From positions 2,240,001 to 2,304,000 of the forward strand of contig CAXXVS010000002.1 of assembly GCA_963674755.2 (NCBI GenBank): a stretch of 64,000 nucleotides of DNA. Direction: 5' to 3'. Below the pieces are notes generated by a model. The model was not told the origin of the DNA, searched no databases, and saw nothing but the letters and a program-made list of their open reading frames with translations. This document shows positions 1 through 64,000 of this stretch, in pieces. Made by a program: the position numbers and the translations under genes. Positions within the stretch are counted from its first letter, which is position 1, and each line of letters opens with the position of its first letter. The DNA is from Desulfobacterales bacterium (lineage in GTDB: Bacteria; Desulfobacterota; Desulfobacteria; Desulfobacterales; UBA5852).

Positions 1-2168
1 TCACAGGTGATGGTGACGGCATCCGCTTTGATCGCCTTGACGGTCCACTGCCCAATCTGATCGCCCACACGGACCATCTTGCCGCCGATCATGGCCCGGC
101 CGCGCTCGCCGGGGAGGATCATGGTAACCTCGAAATCGATGGATGGCGGCGTCGCCGGGGCCGGCGCTGTTTCCACATCCACGGCTCCGGCATCAGCGGG
201 CCGATCCGGGCCCTGGATTGCCGCTGAGGCCGGGGCAAGGACCCAATCCGGTGTATAGCCCTCTTCGGCGACTCCTTGTCCATCAGTATGAAGCTGGCCT
301 TCTTCCATCCAGGCCACGGCCATCCGGATGTCGCTTGCCAGACCGGGATCGGCGGCATCTAAGGTCTGGATCCGGGCAAGATCTTCGGGCGCGGCCATGA
401 TGCCCAGGGCGATCACTCCGGCCCGACGTTTGTCTACCGAGGGATCCTGCAGCAATATCAGCGCCCGCTCCCGGACCTCCGCCACCGTGGTCGACCGATA
501 GCGGTGCATCTCGTCGAACATGGCCGCACTGTCCGCCAGCAACAGCCGGTCCGGGTCGCGCGACCCGATTTCCGTCATCTTCCCCAGGGCCCAGTTGAGC
601 CATTTTTCGGGTTCCTGCACATACAGCGGGCTCGCCAGGGACGACAAAGCCTGGCAAAAGGACAGGCCGGGATTTTCCGGATCATGGACGCTGGTGGGTG
701 TGGGTTCGCAGTAAAGCGCCCGCAAAAGCGGGATAAAGGCCTGCCGGGTGCCGACCTGGGCCAGGGCCTGTCCGGCCGCATAGCGCACCTCCGGCGCCGG
801 ATCGTTCAGGGCCGACAACAGCGCATCCTCGATGGCGGGATCTTCCGGTCCATTGGCCAGCACCAGGGCCACGTTTTTGCGAACACGGGCTTGGGGGTGC
901 CCCAGCATCCCCAGCAACGCTTGGGCAGGGGCGGCCTCGCGGCGGGTCCTGAGGGCATTTTCCGCCATGCGGGCCATCTTTTCGTCTTCGTTGGCGGTCG
1001 CCAAGAGCAGCGCCTGGAGGGCTTCCGGTCCCGGCGTCGTCTTCAGGTCATTCATGGCCTGCCAGCGCATCTCGGCATCAGGATCATTCAGCCGGGCATA
1101 GAGCAGGGGAACCACCCGGGGATCCTTCAGCTTTCCCAGGGCGGCGGCCGCCGCCCGGCGTACAACAGAATCGTTATCATCGAGCAAGGCCGTCAACCCG
1201 TTCCGGGCCGCCGGGTCGTCGATGGCGGCAATGGCCTTGGCGGCCCGCTCGTTGTGGGGCTTCAGGCGTGACAAGGCCACCAGGCGCGGCAGGGCTTCGG
1301 CCGGCAACGATAACACCGCCAGGGCGGTGAGCGAATGGGCGACCACCATCTCGTCCTGGTCGTCCAACAGCTTTACCAATTGAGGGGCGGCGCTTTGGAT
1401 ACGGCAATTGTGGACCAGGGTAATGGCGCCCTGGCGCACGTCGGATTCGGAAAGCATGGCCCCGATATGGGGCGCAATCAGCGGGCCGGCCTGGGCCGCA
1501 TCCAGGGAGGCCAGTCCCTGGGCGGCGATCAGACGGGTCTTGCCGGTGTCGTTGTCGAGAATTGCGGCAAGAGAGGCCCAGGCCGCTTCGCCGCCGATCT
1601 TGGCAACCGCCCGTATGGCCACATGACGAAAAGGCCGCCCCTGGCCTAGTATATAAGGTTGCAGCACGTCCAGGGCCCGCGGGTCGCCGATATCACCGAG
1701 GGCTTCGATGGCCATTTGGTCTCCCACACGCCCGCTGCCCGGTAAAATGGCGTCAACGCGCCGGATGAGGGGGGCGACCGCCGGCTTCCCGATGGCCACC
1801 AGGGCGCTCCGGGCGGCTTCATGGACATAGTCGCCGGAAATGCTGCCGAACGAATAAACGACACGCACCTTCCGCCCATCGTCCAAATGGTCCATCAACA
1901 AGGGTATGGCCGCATCGCAGGCCTGGCCCTGGTGCGCCAGCTTCCCGATTTCACGGGCCGCCTTGAACGCTTCGACAGGCCCTCCGCCAGCGAGTTTCCG
2001 CATGTTGTCCTGGAGCGCCTCTTCCGGGGACTGGGCGAGCGCAACGCTCGCCCACAGCCCGTAGAGAAGCACCACAGAGAAGAGCATCCGGCAACGGAAG
2101 ATTCGGTTGAGAGGTCGATGGGCAGCGCCATCCGACAGCCGGGGTCGGGCAGTTCGCATCAGTGGCAT
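1..2168 (-). CDS. HEAT/PBS-lyase-like repeat protein with N-terminal signal/TM segment, >720 aa, 3' end outside window (not in ORF track)
   Basis: Manual translation from ATG 2168 stays open to position 1. Hydrophobic segment MLFSVVLLYGLWASVALAQ, repeated HEAT motifs (ALGDIGDPRAL, LLDDNDSVVRRAAAALGKLKDPRVVPLL, ALNDPAPEVRYAAGQAL), Pro/Ala linker, then RAMIGGKMVRVGDQIGQWTVKAIKADAVTI. Confidence 0.8.
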   Translation of the reverse strand, partial: MPLMRTARPRLSDGAAHRPLNRIFRCRMLFSVVLLYGLWASVALAQSPEEALQDNMRKLAGGGPVEAFKAAREIGKLAHQGQACDAAIPLLMDHLDDGRKVRVVYSFGSISGDYVHEAARSALVAIGKPAVAPLIRRVDAILPGSGRVGDQMAIEALGDIGDPRALDVLQPYILGQGRPFRHVAIRAVAKIGGEAAWASLAAILDNDTGKTRLIAAQGLASLDAAQAGPLIAPHIGAMLSESDVRQGAITLVHNCRIQSAAPQLVKLLDDQDEMVVAHSLTALAVLSLPAEALPRLVALSRLKPHNERAAKAIAAIDDPAARNGLTALLDDNDSVVRRAAAAALGKLKDPRVVPLLYARLNDPDAEMRWQAMNDLKTTPGPEALQALLLATANEDEKMARMAENALRTRREAAPAQALLGMLGHPQARVRKNVALVLANGPEDPAIEDALLSALNDPAPEVRYAAGQALAQVGTRQAFIPLLRALYCEPTPTSVHDPENPGLSFCQALSSLASPLYVQEPEKWLNWALGKMTEIGSRDPDRLLLADSAAMFDEMHRYRSTTVAEVRERALILLQDPSVDKRRAGVIALGIMAAPEDLARIQTLDAADPGLASDIRMAVAWMEEGQLHTDGQGVAEEGYTPDWVLAPASAAIQGPDRPADAGAVDVETAPAPATPPSIDFEVTMILPGERGRAMIGGKMVRVGDQIGQWTVKAIKADAVTITC

Positions 2169-2304
2169 GGCATGGTCCTGTTCGTCTGGTTGAGTAGTCC
2201 TGATCAGTATCGGCAAAGTCCGGCTCAAAACTGGACAGAAAAAGTCTGAAGCAGCAAAAATGCCGGTGCACGCCAGCCGCTGTCATACGACAATACCTGC
2301 CGTT

Positions 2305-3594
2305 TCACCGCATTTCAACACGGTTTCTTCCGGATCGCTTGGCTTCGTACAGGGCTTCATCCGCTCTTTTGACAAGCGTTTCCGCTGTGTCCTCGGCAAT
2401 GCTCTCGGTCACGCCGAAACTCGCGGTAATCGCACCGACATCCGTAAAGGGGCAGTCCGCTAGTGTGGCCCGTAATTTTTCGGCCACCCGGCCGGCGGTA
2501 ATTTTGTCCTGCCGGGGCAGAAGAATCAGAAATTCCTCGCCGCCCCATCGGCCCACCGTATCCGTCCCACGCAGGTTTTCTTCAAGCAGCTCCGCCACCC
2601 TATGTAAAACAGCGTCCCCTGCCAGATGCCCGTAGCAATCGTTGACGCCTTTAAAGTTGTCGATATCCAGCATGATAATCGAAAAGCGGCTTCCATATCT
2701 TTTAGCCCGGTTGGCTTCCCCTTCCAGGGCTTCATCCAGCTTCAGCCGGTTGTGCAACCCGGTAAGTCTGTCGGTGCGTATCCCGGTATACGCAGTTTTA
2801 AGCGCGAACAGCATCTGGCGGAAAGAATTGGCCAGGGACGCGATTTCATCATGTGCCCCGGGCGACAGGGCCGCATCGTCGGGAAAATCGTCAATGGCCA
2901 GGATCATCTTGTCCAGGGTCTGATGTTGGATCGTCCGGCCGGTCAGTGGATCCACCTCATGGTCACTGCCCTGGATGTGCTGCATGGCATTGCGCAGCCG
3001 GTAGACCGGTTTGAGCACAAACCGCACCAGAATACTGTTCAGAAACAAACCGATGAGAAGGGCCGCGGAAAAGATCAGGGCAATAAAAATCGCGATAATT
3101 TCCAAGGTCTGGCGTTCAAGCGCCGCCAGCGCGTAGTTGATCTGCCAGAAACCGACCTGCTCGCCGAAAGCCACGATCGGACTGGTATACGTCAGGACGG
3201 ATCGGCCCTCCCATTGGCGCAGAACGGAATCCGGCCGTGAGGCGAGCCGCGCCACCAATTCCGGCGGCAGGTCGTCGGGGACGGCGATGTTGACGGCGGC
3301 CAGCGCAGCCCCGGATTCATCGTAGGCCGAAATGGCGAGCACGTTTTTGCGCTTCATGACTTCGGCCAGGGTGGCCTGTACGGCGATGCTCTGGGAGGCG
3401 AAGATCTCATTGCCCAACTGCTCACGGTACTGCAGGGTCAGATCGTTCAGCGAAAGCTCGATCTGCTCGATGGCCGACTGGCGCCGCTGGGTCTCGAAGA
3501 CCGTGAGCGCCATTCCGAACACCACGGCCACCGCCAGCATGGTCAATGTTACGGAAAGGTAAATCTTATAGCGAAGACTTTGCCTGTTGCGCAT
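2305..3594 (-). CDS. Membrane diguanylate cyclase (2 TM, periplasmic domain, HAMP-like, GGDEF)
   Basis: DRLTGLHNR, MLDIDNFKGVND, I-site RGTD, RWGGEEF; two hydrophobic helices. Confidence 0.9.
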   Translation of the reverse strand: MRNRQSLRYKIYLSVTLTMLAVAVVFGMALTVFETQRRQSAIEQIELSLNDLTLQYREQLGNEIFASQSIAVQATLAEVMKRKNVLAISAYDESGAALAAVNIAVPDDLPPELVARLASRPDSVLRQWEGRSVLTYTSPIVAFGEQVGFWQINYALAALERQTLEIIAIFIALIFSAALLIGLFLNSILVRFVLKPVYRLRNAMQHIQGSDHEVDPLTGRTIQHQTLDKMILAIDDFPDDAALSPGAHDEIASLANSFRQMLFALKTAYTGIRTDRLTGLHNRLKLDEALEGEANRAKRYGSRFSIIMLDIDNFKGVNDCYGHLAGDAVLHRVAELLEENLRGTDTVGRWGGEEFLILLPRQDKITAGRVAEKLRATLADCPFTDVGAITASFGVTESIAEDTAETLVKRADEALYEAKRSGRNRVEMR

Positions 3595-3616
3595 GGTTTC
3601 AACCGATCGGCGGCCT

Positions 3617-4738
3617 TCAATCCGGCGGCATGGTCATCAGCAGGGCGGGACGCCCGTTCGTGATTTTCATGACGACCACCTGTTTTTGCGGATCACCGTT
3701 TTCATCAAACGTGATGTTGCCCGTCACACCAGGATAGTCCCGGGTGGCGGCCAGGGCGTCGCGAATGGCCGAGCGGTCGAGGGCGACGGCGCGTTGCATG
3801 GCATCGAACAGCAGCATGGCGGCATCGTAGGTAATGGCGGCGAAATCCGTTACTTCATAGGTATTTTTATACCGGGCGATGAAGGCTTTGGTTTCGGCCG
3901 TATCCAGCGCCTTGCTCCAATGGGCGGTATAATAGCCTTCCTTCAAATCCTGGCCGCCGTTGGCGTAGAATTGGCGATAAGGCCAGCCATCTCCGCCGAG
4001 CAGCTTCGCCTGAATGCCCATATTCTGAGCTTCGCGGACGATGTAGCCGCTTTCCGCGTGACCGGGGATGAAAAGAATATCCGGATTCAATCGTTTGGCC
4101 GCTTCCAGGAGGTCCCGGAACGCGGTCTGCCGGAACTTGTAATCCAGAACGGCCAGCACCTGCCCGCCTTCCGCCGTAAAACGGCGCTCGAATTCCTCTG
4201 ACAAGCCAAGGCTGTAGTCGCTGGTAATGTTGCGGACGATCACGGCCGTCGCGGCTTTGAGTTCCTTGCGGGCGAACTTGGCCAGGGCCCGGCCTTGAAA
4301 GGCGTCGATAAAACAGGCCCGAAAAATGTAATCCCCTGTTGTGGTGACATCCGGATGGGTCGAATCCGGGCTGATCATGGGGACTTTCATTTTTTGCAGA
4401 TAAGGGGCCATTGCCAGGGAGTGGGAACTCCAGGAAGCTCCGATGACGGCGACGGCCCCGTCCTTGACCGCCTTTTTGGCGGCCAGCCGGCTCTGGATCG
4501 GGGTGCTGTGATTGTCGTACTCCAGCAGCTTGATCATTTTGCCATGCACCCCGCCCGCGGCATTGACCTCGTCGGCGGCAAACCGGATGGCCTCGAACAG
4601 TTCCAGATTGTCTTCCGCCGCTTCACCGGTTTTGGCAAAAATGGCGGCCACTTTGACCCTATCAGCGGCCCTTGACAACGCGACTCCCGGACCCACCATG
4701 GATATAACTAAACCCACTGTAATCAAAACCTTATTCAT
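3617..4738 (-). CDS. Branched-chain amino acid-type (LivJ/LivK family) periplasmic binding protein
   Basis: Signal peptide; VNAAGGVHG, VIGASWSSHS, LLGGDGW, YPGVTGNITFDENGD. Confidence 0.88.
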   Translation of the reverse strand: MNKVLITVGLVISMVGPGVALSRAADRVKVAAIFAKTGEAAEDNLELFEAIRFAADEVNAAGGVHGKMIKLLEYDNHSTPIQSRLAAKKAVKDGAVAVIGASWSSHSLAMAPYLQKMKVPMISPDSTHPDVTTTGDYIFRACFIDAFQGRALAKFARKELKAATAVIVRNITSDYSLGLSEEFERRFTAEGGQVLAVLDYKFRQTAFRDLLEAAKRLNPDILFIPGHAESGYIVREAQNMGIQAKLLGGDGWPYRQFYANGGQDLKEGYYTAHWSKALDTAETKAFIARYKNTYEVTDFAAITYDAAMLLFDAMQRAVALDRSAIRDALAATRDYPGVTGNITFDENGDPQKQVVVMKITNGRPALLMTMPPD

Positions 4739-5267
4739 GCTATCTCACTTTCCGTCTCCGCCCTTGTCCCCGGGGGGGCCGGTACAACGTCTCCCGGTCA
4801 GGCGTCGCGGTATTGCACCGCGCTGTTGTCGCCGGGACATCCCCGGCAAAGGCCCGGGTTTGCACCAACAAAGGCTATCATCGGCAATCTCATGAATTTC
4901 TTAATGATTTCCCGGCAGGGCGTTGGTTGTCTCTGCACAGCGGAGGAGGCCTGGTTTCAGCGACTTCGGCCCCCCCTATTCTATAGCGTCCAGGCCGTCA
5001 GGTTGTGGCGTGGGAGGCCGTCCGCGGAATGCATCGGTCAGGCAGGAGAATCCCGCCCCTTGGGCGACCTAAGGTTTAAGGCACGGCCGGCTCGGTGCCG
5101 ATGACATTGGGCTTGGAGCCGCCTTTCGATACGGCTATACTTTTTTCGACACCGGATGCAGGGTTCTGTTTCGGTAAAACAGAAGCGATCTAAGCCCCCG
5201 CATGCCGGCCGGCCGATATCCCCATCAGCAACTTCGACACCATCGCTGAAAAGAAGGGAATCCGATC

Positions 5268-5831
5268 ATGGGTGAAAATGACCGCAAACTATTCCGGCAA
5301 TTGATGCAAAAAGGTTTCAGCACCCTCACCCAGAGTGAGAAGCGGGTCCTTAAAACCATTACCGAGGGTCTGCACATCAGCAGGAATGTGATCAAGGATT
5401 ATGAACAGCACTATACCTTCGGACAGCGGTTGGCGGATAAGGTGGCCGCTTTCGGCGGGTCATGGACCTTCATCATCCTCTTCCTCGCAATCCTGCTGAT
5501 ATGGATCGCAGTGAATACTTTCGCTTTCTTCCATTTCGTCAAAAGGTTCGATCCCTACCCCTACATCCTGCTGAACCTGGTGCTGTCGATGCTGGCTGCG
5601 TTTCAAGCCCCGATCATTATGATGTCCCAGAACAGGCAGGCCGCCAAGGACCGTGCGGATGCGGAGCATGATTACGAGGTCAATCTGAAGGCCGAGCTGG
5701 AAATCATGGCATTGCATGAAAAGATGGATACCATGCGGGAAAAGCAACTGGAAAAAATGCTGGTGTTGCAGCAGCAGCAAATTGACATGATCGCTAATTT
5801 CCTTCAGGATGCCGGCCCGAAACCGTCCTGA
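5268..5831 (+). CDS. DUF1003 family membrane protein
   Basis: ADKVAAFGGSWTFI, FDPYPYILLNLVLS, QAPIIMMSQNRQ. Confidence 0.9.
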   Translation: MGENDRKLFRQLMQKGFSTLTQSEKRVLKTITEGLHISRNVIKDYEQHYTFGQRLADKVAAFGGSWTFIILFLAILLIWIAVNTFAFFHFVKRFDPYPYILLNLVLSMLAAFQAPIIMMSQNRQAAKDRADAEHDYEVNLKAELEIMALHEKMDTMREKQLEKMLVLQQQQIDMIANFLQDAGPKPS

Positions 5832-5979
5832 CCGCCTGCCTATCTGCCGGATGCATAGCATCGATTGGTTGGATGGCCGGCCGGTTAGCACAAAAGGGGG
5901 AAATGGTCATCGAAGCGATAGCTGGCCTGCCGTTCTGGTTGTCAGGGCCGCCCGGCGGCCCTCCCAGGGAGAAGGCGTA

Positions 5980-6759
5980 ATGCCCGACTCTAAAAATCTC
6001 ATATCCAGCGAAAGACTGCTCCGGCTTCTGCGACGGGCGACCTCACGGACCGCCCTTCTTTATCTGGCCTTGGGGGCATTACTGCTCGTCGCTGTAATTG
6101 TGGCGGGCCGCGAAATCGAGCAGCACATCAATACGATCGAATCCTGGCTGGCCGGCATCGGCCCGTGGGGCATTATGGCCTTCATCGGCCTGTTCGTTGT
6201 GACGACGTCGTTTCTGGTGCCGGACACCGTGCTGTGCCTCGTCGCGGGCGCCCTTTTCGGGTTGTACGGGGGTATAGCGGCGGTGCTGGTGGGCAACGTG
6301 CTGGCGGCGCCGCTGCAATTCGCCCTCGCGCACAAGCTCATGCGGGCACCCATCCAGCGCATGCTGGCCAAGCGGCCCTCCCTGGCCGCCATCCAGGACG
6401 CTGTCGTTCGGGACGCCTTTCGCCTGCAGGTGCTGCTGCGCCTGACGCCCTTGAACCCCGCCACCATCAGCTACCTTCTCGGGGCCGCCGGCGTCCGGTT
6501 TGCCGGGTTCATCGTGGCCTGCCTGGCGTCATCCCCCAACCTGATGATCGAAGTCTATTTCGGGTACGCCGGCAAGCAGGCCGCCATGCTGGCCGGCGGT
6601 AGAGCAAAAGCCACCCAGCTGCACGACCTGGCCATCATCGGCGGATTCGTGGCGTGCGTGGTCGTCATGATTGTCCTGTCGCGCATGGCCCGCAAAGCCG
6701 TTATGCAGGCGGTGGCGAAAAGCGATAACGGCGAAGCGCGCCCGGCACCGCAGGAGTAA
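5980..6759 (+). CDS. TVP38/TMEM64 (VTT, DedA superfamily) membrane protein
   Basis: Multiple TM segments, AGALFG and LLRLTPLNP motifs; ATG 5980 follows GGAGAAGG. Confidence 0.85.
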   Translation: MPDSKNLISSERLLRLLRRATSRTALLYLALGALLLVAVIVAGREIEQHINTIESWLAGIGPWGIMAFIGLFVVTTSFLVPDTVLCLVAGALFGLYGGIAAVLVGNVLAAPLQFALAHKLMRAPIQRMLAKRPSLAAIQDAVVRDAFRLQVLLRLTPLNPATISYLLGAAGVRFAGFIVACLASSPNLMIEVYFGYAGKQAAMLAGGRAKATQLHDLAIIGGFVACVVVMIVLSRMARKAVMQAVAKSDNGEARPAPQE

Positions 6760-7202
6760 CACGATTATACCTGGAGCCATGGACCATATCGGGAACATAG
6801 ATCCGCGGCGGGCTGGTGCATCAGTTGCACGCACCAGGTAAAGCGTTGGTGCCCCAAGGTGAATGATCAATTGATTCGGAAAGCCTTTTTCTTCCCATTT
6901 TGCACCTCAGGAATGTCTGCCTAAAAAAGCATCGTTAACATTGGGAATTTCATCGTAAGCCTATCGTTTCCTGATCTATCAGAACGGCGAGGCCTGCATC
7001 TCCTGCCCCCTGATCGGTAGAACCGCGCCACATCCTCCACCAGATGTGGCGGGTTAGGATCAAAACCAATACCTGTGCCGCGCTTTAGCAAATATCAAGC
7101 CGGGGCAAAAACGGCGCCGTCATGCCCACCGGAAGCATGAACGGCGCTATTGATTTGGACGGTCCTGAATGTGGGCGTGAACCGCAGGTTTTATACGGTG
7201 CG

Positions 7203-8045
7203 TTAGGGTGCCACGGTGATCGTGAATTTGATCGAATTGTTGTGCTCGTTGTGCTCCTGGACATCATCCTGGGTATCCACGAAAAACGCCACCACGTACT
7301 TGCCGGGCCGGGTCGTGTTCCACATCCGGGCCACCACATATTGCTGGCTCTGGGGGGTGGTCACATCCAGGTGGCCCACAGAGGCCGCATCCTTGGGCTG
7401 GCTTTCGCCCCCGATCCGCACCCCGGTCCGGAAGGCGCCGGAAGGGATATCCCCGATGTTGTTGATGGTGGCCGTGAGAAAAATCTGATCGTTCACGGTG
7501 GGGTTGGCCGGCTTTACCCGGGGATTGACGAGCGTGAGGTCCGGCAGAATGTCTTTGACCCTGAAATCCTTGAACGTAGAATTGTTGTTTTCCTTGCTTT
7601 CGGCCACCGATCCGTTGGCATCGGCGATGAAGGCCGCCCGAAAATTGCCGGCGGTGGACATCACCTGATAGCGCGTGATGGTATGGACCGCGTTGGGGGC
7701 CAGGACAGGCACGGGATAGGTTTGAGGCTTAGACTCCCCGCCCACGCGGATGCCACCCTGGGACGCCGCGGCGGACGCCAGCCCTTTGTTCACAATCCGG
7801 GCGGTGAACCGGACCGTGTCCCCCTTCTTCGGATTGGACGGATAAATCTGCATCATCATAATCTGCAGATCCGGTTTGGGCCGGGCAATATGACCCGTGT
7901 CCACCTGTTGGGGCGTTCGCACGGCCTTGGGCGCCTTTTGCAGCACGGCGGGATTGAGTTTGCGGACCTCGGCACTGTGCACCGGCATCGCCAGACCGGC
8001 CACGAAAACCGCCGCTGACATGGTGAGGATGAGTCGCTTTAGCAT
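7203..8045 (-). CDS. Secreted protein with two CARDB-like Ig domains
   Basis: Signal peptide from MLKRLILT; two repeats PDL...P..P..GD.V...A.I.N.G...D....V.E..E.NN. Confidence 0.8.
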   Translation of the reverse strand: MLKRLILTMSAAVFVAGLAMPVHSAEVRKLNPAVLQKAPKAVRTPQQVDTGHIARPKPDLQIMMMQIYPSNPKKGDTVRFTARIVNKGLASAAASQGGIRVGGESKPQTYPVPVLAPNAVHTITRYQVMSTAGNFRAAFIADANGSVAESKENNNSTFKDFRVKDILPDLTLVNPRVKPANPTVNDQIFLTATINNIGDIPSGAFRTGVRIGGESQPKDAASVGHLDVTTPQSQQYVVARMWNTTRPGKYVVAFFVDTQDDVQEHNEHNNSIKFTITVAP

Positions 8046-8467
8046 GGGATGATATCCTTTCGCTGAGAATTGCATCTTGGGGTTGCCCATCGCGTTTATG
8101 AAGGCCATCGGCATCCACTTTCCTGCAGGTTCAACCATGGGTGCCGCCCATGCTCCGAAAGGTTCAAAATCAGGTTTTAGTCCTGGACCGGCCCGGCAAA
8201 TGCGGCGTTTGCGATGGATGAAGCGCAGAGGGCGGCCATTGGCCCCTGGCGGTCCAATCCCTGTGGCTCCAACCAGCCGCTGCCGGACACCGCCTCCCTC
8301 CCCCGAACTTCTTGTTTTTTCATCGCAATCTGATATTGATACGATCTTGTCGTGCGGTCGATCCGATCAGGATAAGATACCTGCCCTTCGGCGGTGGCCG
8401 TCGTCGCGGACCAGGCCAGGCGCTGTTGGCATGCCCCTATTTTCAGACGGAATTGGATTGTTATTTA

Positions 8468-10384
8468 ATGGAAAAACCCACGTATGAAGCACTGCTGAAA
8501 AAAATCAGCGATCTCGAAGAGAAAGTCGAAATCTACCAGACGCTGGTGGAAAACAGCCCGGACCTGCTCTACCGGACGGATCTCCAGGGACGGATCACGT
8601 TCATATCGTCGTCCGTTTACAGGCTCTCAGGGTATACGGTGGAAGAGGCCGTGGGGATGAAGATCGCGGAAGAGATCTACCTTTTCCCCGAAATGAGGGA
8701 AACGTTCCTGGAAAAATTAAACCAAACCGGGCAGGTCACCAATTTTGAAGCCCAGCTGAAACGTAAAGACGGCTCCACATGGTGGGCGGCATCCAATGCT
8801 CATTTATACCGGAACGAATCCGGGGAAGTCGTCGGCGTAGAGGGTATTACGCGCGATATAAGCGCGATCAAATCCGCCGAAAGGGCCCTGCGCGAGAGTG
8901 AAGAACGGTTTCGACTGACCTTTCACACCAGTCGCGATTCCATCATTTTGACCCGGTCCGCCGACGGGATGATCATTGATATCAACGAAGGATTTACCAA
9001 ATCGCTGGGGTTTACACGCGAGGATGTGGCTGGTGAATCGTCTATTTCCTTGCAAATTTGGAAAAATCCCGCGGACCGGCAGCGTATGATCGAGGGTCTG
9101 GCTCAGAACGGTTTTATTGAAAACCTGGAAGCGGAATTTTCCTGCAAAGATGGGAAGATCCGAATCGGTCTGATGACGGCCTGCATGTTGGAAATCAATG
9201 ACGAAAAGGTGATTTTAGCCATCACCAGAGATATCACCGACAAGAAAAGAATGGAGCGCCAGCTCCAGCAGACCCAAAAGTTCGAGGCGATCGCAACCCT
9301 GGCAGGCGGGGTGGCCCATGACTTCAACAACCTCCTGATGGGCATCCAGGGCCGGATATCGCTAGTGGCGGCGGACCTCGAACCGTTCCATCCCCATTCG
9401 GAACATTTAAGCGCCGTCGAGGAGTATATTCGAACGGCCACCGATCTGACCAAACAGCTCCTGGGATTTGCCCGCGGCGGTCAATATGAAATCAACCCAA
9501 CGGATTTAAACGAATTTTTGATGAACAGCGCCACGATGTTCGGTCGGACCAAAAAGGAAATTCAGATCCACTCCAAGCTGCGGGAACCCTCGCCCGTGGT
9601 GGACATCGACCGATCTCAGATTGATCAGGTGTTACTGAACCTGTTTGTCAACGCATGGCAGGCGATGCCCAAGGGCGGCGATATTTATCTGGAATCTCAG
9701 GTCGTCAGCCTCGATGAGAATTATTGCAAACCCCACCATATCCAACCGGGCCGTTATGCTAAATTTTCGGTCACCGATACCGGCATCGGCATGGATGAAG
9801 CGACCCGCGGCAAGATTTTCGACCCCTTTTTCACCACCAAGGGGAAAAGTCGCGGAACAGGGCTGGGGCTGGCTTCGGCCTACGGCATTATCAAAAATCA
9901 CCACGGCATCATAACGGTCTACAGTGAACCGGGCCAGGGGACGACGTTCACCATCCATCTGCCTCTTTCGGATAAGGCGGCCTTCCAGGAGGACCTTGAA
10001 CAAAAGGGCCTCGTCAAAGGTTCGGGAACCATTCTTCTGGTAGACGATGAGGAAATGATCCTGGGGGTCGGGCGGGCGATGCTGGAAAAACTGGGCTACC
10101 GCGTGATCGTTGCCGGCGGCGGCGAAGAGGCGCTCCATATTGTAGGACGCCAGGAAGAAGACATCGATCTGGTTGTTCTGGACCTCATCATGCCGGGTAT
10201 GCCCGGCGGCCAGGTATTTGACGCCATCCGGGAAATCCGCCCGGATATGCCCATCCTTCTATCGAGCGGCTACTCGATCAACGGCCAGGCCAAAGACATC
10301 ATGGCAAGAGGCTGCAACGGATTTCTCCAGAAACCCTTCAACCTCTCCGAGCTCTCCCAAAAAATTGACCAAGTACTGCATTAG
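8468..10384 (+). CDS. PAS-PAS hybrid sensor histidine kinase with receiver domain
   Basis: LAGGVAHDFNNLL H-box, N box NLFVNA, DTGIGMD, FDPFFTTK, GTGLGL; C-terminal REC (LLVDDE, VLDLIMP, QKP). Confidence 0.93.
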   Translation: MEKPTYEALLKKISDLEEKVEIYQTLVENSPDLLYRTDLQGRITFISSSVYRLSGYTVEEAVGMKIAEEIYLFPEMRETFLEKLNQTGQVTNFEAQLKRKDGSTWWAASNAHLYRNESGEVVGVEGITRDISAIKSAERALRESEERFRLTFHTSRDSIILTRSADGMIIDINEGFTKSLGFTREDVAGESSISLQIWKNPADRQRMIEGLAQNGFIENLEAEFSCKDGKIRIGLMTACMLEINDEKVILAITRDITDKKRMERQLQQTQKFEAIATLAGGVAHDFNNLLMGIQGRISLVAADLEPFHPHSEHLSAVEEYIRTATDLTKQLLGFARGGQYEINPTDLNEFLMNSATMFGRTKKEIQIHSKLREPSPVVDIDRSQIDQVLLNLFVNAWQAMPKGGDIYLESQVVSLDENYCKPHHIQPGRYAKFSVTDTGIGMDEATRGKIFDPFFTTKGKSRGTGLGLASAYGIIKNHHGIITVYSEPGQGTTFTIHLPLSDKAAFQEDLEQKGLVKGSGTILLVDDEEMILGVGRAMLEKLGYRVIVAGGGEEALHIVGRQEEDIDLVVLDLIMPGMPGGQVFDAIREIRPDMPILLSSGYSINGQAKDIMARGCNGFLQKPFNLSELSQKIDQVLH

Positions 10385-10506
10385 CGTCCTGTTCATTGCC
10401 AACCGGGAGCGCTTCTTGGGCAACCTTTCATGGAAAAGCGGCCTGTCCCCTCTCCGTTAGTGACCCGGGAAACACCCACATCGAACCCCATGCAACGGGC
10501 CCATCT

Positions 10507-10782
10507 TCAGGACATCGGCCGGATGCGCACCTCGATCCCTTCCCGGTCTTCGAGCAGTTCCGTGAGCCGGGCCGGGTCCGTCTCGCCGAAATGATAGGGG
10601 TAAAGAATTTTGGGCTGAAAGGGTCGACTGGATGACCCGGCCCTCGAATATCAGATAAAGGGAACCGTGGCCGATGAAGGTGATCGCCAGGTCACCCGCA
10701 GTGGTCGGAAAGACATCCTTTTCAAAAGCCCCGCGGTCCCGACGGGCACGGCACACAGGACGGCGGCCGTCATCAGGCGCAT
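10507..10782 (-). pseudogene. Remnant of an exported MBL-fold metallo-hydrolase (frameshifted, core deleted)
   Basis: N-terminal FEKDVFPTTAGDLAITFIGHGSLYLIFEGRVI..DPF joined directly to a C-terminal FQPKILYPYHFGETDPARLTELLEDREGIEVRIRPMS-stop in another frame; the HxHxDH core is absent. Confidence 0.7.
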
Positions 10783-10977
10783 GAATGGATTAAGACGTTC
10801 TTCTTTGCTTTAACCGATAAAATCGCTTTCGCTTGTCTGGAAACGTCGAAAAGCTTCCCGAAAGGGTATAGAAACAATGATTGAAGGTTAGCAAACAGAT
10901 TTTTTCAACAGGTCGTTAGGTGGCAGGATTGCTGATCCTCCCCGGATGAGGCCTATAGGGAGTCCGCCTGAGGCGGT

Positions 10978-11880
10978 CTACTCTTCCGGTCCATCCATAT
11001 CGGGATAAATTCTCCTAAAGCATTCCGGGCAGATGCCATGGCTGAAGGCCGCATCGGAATGCTCCTCAATGTAGGCCTCTATCTGGTTCCAGTAGCCCTT
11101 GTCGTCGCGGATCTTCTTGCAGGCGGAACAGATGGGCAGCAGCCCGCTCAGCGTCCGGACCTTGGCGATCGCCGCCTGCAATTCCGTGATGAGCTGTTTG
11201 CGTTCTTCGATTTCACGCCGCAGTTGCCCGTTGGTCGCCTCCAGCTCGGCCGTGCGTTCTTCCAGCCGATCGGCAAAGGCTTCCTTCAAGGCGATGAGTT
11301 CTTTATTCGCGGCGTTGATGCGCCTGGCCGTGGTGTAGGTCAAAATGCCAAAGAGGGTCGTCATGGCGCCCATGCCCATGTGAAGCGTGTCGCCGATCGC
11401 AAAGAAGCGAATGGCGATGGGGACCAGGGCCGGGATGCTGAAGGACAGGAAGACCGGCAAAAGCGGGGAAAAAACGCCCACCGCGCCTGCCACCATGCCC
11501 GCCAGAACGAAGGCGATGAAGACCTGGTGGGCGACCGAGTACAGCGGAAAAAGGAAAAGGCCGCTCGCCCCCCACAGCATACCGGCGATACCCAATCCCA
11601 GGATGAGAAGTTGCCCCCACCCCCGTATGGCTTCCTTGGTGTCAGGCGCTGTCAGGAATCGGCGGTTCAGCAGGAAGCGGATGAAGGATACCAGCAGGAG
11701 GGCCGTCAACCATACGATCAGTCGCCGGTGCGAAATTTGCTCCCACAGGACAGCGACAAAGATGGCCGCATTCACGATCGTGGCAACGATCCCGATGTTC
11801 GCGCGGGCGTAGATCTGGCCGACCAGAACAGGATAGATCCGCTCATCGAACGCGCGGAGGGTTTCTTGGCGGCGGTTCAT
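10978..11880 (-). CDS. Multi-TM membrane sensor with coiled coil and C-terminal Cys/His-rich domain, no kinase domain
   Basis: About six hydrophobic helices, EERTAELE coiled coil, LLPICSACKKIRDDKGYW...FSHGICPEC. Confidence 0.8.
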   Translation of the reverse strand: MNRRQETLRAFDERIYPVLVGQIYARANIGIVATIVNAAIFVAVLWEQISHRRLIVWLTALLLVSFIRFLLNRRFLTAPDTKEAIRGWGQLLILGLGIAGMLWGASGLFLFPLYSVAHQVFIAFVLAGMVAGAVGVFSPLLPVFLSFSIPALVPIAIRFFAIGDTLHMGMGAMTTLFGILTYTTARRINAANKELIALKEAFADRLEERTAELEATNGQLRREIEERKQLITELQAAIAKVRTLSGLLPICSACKKIRDDKGYWNQIEAYIEEHSDAAFSHGICPECFRRIYPDMDGPEE

Positions 11881-12055
11881 AAGGACATCATAATCAATCC
11901 GGCAGCCGCTGTCACGAAGGTTGTAAAAAGGGGGTACCGATTGTCGAGGCCGTCAGGCTTCGATCTCCAGAGCGACTTTTTCCACCTTGGCCAGATCACG
12001 GCGGTAAAAGGCAGCCCCGGCAAATTCCAACCGGCGGATATCCGCCTCCCCCATA

Positions 12056-12088
12056 AAAGAAAGGGAGGCGCGTGACCTCCCTTTCTTT
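12056..12088 (-). terminator. Rho-independent terminator after the cytochrome-rhodanese operon
   Basis: AAAGAAAGGGAGG-n7-CCTCCCTTTCTTT perfect inverted repeat about 25 nt beyond the rhodanese stop. Confidence 0.75.
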
Positions 12089-12112
12089 GCGATGAACCGA
12101 CTTTTCGTAGAC

Positions 12113-12739
12113 TTACTTGCTGGCCACCTTGAGCTGGTCATCTTTTTCAGCGGCCGCCATCTTGTCCACGTCCGGCTTGTACATGAGGGCCGTGTCCATG
12201 CTGTAGGTCCAGGGCAGGCCCTCCCGCTGCCAGCCGCCGTCCCAGCGCTGGCCATAGAAGATGCTGGCCTTGTTTTTGTTCTTGCCGCCTTCGAAGCCGC
12301 CCATCAGGTTGAAAACCTTGTCTTCGGGCCAGCCGGCTTTGATGGCCTCGTTGCATCCCGCGCAGCTGCGGTTGCCGCTGCGGCAGAGGATGATCAGGGT
12401 GTCGGTCTGCGGGTTGAAACGCGCCAGCAGGTCCTTGCCGAAATCGGGGTTGTCCACCTCGACATAGCCCTTCTTGCCGACCTTGCTGGAGAGGAAACGG
12501 ATGGGGACGTTGTAGGCTCCCTCGGGGTGGCCCACGAACTGGTACTCCGCCCTGGTCCGGCAGTCCACCAGGAAGGTGTGCTCCGGGTTCTTCTTCAGCA
12601 TCTCAAAAGCATCGAGCGGGGTGACATCGCCGCCCAGGTGGGGTTTGTTGGCCTCGTAAGCAAAACCGGCCAGGGTCGGGGCGGCCACCATAACCAGCAT
12701 GGCCGCGACAAACGCTGTCAACCAAAATGCTTTTTTCAT
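12113..12739 (-). CDS. Periplasmic rhodanese-domain sulfurtransferase
   Basis: Signal peptide ending TLA; LVDCRT.EY..GHP, active-site loop CRSGNRS, GGFEG, GWQREGLPW; SD AAGGAG. Confidence 0.88.
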   Translation of the reverse strand: MKKAFWLTAFVAAMLVMVAAPTLAGFAYEANKPHLGGDVTPLDAFEMLKKNPEHTFLVDCRTRAEYQFVGHPEGAYNVPIRFLSSKVGKKGYVEVDNPDFGKDLLARFNPQTDTLIILCRSGNRSCAGCNEAIKAGWPEDKVFNLMGGFEGGKNKNKASIFYGQRWDGGWQREGLPWTYSMDTALMYKPDVDKMAAAEKDDQLKVASK

Positions 12740-12789
12740 AACGTATCTCCTTTCCCCTTTTTTAATGGATAGGGCCGGAAAACCGGCAG

Positions 12790-14139
12790 TTAGTCCGGGG
12801 GCCCTGTGTCGTTCGCCTGGATCGGCGGTATCATTTCGTCCGGAACCACCACGTCGGCGTTGGCCGCAACCTCCCGCTCATCCAAATCACGGATCCCCAG
12901 GAAAAGCGCGCGCCGGCCGTGGCAATTGTTGCAGGACTTGTTCTGGGGTGTGATGCGCCGGATGGAATGGGGCGCCGCGTCCGTCCAGGTGGGGTATTGC
13001 GCAAATTCTTTGAGGGCGCCCGGGCTGTAAAAGTCGAAGGTTCCCGGGACCACGGGCGGATGATGTTTGACCGTAAAGGTATAAGGACGCTCCGGTGTGG
13101 GATGAGGATTGCGGCCGATCTTGAAATCCAGCTCGGTTTTTTGGCACTTGAAATAGGCCATGCCTTTGGCATCGGCGCCCACATGACAGCTGTAGCACTG
13201 CTTGATGGGCTGGGCATGGCAGACCTGGCAGGCGGTTTTGCCGCGATGGATCCGGTGGGAAGGTATGGGCGCGTCTTCCGCGGCCGCCTCCGGATGGCAA
13301 GCCTCGCAGCGGGGTCGGGTGGCCGACGTGTGCCGGGTGGCGTCCTCACCGGCCGGCGCATGCATCTGGCCGGCTTGGTGGCAATCCATGCAGGTCATAT
13401 CCTCGTCCGCGAAATGGGTATCGGCAGCAAGATCCTTATTGAGTCCGGTGAATTCACCGAAAATGCGCCCGCCGTGGCAGCTGGCGCAGGTGGTCTCCAT
13501 GGGCGGTGTCTTGCGGAACTGGTGCTGCGCCAGAAAGCCGCCGTTCACGTAGTTCGGCCGGCTCACATGGCACTGGCCGCAGCTGGCGTGGCATTGGCTG
13601 CAGTGTCGCTCCCGGGCGGTTTCCATGGCGGCCTGCACCTTCTGGTCGGCCGGTCCCATGCGGCGGGCAATGGCGTTTCCGATGGGGGCAATCGTATAGT
13701 GGAGGCTTGCGGGGGCGGCGGCGCTGATGTCGGGATGACATTCACCGCAGGCGCCTTCCGGATCGGGAAAGGTGGGATCTTTGATCAGGCCCCGGTGGGC
13801 GGTCTGCCAATTCGGGTCTTGCGGGTTGCCGCCATGGCAGTCCACGCACGCAATCTGGCCGTGATCGCTATCGAGAAAGGCTTTGGCTACGTAAATCTTT
13901 TCGTAAGGCTCCAACGGAGCCAGAGGCCCCCCTCAGCCCTCGCCTTCGTTTTCAGCGGACACCTCGGGTTTCCCGCGGACCTTTTCCACCTCCCAGCCCA
14001 AACGGATGAGCTTCTTGACATCGGTATGGCACTGCACGCAGGTGCTGGCCGGCAACGGCTGACCGGCTGGCAGACATGGAAGGCCAAAAACACCCAGGGC
14101 GATGACGAACGCCCCCCTCAGATATCCGGCATGTTTCAT
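12790..14139 (-). CDS. Exported multiheme cytochrome c (11 CxxCH), probable selenoprotein with in-frame TGA at 13933-13935
   Basis: ORFs 13933..14169 and 12790..13914 are in one frame: SAENEGEG-TGA-GGPLAPLEPYEK. The upstream part has an SD (AAGGAG), signal peptide and one CxxCH; the downstream part has ten CxxCH and no signal peptide. 449 aa in total. Confidence 0.82.
13907..13921 (-). promoter_or_regulatory. Candidate bacterial SECIS hairpin
   Basis: GGCTCC-GTT-GGAGCC starts 11 nt after the TGA; the loop begins with G after 17 nt. Confidence 0.65.
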
Positions 14140-14402
14140 AGCGGCTCCTTGGCAATCGATTGGAAACAACGATACCAGATCAGGTCCGAATTTCCCGCTG
14201 AAGAAGAAGTAAATGCCGAAATGGGCAATATCCCATATATCAGGCCGATGTCAATGGGATAGTGCTCATATCAATTCCCTCTGGCGCAACCCACCGTTCA
14301 CGCCCCCCTGCCGGGCGAGACGTTGTCGATCCAACCACATGGAAAACGCACCGGAAGCCGACCAAAAGGCCGTCCGGTTTGTCACCGTCTACCCAACACG
14401 AT

Positions 14403-14666
14403 TCAATCCGAATCCATATAGCGCTCGCCCACCGGGACAGGCTCACCCGGACGCCAGGTCGAAAAATCCTTGGGCGCCACCAGGTCCTTGGCCCGGACAT
14501 GCTTGTCGATCCAGACGATGCGGGCATGGCATTCCCAAACCCGTTTGCCAAGTTGTCTCATCCGTTTGTTGAGCGCCTTTTCGGCCGCAAGCCGGCTTTT
14601 GTGGACGGAAAGGACTTCCTTCAAAGGGCGTTTGGAATCATTTTCATCATAGATCAACGCATACAT
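14403..14666 (-). CDS. Small hypothetical protein (87 aa)
   Basis: AGGAGG SD before ATG 14666; protein-like composition (MYALIYDE...VWECHARIVW). Confidence 0.7.
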   Translation of the reverse strand: MYALIYDENDSKRPLKEVLSVHKSRLAAEKALNKRMRQLGKRVWECHARIVWIDKHVRAKDLVAPKDFSTWRPGEPVPVGERYMDSD

Positions 14667-15105
14667 GGTGGACCTCCTATGGCTTGCAGGTAGACCCTTC
14701 AAGGCTGCCGGGACCGGCAACCCAGAGAGAAAGCACAGTTTGGAGGCAGAGCGGTATTCGCAGGCATCCGGAGGCGGGAAGATGTTGGACGCGGTTCCGT
14801 TGAAATCGGCTAGGGCAGGTAGGCGAAAGGCTGCTTCAGGGAGGTGTCAATTTGTGTTCGACGCCCGATCCTGTTGCTCGTAATAGATAATATTACCTGT
14901 AGGTTCTGTGTCAATGGCGGCTGGCCCGGCCGCAAAAAGAAGGCTGGCGTCGATAGGGCGGCCGCCACCGGCCAGCCTGGCATGACTTCCGACGAGCTTT
15001 TTCCCCATCGAGGACGGCGGTTTCATCCTGTAGGCGCGAAGGAAGACAAAAGTTCAAACGAGGGGATAGCGCGGTCGGCGGATAGCCCCTTCGGTGGGAA
15101 GCGAT

Positions 15106-16014
15106 CTATTCCGAAAACAGGGCGGTCACCCGGTTGCGACCGTCCTCCTTGGATTGGTACATGGCCGTATCGGCCCGTTTGACGAAAACCGTGATATCTT
15201 CGGTGGGGCGGTACTGAGTCACGCCGATGCTGACCGTTACCGTGACGTCGCCCTCGGCCTGGGGATGGAATTTTTCCACCTGCACAGCGCTTTTAATACG
15301 GTGGGCCACCGTTTCCGCTTCCTCGCCGGTGGTCTCGGGCAGGATCACGGTAAACTCTTCCCCGCCGTAACGATAGGCCGTATCCAGCTTCCGCAGGCAG
15401 CTTTCGATGAGCTGGGCCAGACGAACGAGTACTTTGTCGCCCTCGAGATGGCCGAAGCTGTCGTTGTACTCCTTGAAGTGGTCGATATCCAGCAGGAGCA
15501 ATGAGAGCGGCGGATTGTAGCGAATCGAGCGGTCGACTTCCAGGGTCAGCTGGTTGTAGAAATGCCGCGAGTTGAAGAGCTTCGTCAGACCGTCGGTGGT
15601 GGCCAGGGTCTGGAGCTGCTCCAGCATCTTGACGCGTTCCTGGGTCAGATGTCGTTCTTTCAGAACGCGTTTCAAGCGCAGCAGCAGTTCCGCAAAACGC
15701 ACCGGTTTGAAAAGAAAATCACTGGCGCCTTTGCTGATGGCTTCCTCGTAGGAGTAATCGGCGCTGTAACCGGTGATGACGATGACATCGGCATCGAAAT
15801 TCTTCTTGATGCGGTCCGTCAGCTCGAGGCCGTCCATCCCCGGCAGCGAAATATCGGAGATCACCACGTCCACGCGATTGGCGTCCAGGATGTCCAGGGC
15901 TTCTTCGGCACTGCCCGCAGCAAGCGCTTCATAACCCGACATGCCGATGAATTCATGCATCGTATCGCGAATACCGGCGTCATCATCCACAATCAGAATG
16001 CAGGTATCTTCCAT
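15106..16014 (-). CDS. Response-regulator diguanylate cyclase (REC-GGDEF)
   Basis: ILIVDDD, ISDISLPGMDG, DGLTKLFN, I-site RKLD, RYGGEEF. Confidence 0.93.
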   Translation of the reverse strand: MEDTCILIVDDDAGIRDTMHEFIGMSGYEALAAGSAEEALDILDANRVDVVISDISLPGMDGLELTDRIKKNFDADVIVITGYSADYSYEEAISKGASDFLFKPVRFAELLLRLKRVLKERHLTQERVKMLEQLQTLATTDGLTKLFNSRHFYNQLTLEVDRSIRYNPPLSLLLLDIDHFKEYNDSFGHLEGDKVLVRLAQLIESCLRKLDTAYRYGGEEFTVILPETTGEEAETVAHRIKSAVQVEKFHPQAEGDVTVTVSIGVTQYRPTEDITVFVKRADTAMYQSKEDGRNRVTALFSE

Positions 16015-16378
16015 TCCACAAGGCTTCCCATGTATCGGCTGGTATGGGTTTACTTAGCAGCCCGCGCATGCGGGTTGACAGGATAAAAAGTGATCTGGTA
16101 TTAGGAGCATTCTCTTTTGTTTATAAGGTGTTATCTATAATATGGAAAGGATCAGCGTGTCAACTGGCATTTAGGCCCTTCCTGCCGAAGAAGCAGCGCG
16201 CCCAAAGCCGCCGCAAGCTTCCGTTCCGGGAGTGGCTGCTTCATTTTCCGGACTGAATTTCCTCTGCATTCATACGCCTGATATTATAGATAAAATATAT
16301 TTAAGCCGCCGACCGCCACAGGGGCTGTCGCCGTCAGACGCCCCTGGTGGGGGCATAATCCGAATTCAATAGACGACA

Positions 16379-18181
16379 TTGCAAATGGACCTTATTCGCA
16401 ACTTCAGCATCATCGCCCACATCGATCACGGGAAATCGACCCTCTCGGACCGCCTGATCCAGACCACGGACATCGTATCGGCCCGGGACTTCAAGGATCA
16501 GATCCTGGACACCATGGATATTGAGCGTGAGCGCGGCATCACTATCAAGAGCCAGACGATCTGCCTGCCCTACCAGGCCAAGGATGGCCGGCGCTACAGC
16601 CTGAATCTGATCGACACGCCGGGGCACGTGGATTTTACCTACGAGGTCTCCCGCGCCCTGGCCTCCTGCGAAGGGGCCCTGCTGCTCGTGGACGCCAGCC
16701 AGGGGGTCGAAGCCCAGACCCTGGCCAACCTCTATCTGGCCATGGAACACAACCTGGACATCATCCCGGTGATCAACAAGATCGATCTGCCCTCGGCGGA
16801 GATCGACCGCGTCAAGGATGAGATCGAGGAGGATCTCGGCTTGGACCCGGAAACCGCCCTTTTGGTTTCCGCCAAGGAAGGCATCGGCATCGAGGCGATC
16901 CTGGAGGGTATCGTCACCCGCCTGAAGCCTCCTGCGGGAGACCCCGAGGCCCCGCTGGAGGCCCTGATCTTCGACTCCCACTACGATGCCTATCGGGGCA
17001 CCGTCGTACACTTCCGGGTGTTCGAGGGGCGCATCCGGCCCGGCGACACGATCCAATTCATGTCCAACAAGGCCACCTACAAGGTGGAGGAAGTAGGCGT
17101 CTTCCAGATCGTGCGCAAGCCTCGCAAGGAATTGTCGGCCGGCGAAGTGGGCTACCTCATCGCCGGCATCAAGACCGTCAGCGATACCCGCTGCGGGGAC
17201 ACCGTCACACACAAAGAGCGACCCTGTGCTCGGCCGCGGCCGGGGTTCAAGGAAACCAAGCCGGTGGTCTTCTCCTCCATCTACCCCGTGGCCTCGGACG
17301 GCTACGAAGACCTGGCCGCCGGCCTGGAAAAGCTCAAGCTCAACGACGCCTCGCTGATCTATGAAAAAGACGCCTCCGCCGCCCTGGGCTTCGGTTTCCG
17401 TTGCGGCTTCCTGGGTCTGCTGCACCTGGAGGTGGTCCAGGAGCGCCTGGAGCGGGAATTCGACCTGTCCCTGATCCTGACGGCGCCCTCGGTGAGCTAC
17501 GAGCTGGTCATGAACGATGGCAGCACCCAGGTGATCGACAACCCGGCCCTCTATCCCGACCCGACCCTGATCGAGTACGCCAAGGAGCCCTTCATCCGGG
17601 CCGCCATCATGGTGCCGGACCGCTACATGGGAGCCGTGATGAAACTCTGCCTCGACCGCCGGGGCATCAACAAAAACTACCAGTACCTGACCAGCAACCG
17701 CCTGGAAATGATTTTCGAGTTGCCCCTGGCCGAAGTGGTCTACGATTTCTACGACAAGCTCAAATCGGTGACCCAGGGCTATGGCTCCTTCGATTACGAT
17801 CTACTGGAATACCGGCGGACCGATCTCGTCAAGGTGGACATTCTGATCAACGGCGAACGCGTGGACGCCTTGAGCCAGCTGGTGCACCGCGAGCGGGCCG
17901 TGGCCCGGGCGCGGGCGGCCTGTGAGCGGCTGAAGGACGAAATTCCCCGCCAGATGTTCAAGATTGCCATCCAGGGGGCCATCGGCGGCACCATCATTTC
18001 CCGCGAGACCGTTTCGGCCTTCCGCAAGGACGTGACCGCCAAATGTTACGGCGGGGATATCACCCGCAAACGCAAGCTGCTCGAAAAACAGAAAAAGGGT
18101 AAAAAACGCATGAAAATGGTCGGCCAGGTGGAGATCCCCCAGGCAGCCTTTCTGTCCGTTCTCAAATCCGACAGCGACTGA
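16379..18181 (+). CDS. lepA: Translation elongation factor 4
   Basis: [57 protein letters not shown]. Confidence 0.98.
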
Positions 18182-18224
18182 AGCTGCATCGATCCGAACA
18201 TCCAGCGCCGCAAAGGGAAGCATT

Positions 18225-19526
18225 ATGGGACGTACCATCGTTGAAAAGATATTTGACCGCCACCGCGTGGACACCCCCTATGAGGGCGTGCATGTGATCC
18301 GTCTGGATGTGGTGGCCTGCCACGAGATCACCACCCCCATCGCCATCAACGACCTGGCCGCCCGGGACAAGGACCGCGTCTTCGATCCCGCGCGCATCAA
18401 GGCCGTCATCGACCACGTGACCCCGGCCAAGGATTCCAAGACCGCCACCCAGGGCAAGATCCTGCGGGATTGGGCCCGACGCCACGGCATCCGGGATTTC
18501 TTCGATATCGGCCGCAACGGGGTCTGCCATGCCCTGTTCCCGGAAAAGGGTTTCATCCGCCCCGGCTACACCGTTATTATGGGCGACTCCCACACCTGCA
18601 CCTACGGGGCCTTTGGCGCCTTTGCGGCCGGGGTGGGCACCACCGACCTGGAGGTGGGCATTCTCAAGGGGGTCTGCGCCTTCCGCCAACCCGAAACGCT
18701 GCTTGTCCGCATCAGCGGAACGCCGGCCGCCGGGGTCTACGCCAAGGATATCGTCCTCTCGGTCATCGCCCGGCTGGGCGTCAACGGCGCCACCGACAAG
18801 GTGATCGAGTTCAGCGGCCCGGTGGTGGCGGCGATGTCCATGGAAGAGCGCATGACGCTTTGCAACATGGCCGTCGAAGCCGGCGGCACCTGCGGCATCT
18901 GCGCCCCGGATGAGACCACGCTGGACTACCTCTGGGAGTTCATTCAAGCAGATTTCCGGGACAAGGATGACGCCCTGGCGGCGTTTACCGAATTGCAGCC
19001 CGATCCCGACGCCTGCTATGCTTTGGTACTTGACCATGACGTGAGCGACCTGGAGCCCCTGGCGACCTTCGGCCACAAACCCGATCAGGTCAAACCGGTG
19101 AGCGCCATGACGCGCCAGAAGATCGATCAGGTCTACATTGGCTCCTGCACCAACGGCCGGATCGAGGACCTGCGGGCGGCCGTGCGTGAGCTGCGCGGCC
19201 GGCGCATCGCCCCCACCGTGCGGGGGATCGTCTCGCCGGCCACTCCCAGGATCTACCGTCAGGCCTTGGCGGAAGGTCTGATCGCAGCCTTCCTGGAGGC
19301 CGGTTTCTGCGTCACCAACCCCACCTGCGGCGCCTGCCTGGGCATGAGCAACGGGGTTCTGGCCGAAGGGGAAGTCTGTGCGGCCACCACCAACCGCAAC
19401 TTCAACGGGCGCATGGGCATCGGCGGCATGGTCCATCTGGTCAGTCCGGCCACCGCCGCGGCCAGCGCCGTGGCCGGCCACCTGGCGCCCCCCTCGAACA
19501 GCCGGAAAGCGGAGGGTCTCTCATGA
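18225..19526 (+). CDS. leuC: 3-isopropylmalate dehydratase large subunit (short LeuC/homoaconitase-type)
   Basis: GDSHTCTYGA, IGSCTNGR, CGACLG, TTNRNFNGRMG. Confidence 0.92.
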   Translation: MGRTIVEKIFDRHRVDTPYEGVHVIRLDVVACHEITTPIAINDLAARDKDRVFDPARIKAVIDHVTPAKDSKTATQGKILRDWARRHGIRDFFDIGRNGVCHALFPEKGFIRPGYTVIMGDSHTCTYGAFGAFAAGVGTTDLEVGILKGVCAFRQPETLLVRISGTPAAGVYAKDIVLSVIARLGVNGATDKVIEFSGPVVAAMSMEERMTLCNMAVEAGGTCGICAPDETTLDYLWEFIQADFRDKDDALAAFTELQPDPDACYALVLDHDVSDLEPLATFGHKPDQVKPVSAMTRQKIDQVYIGSCTNGRIEDLRAAVRELRGRRIAPTVRGIVSPATPRIYRQALAEGLIAAFLEAGFCVTNPTCGACLGMSNGVLAEGEVCAATTNRNFNGRMGIGGMVHLVSPATAAASAVAGHLAPPSNSRKAEGLS

Positions 19527-20047
19527 AAAACTTCAGCGGCAATGTCCTGTTTCTGGACCGCTCCGACATCAACACCGACGAAATCATCCCGGCCAAATAC
19601 CTGACCGAGATCACCAAGGACGCCTTGCGACCTCACCTGCTGGAAGATCTGTGCCTGGAGGGGTTCGTTCCGGGAAAAAGTACGCTGGACAAGCAGGTCG
19701 TGGTCACCCGGGCCAATTTCGGTTGCGGTTCCTCCCGCGAACATGCGCCCTGGGCTTTCGAGGTCAACGGGATCCATGCGGTCATCGCCGAAAGCTTTGC
19801 CCGCATTTTCCGCCAGAACATGTTCAATGGCGGCATGATGGCGGTGGCGCTGCCGGAAGCGACCATCGCCGACCTGTTTGCCCGTTTCGCCGGCCGGGAC
19901 ACGCGCCTGGCCACGGATTTCGCCGGAGGCACTTTCACCTTTACGGCGGACAGGGATTCGCTCAGCCTCCCCTTCCAGCTGGCCCCGTTTGACCGGGCGC
20001 TGGTGGAGGCCGGGGGATGGCTGGAATACGCCGACACCCACTATTGA
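19523..20047 (+). CDS. leuD: 3-isopropylmalate dehydratase small subunit
   Basis: DINTDEIIPA, NFGCGSSREHA, SFARIFRQN; ATGA overlap with leuC. Confidence 0.92.
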   Translation: MKNFSGNVLFLDRSDINTDEIIPAKYLTEITKDALRPHLLEDLCLEGFVPGKSTLDKQVVVTRANFGCGSSREHAPWAFEVNGIHAVIAESFARIFRQNMFNGGMMAVALPEATIADLFARFAGRDTRLATDFAGGTFTFTADRDSLSLPFQLAPFDRALVEAGGWLEYADTHY

Positions 20048-20103
20048 CGGCCCGCGGAACGCCATCCCGAAGCGGTATTGCCAGGTGGTTTGCTGCTGGT
20101 GGT

Positions 20104-20277
20104 TTAGCGGGTCATATACCAGAGGAAACGCCGTTCCTTCCAGCTGCGCCGCTCTTTGCCGCCGTTTAGAAAGTAGTCCCGCCGGCCGGTTTTGCGTCGA
20201 TCCCTGTAAGAACGCCGATCTTTGGTGCTGTAAAGCGGCGGATCTTTGATCTTCAATTCAAAGACCTGTCTTACCAT
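20104..20277 (-). CDS. 57-aa Arg-rich small protein with repeated (D/E)RR motifs (not in ORF track)
   Basis: MVRQVFELKIKDPPLYSTKDRRSYRDRRKTGRRDYFLNGGKERRSWKERRFLWYMTR; a G10 tract lies 6 nt upstream of the ATG. Confidence 0.6.
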   Translation of the reverse strand: MVRQVFELKIKDPPLYSTKDRRSYRDRRKTGRRDYFLNGGKERRSWKERRFLWYMTR

Positions 20278-20518
20278 CGCTTACCCCCCCCCCGAAAACA
20301 ATGGAAGCCGGCGCCCCTGCTGTTAACGGCCGGGGCCTATCGAGACCCGTTGAAGCTGTGGATTTTTTGCGAGGCGGCGGAAGACGAAGATAAGGCGTCC
20401 AGCAGGCGGAGATGCAACGGCAGGCATTCCAAAGCGATCGTTCAGGGCAGTCCCGGGCGGCGCCTCGTGAGCCATATGAGCATCCTCAATCTGGTTTTGC
20501 AAGCCTAAACTTGATCGC

Positions 20519-20925
20519 TCAGGCAAGCGCCAGGGACCGTTGGACCGCGTTTTTAAGCGTATTCGCGACGATGCAGCCCCGCTCGGCGATCGTGGCGAGT
20601 TTCTCCATTTCGGCGCGGTCGGCGTATGTGCGGAAATCGTCATCCGGATGGCCGCAAAACGGGCCGGCGCTTCCGCCAGGGTGCCCCGCCACATCGATGG
20701 CCAGGCCGGATACCTGGGCCGCGTGAGCCCGGACAGCCGCCAGAAGGTTGCTCATGAAGCACCCACCCAGCCCCATCAGGAGCATTTCGCCCCCCATGGG
20801 ACCCCGGTCCGCACCGCCTTTGGCCTCGGGGCGGTCGCTGAGAATTTTTTGGTGACGGGCCGTGCACGCCGATGTGAAGGCCGAGATTTGCTTGACGCTG
20901 ACGCCGATAGACGACTCAGGGATAG
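20519..20925 (-). pseudogene. OsmC family protein, degenerate (no start codon, two compensating indels)
   Basis: DRPEAKGGADRGP, LGGCF and ERGCIVANTL are in one frame; the expected middle GTLAEAPARFAAIRMTIS lies in another; ATC stands where ATG is expected. Confidence 0.7.
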
Positions 20926-21037
20926 CCCGGCGCGTCCCGCAGACGCTTGCACGGCCGGTCGCCCTGGCCCCGCAATTCCTCAGGGCGGCACGGGTTTGCT
21001 TGCATCCTGTGGCCCAGGTGATTAATATGTCAGCACT

Positions 21038-22798
21038 ATGAAAACAATTGATGAAAAAATTCCCAACCCCGCGGAAATCGAAAAAGAGATCAGTGAATTC
21101 CTCTCCAAGCGCTTCGGCAGCCATGTCAAAATTGTCAGCCCCATGATGGTGACCGACCCGGATGACGTGGACCGGGCGGGCAAAAAGGTCCATGGTACGG
21201 CCGGCATCAATTTCGACCTCAAGCCCGAGGATCTGATCGCCTATCTGGATCGCTACATCGTTCGTCAGGACACGGCCAAGGCCATCCTGGCCACCAAGAT
21301 CTGCACCCATTTCAATCGCATCAAACGCCAGCGCCAGAGCGGCGCGCCCGCCCGGGACATGGTGGGCCGCATTAAAAACAACGTGCTGCTGATCGGCCCC
21401 ACCGGCGTCGGCAAAACCTATATCGTGAAGCTGATCGCCCAGCACATCGGGGTGCCCTTCGTCAAGGGGGATGCCACCAAGTTCAGTGAAACCGGCTACG
21501 TGGGCGGCGATGTGGAAGATCTCGTGCGCGATCTGGTGCGCGAAGCCGGCGACGATATCGAGCTGGCCCAGCACGGCATCATCTATATCGATGAAATCGA
21601 CAAGATCGCCGGCTCCCGCAACATGATCGGCGCGGATGTCTCACGGTCCGGGGTCCAGCGGGCCCTGCTCAAACCCATGGAAGAAACCGAGGTGGACCTC
21701 AAGGTGCCCCACGACCCGGTCTCCATGATCCAGGAGATCGAAAACTTCCGCAAGACCGGCCAGAAGGAAAAACGCACCGTCAACACGGGCAACATCCTGT
21801 TCATCATGAGTGGCGCCTTCAACGAGCTGGACGCCATCATCCGCAACCGCGTTGCCAAGCAGGGCATCGGATTCGGAGCCCCTCTCAAAAAGGGTGGTCC
21901 CGAGCCGGCCATGCTCCAGCAGGTCAAATCGGAAGACCTGATCGCCTTCGGCTTCGAATCCGAATTCGTGGGCCGTCTGCCGGTGCGGGCCGTTTTGGAG
22001 CCCCTGGACGAAAACGATCTCTACGAAATCCTCAAAAACCCCAGCAACCCTATCATCCTCGGCAAAAAATTTGATTTCGACGCCTACGGCATCGACATCA
22101 AATTCGACGATCAGGCCCTGCGGCTGCTGGCCCGGGCGGCCAGTGCCGAAAATACCGGGGCCCGGGGCTTGGTGAGCGCCATCGAAGGGGCGCTCCTGCT
22201 CTACGAAACCCGCCTGCCGTCCACCAACCTGCGCCGCTTCCCGGTCACGGCGGAGGTCATCAGCGATCCTCGGATCTCCCTGAACGCCATGCTGACAGCG
22301 GACCGGGCTGAAATCGAGCATACTTTCAGGCGCCTGTCAGAACAGGAAAAAGAAAGCATCAAGACCTATATCCGCAACAACCGCCACATCCTGGCGGACC
22401 GCTACAACCTGACCTTGACCCCCTCGCGGCTGGATACCCTGGCCCGTTTCTACGTCAACCATATCCTCGACATCGGCCAGGTCTTCCAACAGATACGCGC
22501 CCGCTATGACGACATCAAAGACATCGAGCTGGCCTTCTACAAGCGCAACGACATCAACATCGTGCTCGAGGAGGACGCTATTGACTTCATCATGGAGCAA
22601 ATTGTAGATAAGGCGGTCACGCTCGATGAAATCGCCCGGCAGCTGAATGAAAGCTTTGAGCTGGGGTTGAAGCTGGTGCTGGAGAAAACCGGCAAAAACC
22701 GCTTTTTCGTCAACCGGGAGGCCCTGGAAAACCCGGAATCCTACATCAGCGGCCTGATCCGTAACGGCCTGAAAACCCCGTCGCTGCCATCCAAATGA
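21038..22798 (+). CDS. ClpX-like AAA+ ATPase lacking the N-terminal zinc finger, with C-terminal extension
   Basis: GPTGVGKT, DATKFSETGYVGGDVE, IYIDEIDK, DVSRSGVQRALLK, GIGFG loop, EFVGRLP, GARGL. Confidence 0.85.
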   Translation: MKTIDEKIPNPAEIEKEISEFLSKRFGSHVKIVSPMMVTDPDDVDRAGKKVHGTAGINFDLKPEDLIAYLDRYIVRQDTAKAILATKICTHFNRIKRQRQSGAPARDMVGRIKNNVLLIGPTGVGKTYIVKLIAQHIGVPFVKGDATKFSETGYVGGDVEDLVRDLVREAGDDIELAQHGIIYIDEIDKIAGSRNMIGADVSRSGVQRALLKPMEETEVDLKVPHDPVSMIQEIENFRKTGQKEKRTVNTGNILFIMSGAFNELDAIIRNRVAKQGIGFGAPLKKGGPEPAMLQQVKSEDLIAFGFESEFVGRLPVRAVLEPLDENDLYEILKNPSNPIILGKKFDFDAYGIDIKFDDQALRLLARAASAENTGARGLVSAIEGALLLYETRLPSTNLRRFPVTAEVISDPRISLNAMLTADRAEIEHTFRRLSEQEKESIKTYIRNNRHILADRYNLTLTPSRLDTLARFYVNHILDIGQVFQQIRARYDDIKDIELAFYKRNDINIVLEEDAIDFIMEQIVDKAVTLDEIARQLNESFELGLKLVLEKTGKNRFFVNREALENPESYISGLIRNGLKTPSLPSK

Positions 22799-22825
22799 CC
22801 GTCCAATCGAAAGGTTTGTCGTTTA

Positions 22826-24013
22826 ATGATCGGTATTTCCAAACTCTATTGCGGCACTGTTGAGCCCTCCGATGCCCTGCGCTACGGGCGGCACTCGGGC
22901 CAATTGCCCTCGCATCTTCTGCAATTCTCGAAGGATAAAAAACCCGTGGTGGTCTGGAACATCACCCGCCGCTGCAACCTCAAATGCGTGCACTGCTATG
23001 CCCAGGCCAAAAACCAGGCCTTTGACAACGAACTGACCACCGAGGAGGGCAAAACCCTGATCGATGACCTGGCGGCCTTCGGCTCGCCGGTCATGCTGTT
23101 TTCGGGCGGCGAACCCCTGATGCGGCCGGATCTGCCCGAATTGGCGGAATACGCCGTCAGCAAAGGCATGCGGGCGGTCATTTCCACCAACGGCACCCTG
23201 ATTACGCCCGAGATGGCCCGCACCCTCAAGGCGATCGGCCTGTCCTATGTGGGCATCAGCCTGGATGGCATGGAGACGATCCACGACCGCTTCCGGGCGG
23301 TCAAGGGTTGCTTCCAGGACGCCCTGGAGGGCATCCGCAATACCCAGGCGGCCGGCATCAAGGTGGGTCTGCGCTTCACCATCAACAAGTTCAACGTGGA
23401 TGAAATTCCGGCCATCTTCGATTTGCTCGAGGAAATGGACATCCCCCGGGTGTGCTTCTACCACCTGGTCTATGCCGGGCGGGGCTCCAAACTGGTGGAA
23501 GACGACCTCTCCCACGAGGAAACCCGCCGGGTGGTGGACCTGATCATCGACCGCACCAAGGATCTCCACGACCGCGGCAAACCCAAGGAAGTCCTGACGG
23601 TGGACAACCATGCCGACGGCCCCTACCTCTACCTGCGGATGCAGCGGGAAGACCCGGAACGGGCCAGGGAAGTCCTCGAGTTGCTCCAGATGAACGAGGG
23701 CAACAACTCGGGACGCGGCATCGGCTGCGTGAGCTGGGACGGCGAAGTCTATGCCGATCAGTTCTGGCGGCATTACAGTTTCGGCAACGTCAAGGAGCGG
23801 CCCTTCTCGCAGATCTGGACCGATATGTCCGATCCCCTGATGAAAAAGCTCAAAGACAAGAAGCAATACGTCACCGGCCGCTGCGCATCCTGCAACTGGC
23901 TGGATGTCTGCGGCGGCAATTTCCGGGTGCGGGCCGAGGCCACCACCGACGATGTCTGGGCCCCGGATCCGGCCTGCTACCTGACGGACGAAGAGATCAG
24001 CCAGACGCTGTAG
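22826..24013 (+). CDS. ahbC: Radical SAM 12,18-didecarboxysiroheme deacetylase (Fe-coproporphyrin synthase)
   Basis: MIGISKLYCG start, CNLKCVHCY, LTVDNHADG, SPASM-type C-terminal cysteines; clustered with hemB and ahbD. Confidence 0.9.
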   Translation: MIGISKLYCGTVEPSDALRYGRHSGQLPSHLLQFSKDKKPVVVWNITRRCNLKCVHCYAQAKNQAFDNELTTEEGKTLIDDLAAFGSPVMLFSGGEPLMRPDLPELAEYAVSKGMRAVISTNGTLITPEMARTLKAIGLSYVGISLDGMETIHDRFRAVKGCFQDALEGIRNTQAAGIKVGLRFTINKFNVDEIPAIFDLLEEMDIPRVCFYHLVYAGRGSKLVEDDLSHEETRRVVDLIIDRTKDLHDRGKPKEVLTVDNHADGPYLYLRMQREDPERAREVLELLQMNEGNNSGRGIGCVSWDGEVYADQFWRHYSFGNVKERPFSQIWTDMSDPLMKKLKDKKQYVTGRCASCNWLDVCGGNFRVRAEATTDDVWAPDPACYLTDEEISQTL

Positions 24014-24105
24014 GAATTGTGTGCGTTATCGTTCACGTATCACAAACGCACTTGGAAGCAAATTCAGAAAGCTGAAGTGCCGTTTTGTTTTCCGGTGTTG
24101 ATCCC

Positions 24106-24293
24106 CTTTGTCCCGCGCCGAGCATCGGCGCGGCGGACGGATTAAAGCGCGCGGACTGTCTGAGTCCCGCCGTAGCTTTAGCGTAGGCGGGGCGAGTTTC
24201 CGCGTGCTCCGGCCGACGCGACGACGCGCAGGATTAAGCGGGATACGGGCGTCTTCTTTTGGTTCGTTTTCTTCCACGCGGAAGAAAATGAAC
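24106..24293 (+). repeat. Intergenic structured repeat family A, copy 1
   Basis: Collinear with 25696-25889: CTTTGTCCCGCGCCGAGCATCGGCG ... GGCGAGTTTCCGCGTGCTCCGG ... TTTTGGTTCGTTTTCTT ... AAGAAAATG. Confidence 0.85.
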
Positions 24294-24369
24294 AAATAAA
24301 ATATCGTAAGATCTTTTGAAAACGACCTGCGAGGCCTTGTTCTTATAATTTTCGATCAAAATAGTTTTG

Positions 24370-24540
24370 AGTGTCTTTCCAGAAGTGGTAGATTTTGGTT
24401 CAAGCCAAGGCCGCAACAAATTGGGTACCGACGGCGTAGCCGTATGAGCGATAGCGTTGATTAGAAAGGCTACAGCGAGGATTCCCAAGAAGCGAGAACG
24501 CCGGCCGGGGCTGGAAGATGCTATTTCTGGACGAACACTA
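24370..24540. mobile_element. MITE-like inverted-repeat element family B, copy 1
   Basis: Ends AGTGTCTTTCCAGAAGT / ATTTCTGGACGAACACTA; internal GATTTTGGTT, GGCCGCA, GGCGTA and GAGAACG shared with the copies at 31530 and 34403. Confidence 0.7.
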
Positions 24541-24581
24541 TTCAACTTGTTCGCGCCTCATCACCCCAAGGGAGCCTGACC

Positions 24582-25556
24582 ATGCTATTCCCCGAATACC
24601 GCCCGCGCCGCATGCGCCGCAACGAAGCCCTGCGCCGCATGATCCGCGAAACCGAACTGTCCCCCAGCGATTTTATCCTGCCCCTGTTCGCCGTGGAGGG
24701 CAAAGATGTCCGCAACCCGATCCCCTCCATGCCCGGGCACTATCAGCAGTCCCTCGACCACCTGGTTAAAAGCGTGCAGGAAGCGGCCGCCCAGCATATC
24801 CCGGCCGTCATCCTCTTCGGACTGCCGGACCGCAAAGATCCCCTCGGCACCCGGGCCTATGCCAAGGACGGCATCGTGCAGAAGGCGGTGCGCGCCGTCA
24901 AGGAGCGCGTGCCCGAGATGATCGTGATCACCGACGTGTGCCTGTGCCAGTACACCGACCACGGCCACTGCGGCATGCTGGACGGTGGCGAGATCGACAA
25001 CGACGCCTCCCTGGACCTGCTGGCCCGCACGGCCTTGTCCCACGCCCAGGCCGGGGCCGACATGGTGGCGCCCTCGGACATGATGGACGGCCGGGTGGCC
25101 GAAATCCGCGCCCTGTTGGACGACAACAGCTTCAGCCAGATCCCCATCATGGCCTACTCCGCCAAATACTGTTCCTCCTTCTATGGCCCTTTCCGTGAGG
25201 CGGCCGACTCGGCCCCCCAGTTCGGCGACCGGCGCAGCTACCAGATGGACCCGGCCAACGCCCAAGAGGCCATTCGGGAGGCCACCATGGACGTGGAGGA
25301 AGGTGCCGACATCATCATGGTCAAACCGGCCCTGCCCTATCTGGATGTCATCTGCCGCCTGCGGGACGAACTCGACCTGCCCATCGCCGCCTACAGCGTC
25401 AGCGGCGAGTTCTCCATGATCAAGGCCGCCGCCCAGGCCGGTTGGATCGACGAAGAAAAAGTGATGATGGAAACCCTGACGGCCATCAAACGGGCCGGCG
25501 CCGGCATGATCCTGACCTATTTTGCGGTGAAGGCGGCCAAGCTGCTGAATCGGTAA
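24582..25556 (+). CDS. hemB: Porphobilinogen synthase
   Basis: RPRRMR, DVCLCQYTDHGHCG, APSDMMDGRV, FYGPFREA, MVKPA. Confidence 0.97.
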   Translation: MLFPEYRPRRMRRNEALRRMIRETELSPSDFILPLFAVEGKDVRNPIPSMPGHYQQSLDHLVKSVQEAAAQHIPAVILFGLPDRKDPLGTRAYAKDGIVQKAVRAVKERVPEMIVITDVCLCQYTDHGHCGMLDGGEIDNDASLDLLARTALSHAQAGADMVAPSDMMDGRVAEIRALLDDNSFSQIPIMAYSAKYCSSFYGPFREAADSAPQFGDRRSYQMDPANAQEAIREATMDVEEGADIIMVKPALPYLDVICRLRDELDLPIAAYSVSGEFSMIKAAAQAGWIDEEKVMMETLTAIKRAGAGMILTYFAVKAAKLLNR

Positions 25557-25695
25557 GACTGAGAAGGATCCAGGGTGTCCTGGGGTCAAGGATTCAAGTG
25601 GCGCGATGAGCACCTCTCCTCTTGTAGAATTGCCCCTTAGGGGCCAATACAATCGTAGAGATTAAAACCGCGTTCTGTATTTTTGGTTTGAATCT

Positions 25696-25889
25696 CTTTG
25701 TCCCGCGCCGAGCATCGGCGGTGTGACCGGAAAATAGCGCGCGGACTTGTTTGAGTCTGACGTAGCCTTGGCGCAGGCGGGCGAGTTTCCGCGTGCTCCG
25801 GTCACAGTGACAACGCGCAGGGGAGCGCGCCGCGCCGCAGGGCACGGGCGTTTTCTTTTGGTTCGTTTTCTTTCACGTGAAAGAAAATG
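25696..25889 (+). repeat. Intergenic structured repeat family A, copy 2
   Basis: Collinear with 24106-24293; a 5' stub also occurs at 55316-55338. Confidence 0.85.
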
Positions 25890-25985
25890 GATTAAAATTA
25901 CGGGATGTTACGATGCAACAACACCTTTTCCAACTTACCATCACAGGTGAACGATAGTCGATCAGATATCAAAGGGAAAACCATT

Positions 25986-27113
25986 ATGACGCATGCACAC
26001 GCCGGCGGGCATCCGGGGGGCCACCCCCACGGGGCGCCGTCCGACCTTAAAAAAGATCCCCGGGAATTCCCCCTGCGGCTGGTGGCCTGGGAAACCACCC
26101 GGGCCTGCAACCTGGCCTGTCAGCACTGCCGGGCCGCTGCCGCCGACCAAGTTTACGAAGGCGAACTCGACACCGCGGCCGCCTTCCGGCTCCTGGATCA
26201 AATCGCCGAGGTGGGGCAACCCATCGTCATCCTCACGGGCGGCGAGCCCCTTTTGCGGAAAGATATTTTCGACATCGCCCGCTACGGCACGGACAAGGGC
26301 CTGCGCATGGTGATGGCGCCCAACGGTACCCTCATCACGCCGGAGTATGCCCGGCGCATGGTGGATTCCGGCATCCAGCGCATCAGCGTCAGCCTGGACG
26401 GCGCCACCCGGGAAAAGCACGACAGCTTCCGCGGGGTTCCGGGAGCGTTCGACGGCGCCCTGCGGGGCATCGAATACGCGAAATCCGTAGGGCTGGAATT
26501 CCAGATCAATACCACCATCTCCAAACTCAATCTGGATCAGATCCCCAAGATCCAGGCGTTGGCCGTGGAACTGGGGGCCGTAGCCCACCACATTTTCCTG
26601 CTGGTGCCCACCGGACGGGGCAAATACATCATCGACCAGGAGATATCGGCGCGGGAATACGAGGAAACCCTCAACTGGTTCTACGACCAGCGCGGCAAGA
26701 CGCCCCTGCAGCTCAAGGCCACCTGTGCCCCCCACTACTACCGCATCCTGCGCCAGCGGGCCCGGGAGGAAGGCCAGTCCGTGACCTTCGACTCCCATGG
26801 GCTGGACGCGGTGACCCGGGGCTGCCTGGGCGGCACCGGCTTCTGCTTCATTTCCCACCGGGGGGTGGTGCAGCCCTGCGGATTCCTCCAGGTGGACAGC
26901 GGCAATGTCACCGAAACCTCCTTCGCCGAGATCTGGCGCGGCTCCAAGGTTTTTCTTGCACTCCGCAATTATGATGATTTAAAAGGAAAGTGCGGCGAGT
27001 GTGAATACAAGCGGGTTTGCGGCGGCTGCCGGGCCCGGGCTTTCGAGGCCAGCGGCGATTTTATGGCCGAAGAGCCGCTGTGCAGCTACCAGCCAGCGCC
27101 CCGACGCAAATAG
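25986..27113 (+). CDS. ahbD: Radical SAM heme b synthase
   Basis: LVAWETTRACNLACQHCRA, FLLVPTGRG, KATCAPHYYR, RGCLGG, CGGCRARA. Confidence 0.92.
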   Translation: MTHAHAGGHPGGHPHGAPSDLKKDPREFPLRLVAWETTRACNLACQHCRAAAADQVYEGELDTAAAFRLLDQIAEVGQPIVILTGGEPLLRKDIFDIARYGTDKGLRMVMAPNGTLITPEYARRMVDSGIQRISVSLDGATREKHDSFRGVPGAFDGALRGIEYAKSVGLEFQINTTISKLNLDQIPKIQALAVELGAVAHHIFLLVPTGRGKYIIDQEISAREYEETLNWFYDQRGKTPLQLKATCAPHYYRILRQRAREEGQSVTFDSHGLDAVTRGCLGGTGFCFISHRGVVQPCGFLQVDSGNVTETSFAEIWRGSKVFLALRNYDDLKGKCGECEYKRVCGGCRARAFEASGDFMAEEPLCSYQPAPRRK

Positions 27114-27210
27114 CCCGACGGGGCGCCCCTCCTGAGATACCGGGTTGGCGGTAAGCAGCCTTTGCGCCACCGCCGCCAATCAACCCCCATCCAACCGGTC
27201 GAGGTGTATC

Positions 27211-27816
27211 ATGAAAATCGAAGAGCTCATGATCAGGGACCCGATTACCATTTCAGAAAACACCACCATCAGCGAGGCCATTGCCTGCATGAAGACCAAC
27301 TCCATCCGGCATCTGCCGGTGGTGGCCGAAGACGATACCCTGCGGGGCTTCGTCACCCTGGCCGATCTGAAGCAGGGGCTCATCCCCTCCATGGTGGGCG
27401 ATCTGTCCCTGAAGGACCTCATGATCAAAAAGCCCATCACCGTGGCCGCCGACCGTGACATCGAAATTGCCGCCCAGTTGATCTACAAGCACAAGATCGG
27501 CGGGCTGCCCGTGGTGGCGGACGGCAAGCTGGTGGGCATCATCACGGTGACGGATCTCCTGGGGGCCTTCATCAACATGATGGGCCTGTTGTCGGCCAGT
27601 TCGCGGGTGGATGTGGCTCTGGAAGACGGCCCCAAGGAACTCAAACGGGCCATCCAGGTGGTCAACGACGCCGGAGGAGATATCATCAACATCGCCATGA
27701 CGGCCCAGACGCCGGCCCAGCGGGTCTACTATTTCCGGCTGGCGGTCTGCGATACCCGCATCATCCGCCGGGCCTTGGAAAAGGCGGGTTTCCAGGTACT
27801 GGCCACCATGGACTAG
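27211..27816 (+). CDS. CBS-pair + ACT-like domain protein (AcuB-like)
   Basis: IRHLPVV and IGGLPVV...GIITVTD CBS motifs; C-terminal ACT-like segment. Confidence 0.85.
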   Translation: MKIEELMIRDPITISENTTISEAIACMKTNSIRHLPVVAEDDTLRGFVTLADLKQGLIPSMVGDLSLKDLMIKKPITVAADRDIEIAAQLIYKHKIGGLPVVADGKLVGIITVTDLLGAFINMMGLLSASSRVDVALEDGPKELKRAIQVVNDAGGDIINIAMTAQTPAQRVYYFRLAVCDTRIIRRALEKAGFQVLATMD

Positions 27817-27969
27817 AAGCAAGCTCAAAAACACGAAGAATTGCCGATCCAAATGAAGTGAATCCCCTCGTGTTCTTCGTGACCTTCGTGGTGCGTGCTG
27901 TTAGATTGGAAGCAACTTCAACTTTCCAGACCGCCGCACGCTCTAATGGCGGTTATGCGCTGAAACAGG

Positions 27970-28992
27970 CTACCCCCCGTAATACTCCCGATACCATTCG
28001 ATAAACCGGCCGATACCCGTCTCGATGGACGTGCTGGGCTGGAAGCCGGCATCCCGCACGAGGTCGTCCACATCGGCATAGGTGGCGGGCACGTCGCCCT
28101 GCTGCAAGGGCAGCATGGTCTTCCGGGCTTCCTTCCCCAGGGCCGCTTCGATGGCACCGATAAAGTCCATCAGCTGCACCGGGTTGTTGTTGCCGATGTT
28201 GTAGATCCGGTAGGGGGCGTAGGACGTCCCGGGATCGGGACGGTCCCCGCGCCAGGCCTCGTTGGGCACTGCCGGCCGGGCCATGACGCGCACCACCCCT
28301 TCCACGATATCGTCGATATAGGTAAAATCCCGCTGCATCTGACCGTGGTTGAAGACCTGGATGGGGCGGTCCTCCAGAATGGCCTTGGTGAACAGGAAAA
28401 GGGCCATGTCCGGACGTCCCCAGGGACCGTAGACCGTAAAAAAGCGCAGCCCCGTGCAGGGCAGGCCGAAGAGGTGGCTGTAGGTGTGGGCCATGAGTTC
28501 GTTGGCCTTTTTGGAGGCCGCGTACAGGGACACCGGGTGATCCACGTTGTCATGCACGGAGAAGGGCAATTTGGTGTTGGCCCCGTAGACCGAGCTGGAG
28601 GAGGCGAACACCAGGTGGCCCGTGGCATGATGACGGCAGCATTCCAGAAGATTGACGAAGCCCACGATGTTGGCGTCCACATAGGCGTGGGGATTTTTAA
28701 GGGAATAGCGCACGCCGGCCTGGGCCGCCAGGTTGACCACCACGTCAAAGGGTTTGCGGCTAAAAAGGTTGTCCATCGCGGCACGGTCGGCCAGATCGAT
28801 TTGCGCAAAGGTAAACCCCTCCCGGGCTTCCAGCTGTTTCAGGCGGTCGCGCTTCAGGTTGACGTCGTAGTAGTCGTTGAGGTTGTCCAGTCCCACCACC
28901 TGGACGCCGTTATCCAGCAGGCGCCGGGACAGGTGAAACCCGATGAAGCCGGCCGCTCCCGTAACGAGGACATGGTTGAAGGAATCGGTCAT
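27970..28992 (-). CDS. NAD-dependent epimerase, UDP-glucuronate 4-epimerase family
   Basis: [37 protein letters not shown]. Confidence 0.92.
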
Positions 28993-29024
28993 GAAGATCT
29001 CCTGTTGATGATCGTGGTTAGGGC

Positions 29025-29969
29025 CTATCGGCCCAGATACCAGTCATAGGTGCGCGCCAAACCCTCTTCGAAGCCCACTTCCGGGGCAAAACCCAGGTGC
29101 TGGCGGGCGGCCTCGATGGCGGCCACGGAATGCAAGATATCGCCCTCACGGGCCGCCTGGTATTCGGGTGCCAGGGCGATGCCGGCCAGCGCCGCCACGC
29201 TCTGCCACAGGCGGTTGACCGTGATCGTATGGCCCGTGCCGATGTTGAAGACCTGCCCCGCCGCATCCGTTTCCGTGGCCGCTTTCAAATTGGCGGCAAC
29301 GACATCCTGGACGTAGACGAAATCACGGGTCTGCTCGCCATCGCCGTAGATGGACGGTGCCCGGCCGGCCACGGCCCGGTCCATGAAAATGGAGATCACC
29401 CCCGAGTAGGGCGAGGAAGGATCCTGGCGCGGCCCGAAGACGTTGAAATAGCGCAAACAAACTGTTTCCAGCCCGTAAAGGGCGCCATAGAGGCCGGCAT
29501 AATATTCGCCGACCATTTTCTGGATGGCGTAAGGGCTAAGCGGCCGCAGCGTCATCTCTTCGCGCTTGGGCAGTTGCGGGTCGTCGCCGTAGACCGCGCT
29601 GGAACTGGCCAGCACCACCCGCCGGCAGCCGGCCTGCCGGGCGGTCTCCAGCACCGCCAGGGTGCCCATCTCGTTGACCTCGGCCGACGCCAGGGGCTGG
29701 GCCACGGAAAGGGGCACCGACACCACGGCGGCCTGGTGGAAGACCACCTCCACCCCGCCCATCAATTTCTTCAGCAAGTCACGGTCCCGGATATCGCCCT
29801 CATGGAAATCGAGTCCGGGACCAGTCCCTTGCAGATTTTCCCTGCGGCCGGTGGACAGGTTGTCGATCACGGTCACCCGGGCCCCCTGGCCGATAAGAGC
29901 CTCCACCAGATGGGAGCCGATGAATCCGGCTCCTCCGGTCACCAGGGCATGCGTAATGGGTTTTGTCAT
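29025..29969 (-). CDS. NAD-dependent nucleotide-sugar 4-epimerase (extended SDR)
   Basis: [38 protein letters not shown]. Confidence 0.9.
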
Positions 29970-30263
29970 GGATGTTCTCACTGAATGGCGTTAGGTTCAG
30001 AAACCATAGAAGCGTATCGGGTAGCACGATTACGCCCAATTGGCAACTCAGGGATTCCGCCGCAGCGGCCGCCGGAGGACCGTCTCGTGATGGATTGACA
30101 CGGATCGGTTAGCGGCCTGTTAATCATCATCCCGCCCACCCTCCTGCGAGCCGTCTTGGGCTTGACTTTCGTTGCGAGTATTCCTACGCTTCTTGAGGAG
30201 TGAACGGTACCCGTTTTCATTCGTGCAAACCCTCGGACCGTTATCAACAGAGAATTCCAAGTT

Positions 30264-30497
30264 ATGGCATTCCACATTACGATCAAGCTGTTCGCCACCC
30301 TGCGGCCCTACGCGCCGGCCGACGCGGATCACTATGCCGTGGCGCCCGGCACCACCGTGGCCGATGTGGTGCGGAAGCTCGATATCCCGGTCAAAGATGC
30401 CAAGCTGATTTTTATCAATAACATCCGCCGGGAACTGGACACCCCCCTCCAGGACGGCGACCGGCTTGGCATCTTCCCCCCCGTAGGGGGCGGCTGA
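30264..30497 (+). CDS. MoaD/ThiS family sulfur-carrier (ubiquitin-like) protein
   Basis: IKLFATLR start; C-terminal LQDGDRLGIFPPVGGG. Confidence 0.9.
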   Translation: MAFHITIKLFATLRPYAPADADHYAVAPGTTVADVVRKLDIPVKDAKLIFINNIRRELDTPLQDGDRLGIFPPVGGG

Positions 30498-30502
30498 CCG
30501 CC

Positions 30503-31360
30503 ATGCCGGATCTGCGCGCACACCTCGCCCGGGAAGCCACAGACCGCCGCCGACCGGACGGCACGATCTATCGCAGCCTGTCCACCGCAGCCGCGGGCCG
30601 GCTGGCCGGCGAGCTGAAGGCCGCCCTGCGTCACATCGAACGGACGGCCCTTGGAATGGGCATCCTTCCCGAGCGCTATGCCCGCAACATGACCACTTTA
30701 AGTCTGGAAGATCAGCAGCGCCTGCTGGGCTGTACAGCCTGCATCGTGGGCGTCGGCGGATTGGGCGGGCATGTCGCCGAAATCCTGGCCCGGCTCGGTG
30801 TGGGGCGGCTGCGGCTGGTGGACGGCGACCGCTTCGAAGACAGCAACCTCAACCGCCAGCGCTTTGCCGATATGGCAAGCCTGGGACAATCCAAGGTGGC
30901 CGCCGCCCGGGAACAAATCGCCGCCATCAACCCGGCGCTGGAGGTGGTCACGCTGGCCGAACGCCTTACGACCGACAACTGGCCGGCCCTCCTGGGAGAT
31001 GCGGATATCGCCCTGGATTGTCTCGACACCCTGCAGGCCCGCCGCGACTTGCAGGCCGCCTGCCGGAAGGCGAAGATCCCCATGGTGTCTGCGGCCGTGG
31101 CCGGCGTGAGTGGCCAGATCGCCGTAATCCATCCGCAGGACCAGGGACTGGCCGCGCTCTACGGCGATCTCGCCGCCGCACCCGACCGTGGTGCGGAAAC
31201 GACCCTCGGCAACCTGCCCTACGCCGTCACCATGTTGGCCAGCCTGGAATGCAGCGAGGCGGTAAAAACCCTTCTGGGAAGAGATTCCACCCTGCACGGC
31301 GGCCTGCTGATCTTCGATCTGGAGGATTTATCTTTCGAGGTCATCCGGTTGGAAGGATAA
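30503..31360 (+). CDS. ThiF/MoeB/HesA family adenylyltransferase
   Basis: RYARN, VGVGGLG, VDGDRFEDSNLNRQ, SKV, DCLD. Confidence 0.9.
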   Translation: MPDLRAHLAREATDRRRPDGTIYRSLSTAAAGRLAGELKAALRHIERTALGMGILPERYARNMTTLSLEDQQRLLGCTACIVGVGGLGGHVAEILARLGVGRLRLVDGDRFEDSNLNRQRFADMASLGQSKVAAAREQIAAINPALEVVTLAERLTTDNWPALLGDADIALDCLDTLQARRDLQAACRKAKIPMVSAAVAGVSGQIAVIHPQDQGLAALYGDLAAAPDRGAETTLGNLPYAVTMLASLECSEAVKTLLGRDSTLHGGLLIFDLEDLSFEVIRLEG

Positions 31361-31365
31361 GTCAA

Positions 31366-31508
31366 CGGTTTCGTAAAACGTTCGATATCGGCGTTACGCA
31401 TTCCCCACCTCACTGCGCCGAATAATTAGATACGCACCCTTCAGGTTTCTCATTAGCGGGCATTTCTCAGGAATTGCAAACCTTGATCTCGAACGTTTTA
31501 CGAAACCG
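31366..31508. repeat. Inverted-repeat element family C, copy 1
   Basis: CGGTTTCGTAAAACGTTCGA ... TCGAACGTTTTACGAAACCG perfect 20-bp terminal IR; related to 48450-48573. Confidence 0.75.
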
Positions 31509-31529
31509 CCTAATTTGAGATAAGTTATC

Positions 31530-31674
31530 GTGTCCGTCCAGAGGTGGTAGATTTTGGTTTCTGGCAAGGCCGCAGCCGACGGGCGCCCACAGGCGTAGCC
31601 CGGCTACGCCGAGGACCGACAGGAGGCGAGAACGCCGCCAGGGGCCAAAAGATGCCACCTCTGGGCGGACACTA
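31530..31674. mobile_element. MITE-like element family B, copy 2; end overlaps the TAG stop of the activase gene
   Basis: GTGTCCGTCCAGAGGTGG ... CCACCTCTGGGCGGACACTA. Confidence 0.72.
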
Positions 31675-32442
31675 GGATAGGTTGGCGGCCATGCAGGCCG
31701 CGCCGAGGGCGCCGTTCTCCTGGGCATAGGCCGACACCTCGATGGGGTAGCCCAGTTTGGCTTCCAGGGCCCTGACCACGCCGATATTGTGCGCCACCCC
31801 ACCGGTCATCATGACCGGTTCCGTCACCCCCACCCGGTTGGCCATGGCCGCCACCCGGGCGGCCACCGACTCATGGATGCCGGCGATGATGTCGGCCCGG
31901 CGGGCCCCCTTGGAGATCAGGGAAATCACTTCGGATTCGGCGAACACGGTGCACAGGCTGCTGATGCGGGCCGGATTTTCGGCGGTCAGCGACATGGCCC
32001 CGAACCCGTCCAGATCCACCTCCAGGGCCCGGGCCATGACCTCCAGGAAGCGTCCCGTCCCGGCCGCACACTTGTCGTTCATGGCAAATTCCCGCACCCC
32101 GCCGGCTTCGTTCAGGGCGATGGCCTTGCTGTCCTGGCCGCCGATATCGATGATGGAGCGGATGGCCGGATTCTGGAAGTAGGCCCCCTTGGCATGGCAG
32201 GTGATCTCCGTAACCGCCTTGTGGGCAAAATCCACGCTGTTGCGGCCGTAGCCCGTGGCCACGATGCGCTCCACGGCCGAGGCCTCGATCCCCAGTCCTT
32301 CCAAAAGCCCCTCGTATACCGCCCGGCCGGCGTTGCGGGCGTTGTAACCCGTCAAAATAACCTTGCACCCCGCCAGCTCACCGTCCTTGAGCAAGGCGGC
32401 TTTGGCGCTGATAGAACCTACGTCGATACCTACGGCGAGCAT
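31672..32442 (-). CDS. 2-hydroxyacyl-CoA dehydratase activase (HgdC/HadI-type ATPase)
   Basis: GIDVGS, ATGYGR, EITCH, IDIGGQDSK, MNDKCAAGTGRFLE, CTVFAESE. Confidence 0.93.
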   Translation of the reverse strand: MLAVGIDVGSISAKAALLKDGELAGCKVILTGYNARNAGRAVYEGLLEGLGIEASAVERIVATGYGRNSVDFAHKAVTEITCHAKGAYFQNPAIRSIIDIGGQDSKAIALNEAGGVREFAMNDKCAAGTGRFLEVMARALEVDLDGFGAMSLTAENPARISSLCTVFAESEVISLISKGARRADIIAGIHESVAARVAAMANRVGVTEPVMMTGGVAHNIGVVRALEAKLGYPIEVSAYAQENGALGAACMAANLS

Positions 32443-32506
32443 CTTAAGTATTCCCCTTTGTTTGGGTTACGATAGGGTGAACCAGCCTTGGATGCCCCAG
32501 AAAAAT

Positions 32507-32548
32507 AATAGATGCTGGATACTGCATACAGGATGCTGGATACTGCAA
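32507..32548. repeat. Tandem heptamer array (R)CTGGAT, about 6 degenerate units
   Basis: aatagat gctggat actgcat acaggat gctggat actgcaa; reverse complement of the array at 33006. Confidence 0.75.
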
Positions 32549-32584
32549 AAGCGTTGCCTTGAATTTAAGAAATTGGATCGATCA

Positions 32585-32962
32585 CTATTTCTCACTGGAA
32601 TGTTTTTTCATAACCGATTGAATAAATAAATTTATTTTCTTCCCAAGCATCGTGAGATCGCTATGAAGCTTTTCATACTGGACGTTATCGGCGAAGCTTT
32701 TTGTTTCGTATAAGGTTTCAAGGTGATCGATGGTTTCATCGTTTGATGCCTGGGCATACGTAAGAAACCGCAGGAATTCCTGTTTATATCGTCTCCGTCC
32801 ATATCCTTCGACGATATTGGACTTTACCGATTTTATCGATCTCCGAATCTGGCTGCCCTCCTCGTACATTTCAAATTTCGGTAACTCCCGGAGAGTCAAC
32901 GCATGGATCTCGACCACAATTGCTTTCGCAAGCTGCCAGATCTCAAGATTTCGATAACTCAT
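32585..32962 (-). CDS. Four-helix-bundle protein (23S rRNA intervening-sequence protein family)
   Basis: [42 protein letters not shown]; visibly AT-rich relative to neighbours. Confidence 0.9.
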
Positions 32963-33005
32963 ACCCCTCCGCTCAAAGCATCACTTCTACGCTCTCGCCT
33001 GTCAT

Positions 33006-33061
33006 ATCAAGCATCCAGTATCCAGCATCGAGCATCCAGTATCCAGTATCCAGTATCCAGT
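33006..33061. repeat. Tandem heptamer array ATCCAG(T/C), 8 units
   Basis: atcaagc atccagt atccagc atcgagc (atccagt)x4, abutting the dehydratase stop codon at 33063. Confidence 0.9.
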
Positions 33062-33062
33062 T

Positions 33063-34301
33063 TCACCCCTTCAAAACTTCCATAAAGGCATCGATCCGGG
33101 TCTCCACCTGGCTTTCCGAAAAGCTGCGGGCATCGGTCATGTTGGCCTCAATGATCAGGGTGGGCAGGCCGCGTTTTTCCTGGACGATGCGGGCGATGTC
33201 GTACTGTCCGATGGAGTAGGGTTTGCAGCTGCGGTTGGAATGCATGACCAGACCGTCCACGTCGTATTTGTCGATCATCTCCAGCACCATCTCGGCCATG
33301 CGGTCGGTGCCGATGTTGAGGTAGATACGCGAATAGCCCTCGGCCATGGAGGCCAGGAAATCGTCTTCCTTGAGGTAGGGCAGCGACCCGCACCAGGCCG
33401 AGGTATAGGTATCCGCCACCAGGCAGGCGTTGTGGGCGGCGAATTTCTCCGACAGCCATCTGGTCCGGTACCAGATGGGCAGGTTGTCCCAGAGCAGGCG
33501 GTATTCTTCATGGGGTACGGCGCTGATGCCTTCGGCCACACGGGTCTTCATTTCCGCCAGCAGCCCGGTGTAGTAGTCCACGACCGTTTGGGTCCCCCGC
33601 AGGGTCACGATCAGGGCCAGATGGAAGAAGGCGTCGAAGGCGCTCATGGGCGCCGGTTTGTTCGTGGTGGTGTCGAGCACGGCCTGCCAGAGCGTTTGCC
33701 CCTCCATGGAAAGCCGGCCCACCTCCTGGAGGCGGTCCCGGTCGCAGGACTTGCCGCAGGCCTTTTCAAGAAAGAGGAGATATTCGTCGAGCTGCCGGCG
33801 CACGTAGATCCGCGCTTCCTCCGAAAATTCGGTGTGGCAGAAGGGGGTGTCGAGAATGAAGAGGGGCACGTCGTAATAACGGGCCTGAACCTCGTACCAC
33901 TTGAGCACCGTGCCGCAGATATTGTTGCCGCACACCAGCATGTCCGGTTTGGGAAGGCCGCCGATGGGCCCGCCGTTCACCGTGGAGCAGGCGATGTCGG
34001 CCAGGGCATAGGTGCACAGATCGCCGGAATAGCCCATGCCCTCGGCCTTTTCGCAAAGCTCGGTCCCCATCTTGGAAGCCCCGATCATGGCCCCGTGGTT
34101 TTCCGGATAGACCGGAATCACGTCCATGGCGATCAGCGGCTCCACCGGTCCCCCGCTGGTGATCCAGGCCACCTTCTTGCCGGTCTGCTCGGCGGTCTTG
34201 GCATCGATGTAGTAATGGGTCATGATCTCTTTCATCTTCGCCACCGACTTGATCTTGCGCCGCTCCTTATCGGGATCGACAGGCTTGTCCGTTGCGTTCA
34301 T
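33063..34301 (-). CDS. 2-hydroxyacyl-CoA dehydratase subunit (HadB/HgdA/BzdO-like, HGD-D family)
   Basis: YPENHGA, GYSGDLCTY, NNICGTVLKWY, MHSNRSCKP, ETRIDAFME. Confidence 0.88.
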   Translation of the reverse strand: MNATDKPVDPDKERRKIKSVAKMKEIMTHYYIDAKTAEQTGKKVAWITSGGPVEPLIAMDVIPVYPENHGAMIGASKMGTELCEKAEGMGYSGDLCTYALADIACSTVNGGPIGGLPKPDMLVCGNNICGTVLKWYEVQARYYDVPLFILDTPFCHTEFSEEARIYVRRQLDEYLLFLEKACGKSCDRDRLQEVGRLSMEGQTLWQAVLDTTTNKPAPMSAFDAFFHLALIVTLRGTQTVVDYYTGLLAEMKTRVAEGISAVPHEEYRLLWDNLPIWYRTRWLSEKFAAHNACLVADTYTSAWCGSLPYLKEDDFLASMAEGYSRIYLNIGTDRMAEMVLEMIDKYDVDGLVMHSNRSCKPYSIGQYDIARIVQEKRGLPTLIIEANMTDARSFSESQVETRIDAFMEVLKG

Positions 34302-34402
34302 CTATTCCTCCTCAAACATCTTCTCCGGCACTTACCGGAGGGATCATCTTCGATTATCAAGTCTGTATTGCATTCTCCGAATGATTGCCGACGATGCCCT
34401 AT

Positions 34403-34546
34403 GTGTCCGATCCAGAAATGAGGATTTTTGGTTCTGATCACGGCCGCACAAGGGTTTGGAGCGGGGCGTACATTGGTACGCCGCAGCCGCCAAACCCGCG
34501 GAGAACGAAGCGCAGGGCAAAAAAGACCATTTCTGGACGGACACTA
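34403..34546. mobile_element. MITE-like element family B, copy 3; end overlaps the TAG stop of the dehydratase subunit gene
   Basis: GTGTCCGATCCAGAAATG ... CATTTCTGGACGGACACTA. Confidence 0.7.
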
Positions 34547-35662
34547 GAGCATTTCGATGAACGCTTCGCAGCGCGTCCGGAATTGACCGTCGGATGCCGT
34601 CTGCTCCTCCAGTTCCACCAAAAGCGTGGGGATACCGGCGGCGTCCAGCATTTCCTTCAGATAAGGATAGTCGAAGGCATGGGGGTCGCAGAATTTGAGA
34701 TACAGGAAGACAACCCCCCGGGCCTTGCTCTCCCGTGCCAGATGCACCAGATCTTCCCCGCGGCGTTTGATGCCGGCGTGCTTGGCCGGGCAGACCGCCC
34801 GCCCGGTGTAGCGGCGGGCAATGGCGCCCATCAGATCGCCCTCCAACGCGATGGTTCCCGTCAACTGGCGGGATCCGGTGCACAGATCGTCCCCCACCAC
34901 TACACCGCCGGCCGCTTCGATGACGCTGTAGATATCGGGCAGGTTGCAGACGCCGCCGGAAAGGAAGATCCGTTTGGCATCGTGGCAGGCCGGGTTCGCC
35001 TGGGTGGCCAGTTCTTCCACGACGGTGAGCAGATTTTTAAGAAAATCGTGGCGGTCCATGACCATGGCGGACCGGGTGATGGCATGGACATCCCGGCCGG
35101 CCATAACGCCGGGGCAGTCCCGCCGTATGGTGTAGAGGGTCTGCATGGCGGACCGGATGCGGTTGCAGGTGTCGATCGCCTCCCGGAGATTGGCGTCGGA
35201 AATGGTCGTGTCCAGCAAGCCTTCCAGCTCGGAGCGGGCCTTTGCCATGACGGCCCGCATGTAATCCTGGGCGCTGGCGGTGTCGAGCTTCACCGGCAGG
35301 ACCACATCCAGATGAAAACCGGTTTGGGCATTCATACGCCATAAATCCGAGAGCCGCTGGATGGAATCGCAGGTATGGGGAAAGATGGTACCGTCCAGGA
35401 AATCCAGCCGCTGGTTGAGGGCGTCTTCCAGAGCGCCGCGCACCAGGCTGCAGCAATAGGCCTGCAAATGGGCATCGGCCTTGGAAATCGCCCCGCTGCC
35501 CCCCACGATGCGGTATCCCAGGGCACCGGCCGCCAGAATCAACTCCTCCGGGGCATAGGAGCAGAAGGTTCCCACGACCTTGCCCCCGGTGCGCGCCTTC
35601 CACTCCCGGGCATAGGCCTGGGGATCGGCGGCAACATCATGAAACACTTGCATGGCATCCAT
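34544..35662 (-). CDS. 2-hydroxyacyl-CoA dehydratase subunit (HadC/HgdB/BzdN-like)
   Basis: YAPEELILAAG, HTCDS, DDLCTGSR, KFCDPH, TRCEAFIEML; SD AAGGAG before ATG 35662. Confidence 0.88.
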   Translation of the reverse strand: MDAMQVFHDVAADPQAYAREWKARTGGKVVGTFCSYAPEELILAAGALGYRIVGGSGAISKADAHLQAYCCSLVRGALEDALNQRLDFLDGTIFPHTCDSIQRLSDLWRMNAQTGFHLDVVLPVKLDTASAQDYMRAVMAKARSELEGLLDTTISDANLREAIDTCNRIRSAMQTLYTIRRDCPGVMAGRDVHAITRSAMVMDRHDFLKNLLTVVEELATQANPACHDAKRIFLSGGVCNLPDIYSVIEAAGGVVVGDDLCTGSRQLTGTIALEGDLMGAIARRYTGRAVCPAKHAGIKRRGEDLVHLARESKARGVVFLYLKFCDPHAFDYPYLKEMLDAAGIPTLLVELEEQTASDGQFRTRCEAFIEML

Positions 35663-35775
35663 GGCGACACTCCTTCTCAAATCGGCAACCGGTCCGTAGA
35701 AAACGGCCCTGCCGTTCTTGGTAACATCAATGCGGCAACTCAGGATCAGGGATTAAACAGCGGTATGGGGCAATT

Positions 35776-37494
35776 TCAGCCCTCATCGGATCCTGTTGGG
35801 TCTTTGCCCTTGGCGGCCTCCTCGGCGGCGAGTTCCGCAAAGGCCACCTTGCCCACCAGCGTGAGGGGCAATTCCTGGCGGAATTCGATTTCCCGGGGGC
35901 AGCTCCAAAGGATAAGATCTTTACGGCAGAAGTCGATCAGCTCCTTTTCCATGGCGGGCCCGGCCTTGGCCGGATCCTTCAGCACCACGAACCCCTTGAC
36001 CCGCTCCACCTGTTTTGCGTCCGGCACACCGATGATGCACACCTCCTGCACCCCCGGATGCCGGTAAAGCTGCTCTTCCACCTGGGCCGGATAGACGTTC
36101 ATGCCCGAAGACTTGATCATGCGTTTCTCCCGCAGGCGGAAGTAGAAGAACCCGTCCCTGTCCATGGTGCCGATATCGCCGGTGTGCAGCCAGGTTTTTC
36201 CGTCCGGGTGGACCTGCAGGGCCTGGGCCGTTTCCTCGGGCTGGTCCAGATAGCCCATCATGACGGCCGGACCGTGGAGGCAGATCTCGCCTTCCTCGCC
36301 CGGCGGCAGGGCCTCCGTGGTGCCGGAGCGCACGATCCGCGCTTCCATATCCGGGAAAGGAATGCCGACGCTGTTTTCGCGGTACTCGCTCATGGGCATG
36401 GCCATGATGGCGGTCACCGCCTCGGTCAGACCGTAGCCCTCCCTGAGCTGGGTATTGCCCCCCTGCTGACGGACGATGGCCTCGAAACGCTCCTTGACCT
36501 TGCGCGGCAAGGTGTCGGCCCCGCAGAAGGCGGCTTTGATGCAGCTGAGATCGGTTTTCCGGAACACCGGGTTGCGGTTCAGGGCCTCGAAAAGGGTCGG
36601 CACGCCCACAATGAAATTGGGCCGCTTGCGCCGGATCAGTTTGGCCACCTCCTCCGGTGTGAACTGGGGCACCATGATACTCTTGGCGCCCCCCATGAAG
36701 GCCGCGTTGAGGCATACGCCCAGGCCGAACCCGTGAAACACCGGCAGAATGGCCAGGATCGCATCGCCGGCCGTCAAGTCTCCCCAGGCCGAGACCTGCA
36801 TGCCTTCAGCAATAAAATTCCGGTTGGACAGCATGATGCCTTTGGGCTTGCCGGTGGTGCCGCCGCTGTAGAGGATGACGGCCAGGTCTTCGAAACGGGC
36901 CGGTCCCTTGTCCACCCGGGGATGAGGGCCGCTCATCAGGGCCCGCCACCAGACCACCATGGGGTCGTCCGGCACCTTGGGAATCTTGCGGCCTTTGGTC
37001 AGCTGGAAGCCGATGCGCATGATCCGGCCCAGATAGTCGGGGATGCGGGCCAGAACCAGTTTCTCCACCGGAGTGCTGTCCAGGATCGATTTAAACTTGC
37101 CGTAGAAGGCGTCCAGGGTCAGGGCAAAGCGGCTCCGGCTGAGATTGAGATAGAAGGCGATCTCGGTGGCCGTCGAGAGGGGGTGAATCATGCTGGCCAC
37201 CCCACCCAGTTTATTGACCGCGTAGAATCCGATCACCGCCTGGGGGCAAGTGGGCATGGCGATCGTCATGCGGTCGCCGGCCCTCATCCCCAAATCCGCC
37301 AGGGCATCGGCACAGCGATCGATTTCGGCCACGAACTGCCGGTAGGTCGCCTGCCGGCCGAAAAAATCATAGGCCGCCGCCTCCGGGCACCGTTCAGCGG
37401 TCAGCGCCAGGGCTTCGTACATGGTCACTTGGGGATAATCGATGTGATGGGGCACATCACCGTAGTAAGCGAGCCAGGGTTGGTCAGGGGTCAT
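35776..37494 (-). CDS. Acyl-CoA ligase (long-chain-fatty-acid-CoA ligase family)
   Basis: YSGGTTGKPKG, EGYGLTE, LHTGDIG, SGMNVYP. Confidence 0.92.
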   Translation of the reverse strand: MTPDQPWLAYYGDVPHHIDYPQVTMYEALALTAERCPEAAAYDFFGRQATYRQFVAEIDRCADALADLGMRAGDRMTIAMPTCPQAVIGFYAVNKLGGVASMIHPLSTATEIAFYLNLSRSRFALTLDAFYGKFKSILDSTPVEKLVLARIPDYLGRIMRIGFQLTKGRKIPKVPDDPMVVWWRALMSGPHPRVDKGPARFEDLAVILYSGGTTGKPKGIMLSNRNFIAEGMQVSAWGDLTAGDAILAILPVFHGFGLGVCLNAAFMGGAKSIMVPQFTPEEVAKLIRRKRPNFIVGVPTLFEALNRNPVFRKTDLSCIKAAFCGADTLPRKVKERFEAIVRQQGGNTQLREGYGLTEAVTAIMAMPMSEYRENSVGIPFPDMEARIVRSGTTEALPPGEEGEICLHGPAVMMGYLDQPEETAQALQVHPDGKTWLHTGDIGTMDRDGFFYFRLREKRMIKSSGMNVYPAQVEEQLYRHPGVQEVCIIGVPDAKQVERVKGFVVLKDPAKAGPAMEKELIDFCRKDLILWSCPREIEFRQELPLTLVGKVAFAELAAEEAAKGKDPTGSDEG

Positions 37495-37556
37495 GATTCG
37501 TCAGGCCTTTGCAATAAATGGTGATTTGAGCCATCGGGTCGTTTGGCAGTTCTAAT

Positions 37557-37573
37557 ATCGACCAGCGGTCGAT
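37557..37573. promoter_or_regulatory. Candidate TetR operator between the divergent ligase and tetR genes
   Basis: Perfect palindrome ATCGACC-agc-GGTCGAT; a degenerate ATCGAC copy lies near 37612. Confidence 0.45.
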
Positions 37574-37708
37574 CGGTCAACCAATAATTGCATTTTCTCC
37601 TTCAAAATGCTATCGACAATACGATCAACTCCAGATTCATCCATTTTCCCGCCAACAAAGAAGCGATAGCTTTCTGGACCAAATCTTATAGGCGAGGGTG
37701 AGGGCCCG

Positions 37709-38356
37709 ATGGGAAAAAAAGACACCTTGAGCAAACTCCGGCAAAGAGAGCGGGAAACCCGTGAAGACTTGATTATCGACGCGGCCCGGACCGTTTTCGG
37801 CGCCAAGACCTACGACAAGGTCAGCATGCAGGAAATCGCCAATGCGGCCGGGATCGCCAAATCCTCCATCTATACCTATTTTACCAATCAGGAAGCCCTG
37901 TTTGTGGAGGCCGCCTATCGGGATACCCAGCGCTTCATCGGCGAACTCGAGGCCCGCTTGCAGGACAAGGACGATTCCCGGAAACTTGAAACTCTGATCG
38001 CCCACTTCCTGGAATACAACACCCGCAACGAAGTCTACTGGCAGATGATCACGCGCTTTTCCCTCTACGGCGAGATCAGCGGGGAATCCTCTCGCAAACT
38101 CGATGTGGTGGCCCGGCGCTTCATGGACCTGCTCGACCTGGTCTTTGCCGATGCCCCCGCCGGCACGGATAAACGCCTGCTCTCCCATACGCTTTTTGCC
38201 TCCTTGAGCGGCATCCTGATTGCGTTTCGCAAATATCCCGGCCGCTCCGAGGCGGAAAGTCTGGCCCACATGCAGCGGGTGGGACGCCTGATCAAGGACA
38301 TGTTCGACGGCTACCTGGGCCGCACCGGCGAGGCGGCCTCAAGCGGGCCGGCATGA
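37709..38356 (+). CDS. TetR/AcrR family transcriptional regulator
   Basis: IIDAARTVF..SMQEIANAAGIAKSSIYTYFTN HTH. Confidence 0.92.
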   Translation: MGKKDTLSKLRQRERETREDLIIDAARTVFGAKTYDKVSMQEIANAAGIAKSSIYTYFTNQEALFVEAAYRDTQRFIGELEARLQDKDDSRKLETLIAHFLEYNTRNEVYWQMITRFSLYGEISGESSRKLDVVARRFMDLLDLVFADAPAGTDKRLLSHTLFASLSGILIAFRKYPGRSEAESLAHMQRVGRLIKDMFDGYLGRTGEAASSGPA

Positions 38357-38451
38357 TGACGGAGTCGCCCTGAGCCTGCCCGACCGTATTGCTGGAATCC
38401 TTCCTATCCCAAAGTGGTTTGCCGAGCACTTTCATCGACGGAGGTCACGAC

Positions 38452-39758
38452 ATGTCGTGGGAAAAAAACCTGGCCCTTGTCACGATCGTTCTGGTGCTGG
38501 TCCTGTTGGGCATCGTTTGGGGGGTTTCCCGCCATGGTTTCAATTATCTAAAACCGGTGGTGATCGAGCAGGTGCGGGCTGCCACCGGACGTGAAATAAC
38601 CATCGCGGGCGATCTCCGTCTTAAAATCGGCCTATCCCCGACCCTGGTCACCGGACCGGTCTCGCTGCGCAACCCCGACTGGAGCTCCCAGCCGGACATG
38701 TTGACCGTCCAGACGCTGGAGCTCCAGATCAGTCTTCTGGCGCTCCTCTCCAAAGACGTCCTGATCAAGCACCTGCTGTTGACCAGACCGGTCGTACTGG
38801 TGGAGGAAAAGGCCGACGGCCGCCGCAACAACTGGCAGTTCGAAGGGACCCTCGGCCAACCGGCCCCCGGTCCTCTATCCGGCTCTGGCAGCTACCATGT
38901 CCAGCTTCATGAGGTGGATATCCGGGACGGGACCCTGCGCTACCAAAATGACAAGACCGGGAAAACCACCCGCCTCGAAATCGCTAAACTCACCTTAGAA
39001 CGACAGGGCGGAGCCCTGCCCCTCAGAATGACGATGGAAGCCGCCTACGACCGGAAGACATTCTCTCTCGAGGGCGGTGTCGGTTTGCTGAACGATCTGC
39101 TGAACCCCGGGAAGGACTGGGCGTTCGAACTGGCCGTGAAGGCCGGGGGCTTTCCGTGGCCGAACTGATGGGCAGTTTGAACGGCCACGCCACACTGATT
39201 TCGGGCAAGGGCCGCCTGGGCAAGCTGTTTTTCGGCCTGTTCGACGAGGGCCTCGCGCGTCAATTGATCACGCTTCTCAATCCGCGCCAAAAACAATCCG
39301 ACGCGACCCCCATCGAATGTCTCGTGATCCGCTTCGACAGTACGAACGGTTTGGCCGATTTGTCCCGATTGGTCTGGGTAACCCCCGATGCCGTCGTGGT
39401 GGGCGGCGGCCATATCGATCTGGGCACCGAAAAAATCGATATCGGCATTCAACCCACCCCCAGGCAGGGTAAAATCAGTCTCGGTGCCCTCACCAAACCT
39501 TTCCGGATGGGGGGCACCCTGGCGGCGCCCGCCCTGCGGATCGATGCCACCGCCACGGCCCTCATCGCCGGCCGGATTGCGGGCGGACTGCTCTTCGGCC
39601 CGATAGGCCTTGCCTTGGCATTTTCCGATATTGTCGGTACTGAAGGCGGCAATCCCTGCGTGGCCGCGGTCGCGGCGGCTGAAAAAGGTGTCGTTCCCCA
39701 AGAGAAGGGGTTTTTGGAAAAGCTGGAAGACAAACTTCGCTTCTGGCGCGATGAATAA
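38452..39758 (+). pseudogene. AsmA family protein, split (N-terminal 38452-39168, C-terminal 39156-39758, different frames)
   Basis: AsmA N-terminus (ATGREITIAGDL, NPDWS..PDML, NNWQF) and C-terminus (SVAELMGSLNG, IECLV, GGGHIDLGTEKID, GTLAAP) meet out of frame at about 39140-39155. Confidence 0.7.
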
Positions 39759-39791
39759 AGCGTACCGACGATCTTCGGAAAGGGAGTTGAA

Positions 39792-41429
39792 ATGACATCG
39801 ACACAGGTGGAGGCCACGCTGGCCATCGATCTCGGCACCTCCGGCCCCAAGGTGGCGCTGGTTTCCGTGCAAGGGCAGGTTCTGGCTTGCGAGATCGAAA
39901 AAACCCCGCTGACCCTGCTGCCCGGAGGCGGCGCCGAACAGGACCCGGAGGACTGGTGGCAGGCCATCTGCCGGGCCAGCCGCCGCCTGCTGGCACGGCC
40001 CGAGGCGCAGAACATCCCCATCGTGGGGGTATGCGCCACCACCCAGTGGTCCGGCACGGTGGCCGTGGATCGAGGGGGCAACCCTCTGGGCAATGCCATC
40101 ATCTGGATGGATTCCCGCGGGGCTCCTTATGTACGCCGCATCACCTCCGGGCCGGTACGGCTGGCAGGCTTCGGCATCGACAAGCTGTGGACCTGGGTGC
40201 GGCTGACCGGCGGCATCCCCAGCCCGTCCGGCAAAGATCCCATCGCCCACATTCTTTTTCTCCAGCATGAAAAGCCCGAAATTTACCGCGCGGCCTACAA
40301 ATTCCTGGAACCCAAGGACTATCTCAATCTGAAGATGACGGGCCGCTATGCCGCCGCCTATGATTCGATCACGCTCCACTGGGTGACGGACAACCGCCGC
40401 ATCGACCGCATCGGCTACCATGACGGTCTGCTCAAATTGGCGGGTCTGGACCGGGCCACCCTGCCGGAGCTCAAATCGGCCGTGGATATCCTGGGGCCGC
40501 TGCTCCCGGCGGCCGCCCGGGATCTCGGCCTGCCGGACAGCCTGCCGGTGGTCATGGGCACCCCGGACCTGCATTCGGCCGCCATCGGCTCCGGGGCCGT
40601 GCGCGACTATGAGGCCCACCTCTATATCGGCACCTCCTCCTGGCTGACCTGCCATGTGCCGTTTAAAAAAACCGATCTCCTGCACAACATGGCCGCCATC
40701 CCCTCGGCCATCCCCGGCCGCTATTTCATTGCCAACGAACAGGAAACCGCCGGGGGCTGCCTGGCTTTCCTGCGGGACAAGATCCTCTTCCCGCCTGCGG
40801 ATGCGTCTGCCGCCGACACGGAAGAGCGCCGCTTCACCGCCCTGGAAGCCCTGGCCAGGCAGGTGCCGGCCGGCAGCCGGGGCTTGATCTTCACCCCCTG
40901 GCTCTATGGGGAGCGCACACCGGTGGAGGATCATGCCGTACGGGGCGGATTCCACAACCTCTCCCTGGAGGCGGACCGGGGCGCCCTGGTGCGCGCCGTG
41001 ATGGAAGGCGTGGCCTACAACACCCGCTGGCTGATGGGCTACGTGGAAAAATTCATCCGGCGCAAACTGACCCGAATCCGCATGGTGGGCGGGGGTGCCA
41101 ATTCCGACCTCTGGTGCCAGATATGCGCCGATGTCCTCGATCGCACCGTTCTCCAGGTTCGCGATCCGGTGACCGTCAACGCCCGGGGCGCCGGCATCCT
41201 GGCCGCCGTGGCCCTGGGCTACGGCCGGTTCGAGGACATCGCAGGACAGGTGGCCATCGCCGGCACCTACACACCCGATCCCGGGCGGCACCAGCGCTAC
41301 CAACCGCTGTTTCGCGCCTTCCTGGACATCTACCGCCGCAACCGCCGGATCTATGCGGGACTGAATCACCGGAAGCCTTCGGGGTGTGCCTCGGGAGAAA
41401 CTCCGGGAAGTAACCGATCCAACGGCTAG
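39792..41429 (+). CDS. FGGY-family carbohydrate kinase (xylulokinase-like)
   Basis: AIDLGTSGPK, EQDPEDWW, WMDSR, GERTP, RAVMEGVA, GGGA. Confidence 0.9.
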   Translation: MTSTQVEATLAIDLGTSGPKVALVSVQGQVLACEIEKTPLTLLPGGGAEQDPEDWWQAICRASRRLLARPEAQNIPIVGVCATTQWSGTVAVDRGGNPLGNAIIWMDSRGAPYVRRITSGPVRLAGFGIDKLWTWVRLTGGIPSPSGKDPIAHILFLQHEKPEIYRAAYKFLEPKDYLNLKMTGRYAAAYDSITLHWVTDNRRIDRIGYHDGLLKLAGLDRATLPELKSAVDILGPLLPAAARDLGLPDSLPVVMGTPDLHSAAIGSGAVRDYEAHLYIGTSSWLTCHVPFKKTDLLHNMAAIPSAIPGRYFIANEQETAGGCLAFLRDKILFPPADASAADTEERRFTALEALARQVPAGSRGLIFTPWLYGERTPVEDHAVRGGFHNLSLEADRGALVRAVMEGVAYNTRWLMGYVEKFIRRKLTRIRMVGGGANSDLWCQICADVLDRTVLQVRDPVTVNARGAGILAAVALGYGRFEDIAGQVAIAGTYTPDPGRHQRYQPLFRAFLDIYRRNRRIYAGLNHRKPSGCASGETPGSNRSNG

Positions 41430-41548
41430 CCGGCGGAAGTCCTTTCAGGATAGACGCAAAATACGGTCTTGCAAGCGATCGGCGCGGTTGGTGAAAACGG
41501 CCGCCGAGAGGATCCAAAGGGAATTCGGTCTCACGGTTCGGGCGCAGG

Positions 41549-43525
41549 TCAGGCGGCGTGCGCCGTATCAACCGTCGACACCAGGCCGGCCAGCTTCTCC
41601 TCCCGAAGGACATGGTCGATATCCAGCAGCATGCAAATGCCGTCTTTGGCCTTGGCCATGGCCGGAATGTGCCGCGTATCGATCCGGGCGCCAAACCGCG
41701 GGGTGGGATCGATCTGGGCGGACCGGATGGTCAGCACCTCGGACACGGAATCCACCGCCACACCCACCATCAATCCTTCCCCGCCCTGGCCGCATTCCAA
41801 AACCACGATGCAGCTGCGGTCCCCGGAGGCTGCTTCCCCCAGGCCGAATTTGAGGCGCAGATCCACCACCGGAAGGGTGCGTCCCCGGAGGCTGACCACC
41901 CCGCGCACATGGGGCGGGGCCTGGGGCAGGCTGCGGATGGGCAACATGCCGATGATCTCCCGGATGCGCAGGATGTCGATGCCGTAAAGCTGGCCGTCCA
42001 GACTCAAGGTCAAGTATTTGCCTTCCAGGTTCAGCATGGACTTGTCCTCGCCATTGGCCCGCTGGACGTGGCGTGACAAGAGATCCATCGCCGTGTCGTC
42101 GGCGATGTGCAGGTAGGCCGGCAGGTTGCCGGACACCCGGTCCTTGCAGGCCGCATCGGCAAACCGGGTATCCACGAAGACGTCCATATCCACCGGCGCA
42201 CCGATGCGCATCCGTTTGACCATGTAGTCGTTCATGGTCCGCAGGTCTGCGACCGCCGGATAGAGGTCGCCGGTCTTGATGCCTTTTTCCTCGCTCAGGA
42301 CGTTTTTGAGCACCGGCACCTTGAGCCCCAAGGTCTTGTCGGGATCCAGGAAGGCCACCCCGATTTCGGCCGCCATCTCCGGCTTTTGGGCCACGAATTT
42401 GCCCGCCTGGACCAGCATCTCGGTAAACTCGTAGACCGCCTCCGTGTGGGGGGTGATGAAATCATCCCGCATGGTGACCACACAGCAGGGGTGGTTTTCC
42501 CACAGTTCGCTGCTCAAAAACTGCAGGTCGGCCCTGCCCGAGGCAATGGCCTTGGTGCCCAGGGGCTCCGCCACCATGAACCCGGCGGCGGCGGCATTGC
42601 TCTGCATAAACGCCTGCATCTTGATGGGGGCCACCACTTCGAAATTGACATCGCTCTGCCCCTCCCCCACCATGCCCGCTTTCAGACCGACACCGCTGAA
42701 AAACAAATGGGCCAGCATGTGGTGCACGGACATCTTGTGGGGAATGAAAAAGGATCGGGTACGGAAAAAGTCGGCAAACGGTTCTGCATAGCCTTCCCGT
42801 TTGCTGCGCACAAAGGTGCTGCCGTTCTTGTGGGCCAGCAGGGTCAGCTTGATCGGGACGCCGAAACTGTATAGATCCATGGCGATGGGCGCCAGGATGA
42901 AAGCCGCATCCACGGCGCCTTTTTCCAGGGCCTCCTGGACGGGGTTCCAGCCCGGCAGACAGACTGTCTCCAGTTCGAAATGCCGGGGCTGCAGATCGCC
43001 CCTGGCGATCAGGTGCTTCAACACCCCCAGGATGATATGATCGGTAATCTGGATGTGGGCCACCCTGAGCTTGACGCGGCCGTCGACGACCTCCCGGGGG
43101 CCCACGACGCTGTCCGGGGCGCTCTTCTCCCGCGGCGCCAGTCCGAGGGCCTCGTCGATCTTGGCCTTCAATTCCGCCTCGTTGAAAGGTTTGGCCACGA
43201 AAGCGTTGACCCCGGCATCCACGGCCTTCTTCTCCTGGGCCTTGTCCCCCTGGCCGGTGGCCATAAGAAACGGGATAGGCCGGGTGGCCGCTTGGCCCTT
43301 GACCCAGCAGAGCAGTTCGTAGCCGTCCTTGTTGGGCATGTTCCAGTCGCTGATGATCAGATCGACCGACGTTCCCTCCTGCAGGATGCCAATGGCCTGA
43401 TCCCCGTCCACCGCTTCTATGATCCCCTCAAATCCAAGCTCCTTGAGGGTTTTGATTTCGATTTTCCGCATGACGGCGGTGTCTTCAACCAGCAGAATCT
43501 GGACCTGTTTGGGGTCAAACGCCAT
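41549..43525 (-). CDS. REC + NrtA/CmpA(NMT1)-type binding domain + CheW fusion protein
   Basis: CheY-like REC (LLVED, ISDWNMP, VAKPF); central HIQITDH, AFILAPIAM, PHKMSVHH, VAEPLG, WENHPCCVV; C-terminal CheW (YLTLSL..YGIDI..IREII, GVVSLRG..LPVVDLR, VDSVSEV). Confidence 0.85.
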   Translation of the reverse strand: MAFDPKQVQILLVEDTAVMRKIEIKTLKELGFEGIIEAVDGDQAIGILQEGTSVDLIISDWNMPNKDGYELLCWVKGQAATRPIPFLMATGQGDKAQEKKAVDAGVNAFVAKPFNEAELKAKIDEALGLAPREKSAPDSVVGPREVVDGRVKLRVAHIQITDHIILGVLKHLIARGDLQPRHFELETVCLPGWNPVQEALEKGAVDAAFILAPIAMDLYSFGVPIKLTLLAHKNGSTFVRSKREGYAEPFADFFRTRSFFIPHKMSVHHMLAHLFFSGVGLKAGMVGEGQSDVNFEVVAPIKMQAFMQSNAAAAGFMVAEPLGTKAIASGRADLQFLSSELWENHPCCVVTMRDDFITPHTEAVYEFTEMLVQAGKFVAQKPEMAAEIGVAFLDPDKTLGLKVPVLKNVLSEEKGIKTGDLYPAVADLRTMNDYMVKRMRIGAPVDMDVFVDTRFADAACKDRVSGNLPAYLHIADDTAMDLLSRHVQRANGEDKSMLNLEGKYLTLSLDGQLYGIDILRIREIIGMLPIRSLPQAPPHVRGVVSLRGRTLPVVDLRLKFGLGEAASGDRSCIVVLECGQGGEGLMVGVAVDSVSEVLTIRSAQIDPTPRFGARIDTRHIPAMAKAKDGICMLLDIDHVLREEKLAGLVSTVDTAHAA

Positions 43526-43848
43526 TCAGTTACCTCGGATGGAAGTGGGTTAATTCAGAAGACCGTATACAACCCGACAAGCCGTTGTAATGGATTCCTG
43601 CGGCCAACTTAGCCGCATATGCGGTTTGAACGGAGCCCGCCGATCGAACCGCCTTAAGCGGTATAACTCCTTATCGGTCTTCGGGTTCGCAACTTTAACG
43701 CAAATGACCCACCGCAAGGCGGGCAATCTTTATCCAATTTTTACATATGCCAGGAGAAATCGTGATTATAGTGTCGGGTGAGATGCCGTTCGACCGAAAC
43801 AAAAATAATCGAAACCGGTCGCACTGGCCCTGCTGAAGGGACGCTCTC

Positions 43849-44670
43849 ATGAACAGAACGCACACGACCATATTGGCGGGGGGGATTCTCCTGCTATGGA
43901 TGGCGCCGATCGTGATCGGCTGTTCCCGGACCGGGGAGCGCGAGGCCGGCCGAAATACCCTAGAAGAGGAGTCTGCCATGAAACCTGAAAACCGGACCTT
44001 GTCATCGACCGACGTTCTGCCGCCCATCGACGCCGCCGCCCCGCAAACCTTTGATACGGCTACTTTTGGCCTGGGGTGATTCTGGGGCGTGGACGCCCAG
44101 TTCGGGGCGCTCGAAGGGGTCATCCGGACCCGTTCCGGCTATGCCGGCGGAACCACCCCCAACCCGGATTACGGCCACATCGGCGACCACACGGAAGCCG
44201 TTCAGGTGGACTACGACCCCCAACGGATCAGCTACGCGGAGTTGCTGGAAGTCTTCTGGCAAAGCCACCGGCCCACCAGCCCTCCCTGGAAACGACAGTA
44301 CCTGAATGCCGTTTTCTACCATAATGACCGGCAGCAGGAAGAAGCGCTGGCCTCGCAAGCGGCGGTCGAGGAACAACTGGGCCGCACCGTACAGACCGAA
44401 GTGATCCCCCTGCGGTCCTTCACCCGGGCCGAGGATTACCACCAGAAATACCTGCTCAAGCGTGAAGCCGATCTGCTGCGGGACCTGACTCGGGTCTATC
44501 CCCGCCACCGGGACCTGGTGGACTCCACGGCTGCGGCCCGTCTCAACGGCTATGCCGGTGGATACGGGAGCCCGGAACAGCTCGACCGGGAAATCGACCG
44601 CCTGGGACTCAGCCCGGCCGGCAAGGAAAAGTTGGAGATGCTGGTGCACCACAAGGGGCTTTTCAATTAG
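43849..44670 (+). CDS. msrA: Peptide-methionine (S)-S-oxide reductase, selenocysteine form (in-frame TGA 44077-44079), possible lipoprotein
   Basis: ATFGLG-TGA-FWG places TGA at the catalytic Cys of GCFWG; continues in frame to GYAGG, HTEAVQVDYDP, AEDYHQKY. Alternative start ATG 43978 (SD GAGGAG). Confidence 0.9.
44092..44112 (+). promoter_or_regulatory. Candidate bacterial SECIS hairpin
   Basis: GA-CGCCC-AGTTCG-GGGCG-c-TC; the loop starts after 19 nt and has G at its second position. Confidence 0.55.
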
Positions 44671-44804
44671 GTTCCTTCCGCCGAGGGGGAGATTTCCGGA
44701 AGCCCCTTTAGCGCACGGGCTACGGCTTGACCTCGGTGGAAGGGCTGTTTTAAGTGACGGATCGAAATCGTCTGCAAAATGTGTTGAAGACTGGAGCAAC
44801 GCCC

Positions 44805-45332
44805 ATGGGTGAAATCAAAAGCACACTGGATCTGGTGATGGAGCGCACGCGCCATCTGTCGTTGTCCGCGGAAGAGAAAGAAGCTCAGCGCCGGGAAGAC
44901 TTTGGCAAACGGCTCCAGGGACTTTTGCAGCAATATGCGGATGGGGCCATGCCCATGGATGAACTCCGGGACCGCATGGCGGCTCTGGGAAAAGAAACCG
45001 GCGTCACCGGCAGCAGGCTCGCGGTGAAGGCCGTGCTTGATCGTATCGATCCCGACCAGGACAATAACCGATGGCTGGCCTTCCTGAAACATCTGGCACC
45101 GGGCCTCGACCGTCCCCTTGTCGCCCTGCTTGCGGCCTATAAAGAAGACCAGGCTGTCTTATTGCAGACCGGGCAGAAGCAGTTGCGGGACCGGCTATGC
45201 CGGGATCATGGCATCACCGGTGCGGCCGTCGTACCCAATCCCCGCCGGGATCCAGTTACGCAAAAACATCTCACGACCCTCAGGAATGAGACGACAGAGA
45301 GGGTCGCGCAGCTGCTGCAGGAAATGCCATAG
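44805..45332 (+). CDS. Conserved hypothetical protein (possibly DUF6657-like)
   Basis: MGEIKSTLDLVMERTRHL start after GGAG; helical composition. Family name recalled, not verified. Confidence 0.65.
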   Translation: MGEIKSTLDLVMERTRHLSLSAEEKEAQRREDFGKRLQGLLQQYADGAMPMDELRDRMAALGKETGVTGSRLAVKAVLDRIDPDQDNNRWLAFLKHLAPGLDRPLVALLAAYKEDQAVLLQTGQKQLRDRLCRDHGITGAAVVPNPRRDPVTQKHLTTLRNETTERVAQLLQEMP

Positions 45333-45450
45333 GCGGCGGCGAAACCGTCCTTCATGCGCAGGTCGGTATGGTTTTTTAAGCATTGATGCTTTGATCGGGG
45401 CCGGGTGGAACTTCATCTCGATGTCGATCTTCCCAGCCGGGGGGGCCGTT

Positions 45451-46119
45451 CTATACGTAACCGAACCAGGTCCGCTCCACCCGTTCGAAATTCTTGCGTA
45501 CCGCCGCGGCCCCGGATATCACCCCACCGTGGCCGGATAGCAGCCAGGCCGCGTCAAGCCCGGCCATCCGTTGAATGCTTGCTTTGAGCTGACGACCGTC
45601 GCCGCCGGGCAGGTCGGTGCGCCCCAACCCGTCCTTGAAAATCAGATCCCCGCTGAAAAGGGCCTTTTCGGCCGGCCAGAGGAGGGTCACCGCACCGGGG
45701 GCGTGCCCCGGGGTGTGATAGACTTCCAGGGTGATATCGTCCACCGCCAGCTCGCCCTCCTGAAGGAAAAAATCAGGCGCCAGAGAGCTCGGATCCACAT
45801 TCATAGCAGACGGCAGGTAGGGCTCCATCTCCTCCACCAATCGCCATTCGGCTTCGTGCAGGGCGAACAGGGTCGAAGAACGATCGAAGAGGCTCATGGC
45901 TTCGATGTGGTCCGGATGGGCGTGGGTACAGATCACCAGATCGACATCGTCTGCCGTCAAACCCAGCCCAACGAGTCCCTGCCGGACATGATCGAAATAG
46001 GCCGCGTGCCCCGGATCGATCAAAATCGTCTTCTGGGGCGAACGGATCAGGTAGGTATTGCAGTTGTTGGCATGGGGGGATGTCCACAAAAAAGCATGCA
46101 GATGCGGGGTGAGTTCCAT
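45451..46119 (-). CDS. MBL-fold metallo-hydrolase
   Basis: IDPG, THAHPDH, HTPGH, SGDLIF, GRTDLPGG, SGHG. Confidence 0.92.
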   Translation of the reverse strand: MELTPHLHAFLWTSPHANNCNTYLIRSPQKTILIDPGHAAYFDHVRQGLVGLGLTADDVDLVICTHAHPDHIEAMSLFDRSSTLFALHEAEWRLVEEMEPYLPSAMNVDPSSLAPDFFLQEGELAVDDITLEVYHTPGHAPGAVTLLWPAEKALFSGDLIFKDGLGRTDLPGGDGRQLKASIQRMAGLDAAWLLSGHGGVISGAAAVRKNFERVERTWFGYV

Positions 46120-46325
46120 TCAGTGATTCCTTCGCTGTTAATGAGGTTTACGATGACACTCTGCCAATCGAAATCATGGCGATGTCATCTGTCAAATCGC
46201 AGCAGCCCAGATGTGCGAATACATCACCAATGATGGACTGTAAAAAATCCTTGCAGCAGCCTCGTTTGGATTCCCCGTGCGATATCATCACTGTTGATAT
46301 CCATATATCAGCAATTTTGAAAGTG

Positions 46326-46519
46326 TTAGGACAGCACCCGGTATACAGGTATCGGCCGGGCAATGGTTTTGATCCGATGCCCGTCAAGATCATTTATGAC
46401 GGCACGGCAGGCTTTGAGCGTGCAGACGCCGCTTCATCATTACCCGTGAGTCGGTTAAAACCGTTGACGTCTGCGCTGAGAACAGCGGTGAGCTTACGCT
46501 TAAAACCTCCATCGGCCAT
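46326..46519 (-). pseudogene. Class III adenylate/guanylate cyclase remnant
   Basis: MADGGFKRKLTAVLSADVNGFNRLTGNDEAA (cyclase N-terminus) followed out of frame by DLDGHRIKTIARPIPVYRVL (end of the cyclase domain). Confidence 0.65.
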
Positions 46520-46590
46520 GGTCTGCCCCCATGGTTAAGGTTTCAAACTGAAGCCCTAAGTGGTTGGATCAATCATCAAATCGATATGAT

Positions 46591-47121
46591 CTAGTCCATC
46601 ATTTTGGGGTCAGATTTTTTCGACCGGTCAAATTCGGGGAACAGATCCTCTTTGCGGAATTCGCGCAGCAGCATGTTGACGATCCACCACCTTTGGCCAT
46701 CATTGTAGAGTCGCATTTCTATGGTACCGCGTCGGAATGGTTTCTGGTCGTCTTGCTCAAGACAACCTTCATAGACGCTAACCGCCCTGGCAAGGTTGCC
46801 GGACATTTCCGTTCGCCGGATTGTTTCCCGCCAGTAGCGCTCCTTTTGATAGGAAGAAGCCGCCATGGAGGCCATGAACTCCTTTACCTCCAGGAGAGCC
46901 GACAAATAGCTTCCTTCTTCCGATACATCGGCTCTCATGATGCGGGCACCGGGAAGGAATAAGGCCAGCATCTGATCCCCATTGCCTTCACATTCCTCAG
47001 GCGCGCACACGCTGTCATACAATGTCTCAATGACCGTATCGATATATTTTCCCGGAACACTCAATATTCTATGCCTCCACTCGGTTGATGGTCTTGCATG
47101 GTACGGCCCTTGCTCATACAT
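46591..47121 (-). CDS. NTF2/SnoaL-like fold hypothetical protein
   Basis: IDTVIETLYD, LFLPGARI, RRTE..GNLA...SVYE, PFRRG, NDGQRWWIV resemble that family; start uncertain. Confidence 0.6.
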   Translation of the reverse strand: MYEQGPYHARPSTEWRHRILSVPGKYIDTVIETLYDSVCAPEECEGNGDQMLALFLPGARIMRADVSEEGSYLSALLEVKEFMASMAASSYQKERYWRETIRRTEMSGNLARAVSVYEGCLEQDDQKPFRRGTIEMRLYNDGQRWWIVNMLLREFRKEDLFPEFDRSKKSDPKMMD

Positions 47122-47445
47122 ATTGCGTACCAGCCAGGCCGCGCGGTCTCTTAAGATTCATAACCTATCGATATGATAGTCGATTTTCAAAAAAGTCGGA
47201 TTGGCGCGTTCGCATCGAGTGACAAGCTTGTTTACGATTGCGGTGGTTAACCGCAAACGGCGTAGACAGCCATTGGAACGTTAAATTCAGCCGTCCCACC
47301 CCGCAAAACCGCATATCGCTTGGATTCCGTCGAGGACAGCATCCCCTGCAACTCCCGCCAAAATGCAAAAACGGTCGCTTGGAACCCAAACAATGTGATA
47401 CTGACAATGCCATATCGTATGTGATCATTTACGAAAAAGAGCACA

Positions 47446-47616
47446 ATGCGCGCGCCGGTCCTTTTTCACATCGACGGTACCCTGATCCGCGACGGGGGCG
47501 CCTCCGCCAGCGCCTTTGAGTTAGCCTTGCGCGACCTGTTCGGGGTGGTGGCAGCGTCGTCGGCCCCGGTGGACAAACACGGCCGGTTCAAACGCCTCCT
47601 GGCCCTGGCCGACTGA
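47446..47616 (+). pseudogene. HAD-family hydrolase remnant (56 aa)
   Basis: VLFHIDGTLI matches HAD motif I LFDIDGTL with the nucleophile Asp replaced by His; truncated after VDKHGR. Confidence 0.6.
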
Positions 47617-47629
47617 TGGGAGCCCCGCC

Positions 47630-48460
47630 ATGACCCTTACGGAAGACATGCCCGGCAAAGGATTCTTTATTTCCATCGAAGTCGTGCCGCCAGCCGGACC
47701 GGACGCCGGGCCCCTGCTCAAGTCCCTGGCGTCCCTGGCCGACCTTCCGGTGAACGCCTTCAGTGTGGCCACCAATCCCGTGGCCAAGCCCCGCATGAGC
47801 GCCATGGCCCTGTGCGCCCTTATCCAAAAGCGCACCGGACGGGCCGCCATCCTGCATTGCACCACCCGGGACCATAACCGCCTGAGCCTGCAGGGTCTCC
47901 TGTGGGGCGCCCAAGCCCTGGGCATCGCCACGGTGCTGGTGACCACCGGAGATTTCGTGGCCTTGCAGGACCGCGCCACGACCTCCGACGTGCGGGACAT
48001 CCACCTTTTCAGCCTGCTAACCATGGCCAGGGAGGCGGGCCTGCGGGTGGGGGTGGTCCTCGACCCCCGCCCCGCACCGGGCGGCCTGGCCCGCGCCGTG
48101 AAGCGGCTGGCCCGCAAGGCCGATGCCGGCGCCCAGTTCGTGGTCACCCAGCCGGTCTACGATGCATCCCTGGCCGACGCCCTGGCCGAAGCGACACACC
48201 GCATCGCGATCCCGCTCATCATGGGCCTCCTGCCCCTGCGCACCCCACGCCACGCCGATTTCCTGCACAACAGGGTGGCCGGCATTACGGTACCCCGGCC
48301 CCTGCGGGAGCGCATGCACCAAGCCCACGACCCCATTGCCGAGGGCATCGCCATCGCCCGGGAAAACCTGACCCTGGCCCGGGAGCGGTTTGCCGGGGCC
48401 TGCATCATGCCGCCCTTCGATCACTATGAAATCCTGCCGGCCATCCTGACGGTTTCGTGA
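47630..48460 (+). CDS. Methylenetetrahydrofolate reductase family flavoprotein
   Basis: ISIEVVPP, HCTTRDHN, TTGD, KADAGAQFVVTQPVYD, FLHNRVAGI, GACIMPPF. Confidence 0.85.
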   Translation: MTLTEDMPGKGFFISIEVVPPAGPDAGPLLKSLASLADLPVNAFSVATNPVAKPRMSAMALCALIQKRTGRAAILHCTTRDHNRLSLQGLLWGAQALGIATVLVTTGDFVALQDRATTSDVRDIHLFSLLTMAREAGLRVGVVLDPRPAPGGLARAVKRLARKADAGAQFVVTQPVYDASLADALAEATHRIAIPLIMGLLPLRTPRHADFLHNRVAGITVPRPLRERMHQAHDPIAEGIAIARENLTLARERFAGACIMPPFDHYEILPAILTVS

Positions 48461-48573
48461 ATCGCTCAGCTCAATATCGGCGTTATGCGGCGCTCCTCGT
48501 CAGTGCGCTGTGCCTGGTGCATGCCTCCTTCCTCGATCTTGCACGCCTTGACCTTGAACGATGCACGAAACCG
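48450..48573. repeat. Inverted-repeat element family C, copy 2; contains the stop codon of the MTHFR-like gene
   Basis: CGGTTTCGTGAATCGCTCA ... TGAACGATGCACGAAACCG; shares TATCGGCGTTA and CCTTGA.CT.GAACG with 31366-31508. Confidence 0.7.
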
Positions 48574-48722
48574 TTTATAAGATCACTCCGGGATCGCATG
48601 CGAAAAGATCTTATAGCGACCAGCAGCGGAAAGATCGACGCCCCCACCGCATGTCATCCATGCCGATGAATACCAACGGACAGGATTTGAACCGCTTGAA
48701 ACGAAAAGGAGGAAGATCCGCC

Positions 48723-49061
48723 ATGCAAGCATCATCCACCGGACTGCCGGAGAACATTGCCGGACTGCTCTGCTACCTGCTGGGCTGGATCAGCGGCCTG
48801 GTGTTCTATCTCATCGAGAAGCAAAGCGATTTCGTGAAGTTTCATGCCACCCAATCTATCATCGTCTTTGGGATCCTGACCCTGGCCAGCATCGCTTCCG
48901 GGGCCGTCCCCTTCATCGGGGCCCTCCTGGCGCCGCTGCTCTCCCTGCTGGCCTTCGCCCTCTGGATCATCCTCATGATCAGGGCGTTCCAGCATCACCA
49001 TTACAAACTCCCCTGGGTCGGAGACCTGGCGGAAAAATATGCCCGCAAGGACCTGATCTAG
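48723..49061 (+). CDS. DUF4870 family membrane protein
   Basis: TGLPENIAGLLCYLLGWISG, FVKFHATQS, YKLPWVGDLAE; SD AGGAGG. Confidence 0.85.
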   Translation: MQASSTGLPENIAGLLCYLLGWISGLVFYLIEKQSDFVKFHATQSIIVFGILTLASIASGAVPFIGALLAPLLSLLAFALWIILMIRAFQHHHYKLPWVGDLAEKYARKDLI

Positions 49062-49210
49062 CGCTTACCCAATACCTGACGAGTGTCCGTCCCTAGCGGA
49101 TTGAAAACGAACGCGAACGCCGGCTTGTCCGCCAAAGGTGGATGGGTCTACCGGCGGAGGGTCGGGGACCGCGAAACGCCATTGACGGATGGAGACGTTA
49201 AGGAGGCTTT

Positions 49211-49735
49211 ATGCTTTACCGTTTTGACGGCCGGCAGCCCGTGATCGGCCAGGACAGTTATGTGAGTGAAACGGCAACCCTGATCGGCGATGTCGTGGTG
49301 GGGGCCAACTGCTACATCGGCCACGGGGCGATTATCCGCGGCGACTACGGGCGGATCGAAATCGGCAGCGGCACCGCCGTGGAGGAGGGGGTGATCATCC
49401 ATTGTCCGCCGGGTGATGTCCATCGCATCGGCGAACGGGTCACCCTCGGCCATGGGGCCATCCTGCACGGGCGGGTTATCGGCGAGCTGGCCGTCATCGG
49501 CATGGGGGCCATTCTCAGCATCTGGTCCGAGGTCGGCGAAGGCGCTATCGTGGCCGAAGGCAGCGTGGTGAAGGCCAACCAAAAGGTCCCGGCCGCCAAG
49601 GTCGCCGCCGGAAATCCGGCCCGGATCGTACGGGATGTCAGCGAAAAGGACACGGAACTCTGGGCCCTCGGCAAACAGATCTATATCGACCTGGCGGCCA
49701 AATACCTGGCCCAGGGGATGACGCCGGTGGGGTGA
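49211..49735 (+). CDS. Gamma-carbonic anhydrase family hexapeptide-repeat protein
   Basis: LIGDVVVG, IRGDYGRIEIG, IIH, LGHGAILHG, AGNPA. Confidence 0.9.
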   Translation: MLYRFDGRQPVIGQDSYVSETATLIGDVVVGANCYIGHGAIIRGDYGRIEIGSGTAVEEGVIIHCPPGDVHRIGERVTLGHGAILHGRVIGELAVIGMGAILSIWSEVGEGAIVAEGSVVKANQKVPAAKVAAGNPARIVRDVSEKDTELWALGKQIYIDLAAKYLAQGMTPVG

Positions 49736-49898
49736 GCACAAATCCCGCCATGGAAACGGTCCGCCACGGGCGAAGGCATTGAATTGCCTTGGTTTTTATA
49801 GTACTAACATGGACATGCGCTATAAGGACAGGTGCCGCGCCGGCACCGGCAGCACCGAATACTTAGCGCCAATCCAACCGCCAAAACGGGTGAATGCC

Positions 49899-52505
49899 AT
49901 GCAAACGCAACATCTGGGAATGATTCGACGCCATAGGTTCTGGTGCGTGGTGGGTCTGACGGTTATGCTCGGCACGCTCATGCTCACGACCGTCCCTGCG
50001 CCGGCCGCCGACAACTGGTTTGAAATGGGGCTGGCGGATCTCAAGGACCAGCACTACCAGGCCGCCGTGGACAAATTCACCAAAGCGATCGAAGCTGTCC
50101 CTAATGATTTCGAAGCCCTCAACAACCGCGGTTTCGCCCGCATTTACACCGGCGACTACGAAGGGGCCATCGATGACTGCACCCGCTCCATCGCCATTAC
50201 ACCCGGTTCGGCCAAAGCATACAACAATCGGGGCTTCGCCCGCCTGTTCATCGGTGAATTCGATGCCGCGGTCGCCGATTTCAACCAGGCCCTGACCATC
50301 AATCCCCGCTACGTGGATGCCTACAGCAACCGCTGTCTGGCCTGGACCCGCAAAGCCGACTATACCGAAGCGATCGCCGACTGCACCGAGGCCCTGCACC
50401 TCAACCCCCGCTCGGCCAAGGCGCTCTACAACCGGGGCTACGCCCAGGACCGCCAGGGGAATCCGGGCGGTGCCATGCGCGACTACATCCAGGCCCTGAA
50501 GGTGAATCCGGACTACATCGAGGTATTCAACAACATGGCCTGGATCATGGCCACCTCCCCTGACGCACGCCTGCGGGACGGGCGCCGGGCCGTGGCCTAT
50601 GCCGAAAAAGCCGCCGCTGATACCAGCGACATCAATTTCCTGGATACCCTGGCGGCGTCCTATGCCGAAAACGGACGTTTCGCCCAGGCGGTGGCCATCG
50701 AAAACCGGATCATATCGCTCCTGGCGAAAGCGCATCAGACCGACACCATGGCCCTGCACATCCAGAGGTTGAGCATCTACGAAGAGGGCCGTCCCTATCG
50801 GGAACCCATTCAAATCCAGCCGGTGAGTGCGGTTACCGATCTTCAGGGCGAACTGGCAACGCTGGACGCCCTGGTTTTCGAAACCGCTGCGACGCCGGCC
50901 GTCTATACAGCGGAGCAAACAGAAGGTTTGATCGCCGCCGCGTCCGCTGACGGCGAAGGCGGCGCCCGCCCCATGCTTCTGGCCCAGACAGAAACAAACC
51001 CTCCGGTGACGGTTCCCGAGGCCTACAACCAATCCGTCCGGACCGCGCCCGGTGAGCCGGTGGAAATCACCCTCGACGCCAAGGCCGATGGCATGCCGCT
51101 GACCTTCGAGCTCGAAACCGTGCCGTATCAAGGCAGCCTCCGGGGAACCCTGCCGCATCTGTTGTACATGCCCCGCCCCGGTTTTGAGGGCCAGGACCGC
51201 TTCACCTTCCGGGCCCGCAATGCGGTGGGCCTTTCGAACCTGGCCACCATCACCATCACGGTAGCTGAGCCAGCTCCCCCGGCGGAGGAAACCACTATCC
51301 AGGAAGAAGCTTCGGAAGCACTGCATGAGAAAGAGGTCCCATCGCCCCCACCGGCGCCGATTGAGGAGACGCCCCTGGCGGCGCCGGAGAAGGAAGCACC
51401 TGTGGCCGCTCCGCTGACGAAAGAGGCGCCGCCGGCCGAGGCCACGCCGCCGGCGTCTCCACCAAAGGCCGATCAGGACGCGGCCGCCGCGCCGTCAACA
51501 GCACCGGCACCCCCCGCCCCGGCCACGGAACCCCCACCGCCACCGGCACCTGAACCGGCAGCGGCACCGGTACCGGCCGCGAAACCTGCTCCCCAGGGCC
51601 TTTTCACCATCCAGGTACGCTCCGTGAAAGATCCCGCCGGCGCCGAGGCCGTCGTAGCCAAGCTTCATGCCGCGGGCTATAACGCCTTCAGCTACGCCGT
51701 GGAAGTGCCGGAAAAAGGCGTGTGGCACAGGGTCTTCATCAACACCTACCCCACTCCGGAAGCGGCCAAGGCCGCCCTGGAGGGGCTTGACAAGGATCGC
51801 TTCAAGGGCGCTTTTGTGCGGCGCGTACCCGGCGATGCCAGCGTGCCGGCCATGGCCCCCGATGCCAAGCCGGTCCCGCCGGCGGAAACCCCGGCCCCGC
51901 CTCCGGCGTCGCCTGCTGCCGCGCCAGCTCCCGCGCCCGTGCCACCATCCACGCCTCAAACAGCTCCCCCCGCTCCGAAGACGGCGCCGGCGACCGAAGG
52001 CGAAGCCGACAACGTCCCTGGACAGCCGGCCATTGCCGTTGCCGCGCCCCGCTTCCTTTACGCCTATCAGGTCAAGTCCTACCAGCAGAAGGAAGACGCC
52101 TTCCAACTGGGGGTGGAGCTGACCACCCAGGGCCACCGGGCCTATATCGGCCGCGGCGTCATGGGGTCCACCGGCGTGTGGTACCGGGTCTACGTCGGCT
52201 GCTACCAGACACCTGAGAAAGCGGAACAAAGCCGTGCCGACATTCGCCGGGAGGGGTTTCCGGAAGCCTTTCTGACCCCCATCGCCTTTGCCATTGCGGT
52301 TCGGCCGGACGCCGATGACCCGTCCGGCGAAACCTTGCAAAACCGCCTTATGGCCGCCGGTTTTCTTCCCTACCGCCTGCCCGCGGACAACCCTGACGGC
52401 TCATTCGCCGTCCTGGTAGGCGGTTTCCGCGAAGCCGATGACGCCAAGCAGGTATTGGCCGCTTTGAAACAGGCCGGTTTCCAAGGCAAGATCCAGCCGC
52501 GCTGA
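49899..52505 (+). CDS. Exported TPR + Ig-like + SPOR multidomain protein
   Basis: Signal peptide; serial TPRs (AYNNRG); YMPRPGFEGQDRFTF Ig-like unit; Pro/Ala linkers; SPOR domains (FTIQVRS..WHRVFI, YQVKSY..WYRVYVG, third probable). Confidence 0.85.
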   Translation: MQTQHLGMIRRHRFWCVVGLTVMLGTLMLTTVPAPAADNWFEMGLADLKDQHYQAAVDKFTKAIEAVPNDFEALNNRGFARIYTGDYEGAIDDCTRSIAITPGSAKAYNNRGFARLFIGEFDAAVADFNQALTINPRYVDAYSNRCLAWTRKADYTEAIADCTEALHLNPRSAKALYNRGYAQDRQGNPGGAMRDYIQALKVNPDYIEVFNNMAWIMATSPDARLRDGRRAVAYAEKAAADTSDINFLDTLAASYAENGRFAQAVAIENRIISLLAKAHQTDTMALHIQRLSIYEEGRPYREPIQIQPVSAVTDLQGELATLDALVFETAATPAVYTAEQTEGLIAAASADGEGGARPMLLAQTETNPPVTVPEAYNQSVRTAPGEPVEITLDAKADGMPLTFELETVPYQGSLRGTLPHLLYMPRPGFEGQDRFTFRARNAVGLSNLATITITVAEPAPPAEETTIQEEASEALHEKEVPSPPPAPIEETPLAAPEKEAPVAAPLTKEAPPAEATPPASPPKADQDAAAAPSTAPAPPAPATEPPPPPAPEPAAAPVPAAKPAPQGLFTIQVRSVKDPAGAEAVVAKLHAAGYNAFSYAVEVPEKGVWHRVFINTYPTPEAAKAALEGLDKDRFKGAFVRRVPGDASVPAMAPDAKPVPPAETPAPPPASPAAAPAPAPVPPSTPQTAPPAPKTAPATEGEADNVPGQPAIAVAAPRFLYAYQVKSYQQKEDAFQLGVELTTQGHRAYIGRGVMGSTGVWYRVYVGCYQTPEKAEQSRADIRREGFPEAFLTPIAFAIAVRPDADDPSGETLQNRLMAAGFLPYRLPADNPDGSFAVLVGGFREADDAKQVLAALKQAGFQGKIQPR

Positions 52506-52793
52506 CGGCACCGCACAGGGGATCGGATCTCCCCCATGACCGGTTCTCCATGGGCGCCGGCCGCGGACCACCAGGCCATCCCCCATCCCCAATGACGCCG
52601 CACGATATTGACAAGCCCTTCCGCCGGTTATATCTCAGTTCCTTTCACCGCCCTTCAGGTACCACCTGAATAGCGGTTTCTCTTTCAGCCTGATAAGGGG
52701 TGCCGACGTTGCGGCCACAGTGCCCAACCCACCACAAGGTTTCGTGATTCCATCGTTGACCACAACCCGTTCAACGCCAGTAAAGGGGGCGTC

Positions 52794-53552
52794 ATGCTCA
52801 AGATCGACAATCTCCACGTCAATGTAGGGGGCAAGGAGGTCCTCAAAGGGATCGATCTGCACATTGCGGAGGGGGAAACCTTCATCCTTTTCGGACCCAA
52901 CGGTTCGGGCAAGACCACGCTGCTCATGACCCTGATGGGCTTCTCCGGCTATGAGGTCACCGGGGGGACCATCCTGTTCCGCGGCCAGGACATTACCCGC
53001 ATGCCCACCTTCGAACGGGCGCGCCTGGGAATCGGTATGTCCTTCCAGCGGCCACCGACCATTTCCGGCCTGAAAACCCGCCATCTGGTGCAGATGTGCA
53101 GCCGCGGGCGGGACGTGGACATCGAGCACATGGCCCGGCAGGTCCACTTCGAGTCGTTTCTGGAACGCGACATCAATTCCGGCTTTTCCGGCGGCGAGAT
53201 CAAGCGTTCCGAGCTGTTGCAGCTCATGGCGCAAAACCCCCGGCTCGTGCTCTTCGACGAACCCGAGTCCGGCGTGGACCTGGAAAACATGAAACTCATC
53301 GGCCGGACCGTGCGCATGCTGCTGCAGGGCGAAATCCAGCCCCGGGCCGATACCCCCATGAAGGCGCTCAAGGCCAAGGTCAACACCGCGGGACTGATCA
53401 TCACCCATACGGGCTACATCCTGGACTATGTCAACGCCGACCGGGGCCATGTCATGTATGACGGCATCCTGTGCTGCGAGGCCCGGCCCAGGGATATTTT
53501 GGAGCACATTGCCCAGTTCGGCTACAAGGAGTGCGTGCGATGTCTAAATTAG
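52794..53552 (+). CDS. SufC-like ABC ATPase with C-terminal cysteines (SmsC-type)
   Basis: GPNGSGKT, GFSGGEIKRSE, FDEPESGVD, IITH; tail LCCE...ECVRC. Confidence 0.88.
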   Translation: MLKIDNLHVNVGGKEVLKGIDLHIAEGETFILFGPNGSGKTTLLMTLMGFSGYEVTGGTILFRGQDITRMPTFERARLGIGMSFQRPPTISGLKTRHLVQMCSRGRDVDIEHMARQVHFESFLERDINSGFSGGEIKRSELLQLMAQNPRLVLFDEPESGVDLENMKLIGRTVRMLLQGEIQPRADTPMKALKAKVNTAGLIITHTGYILDYVNADRGHVMYDGILCCEARPRDILEHIAQFGYKECVRCLN

Positions 53553-54721
53553 AGCAAACCGCCCCATCCGATATCGATTTGAAGGCCTATTCTTTCGAGG
53601 GGAGCGATGCCCCCCTTCTGCCGGACCTTCGCGAAGTGAACCCGGAGGACCGGCAGCAGCTGCGTATGGCCGGTGTGGATGTCGACGAGGCCGAACGCAG
53701 CGGGACCTTTCTCCAGTTCGATCGAACCCAGGTGCACTGCCGGACCAGCGATCCCGGCGTGGAGATCCTGGGCATCAAGGAGGCCCTGGACCGCTACCAG
53801 GGCCTGCCGGAGTATTACTGGAAAGCTCTGACACCGGACACGGACGCCTTCACCCGGGAAGCCGCCGAAGTGATCCACGGGGGTTACTTCATCCGCACCC
53901 GCAAGGGCGCCCGGATCGCGCAACCGGTCCAGTCCTGCCTGTATATCAAGGGGCGGGACGTGGCCCAGTCCGTCCACAACGTGGTCGTGGTGGAAGAGGA
54001 CTCGGAGGTGCACATCATCACCGGGTGCGCCACGGCCCACGGCGTGCAGTCCGCCCTGCATCTCGGGATCTCCGAATTCTATGTGAAAAAGAACGGCCGC
54101 CTGACCTTCACCATGGTCCACAATTGGGGAGAGGAGGTGGCGGTCCGCCCCCGGACCGCGGTCCACGTGGAGGAAAACGGGGTCTTTGTGAGCAACTACA
54201 TCCTCCTCAAGCCGGTCCGCACCCTGCAGTCCTACCCGGCGGCCTATCTCAACGGGCGCGGCGGTGTGGCACGCTTCAATTCGATCATCGTAGCCCCCCC
54301 GGGGGCCCACGTGGACACCGGCAACAAGATCATACTCAACGCGCCGGATACCCGGGGGGAGATTATCTCCAAGACCATCACCACCGGCGGGACCATCATC
54401 GCCCGGGGCTTTATCGGCGGGAATGCCGTGCCGGCCAAGGGGCACCTGGAGTGCAAGGGGTTGATCCTGGGCAAGGGGGTCATCCACGCCATTCCGGAAC
54501 TGGTGGGGTCCGTGCCCGGCGTCGAATTGTCCCATGAGGCCGCCGTGGGCAAGATCGCCCAGGAGGAGATCGAATACCTCATGGCCCGGGGCCTGGACGA
54601 GGAGGAAGCCACCTCCACCATTGTCCGGGGCTTCCTCAATGTGGACATCATGGGGCTGCCCAAGGAATTGAAAGCCAACATCGAGAAAACCATCCAGGAA
54701 AGCGAAAAGGACATGTTCTAG
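53540..54721 (+). CDS. SufB/SufD family Fe-S scaffold (SmsB-type)
   Basis: IITGC, GHLECKGL, HAIPEL, LSHEAAVGKI, YLMARGL. Confidence 0.88.
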   Translation: MSKLEQTAPSDIDLKAYSFEGSDAPLLPDLREVNPEDRQQLRMAGVDVDEAERSGTFLQFDRTQVHCRTSDPGVEILGIKEALDRYQGLPEYYWKALTPDTDAFTREAAEVIHGGYFIRTRKGARIAQPVQSCLYIKGRDVAQSVHNVVVVEEDSEVHIITGCATAHGVQSALHLGISEFYVKKNGRLTFTMVHNWGEEVAVRPRTAVHVEENGVFVSNYILLKPVRTLQSYPAAYLNGRGGVARFNSIIVAPPGAHVDTGNKIILNAPDTRGEIISKTITTGGTIIARGFIGGNAVPAKGHLECKGLILGKGVIHAIPELVGSVPGVELSHEAAVGKIAQEEIEYLMARGLDEEEATSTIVRGFLNVDIMGLPKELKANIEKTIQESEKDMF

Positions 54722-54815
54722 TGATGGCGGATCGACGCGGCCACCGACCTGCGAGCCAGCCGCACCGGTGCCGTCCGCGCCGCAACCGGCCCAATCGACA
54801 GACCTGGAGGCGCCC

Positions 54816-55238
54816 ATGATGTCCGTTACGCTGAATCCCATCGGAACCGCCCACACGGATGCGGCCAGCATTCCCCGCCACTGGACAGTGTCGGACGTGG
54901 AGGGCACCATAGTGATCGATCCCGAATATACCGAGGGGCTCGCGGACATCGCCGCGGGCCAGCGCATCGTCGTGCTGTTTCATTTCCATCAAAGCCCCCC
55001 TTTCACGAAGGACTTTTTGAAACAGACCCCGCCCCATCGCGGGCAATCGATGGGGGTCTTCAGCATCTGCTCCCCCCGGCGGCCCAATCCCATCGGGCTG
55101 TCGGTGCTGGAAGTCGTGGCGCGGGAAGACAATGTGCTGCGGGTGCGTCATATGGACATGCGCGACGGCACCCCCATCCTCGACATCAAACCCCTCGTGA
55201 CCGGCGAAGAGACCCTGCCGAGCCACGCGCAGGCGTGA
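54816..55238 (+). CDS. tsaA: TsaA/TrmO-like SAM-binding tRNA methyltransferase domain protein
   Basis: PIG, LFHFH, GVFSICSPRRPNPIGLS, DGTPILDIKP. Confidence 0.85.
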   Translation: MMSVTLNPIGTAHTDAASIPRHWTVSDVEGTIVIDPEYTEGLADIAAGQRIVVLFHFHQSPPFTKDFLKQTPPHRGQSMGVFSICSPRRPNPIGLSVLEVVAREDNVLRVRHMDMRDGTPILDIKPLVTGEETLPSHAQA

Positions 55239-55409
55239 GGCACCTCCCGAATAGCAGGAGACCCCCGGCAATTTTTCCGGAAAGCGTTGGAACGCCTTTG
55301 ATGGTTAAGAGTTGACCCCTTTGTCCCGCACCGAGCACCCTCTCCGGGTTCTCCACCAGCGATGGGGGTTGAGACAAAAAACAATGCTGCTTCTTCCGTG
55401 GAGAATCGT

Positions 55410-56507
55410 ATGAAAAAAGCTTTGGGGGCGCTGACCCTGTTCCTGATCGTTGTAGCGGCCTACCTGTGCTTCTGGCCGGTGCCGGTCGATCCGGTGCGCT
55501 GGCAGGCCCCGGCTTCTCCGGGCTACACCGGTGTCCACACCCCCAACGACCGTCTGGCGGATCTGGAAATGATCCCCCTGGGAAAAGAGGAAGGCCCGGA
55601 GCACATCGTCCTGGCCGGCGACGGCAGGCTCTACGCGGCCGTGGCCAGCGGCGCTATTCTGCGGATGGCGCCGGACGGCACAGACCAGGAGGTGTTCGTG
55701 AATACCGGGGGCCGGGTGCTGGGCTTCGACTTCGACGCGGCCGGCAACCTGATTGCGGCCGATGCGATCAAGGGCCTGCTGTCCATCAGTCCCCAGGGGA
55801 AGATCACGGTCCTGGCCGATCAGGTGGACGGCGCGCCGATCCGCTACGCCAACGCCGTGGTGGTGGCCGCGGACGGCGCCATCTACTTCAGCGACGCCTC
55901 CACCCGTTTCGCACCGGCTGCCTGGGGCGGCACCCTCGAAGCCTGCATCCTGGACCTGATGGAGCAGTCCTGCACCGGGCGCATCCTGGCCTACGACCCG
56001 GCCACCCGGAAAACACGCATCCTGGCCAGAGGCCTAAGCTTCGCCAACGGCGTGGCCCTTTCCCGGGACGGGCAATTTCTCTTCGTCAATGAAACCGGCC
56101 GCTACCGCGTGTGGAAGATCGCCGTGGCGGCCGAGGACCTCGACGTACGCCAGGGATCCCCCCTGGCCACTGTCCTGCTGGACAACCTGCCCGGCTACCC
56201 GGACAACCTCATGCGCGGCCTGGACGGGAAGATTTGGCTGGGCTTCGCTAAACCGCGCAATCCCACCGTCGACATACTGGCGGACAAACCCTTCCTGCGC
56301 AAACTTACCCTGCGCCTGCCGCGCGCCCTGTGGCCCGTACCCCGGCCCTACGGTCATGTGATCGCCTTCACCGAAGAAGGCCGGATCGTGGCCGATCTCC
56401 AGGACCCCACAGGGGCCTACCCCGAAACCACAGCCGTCACCGAGACCCGCAACCGGTTGTACGTGCAAAGCCTCCACGCCGATTCCATCGGGTGGCTGCC
56501 GCGCTGA
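55410..56507 (+). CDS. Strictosidine synthase-like / SMP-30 beta-propeller protein
   Basis: N-terminal TM; GPE, TGGRVLG, DAIKGLL, IYFSDAS, LSFANGVAL, LPGYPDN. Confidence 0.9.
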   Translation: MKKALGALTLFLIVVAAYLCFWPVPVDPVRWQAPASPGYTGVHTPNDRLADLEMIPLGKEEGPEHIVLAGDGRLYAAVASGAILRMAPDGTDQEVFVNTGGRVLGFDFDAAGNLIAADAIKGLLSISPQGKITVLADQVDGAPIRYANAVVVAADGAIYFSDASTRFAPAAWGGTLEACILDLMEQSCTGRILAYDPATRKTRILARGLSFANGVALSRDGQFLFVNETGRYRVWKIAVAAEDLDVRQGSPLATVLLDNLPGYPDNLMRGLDGKIWLGFAKPRNPTVDILADKPFLRKLTLRLPRALWPVPRPYGHVIAFTEEGRIVADLQDPTGAYPETTAVTETRNRLYVQSLHADSIGWLPR

Positions 56508-56557
56508 GGAAACCTGTTTCCGCTATTCTTTCTGACCGCAGCGCTTGTATCCCTGCA

Positions 56558-56606
56558 GAAAAAAAAGAGCACCGGCGCCCTGGCATTGCCACGGCGCCGG
56601 TGTCTT
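56558..56606 (-). terminator. Rho-independent terminator of the ald-containing operon
   Basis: CACCGGCGCC...GGCGCCGGTG stem next to an A-run (U-tract on the minus strand), between convergent genes. Confidence 0.75.
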
Positions 56607-56632
56607 CCAGCGAAGATGTTTATTGGAAGGCG

Positions 56633-57745
56633 TTAAATCAGGGTATCGGCATCCACGTAGTCCAGCCCGAAAGCCTCGGCCACCCCCCGGAAGGTTACCT
56701 TGCCGGCCACGATGTTCAACCCCAGCCGGATTTCCTTGTTCTCCACACTGGCCCGCTGCCAGCCCTTGTTGGCGATCTCCACCGCGTAGGGCAGGGTGGC
56801 GTTGGTCAGCGCCAGGGTCGAGGTCTTGGCCACCGCCCCGGGCATATTGGCCACGCAGTATACCAGGACCCCATCCTGCGTGAACACCGGGTCGGTGTGG
56901 GTCGTGGCCCGTGAACATTCGAAGCAGCCCCCCTGGTCGATGGCCACATCCACCAGCACCGCCCCCTTCTTCATGTCCTTGAGCATGTCGTTGGTCACCA
57001 AACGCGGCGCCTTGGCCCCCGGAATCAGCACCGCCCCCACCACCAGGTCGGCCTCCTTCAGAAGCGCGCGAATGGTGGCCGGGCTCGACATCAACGGAAA
57101 GCAGTTGGGCGGCATGACGTCGCTCAAATACCGCAGACGGTTGAGGCTCATATCCAGGATATACACCTTGGCCCCCAGACCGCAGGCCATCTTGGCCGCA
57201 TTGGTCCCCACCACGCCACCGCCGATGATCACCACCGTGGCCGGATCCACGCCCGGCACACCGCTCAACAATACCCCCTGACCGCCCTGGGGCATCTCCA
57301 GGTATTTGGCCCCTTCCTGGATCGCCATACGCCCCGCCACTTCGCTCATGGGCGTCAAAAGCGGCAGGGAGCGATCCGCCTTCTGGATGGTCTCATAGGC
57401 GATGCCGATGCAACCGCTCTTGAGCATGGCATGGGTCAGTTCCTCGGCCGCCGCCAGGTGCAGATAGGTGAAGACAATCTGCCCCGGCCGGATCAGGTCG
57501 TATTCCGATGGCAGGGGTTCCTTGACATGCATCACCATCGCGGCGCGCTCGTAAACCTCCTGGGGGGTGGCCACTATCTCGGCCCCGGCCGCCGCATAGG
57601 CATCATCGGCAAACCCGCTGCCGATGCCGGCCCCCTTTTCCACCAGCACCGCATGGCCGTTCATCTTCATCACTTCCACACCGGCCGGCGTCATGCACAC
57701 CCGGTTCTCTTCCGTCTTGATCTCTTTCAGTATCCCGACGATCAT
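56633..57745 (-). CDS. ald: Alanine dehydrogenase
   Basis: KEIKTEENRV, VKEP, FTYLHLA, PMSEVAGR, GGGVVG, DVAIDQGG, VANMPGAV. Confidence 0.96.
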   Translation of the reverse strand: MIVGILKEIKTEENRVCMTPAGVEVMKMNGHAVLVEKGAGIGSGFADDAYAAAGAEIVATPQEVYERAAMVMHVKEPLPSEYDLIRPGQIVFTYLHLAAAEELTHAMLKSGCIGIAYETIQKADRSLPLLTPMSEVAGRMAIQEGAKYLEMPQGGQGVLLSGVPGVDPATVVIIGGGVVGTNAAKMACGLGAKVYILDMSLNRLRYLSDVMPPNCFPLMSSPATIRALLKEADLVVGAVLIPGAKAPRLVTNDMLKDMKKGAVLVDVAIDQGGCFECSRATTHTDPVFTQDGVLVYCVANMPGAVAKTSTLALTNATLPYAVEIANKGWQRASVENKEIRLGLNIVAGKVTFRGVAEAFGLDYVDADTLI

Positions 57746-57766
57746 GATCGTTTTATACCTTCCGTA

Positions 57767-58273
57767 TTAGATCTGTCCCGTCAACTTCAGCACTGCCTGG
57801 GCAATGGCCGCGGACATCACATAGGATCCCACGAAACTGAGGCAGGCCACGATAACAATCTTCCACCCGGCACTTTTGAAGAGTTTCAACTCATTTCTCG
57901 CAATGGCGAATCCGGCGTATGCCAGCACCGGGGTCGCCATCGGCAGCAAAGCGACCGCGGTTGTATATTTGATCACAAAATCATGGGTCGGCATCCAGGG
58001 GAGCGAAACAACGATCAGGACCACGGATACCCACAAAACCGCAGGCCACCCAAGCCCGACTTTTTTGGTCAGAACTAGGCCAAGGACCGTGAAAACATAC
58101 AAGATGGCATAGCCGATGAGCATGTCCCCCAGATGGGCTGTTTTGGCCGTGCTGATCCCCATGGGGGCATAGAAGTTAGCCGCCTGAGCCACCATGGAGA
58201 TGACGGCGAAAATAATCAAAAACGCGGACCATTCGATAATACTGAACGAAGGCTTATTGGTTTGTGTTGCCAT
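57767..58273 (-). CDS. Small membrane protein, partner of DUF3100
   Basis: About five TM segments; ATPVLAYAG and KIVIV motifs; 30 nt downstream of the DUF3100 gene. Confidence 0.75.
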   Translation of the reverse strand: MATQTNKPSFSIIEWSAFLIIFAVISMVAQAANFYAPMGISTAKTAHLGDMLIGYAILYVFTVLGLVLTKKVGLGWPAVLWVSVVLIVVSLPWMPTHDFVIKYTTAVALLPMATPVLAYAGFAIARNELKLFKSAGWKIVIVACLSFVGSYVMSAAIAQAVLKLTGQI

Positions 58274-58303
58274 AATGATCTCCCACTTTGAAAAGACGGT
58301 TTC

Positions 58304-59122
58304 CTATTTGCGGCCGAACTTTGCATACATCCACTCGGTAAGCGGAATTCCCAGATAAATGGACATATACATGCCGGTGGCCGTGGTAATCAGGTTGCTT
58401 GCGGCCGCATAGGCCATGACCAGATCGGCCTGTTCGGGCGACACCAGTTCTTTTACGGTCGCGGCGGCCGCCGTCATCATGCTGGCCGATCCAACCCCGG
58501 AAGCCATACCCAGGGCATAGGGGTGGAAAATGTTCAACGACGCAAAAATCGACCCCATGAAGCTGAAAAACAGGGCGCCGATGACCGTGCCCACGATATA
58601 GGTTCCCATGGCGCCGATCCCTTCCGGGCTTTGCAAGCCCCATTTTTCGGAGGCCAGGGCCAGGGAAGGTTCCCGGCAAACCGAAAACGAAGCACCAATA
58701 GACTCCCGCCCCATCCGCAATACAAGGACGGCAATCGGCAGCGTGATCAAGATGCTTCCCAGATTGCCGAACTCCTGGAGCACCATTGCCAGTCCGCCTT
58801 TAATGATTTTGTCCATATTGGCACCGACAAGAACAGCCAGTTTGGCAATAAACAGAATGATGCCGATTGTGATGCAGGGGGTGGCGGCCTTTTGTTCGAA
58901 GGTGCCGATGATCTTGCCGAAACCTTTGAAATAGTTTTCCGTCATGGACGGGTTCAGGAACAGCGCTATCAAAAACGCGTAAACAAACGGGATCAGCAGC
59001 AATACGGCCGGCCCGACTTTGAATTTTTGCAGCCCCAGCAATTCCGCAATCACGCTGATAACCAAAACGGCTAAATGCAGTTTGTATTCGCGGGCCTTGG
59101 CCACCCATACACTTTCCTTCAT
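58304..59122 (-). CDS. DUF3100 family membrane protein
   Basis: LQEFGNLG, MGRESIGASFSVCREP, SPEGIG, ALGMASGVGSASMM. Confidence 0.85.
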   Translation of the reverse strand: MKESVWVAKAREYKLHLAVLVISVIAELLGLQKFKVGPAVLLLIPFVYAFLIALFLNPSMTENYFKGFGKIIGTFEQKAATPCITIGIILFIAKLAVLVGANMDKIIKGGLAMVLQEFGNLGSILITLPIAVLVLRMGRESIGASFSVCREPSLALASEKWGLQSPEGIGAMGTYIVGTVIGALFFSFMGSIFASLNIFHPYALGMASGVGSASMMTAAAATVKELVSPEQADLVMAYAAASNLITTATGMYMSIYLGIPLTEWMYAKFGRK

Positions 59123-59218
59123 TGATAACCTCCTGTCTTCCGAATAAGGGATTTGCGATCCTGCAGGCCGAGCCGTCGACTCTACAGGACTTTCCTAAAC
59201 CCCTGACAAAGCACACCT

Positions 59219-60406
59219 TCAGCCCAAAAGATCGAGAACCGTCCAGAGATACATCCGGGCTGCGTCAACGAGTTGTTCGACCGCAACAAATTCACAGGTG
59301 CTATGAGCTTGGTTGATCGAGCCCGGCCCGCATACAACGGTGGGGAACCCCATATGGGGGGCATCCGACCCGGCCACAAACGCCGTCGCTTCCGTGGGCC
59401 GCCCGCATACCTGGCGGTAGGCGCCTAACAAGGATTGGACCACCGGTTCCTCGAGCGCAATATCATTCGGAGGAATGAGCCAGGAGGGTTCGGTGATCTC
59501 ATAGCGGAATCCCGGGTCCTCCGCTTTCAGGCCGTCAAGCCGGCGCTGGAATTCGGCATAGACCTGCTCTTTGCTTTCACCCGGCAGTGTGCGGCGATCG
59601 ACCTCGAGGGCGCAGGTGTCGGGCACCATGTTCACTTGGACACCGCCTTTGATGACGCCGGGATTGAAGCGGCCGTGACCGCAAAGCGGATGGGGGGTCT
59701 GGGTCAACAGCGCTGCGTTGTAGTCCGCAAAGGCCCGGATGACGGACGCCATCCGGATAATCGCATTTTCACCCTCTTCGGGAACGCTGGAGTGCGCCGC
59801 CCGTCCGAAGGTCCGGATGAAGGTGCTCACCCGGCCCTTGTTGGCCGGACAGACGCTAAGGTCCGTGGGCTCGCCGATAATGCCCTGATCGGCAAGGGGC
59901 CCGTTGCGGCCCACATCCTGGCTGCCATGCATCTGATATTCCTCATCGGCGATACCCGCGATGATCAAATGGCCTTTGAGCTTCTTACCGCTTTCTTTTA
60001 ACAGGCGGGCGATTTCGAGGTAGGCGGCCAAACCGGCTTTCATGTCGCAAGCCCCCCGGCCATAGACGCGCCCCTGCTTTTCCTCCACGCGATAGGCATC
60101 TTCGTAGCCATCGGTGCGTGCGGTATCCATGTGGCCGGCAAGCATGAGCCGAGGCCCAGGGCCCTCCCCCGCCAGGAAACCGAAAACATTGGGGCGATCC
60201 GGGAGAACCTCCTTGACGGTCACGTCCATACCCAGTTCAGCCATGTGATCGGCCAAATACTCGCCCATCTCCTTTTCGCGGTAACCCGGACGCGGGGCTT
60301 CATCAAACGGGTTTTCGCTTTTGATAGCCACCATGTCCTTCAGTCTTGCCGTCAAGAAAGCCTGATCGACTTGAGCAGCGAGCTCGTTGAAACGTCCTTC
60401 ATCCAT
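59219..60406 (-). CDS. M20 (ArgE/DapE-like) metallo-amidohydrolase
   Basis: GHMDT, GRGACDMK, ADEE, GEPT, AAHSS, DRRTLPGE, GPG..QAH. Confidence 0.92.
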   Translation of the reverse strand: MDEGRFNELAAQVDQAFLTARLKDMVAIKSENPFDEAPRPGYREKEMGEYLADHMAELGMDVTVKEVLPDRPNVFGFLAGEGPGPRLMLAGHMDTARTDGYEDAYRVEEKQGRVYGRGACDMKAGLAAYLEIARLLKESGKKLKGHLIIAGIADEEYQMHGSQDVGRNGPLADQGIIGEPTDLSVCPANKGRVSTFIRTFGRAAHSSVPEEGENAIIRMASVIRAFADYNAALLTQTPHPLCGHGRFNPGVIKGGVQVNMVPDTCALEVDRRTLPGESKEQVYAEFQRRLDGLKAEDPGFRYEITEPSWLIPPNDIALEEPVVQSLLGAYRQVCGRPTEATAFVAGSDAPHMGFPTVVCGPGSINQAHSTCEFVAVEQLVDAARMYLWTVLDLLG

Positions 60407-60474
60407 TCAGCGCTCCCCTCTTTTGTGCTCGTTGGTTGATCCTGTTTGTTCCGTTGGTCTTCAAAAGAGCGTTC

Positions 60475-61722
60475 CTATGATGATTTTTCGGCATATACCG
60501 GATAATCGCTGCAAAGCTGCCGCACTTCACTTCTGATCTGCAACCCGAGATCCTGGTCATCGGGAGAAGCCAATAGGCGGTCCATCCAATCCGCTATCCG
60601 AGCGATGACATCCGATCCCATTCCGCGCGTCGTCACGCCGGCGGTGCCGATACGAATCCCGCTGGCCGCCCCGGCCTTGCCGGTATCCCCTGGAACCACG
60701 TTGCGGTTGAGCACAAGGCCAGCGGCTTCGAGGCTTTGCTCCGCCTTTGCGCCGGACAGGCCCCGGTCCGTAAGATCCACCACCACTTGATGGTTGTCCG
60801 TCCCGCCGGTCACCAGCCGGTAATGGCAAGCCGCCAGATGGCCGGCCAATAATTGAGCGTTTTCAATCGTTTGCTGCTGAATGCGTCTAAAGGCCGGCGA
60901 CAGGGCGAGGTTGAAAATCAGAGCCTTGGCGGCAATCATGTTGACGGCACTGGTCCCCTGGGTGCCGGGGAACACCGCCCGGTCGATCTGGCGCGCATAG
61001 TCTTCCCGGGCCAGGACAACGCCTCCCCGCCCGCCCATCAGAGTCTTATAGCAGGTGAAAGTTACGAAATCGCAGTGGGGCACAGGGCTCGGGATGACGC
61101 CCGCCGCCACCAGGCCGGCCAGGTGGGCCATGTCGGCCAAAAAATAGGCGCCCACCGCCTGGGCGATGGCACTGATCCGTTCGTAATCGATCAGACGGGG
61201 ATAGGAGCTCGCTCCGGCCACAATCATTTTGGGACGGAAGGACCGCGCCATGGCATCCAGTTGATCGTAGTCGATGCGTTCGGTCCCGGGATCCAGGGTA
61301 TAATGGCGGAAATCGAAGCATTTGCTGGTAATGGAGGCCTTGTGTCCGTGGGAAAGATGCCCGCCGTGGGGAAGGCTCATGGCCAGAATGCGATCGCCCG
61401 GATTCAGTACGCTGAAATAGACGGCCAGGTTGGCGGATGTCCCGCTATGGGGCTGGACGTTGGCGTATTCGGCACCAAAGAGCGCTCGGGCACGCTGGAT
61501 CGCCAGCCGCTCGACATCGTCGACATGCGCGCAGCCGGCATGGAAACGGCGCCCCGGATAGCCTTCGATGGTCTTGGTGTTCAGCACCGATCCCATAATT
61601 TCCATCACCGCCCGGGGCGTGTGGTTCTCGGCGGCGATCAAATTGAGGGTGGTCTCGATTCGCGTTTCCTCATCGGACACAAGTCGGGCAAGTTCAGGAT
61701 CTGCCGTTCTCAGGTTCTCCAT
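60475..61722 (-). CDS. Serine hydroxymethyltransferase-family PLP enzyme with non-canonical active-site motifs
   Basis: LIAAEN, EGYPG, NVQPHSG, GGHLSHG, DMAH, GGTDNH, GIRIGT are present, but TIEGYPGRRFHAG, TFTCYKTL and QGTSAVN differ from GlyA. Confidence 0.88.
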   Translation of the reverse strand: MENLRTADPELARLVSDEETRIETTLNLIAAENHTPRAVMEIMGSVLNTKTIEGYPGRRFHAGCAHVDDVERLAIQRARALFGAEYANVQPHSGTSANLAVYFSVLNPGDRILAMSLPHGGHLSHGHKASITSKCFDFRHYTLDPGTERIDYDQLDAMARSFRPKMIVAGASSYPRLIDYERISAIAQAVGAYFLADMAHLAGLVAAGVIPSPVPHCDFVTFTCYKTLMGGRGGVVLAREDYARQIDRAVFPGTQGTSAVNMIAAKALIFNLALSPAFRRIQQQTIENAQLLAGHLAACHYRLVTGGTDNHQVVVDLTDRGLSGAKAEQSLEAAGLVLNRNVVPGDTGKAGAASGIRIGTAGVTTRGMGSDVIARIADWMDRLLASPDDQDLGLQIRSEVRQLCSDYPVYAEKSS

Positions 61723-61843
61723 GTTCGGATCTTTCCCTCCATCGGCATCAATAGATGCCACGCTGTTTTGACAAGCACCGTATTGGCAATGATCTTCGGG
61801 ACCGCGGCGGCGCGTCAAAGACAAGTTAAAGGTGAGGCAAATA

Positions 61844-61859
61844 AACAATAAGCGTGCCA
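61844..61859 (-). promoter_or_regulatory. Candidate sigma54 (-24/-12) promoter of the SHMT-like operon
   Basis: TGGCACG-CTTA-TTGTT versus consensus TGGCACG-N4-TTGCW (C to T at -12); a divergent enhancer-binding protein gene is adjacent. Confidence 0.6.
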
Positions 61860-62259
61860 TGTAGGTCGAAATCAAGTGTCCAACCGGACCAAGGACGGTG
61901 CTCATCGAAAATTAACAATTGTATTTCAGAAGGTTATCCTTAGTCGCCAACGTGGTTACGCCGACCGGCCTTTAGACCAAGTCACGCCTGCGGTTTTCTC
62001 AGTTTTAAAAAACCGTTTCGGCTTCATCGGGTGGTCTCCGATCCCAACCGCCCTTCAATTCTTGGTTTCTCATTTTCTATAAACCTGCCGCAGCCAAATT
62101 TCTCATTATCGATAATTAATGAATGGTTTTGACCGGTATTGACCCCGGTCGAAAGTTTTTATATGTAGCATTTTTCATTTTTTAGAAACAATGCGGTTGC
62201 CGCTCTAATCGGGATTGCGAACACGACCAGCAGACGGGATGGGGAGAGCCGGTTTCCTG

Positions 62260-64000
62260 ATGGAAGACCTCAAACAAATTCGGCATACGGTTCAGCATGT
62301 CGTTTCCGCCATCGCGGCGGCGCTCGGCGTCGATGTGGCCATTGTCGATCGCAACTTTGAAATCGTGGCCACCAGCCGGACCTTTCTGGAAACACGCGGA
62401 ACCGATATCAACCGGAATTTCATTCGCGGGGTCTATCGCAAAGGGGCTGAAGTTGTTACCAACCCCGGCTTTCACCGCTTGTGCGCCGGTTGCCGCTATG
62501 AAGGCAATTGTCCCGAAACCGCGGAGGTCATTCGAACGATTTTCTATAATGACCAATGGCTCGGGGTCATCCTGATGGTGGCTTACACCCAAACGCAGAA
62601 GGAAAAGATCCTGGGCAACACCAGCGAACTCCTATCGTTCCTGGGGGAAATGGCCAACCTGATCAGCGATGAGATACGCCTGCAGGAAAGCCTTAAAAAA
62701 GAGAAACTGACCAAACGGCAACTGGAAACCGCCATCGATTTCATCGACAGCGGCATCGTGGCCTTGAATCGCCACGGGGTCATTACGCAAATCAACCGCC
62801 ATGCCTGCAAACTCCTGCAAGTATTGCCCGAACACGCCGTCGGCCAGGATATCAGCGTGTTTTTGCCGGACGACATCCTCAAACCGGTCTTGCAGGACGG
62901 CGGAATGATTCCGCCCCAGGAACTCAAGGTCCAAACCCCGCAGAAACTGCACTGTTATCTATCCGTCAATCCCGTGAACCTGGACGGTCAGGTCCAGGGC
63001 GCGATCATCTGCATCAGCGACATGAGCGAGCTGCGTTCAACCGTATATGAATTTTCGGCCCGCAATATCGAAACCACCTTTGAAGACATCCACGGCATCA
63101 GCGATACCATCAGGCAGCTGAAAGTGGACGCCCAAAGGATCGCCGCCAACGATTCAACCATTCTGATCTTGGGGGAGAGCGGTACCGGCAAGGAATTGTT
63201 CGCCCGCGCCATTCACGCCAGCAGCAAACGCCGGGGGCAGCCGTTTATCGCCGTCAACTGCGGCGCCATTCCTGAAAACCTTTTGGAAAGCGAACTGTTC
63301 GGTTATGACGAGGGGGCCTTTTCCGGAGCGCGCAAAGGGGGCAAACCCGGCAAATTCGAGATGGCCGGAGACGGGACCCTGTTTTTGGACGAGATTGCCG
63401 AACTGCCCATTCACATGCAGGTCAAGCTGCTGCGTGTGCTCCAGGACGGCCGGATCGAACGCGTCGGCAGCATAACGTCCACCCCGGTCAACGTCCGCAT
63501 CATCGCCGCCACCAACCGGGATCTTGAAGCCCTGGTCAAAACCGGCAACTTTCGCAACGACCTCTTTTACCGGCTCAACGTCGTGCCGTTCGTTATTCCG
63601 CCGCTTCGAAGCCGAAGCGAAGACATCCCCGGCCTGGCGCGCTTCTTTAAAGACAAATACAATGAAAAAATGAACAAAGCACTGGTTGACTTCACCCCCC
63701 AAGCCATGGCTATCATGATCGCCTATCGCTGGCCCGGCAACGTGCGGGAAGTGCAAAACGCGGTGGAGTATGCCGTGAATTTCGAAGCCGGCAACCATAT
63801 TCGCCCCGAATCCCTGCCAAAGGGTATCGTGCAGAACAGTGTCGGCGGAGCCGGCGGCAAATTCCTGGCCAACAAGCTTCGCGTCTACGAGCAATCCCTG
63901 ATCGACGATGCCATCCTGCGCTTCGGCAATTCGGTGGAAGGCAAAAAACAGGCGGCTCGGGAGTTGGGCATCAGTCTGCCGACCCTCTATCGTAAAAGGA
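62260..64000 (+). CDS. Sigma54-dependent enhancer-binding regulator (YgeV/PrdR-like: sensor, PAS, AAA+, Fis HTH); stop just outside window (not in ORF track)
   Basis: Manual translation [12 protein letters not shown]..., [58 protein letters not shown]. Confidence 0.92.

Follow-up and report, generated by a model that had tools for sequence, protein, structure and literature searches.

In the 64,000-nt stretch of Desulfobacterales DNA analysed here (the window), a gene for an eleven-heme c-type cytochrome contains a single in-frame TGA that is very probably read as selenocysteine (Sec), and it is followed directly by the gene for an apparently exported rhodanese. The cytochrome belongs to a family that is real, widespread and mis-annotated, and that is distinct from MccSep (ExtKL), OTR and ExtM. 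The family is new relative to the catalogues checked, and it is of the known multiheme selenoprotein kind. On balance we favour the reduction of polysulfide (sulfane sulfur) in the periplasm, together with the neighbouring rhodanese, as its function, a proposal drawn from the sequence and from analogy with characterised systems.

The cytochrome gene runs on the minus strand as one frame of 449 codons, from ATG 14139 to TAA 12790; its sole TGA is codon 69 (13935-13933), which lies in the peptide context EGEG-U-GG. The read-through product has 11 CxxCH motifs, one N-terminal of the TGA and ten C-terminal of it. By inspection, the first 30 or so residues resemble a signal peptide and the ten-heme part past the TGA has no export signal of its own. 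The rhodanese ORF (12739-12113) begins 50 nt past the cytochrome stop, matches PF00581, contains the CRSGNR loop and has an N-terminus that looks like a signal peptide. The frame with its single TGA, the 11 motifs, the lack of an export signal past the TGA and the rhodanese with its loop and signal peptide had been claimed in an earlier reading by a model that saw only the letters and their open reading frames (the sequence-only reading) and were borne out, as was a hairpin with a G in its loop 11 nt past the TGA (13921-13907, 6-bp stem, GUU loop). The terminator claimed past the rhodanese stood in part; a U-tailed hairpin is present at 12088-12056 (z -3.15), but a terminator scan did not list it. 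A promoter-like site upstream and this hairpin downstream fit a two-gene unit. No paralogue of the cytochrome was found in the host genome by tblastn. The coordinates are given in Table 1.

Table 1. Features of the cytochrome and rhodanese genes, in positions of the window (Sec rows are aligned members with Sec).
Feature	Position	Strand	Basis
Promoter-like site, sigma-70-type (TTGACA, 16 nt, TG-GATATT)	14227..14254	-	10/12 consensus match only; 3 in region against 1.0 expected
Shine-Dalgarno-like AAGGAG ahead of cytochrome ATG	14145..14150	-	Sequence
11-heme cytochrome c gene, 449 aa, TGA read through (P0001)	12790..14139	-	Frame, CxxCH motifs, TGA conservation
Signal peptide, approximate, residues 1 to ~30	14050..14139	-	Inspection
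Heme 1 motif, the sole CxxCH before the TGA	14026..14040	-	Invariant in 33/33 rows
In-frame TGA, predicted Sec69	13933..13935	-	TGA in 114/116 loci; Cys at or beside the column in 15/41 stop-free relatives
SECIS-like hairpin, loop G 17 nt past TGA	13907..13921	-	Fold, conserved codons, covariation
Heme 4 motif (C180-H184), predicted active-site heme	13588..13602	-	Aligns with the OTR-family heme after the Lys + Cys/Sec segment; role predicted
R225 to E229 past heme 6, candidate pocket residues	13453..13467	-	Both 33/33 in Sec rows
Rhodanese, exported, single-domain, 208 aa	12113..12739	-	PF00581 50.5 bits, cut-off 22.2; PDB relatives 2fsx, 8w14
Rhodanese active loop CRSGNR, Cys119	12368..12385	-	Cys119 invariant in 53/53 aligned neighbours (from a list of 61 intact ones)
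Intrinsic-terminator-like hairpin and U-tract	12056..12088	-	z -3.15; absent from terminator scan list

The TGA lies at the same site in 114 of the 116 loci (106 distinct, our own included, and many of them kin), and the other two end at contig ends. Stops of another kind or frame offsets in homologues, which the sequence-only reading held would speak against it, were not seen; there was never a TAA, a TAG, a sense codon or an out-of-frame stop at the site in the 114 loci. At the DNA level the position of the TGA was the same in 35/35 loci and, of 80 metagenome loci, in all 78 that were covered there. Among 401 sampled genomes of the phylum there were 44 carriers, and 46/46 site-spanning matches had one TGA; another match, which is partial and sits at a contig end, stops short of the site. 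An assembly error was ruled out as the origin of the TGA by identical letters, free of variants, in contigs from 4 runs in 3 studies, one run of which may be the window's own source.

Taken from this one sequence, the hairpin signal is modest, and it is strong only across relatives. A 41-nt piece gave z -2.1, with 8/200 shuffles equally good, and longer pieces gave z -0.3. Among the distinct loci, 98/106 have a loop beginning with G 17 nt past the TGA, and the mean fold at the TGA site is -11.8 kcal/mol, against -4.9 kcal/mol in 1060 control windows. Synonymous codons within the hairpin are nearly fixed: Pro is CCG in 97/97 (0.28 elsewhere in these genes), Leu is TTG in 94/94 (0.15), Ala is GCT in 59/60 (0.13) and Val is GTG in 60/63 (0.31). 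In some lineages the two arms are swapped, and the peptide APLEP becomes EPLAP. Seven of the nine pairs are altered on both sides, above all slid controls, and the covariation score was reached by 0/500 shuffles, a test which relatedness inflates. The conservation in relatives that the sequence-only reading had asked after is thus present in both codons and pairing, and on these comparisons the hairpin is under selection as RNA, beyond the protein alone.

The host has the means to decode Sec, with selA, two selB, two Sec-type selD each with its own TGA, and two tRNA-Sec, ie all four kinds of sel gene that had been proposed as a check are present. The msrA gene in the window, cited earlier as a second Sec-type gene, does have a real in-frame TGA, at 44077. 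Co-occurrence with selA was dropped as evidence for Sec, since selA is found in 41/43 other carriers and also in 97/101 of the phylum sample and does not discriminate. Read-through of the TGA as Sec is strongly supported by its conservation, by the codons and covariation of the hairpin, by 15 relatives with Cys and by the sel genes; we have little doubt that SelB would read the hairpin and that Sec would be inserted at codon 69.

The family has been hidden because gene callers cut at the TGA and lose the signal peptide. As the sequence-only reading had expected of standard annotation, 111 of the best 120 database proteins begin past the TGA, at codon +4 or +7, and none begins before it. Longer forms were also searched for, and one protein came up. 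Look-alikes of P0009 in the ESM Atlas, taken as a lead only, have automatic generic names and lengths of 352-380, matching the truncated forms; their commonest taxa are Chloroflexota, Thermodesulfobacteriota, Spirochaetota and Fidelibacterota. One locus (L009) has a frame break past about residue 150.

Relatives were surveyed as the best 150 of 561 representatives, among which 41 are stop-free across the N-terminus, 50 begin right past the site and 59 are other fragments. It had been proposed that Cys and TGA would alternate at the site, and that residues other than Cys would count against Sec. The first part stood for 15 of the 41 stop-free relatives, in which Cys falls in the Sec column or next to it; the other 26 have none, and with them the second, unfavourable outcome came about in part. 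In these non-Cys relatives W, Y, H or M occupies the column in 10/22 ungapped rows, compared with 5.6% in the same loop, a count to be read with the poor alignment of the loop and with the chance that Trp could be TGA under another code. The 26 distant relatives leave Sec in the TGA-bearing members standing, and the scaffold exists there without a chalcogen. In a quick tree the Sec rows form four groups, among which Cys rows and others are interspersed, so there has been repeated gain or loss of Sec; one group of non-Cys relatives is sister to the main Sec clade. A shorter, eight-heme relative is without hemes 1-3 and the Sec loop.

The claimed pairing with an exported rhodanese held for most of the family. 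A rhodanese is directly downstream in 86 of the 100 loci with enough flank (16 loci being too short, and three of the 86 being weak, multi-domain matches), elsewhere in the locus in 8 and absent in 6, and the N-termini of the neighbouring rhodaneses look exported. Five proteins are direct cytochrome-rhodanese fusions (L127, P0129, P0146, P0215 and P0260). The host genome has 14 rhodanese matches in 6.7 Mb. Other neighbours are less constant. A formate dehydrogenase gene (FdhA) lies downstream in 17 of the 43 loci with 3 kb of downstream flank, these being related loci and not the present one, and a sigma-54 regulator is near the cytochrome in 34/116 loci. A b-type cytochrome occurs in 9 loci and ResB/CcsB maturation genes in 7, both with a 13-heme variant. 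A LysR regulator that comes near the selenium-metabolism family, with 242 of 250 bits, lies by 7 loci, a UshA-like selenoprotein is near 5, and selA adjoins the cytochrome gene in G001 and G177.

Within the 401 genomes the selenocytochrome (44) and MccSep (43) are about equally frequent. ExtKL over cut-off was found in 0/44 carriers, with 4.7 expected (p 0.005, per genome). By hand count, 4 taxonomic families have both, never in one genome, with about 4 expected. Mutual exclusion with MccSep is therefore per genome, not per family, and suggestive only. A tie to sulfate reduction was rejected, because dsrA over cut-off is present in just 18/44 carriers, most of them incomplete assemblies of 90% or more.

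Eight free His residues (H93, H115, H147, H206, H242, H260, H295 and H391) are conserved in 33/33 Sec rows, with H298 in 29/33 as aligned and H360 in 28/33. Eleven hemes need eleven distal ligands and there are nine to ten free His, therefore one or two hemes are left open. Sec69 is the sole other invariant ligand-type residue; position 69 aside, there is no invariant Cys outside the CxxCH motifs in the 33 Sec rows. Sec probably caps one heme that lacks a His ligand. The OTR heme that aligns with heme 4 follows a segment with Lys and NNF[C/U], and we take it to be OTR's catalytic heme. That catalytic heme is Lys-ligated, according to PMC8042395. In the selenocytochrome the segment with Lys and NNF[C/U] is lost and Sec is on an added N-terminal loop, so it may be this loop that brings a chalcogen into the corresponding pocket. 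Both R225 and E229 line up with a conserved OTR segment past heme IV, which presumably has a role in the pocket; no published source for the OTR pocket residues was found. R225 tracks Sec and Cys in part (33/33 Sec rows, 11/15 Cys rows and 8/20 other rows). It is kept in ExtM too, which is not known as an enzyme, and may bind a heme propionate only.

The chain would be exported and its 11 hemes attached, as its signal-like N-terminus and CxxCH motifs suggest, and nine to ten of the hemes would be completed as a wire by the conserved free His. One heme, most likely heme 4, would be without His, and the Gly-rich Sec loop would close over it, with Sec either ligating the heme or lying close by. 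On the pattern of MccSep and of the Sud/Psr system, the rhodanese would take polysulfide on Cys119 and present it to the selenocytochrome, the selenolate would attack the S-S bond, and electrons from the heme chain would release sulfide. In some loci a formate dehydrogenase or a b-type cytochrome may be the source of these electrons. Exchange of sulfane sulfur between Sec and the rhodanese, as supposed in the sequence-only reading, is the kind of step we infer here. In MccSep, as set out in PMC13510729, Sec attacks the substrate, the hemes reduce the adduct and an Arg binds the anion.

Polysulfide reduction was chosen as the likeliest job because MccSep offers a chemical model and Sud a carrier model. 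The link to sulfur comes from the position of the rhodanese, the five fusions and the 14 rhodanese matches of the host, and the open heme from the His count, the alignment of heme 4 with OTR and the W, Y, H or M in the Sec column. Against polysulfide reduction stand the 26/41 relatives without Cys, the presence of R225 in ExtM, the absence of the OTR segment, a modest fold match to OTR, the overlap with MccSep at family level, the restriction of formate dehydrogenase to related loci, and Psr/Phs-like molybdoenzymes in the host, which score below cut-off. A bolder proposal, which we regard as tentative and rather doubtful, is that this is a second, independently built selenium-heme sulfur reductase, matching MccSep in abundance within the phylum and present in genomes without it, with Sec as the sixth ligand of a c-type heme and fed by a dedicated rhodanese. 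A literature search turned up no natural His/Sec-ligated heme, and no such heme is known to occur.

An unlikely alternative, and the one that survives best, makes the cytochrome a non-catalytic electron wire like ExtM, in which Sec is an axial ligand or cap tuning the potential of one heme, and the rhodanese works for a different enzyme. ExtM is the closest named family by profile (prob 99.6%), distant relatives have His, Met, Tyr or Trp in place of Sec, and the 9-10 free His fall short of the 11 hemes, so that Sec could be a ligand. However, the unit is often only cytochrome and rhodanese, ending here in a terminator-like hairpin with no other enzyme, the two proteins are directly fused in five cases, and Sec is usually catalytic (PMC13188914). 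It is improbable, to a somewhat greater degree, that the chemistry runs in the opposite or a mixed direction, with sulfide or persulfide oxidised and sulfane sulfur passed to the rhodanese, as in sulfide oxidation, sulfur disproportionation or detoxification. In TsdA and SoxAX, His/Cys hemes do catalyse the oxidative formation of S-S bonds (PMC13510729), and direction cannot be had from sequence; the formate dehydrogenase and b-type cytochrome neighbours nevertheless fit a reductive chain, and MccSep and OTR are reductases. We give the same low weight to the handling of selenium or tellurium oxyanions (selenite reduction or selenium capture) with the rhodanese as selenium carrier. [quoted passage not shown]

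It is very unlikely that the cytochrome reduces thiosulfate, tetrathionate or nitrogen oxides in the manner of OTR while the rhodanese takes away the sulfane sulfur. The profile and, modestly, the fold match OTR, and rhodanese activity on thiosulfate is established, but the OTR Lys segment is absent, the host already has two true TIGR04315 genes, and MccSep was inactive on these substrates (PMC13510729). A true stop would yield a one-heme peptide of 68 aa and, from a GTG or TTG 4 or 7 codons on, an independent ten-heme protein. It would suit the 111/120 database proteins that begin at such codons and a G-rich stretch ahead of them that could act as a ribosome-binding site, but it is highly improbable, as the ten-heme protein would then be without an export signal, neither TAA nor TAG nor an out-of-frame stop occurs in 114 loci, the start-like codons lie inside the covarying hairpin, and 41 relatives are one continuous chain.

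If the polysulfide reductase reading with a His/Sec heme is true, a large number of uncultured sediment bacteria that are dsr-negative would have a hidden route of sulfur respiration. Over half of the carriers are without dsrA, so the family may account for the use of sulfur by little-known bacteria of sediments. It occurs at much the same rate as MccSep, to which it is unrelated (44 vs 43 of the 401 sampled genomes). The natural series of Sec, Cys, His, Met, Tyr and Trp at one position by a predicted heme offers a direct test of the role of selenium there.

No description of an 11-heme selenocytochrome family was found in the literature, in which subscription papers were thinly covered and supplements could list members. 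Table 1 of PMC13188914 has 119 selenoprotein families, those with heme motifs being ExtKL, GSU2204 and the OTR family, and the cytochrome did not match the models of these three. The available parts of PMC13510729 cover the five-heme MccSep only, and those of PMC1914089 name GSU2937-2936 only. The words "cytochrome" and "heme" are absent from the main text of PMC12013277 and PMC13326102, and the passages available from PMC12545173 and PMC13490349 have no mention of the family. NF049953, a 172-position model with a GUxG motif from the review table, had no match in the genome, nor did its control give one, and it was rejected as a model of the present protein. A second uncatalogued TGA-containing multiheme family was met in passing. 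NCBIfam and Pfam gave generic heme domains only for the cytochrome and 14 relatives, with no NCBIfam family near cut-off.

The nearest system in kind is MccSep, ie ExtKL (GSU2937-2936, NF040886), described in PMC13510729 as a Sec- and heme-dependent polysulfide reductase, the first multiheme selenoenzyme and the long-sought Geobacter sulfur reductase. Like the present protein it is an exported multiheme c-type selenoprotein of the same phylum, with a SECIS-like hairpin, a split annotation and a rhodanese gene (ExtH) nearby; the sequence-only reading had placed ExtKL and ExtH in one Geobacter sulfurreducens operon, and extH, extKL and extM do lie together in a cluster there (PMC5877670). The kinship with ExtKL that this suggested was not upheld, the profiles pointing instead to ExtM, ExtKL's neighbour, and to OTR. 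In MccSep there are five hemes, Sec sits in an Ig-like domain close to the C-terminus, the active heme is His/Cys and a heme-ligating Cys is found beside Sec, whereas here there are 11 hemes, Sec69 lies between hemes 1 and 2, and there is no further conserved Cys. The cytochrome had no match to NF040886 at E 0.1, and the profile match covers 23 columns (prob 41.6%). Nor did the 208-aa single-domain rhodanese match ExtH (NF040901), of about 430 aa, at E 0.1. The GSU2204 family CXXCH (seleno)protein (NF041027), third of the heme-motif families in the 2026 table, likewise had no match at E 0.1.

The closest named family is ExtM (GSU2935, 12-heme, NF040943), with which hemes 2-8, H115, H206, R225 and D240/H242 align (E 1.7e-23 over 186 columns, three of the ExtM rows being partial). 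The cytochrome scores 31.9 bits against an NF040943 cut-off of 800, however, and ExtM has about 600 aa, a short Sec-free linker between hemes 1 and 2, Met at the positions of H147 and H260, and a place in a large cluster. Its gene is beside MccSep, whereas no ExtKL over cut-off occurs in the 44 selenocytochrome carriers.

For OTR (PDB 1sp3, TIGR04315), hemes I-VII align with hemes 3-9 here (prob 98.4%), and 1sp3 is the best PDB match by sequence and by fold. The predicted structure (pLDDT 80, pTM 0.78) matched it with VIA Z 7.2, rmsd 5.3 and 264 aligned, the next row having 2.9; Foldseek gave E 0.015 and TM 0.17 for OTR and nothing at E 0.001, and MccSep was not listed, an absence which excludes nothing. 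The predicted structural match is modest and concordant with the sequence result. Some OTR family members also have Sec, the NNF[C/U] position having its own TGA in 7/20 OTR loci (see also PMC13188914 Table 1). The segment of Lys and NNF[C/U] precedes the second heme in 20/20 OTR loci and is absent from the aligned segment of the selenocytochrome family, where Sec is elsewhere in the chain, the N-terminus has a further two hemes and heme 10 is additional. With 11 hemes against the eight of OTR, the cytochrome had no match to TIGR04315 (cut-off 375) at E 0.1.

Sud, which is a rhodanese, was not found among the PDB matches of the rhodanese described here. The likeness to Sud and PsrABC of Wolinella succinogenes is one of arrangement, in that a periplasmic sulfur carrier presents polysulfide to a reductase (PMC2628731). 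The difference lies in the partner, which is a molybdoenzyme in Psr and a heme/Sec protein here.

The 11-heme cytochrome c family contained several variants. In three members (L053, L084 and L086) a cysteine immediately precedes the predicted selenocysteine (GEC-U), and on this motif the two residues could constitute a vicinal Cys-Sec pair. No rhodanese was seen downstream of this form in L053 or L086, and the flank of L084 was too short. A 13-heme variant was found in eight loci (L065, L067, L070, L071, L108, L111, L112 and L115), where it is followed by a gene for a b-type cytochrome and, in most cases, preceded by ResB/CcsB genes; in seven of the eight a rhodanese lies 2-4.6 kb away on the opposite strand. 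In the lipoprotein-type members L032, L033, L034 and L039 the motif of heme 11 is CxxxCH, and in three of them the next gene downstream is a weak match to a multi-domain sulfurtransferase. One protein, P0122, is a fusion of the cytochrome with a membrane domain. The reading frame at L009:6001-7229 is broken beyond about residue 150, either by an assembly error or because it is a pseudogene. An unnamed relative of about 350 residues with eight hemes and without the Sec loop occurs at L120-L126, and is fused to the long form in P0189. The 87-aa ORF upstream of the 11-heme gene (Table) had no match in Pfam or NCBIfam, and was absent from the recurring neighbours of the 11-heme loci.

A second multiheme family comprises proteins of about 850 aa with 7-8 CxxCH motifs. 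Its in-frame TGA lies 3' of the first heme in the context GK[F/Q/G]U-PP, and the family has a conserved hairpin of its own. Matches were found in 35 of 301 genomes, 22 of them with one TGA, and the site was confirmed in seven loci. A search of NCBIfam with the member from L132 returned no family above cut-off. The gene adjoins the 11-heme gene in four genomes (G384, G111, G112 and G203). This family is possibly another uncatalogued selenocytochrome.

Features located in the window, the host genome (G000, contigs C1-C3) and a compared locus (L132)
Feature	Position	Strand	Remark
87-aa ORF	window 14403-14666	-	upstream of 11-heme gene
msrA	window 43978-44670	+	in-frame TGA at 44077 (GUFW)
tRNA-Sec, two copies	G000:C1:791274-791365; C2:1226048-1226145		host
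Second multiheme family, member	L132:2564-5194	-	
Second multiheme family, host copy	G000:C3 near 1258035-1258643	+	
TIGR04315 match	G000:C3:1218667-1219935		one host match containing a TGA, at a putative NNF[C/U] site

The Sec machinery of the host is duplicated, ie two copies each of tRNA-Sec, selB and a Sec-type selD, with one tRNA-Sec directly adjoining one selB. The msrA of the window belongs to a known selenoprotein family. Among 20 loci of the octaheme tetrathionate reductase family (TIGR04315), seven (L141, L143, L147, L148, L153, L154 and L157) have TGA at the NNF[C/U] position before the second heme; in the 2026 table of bacterial selenoprotein families (Table 1 of PMC13188914), this family is entered as GenBank-annotated.
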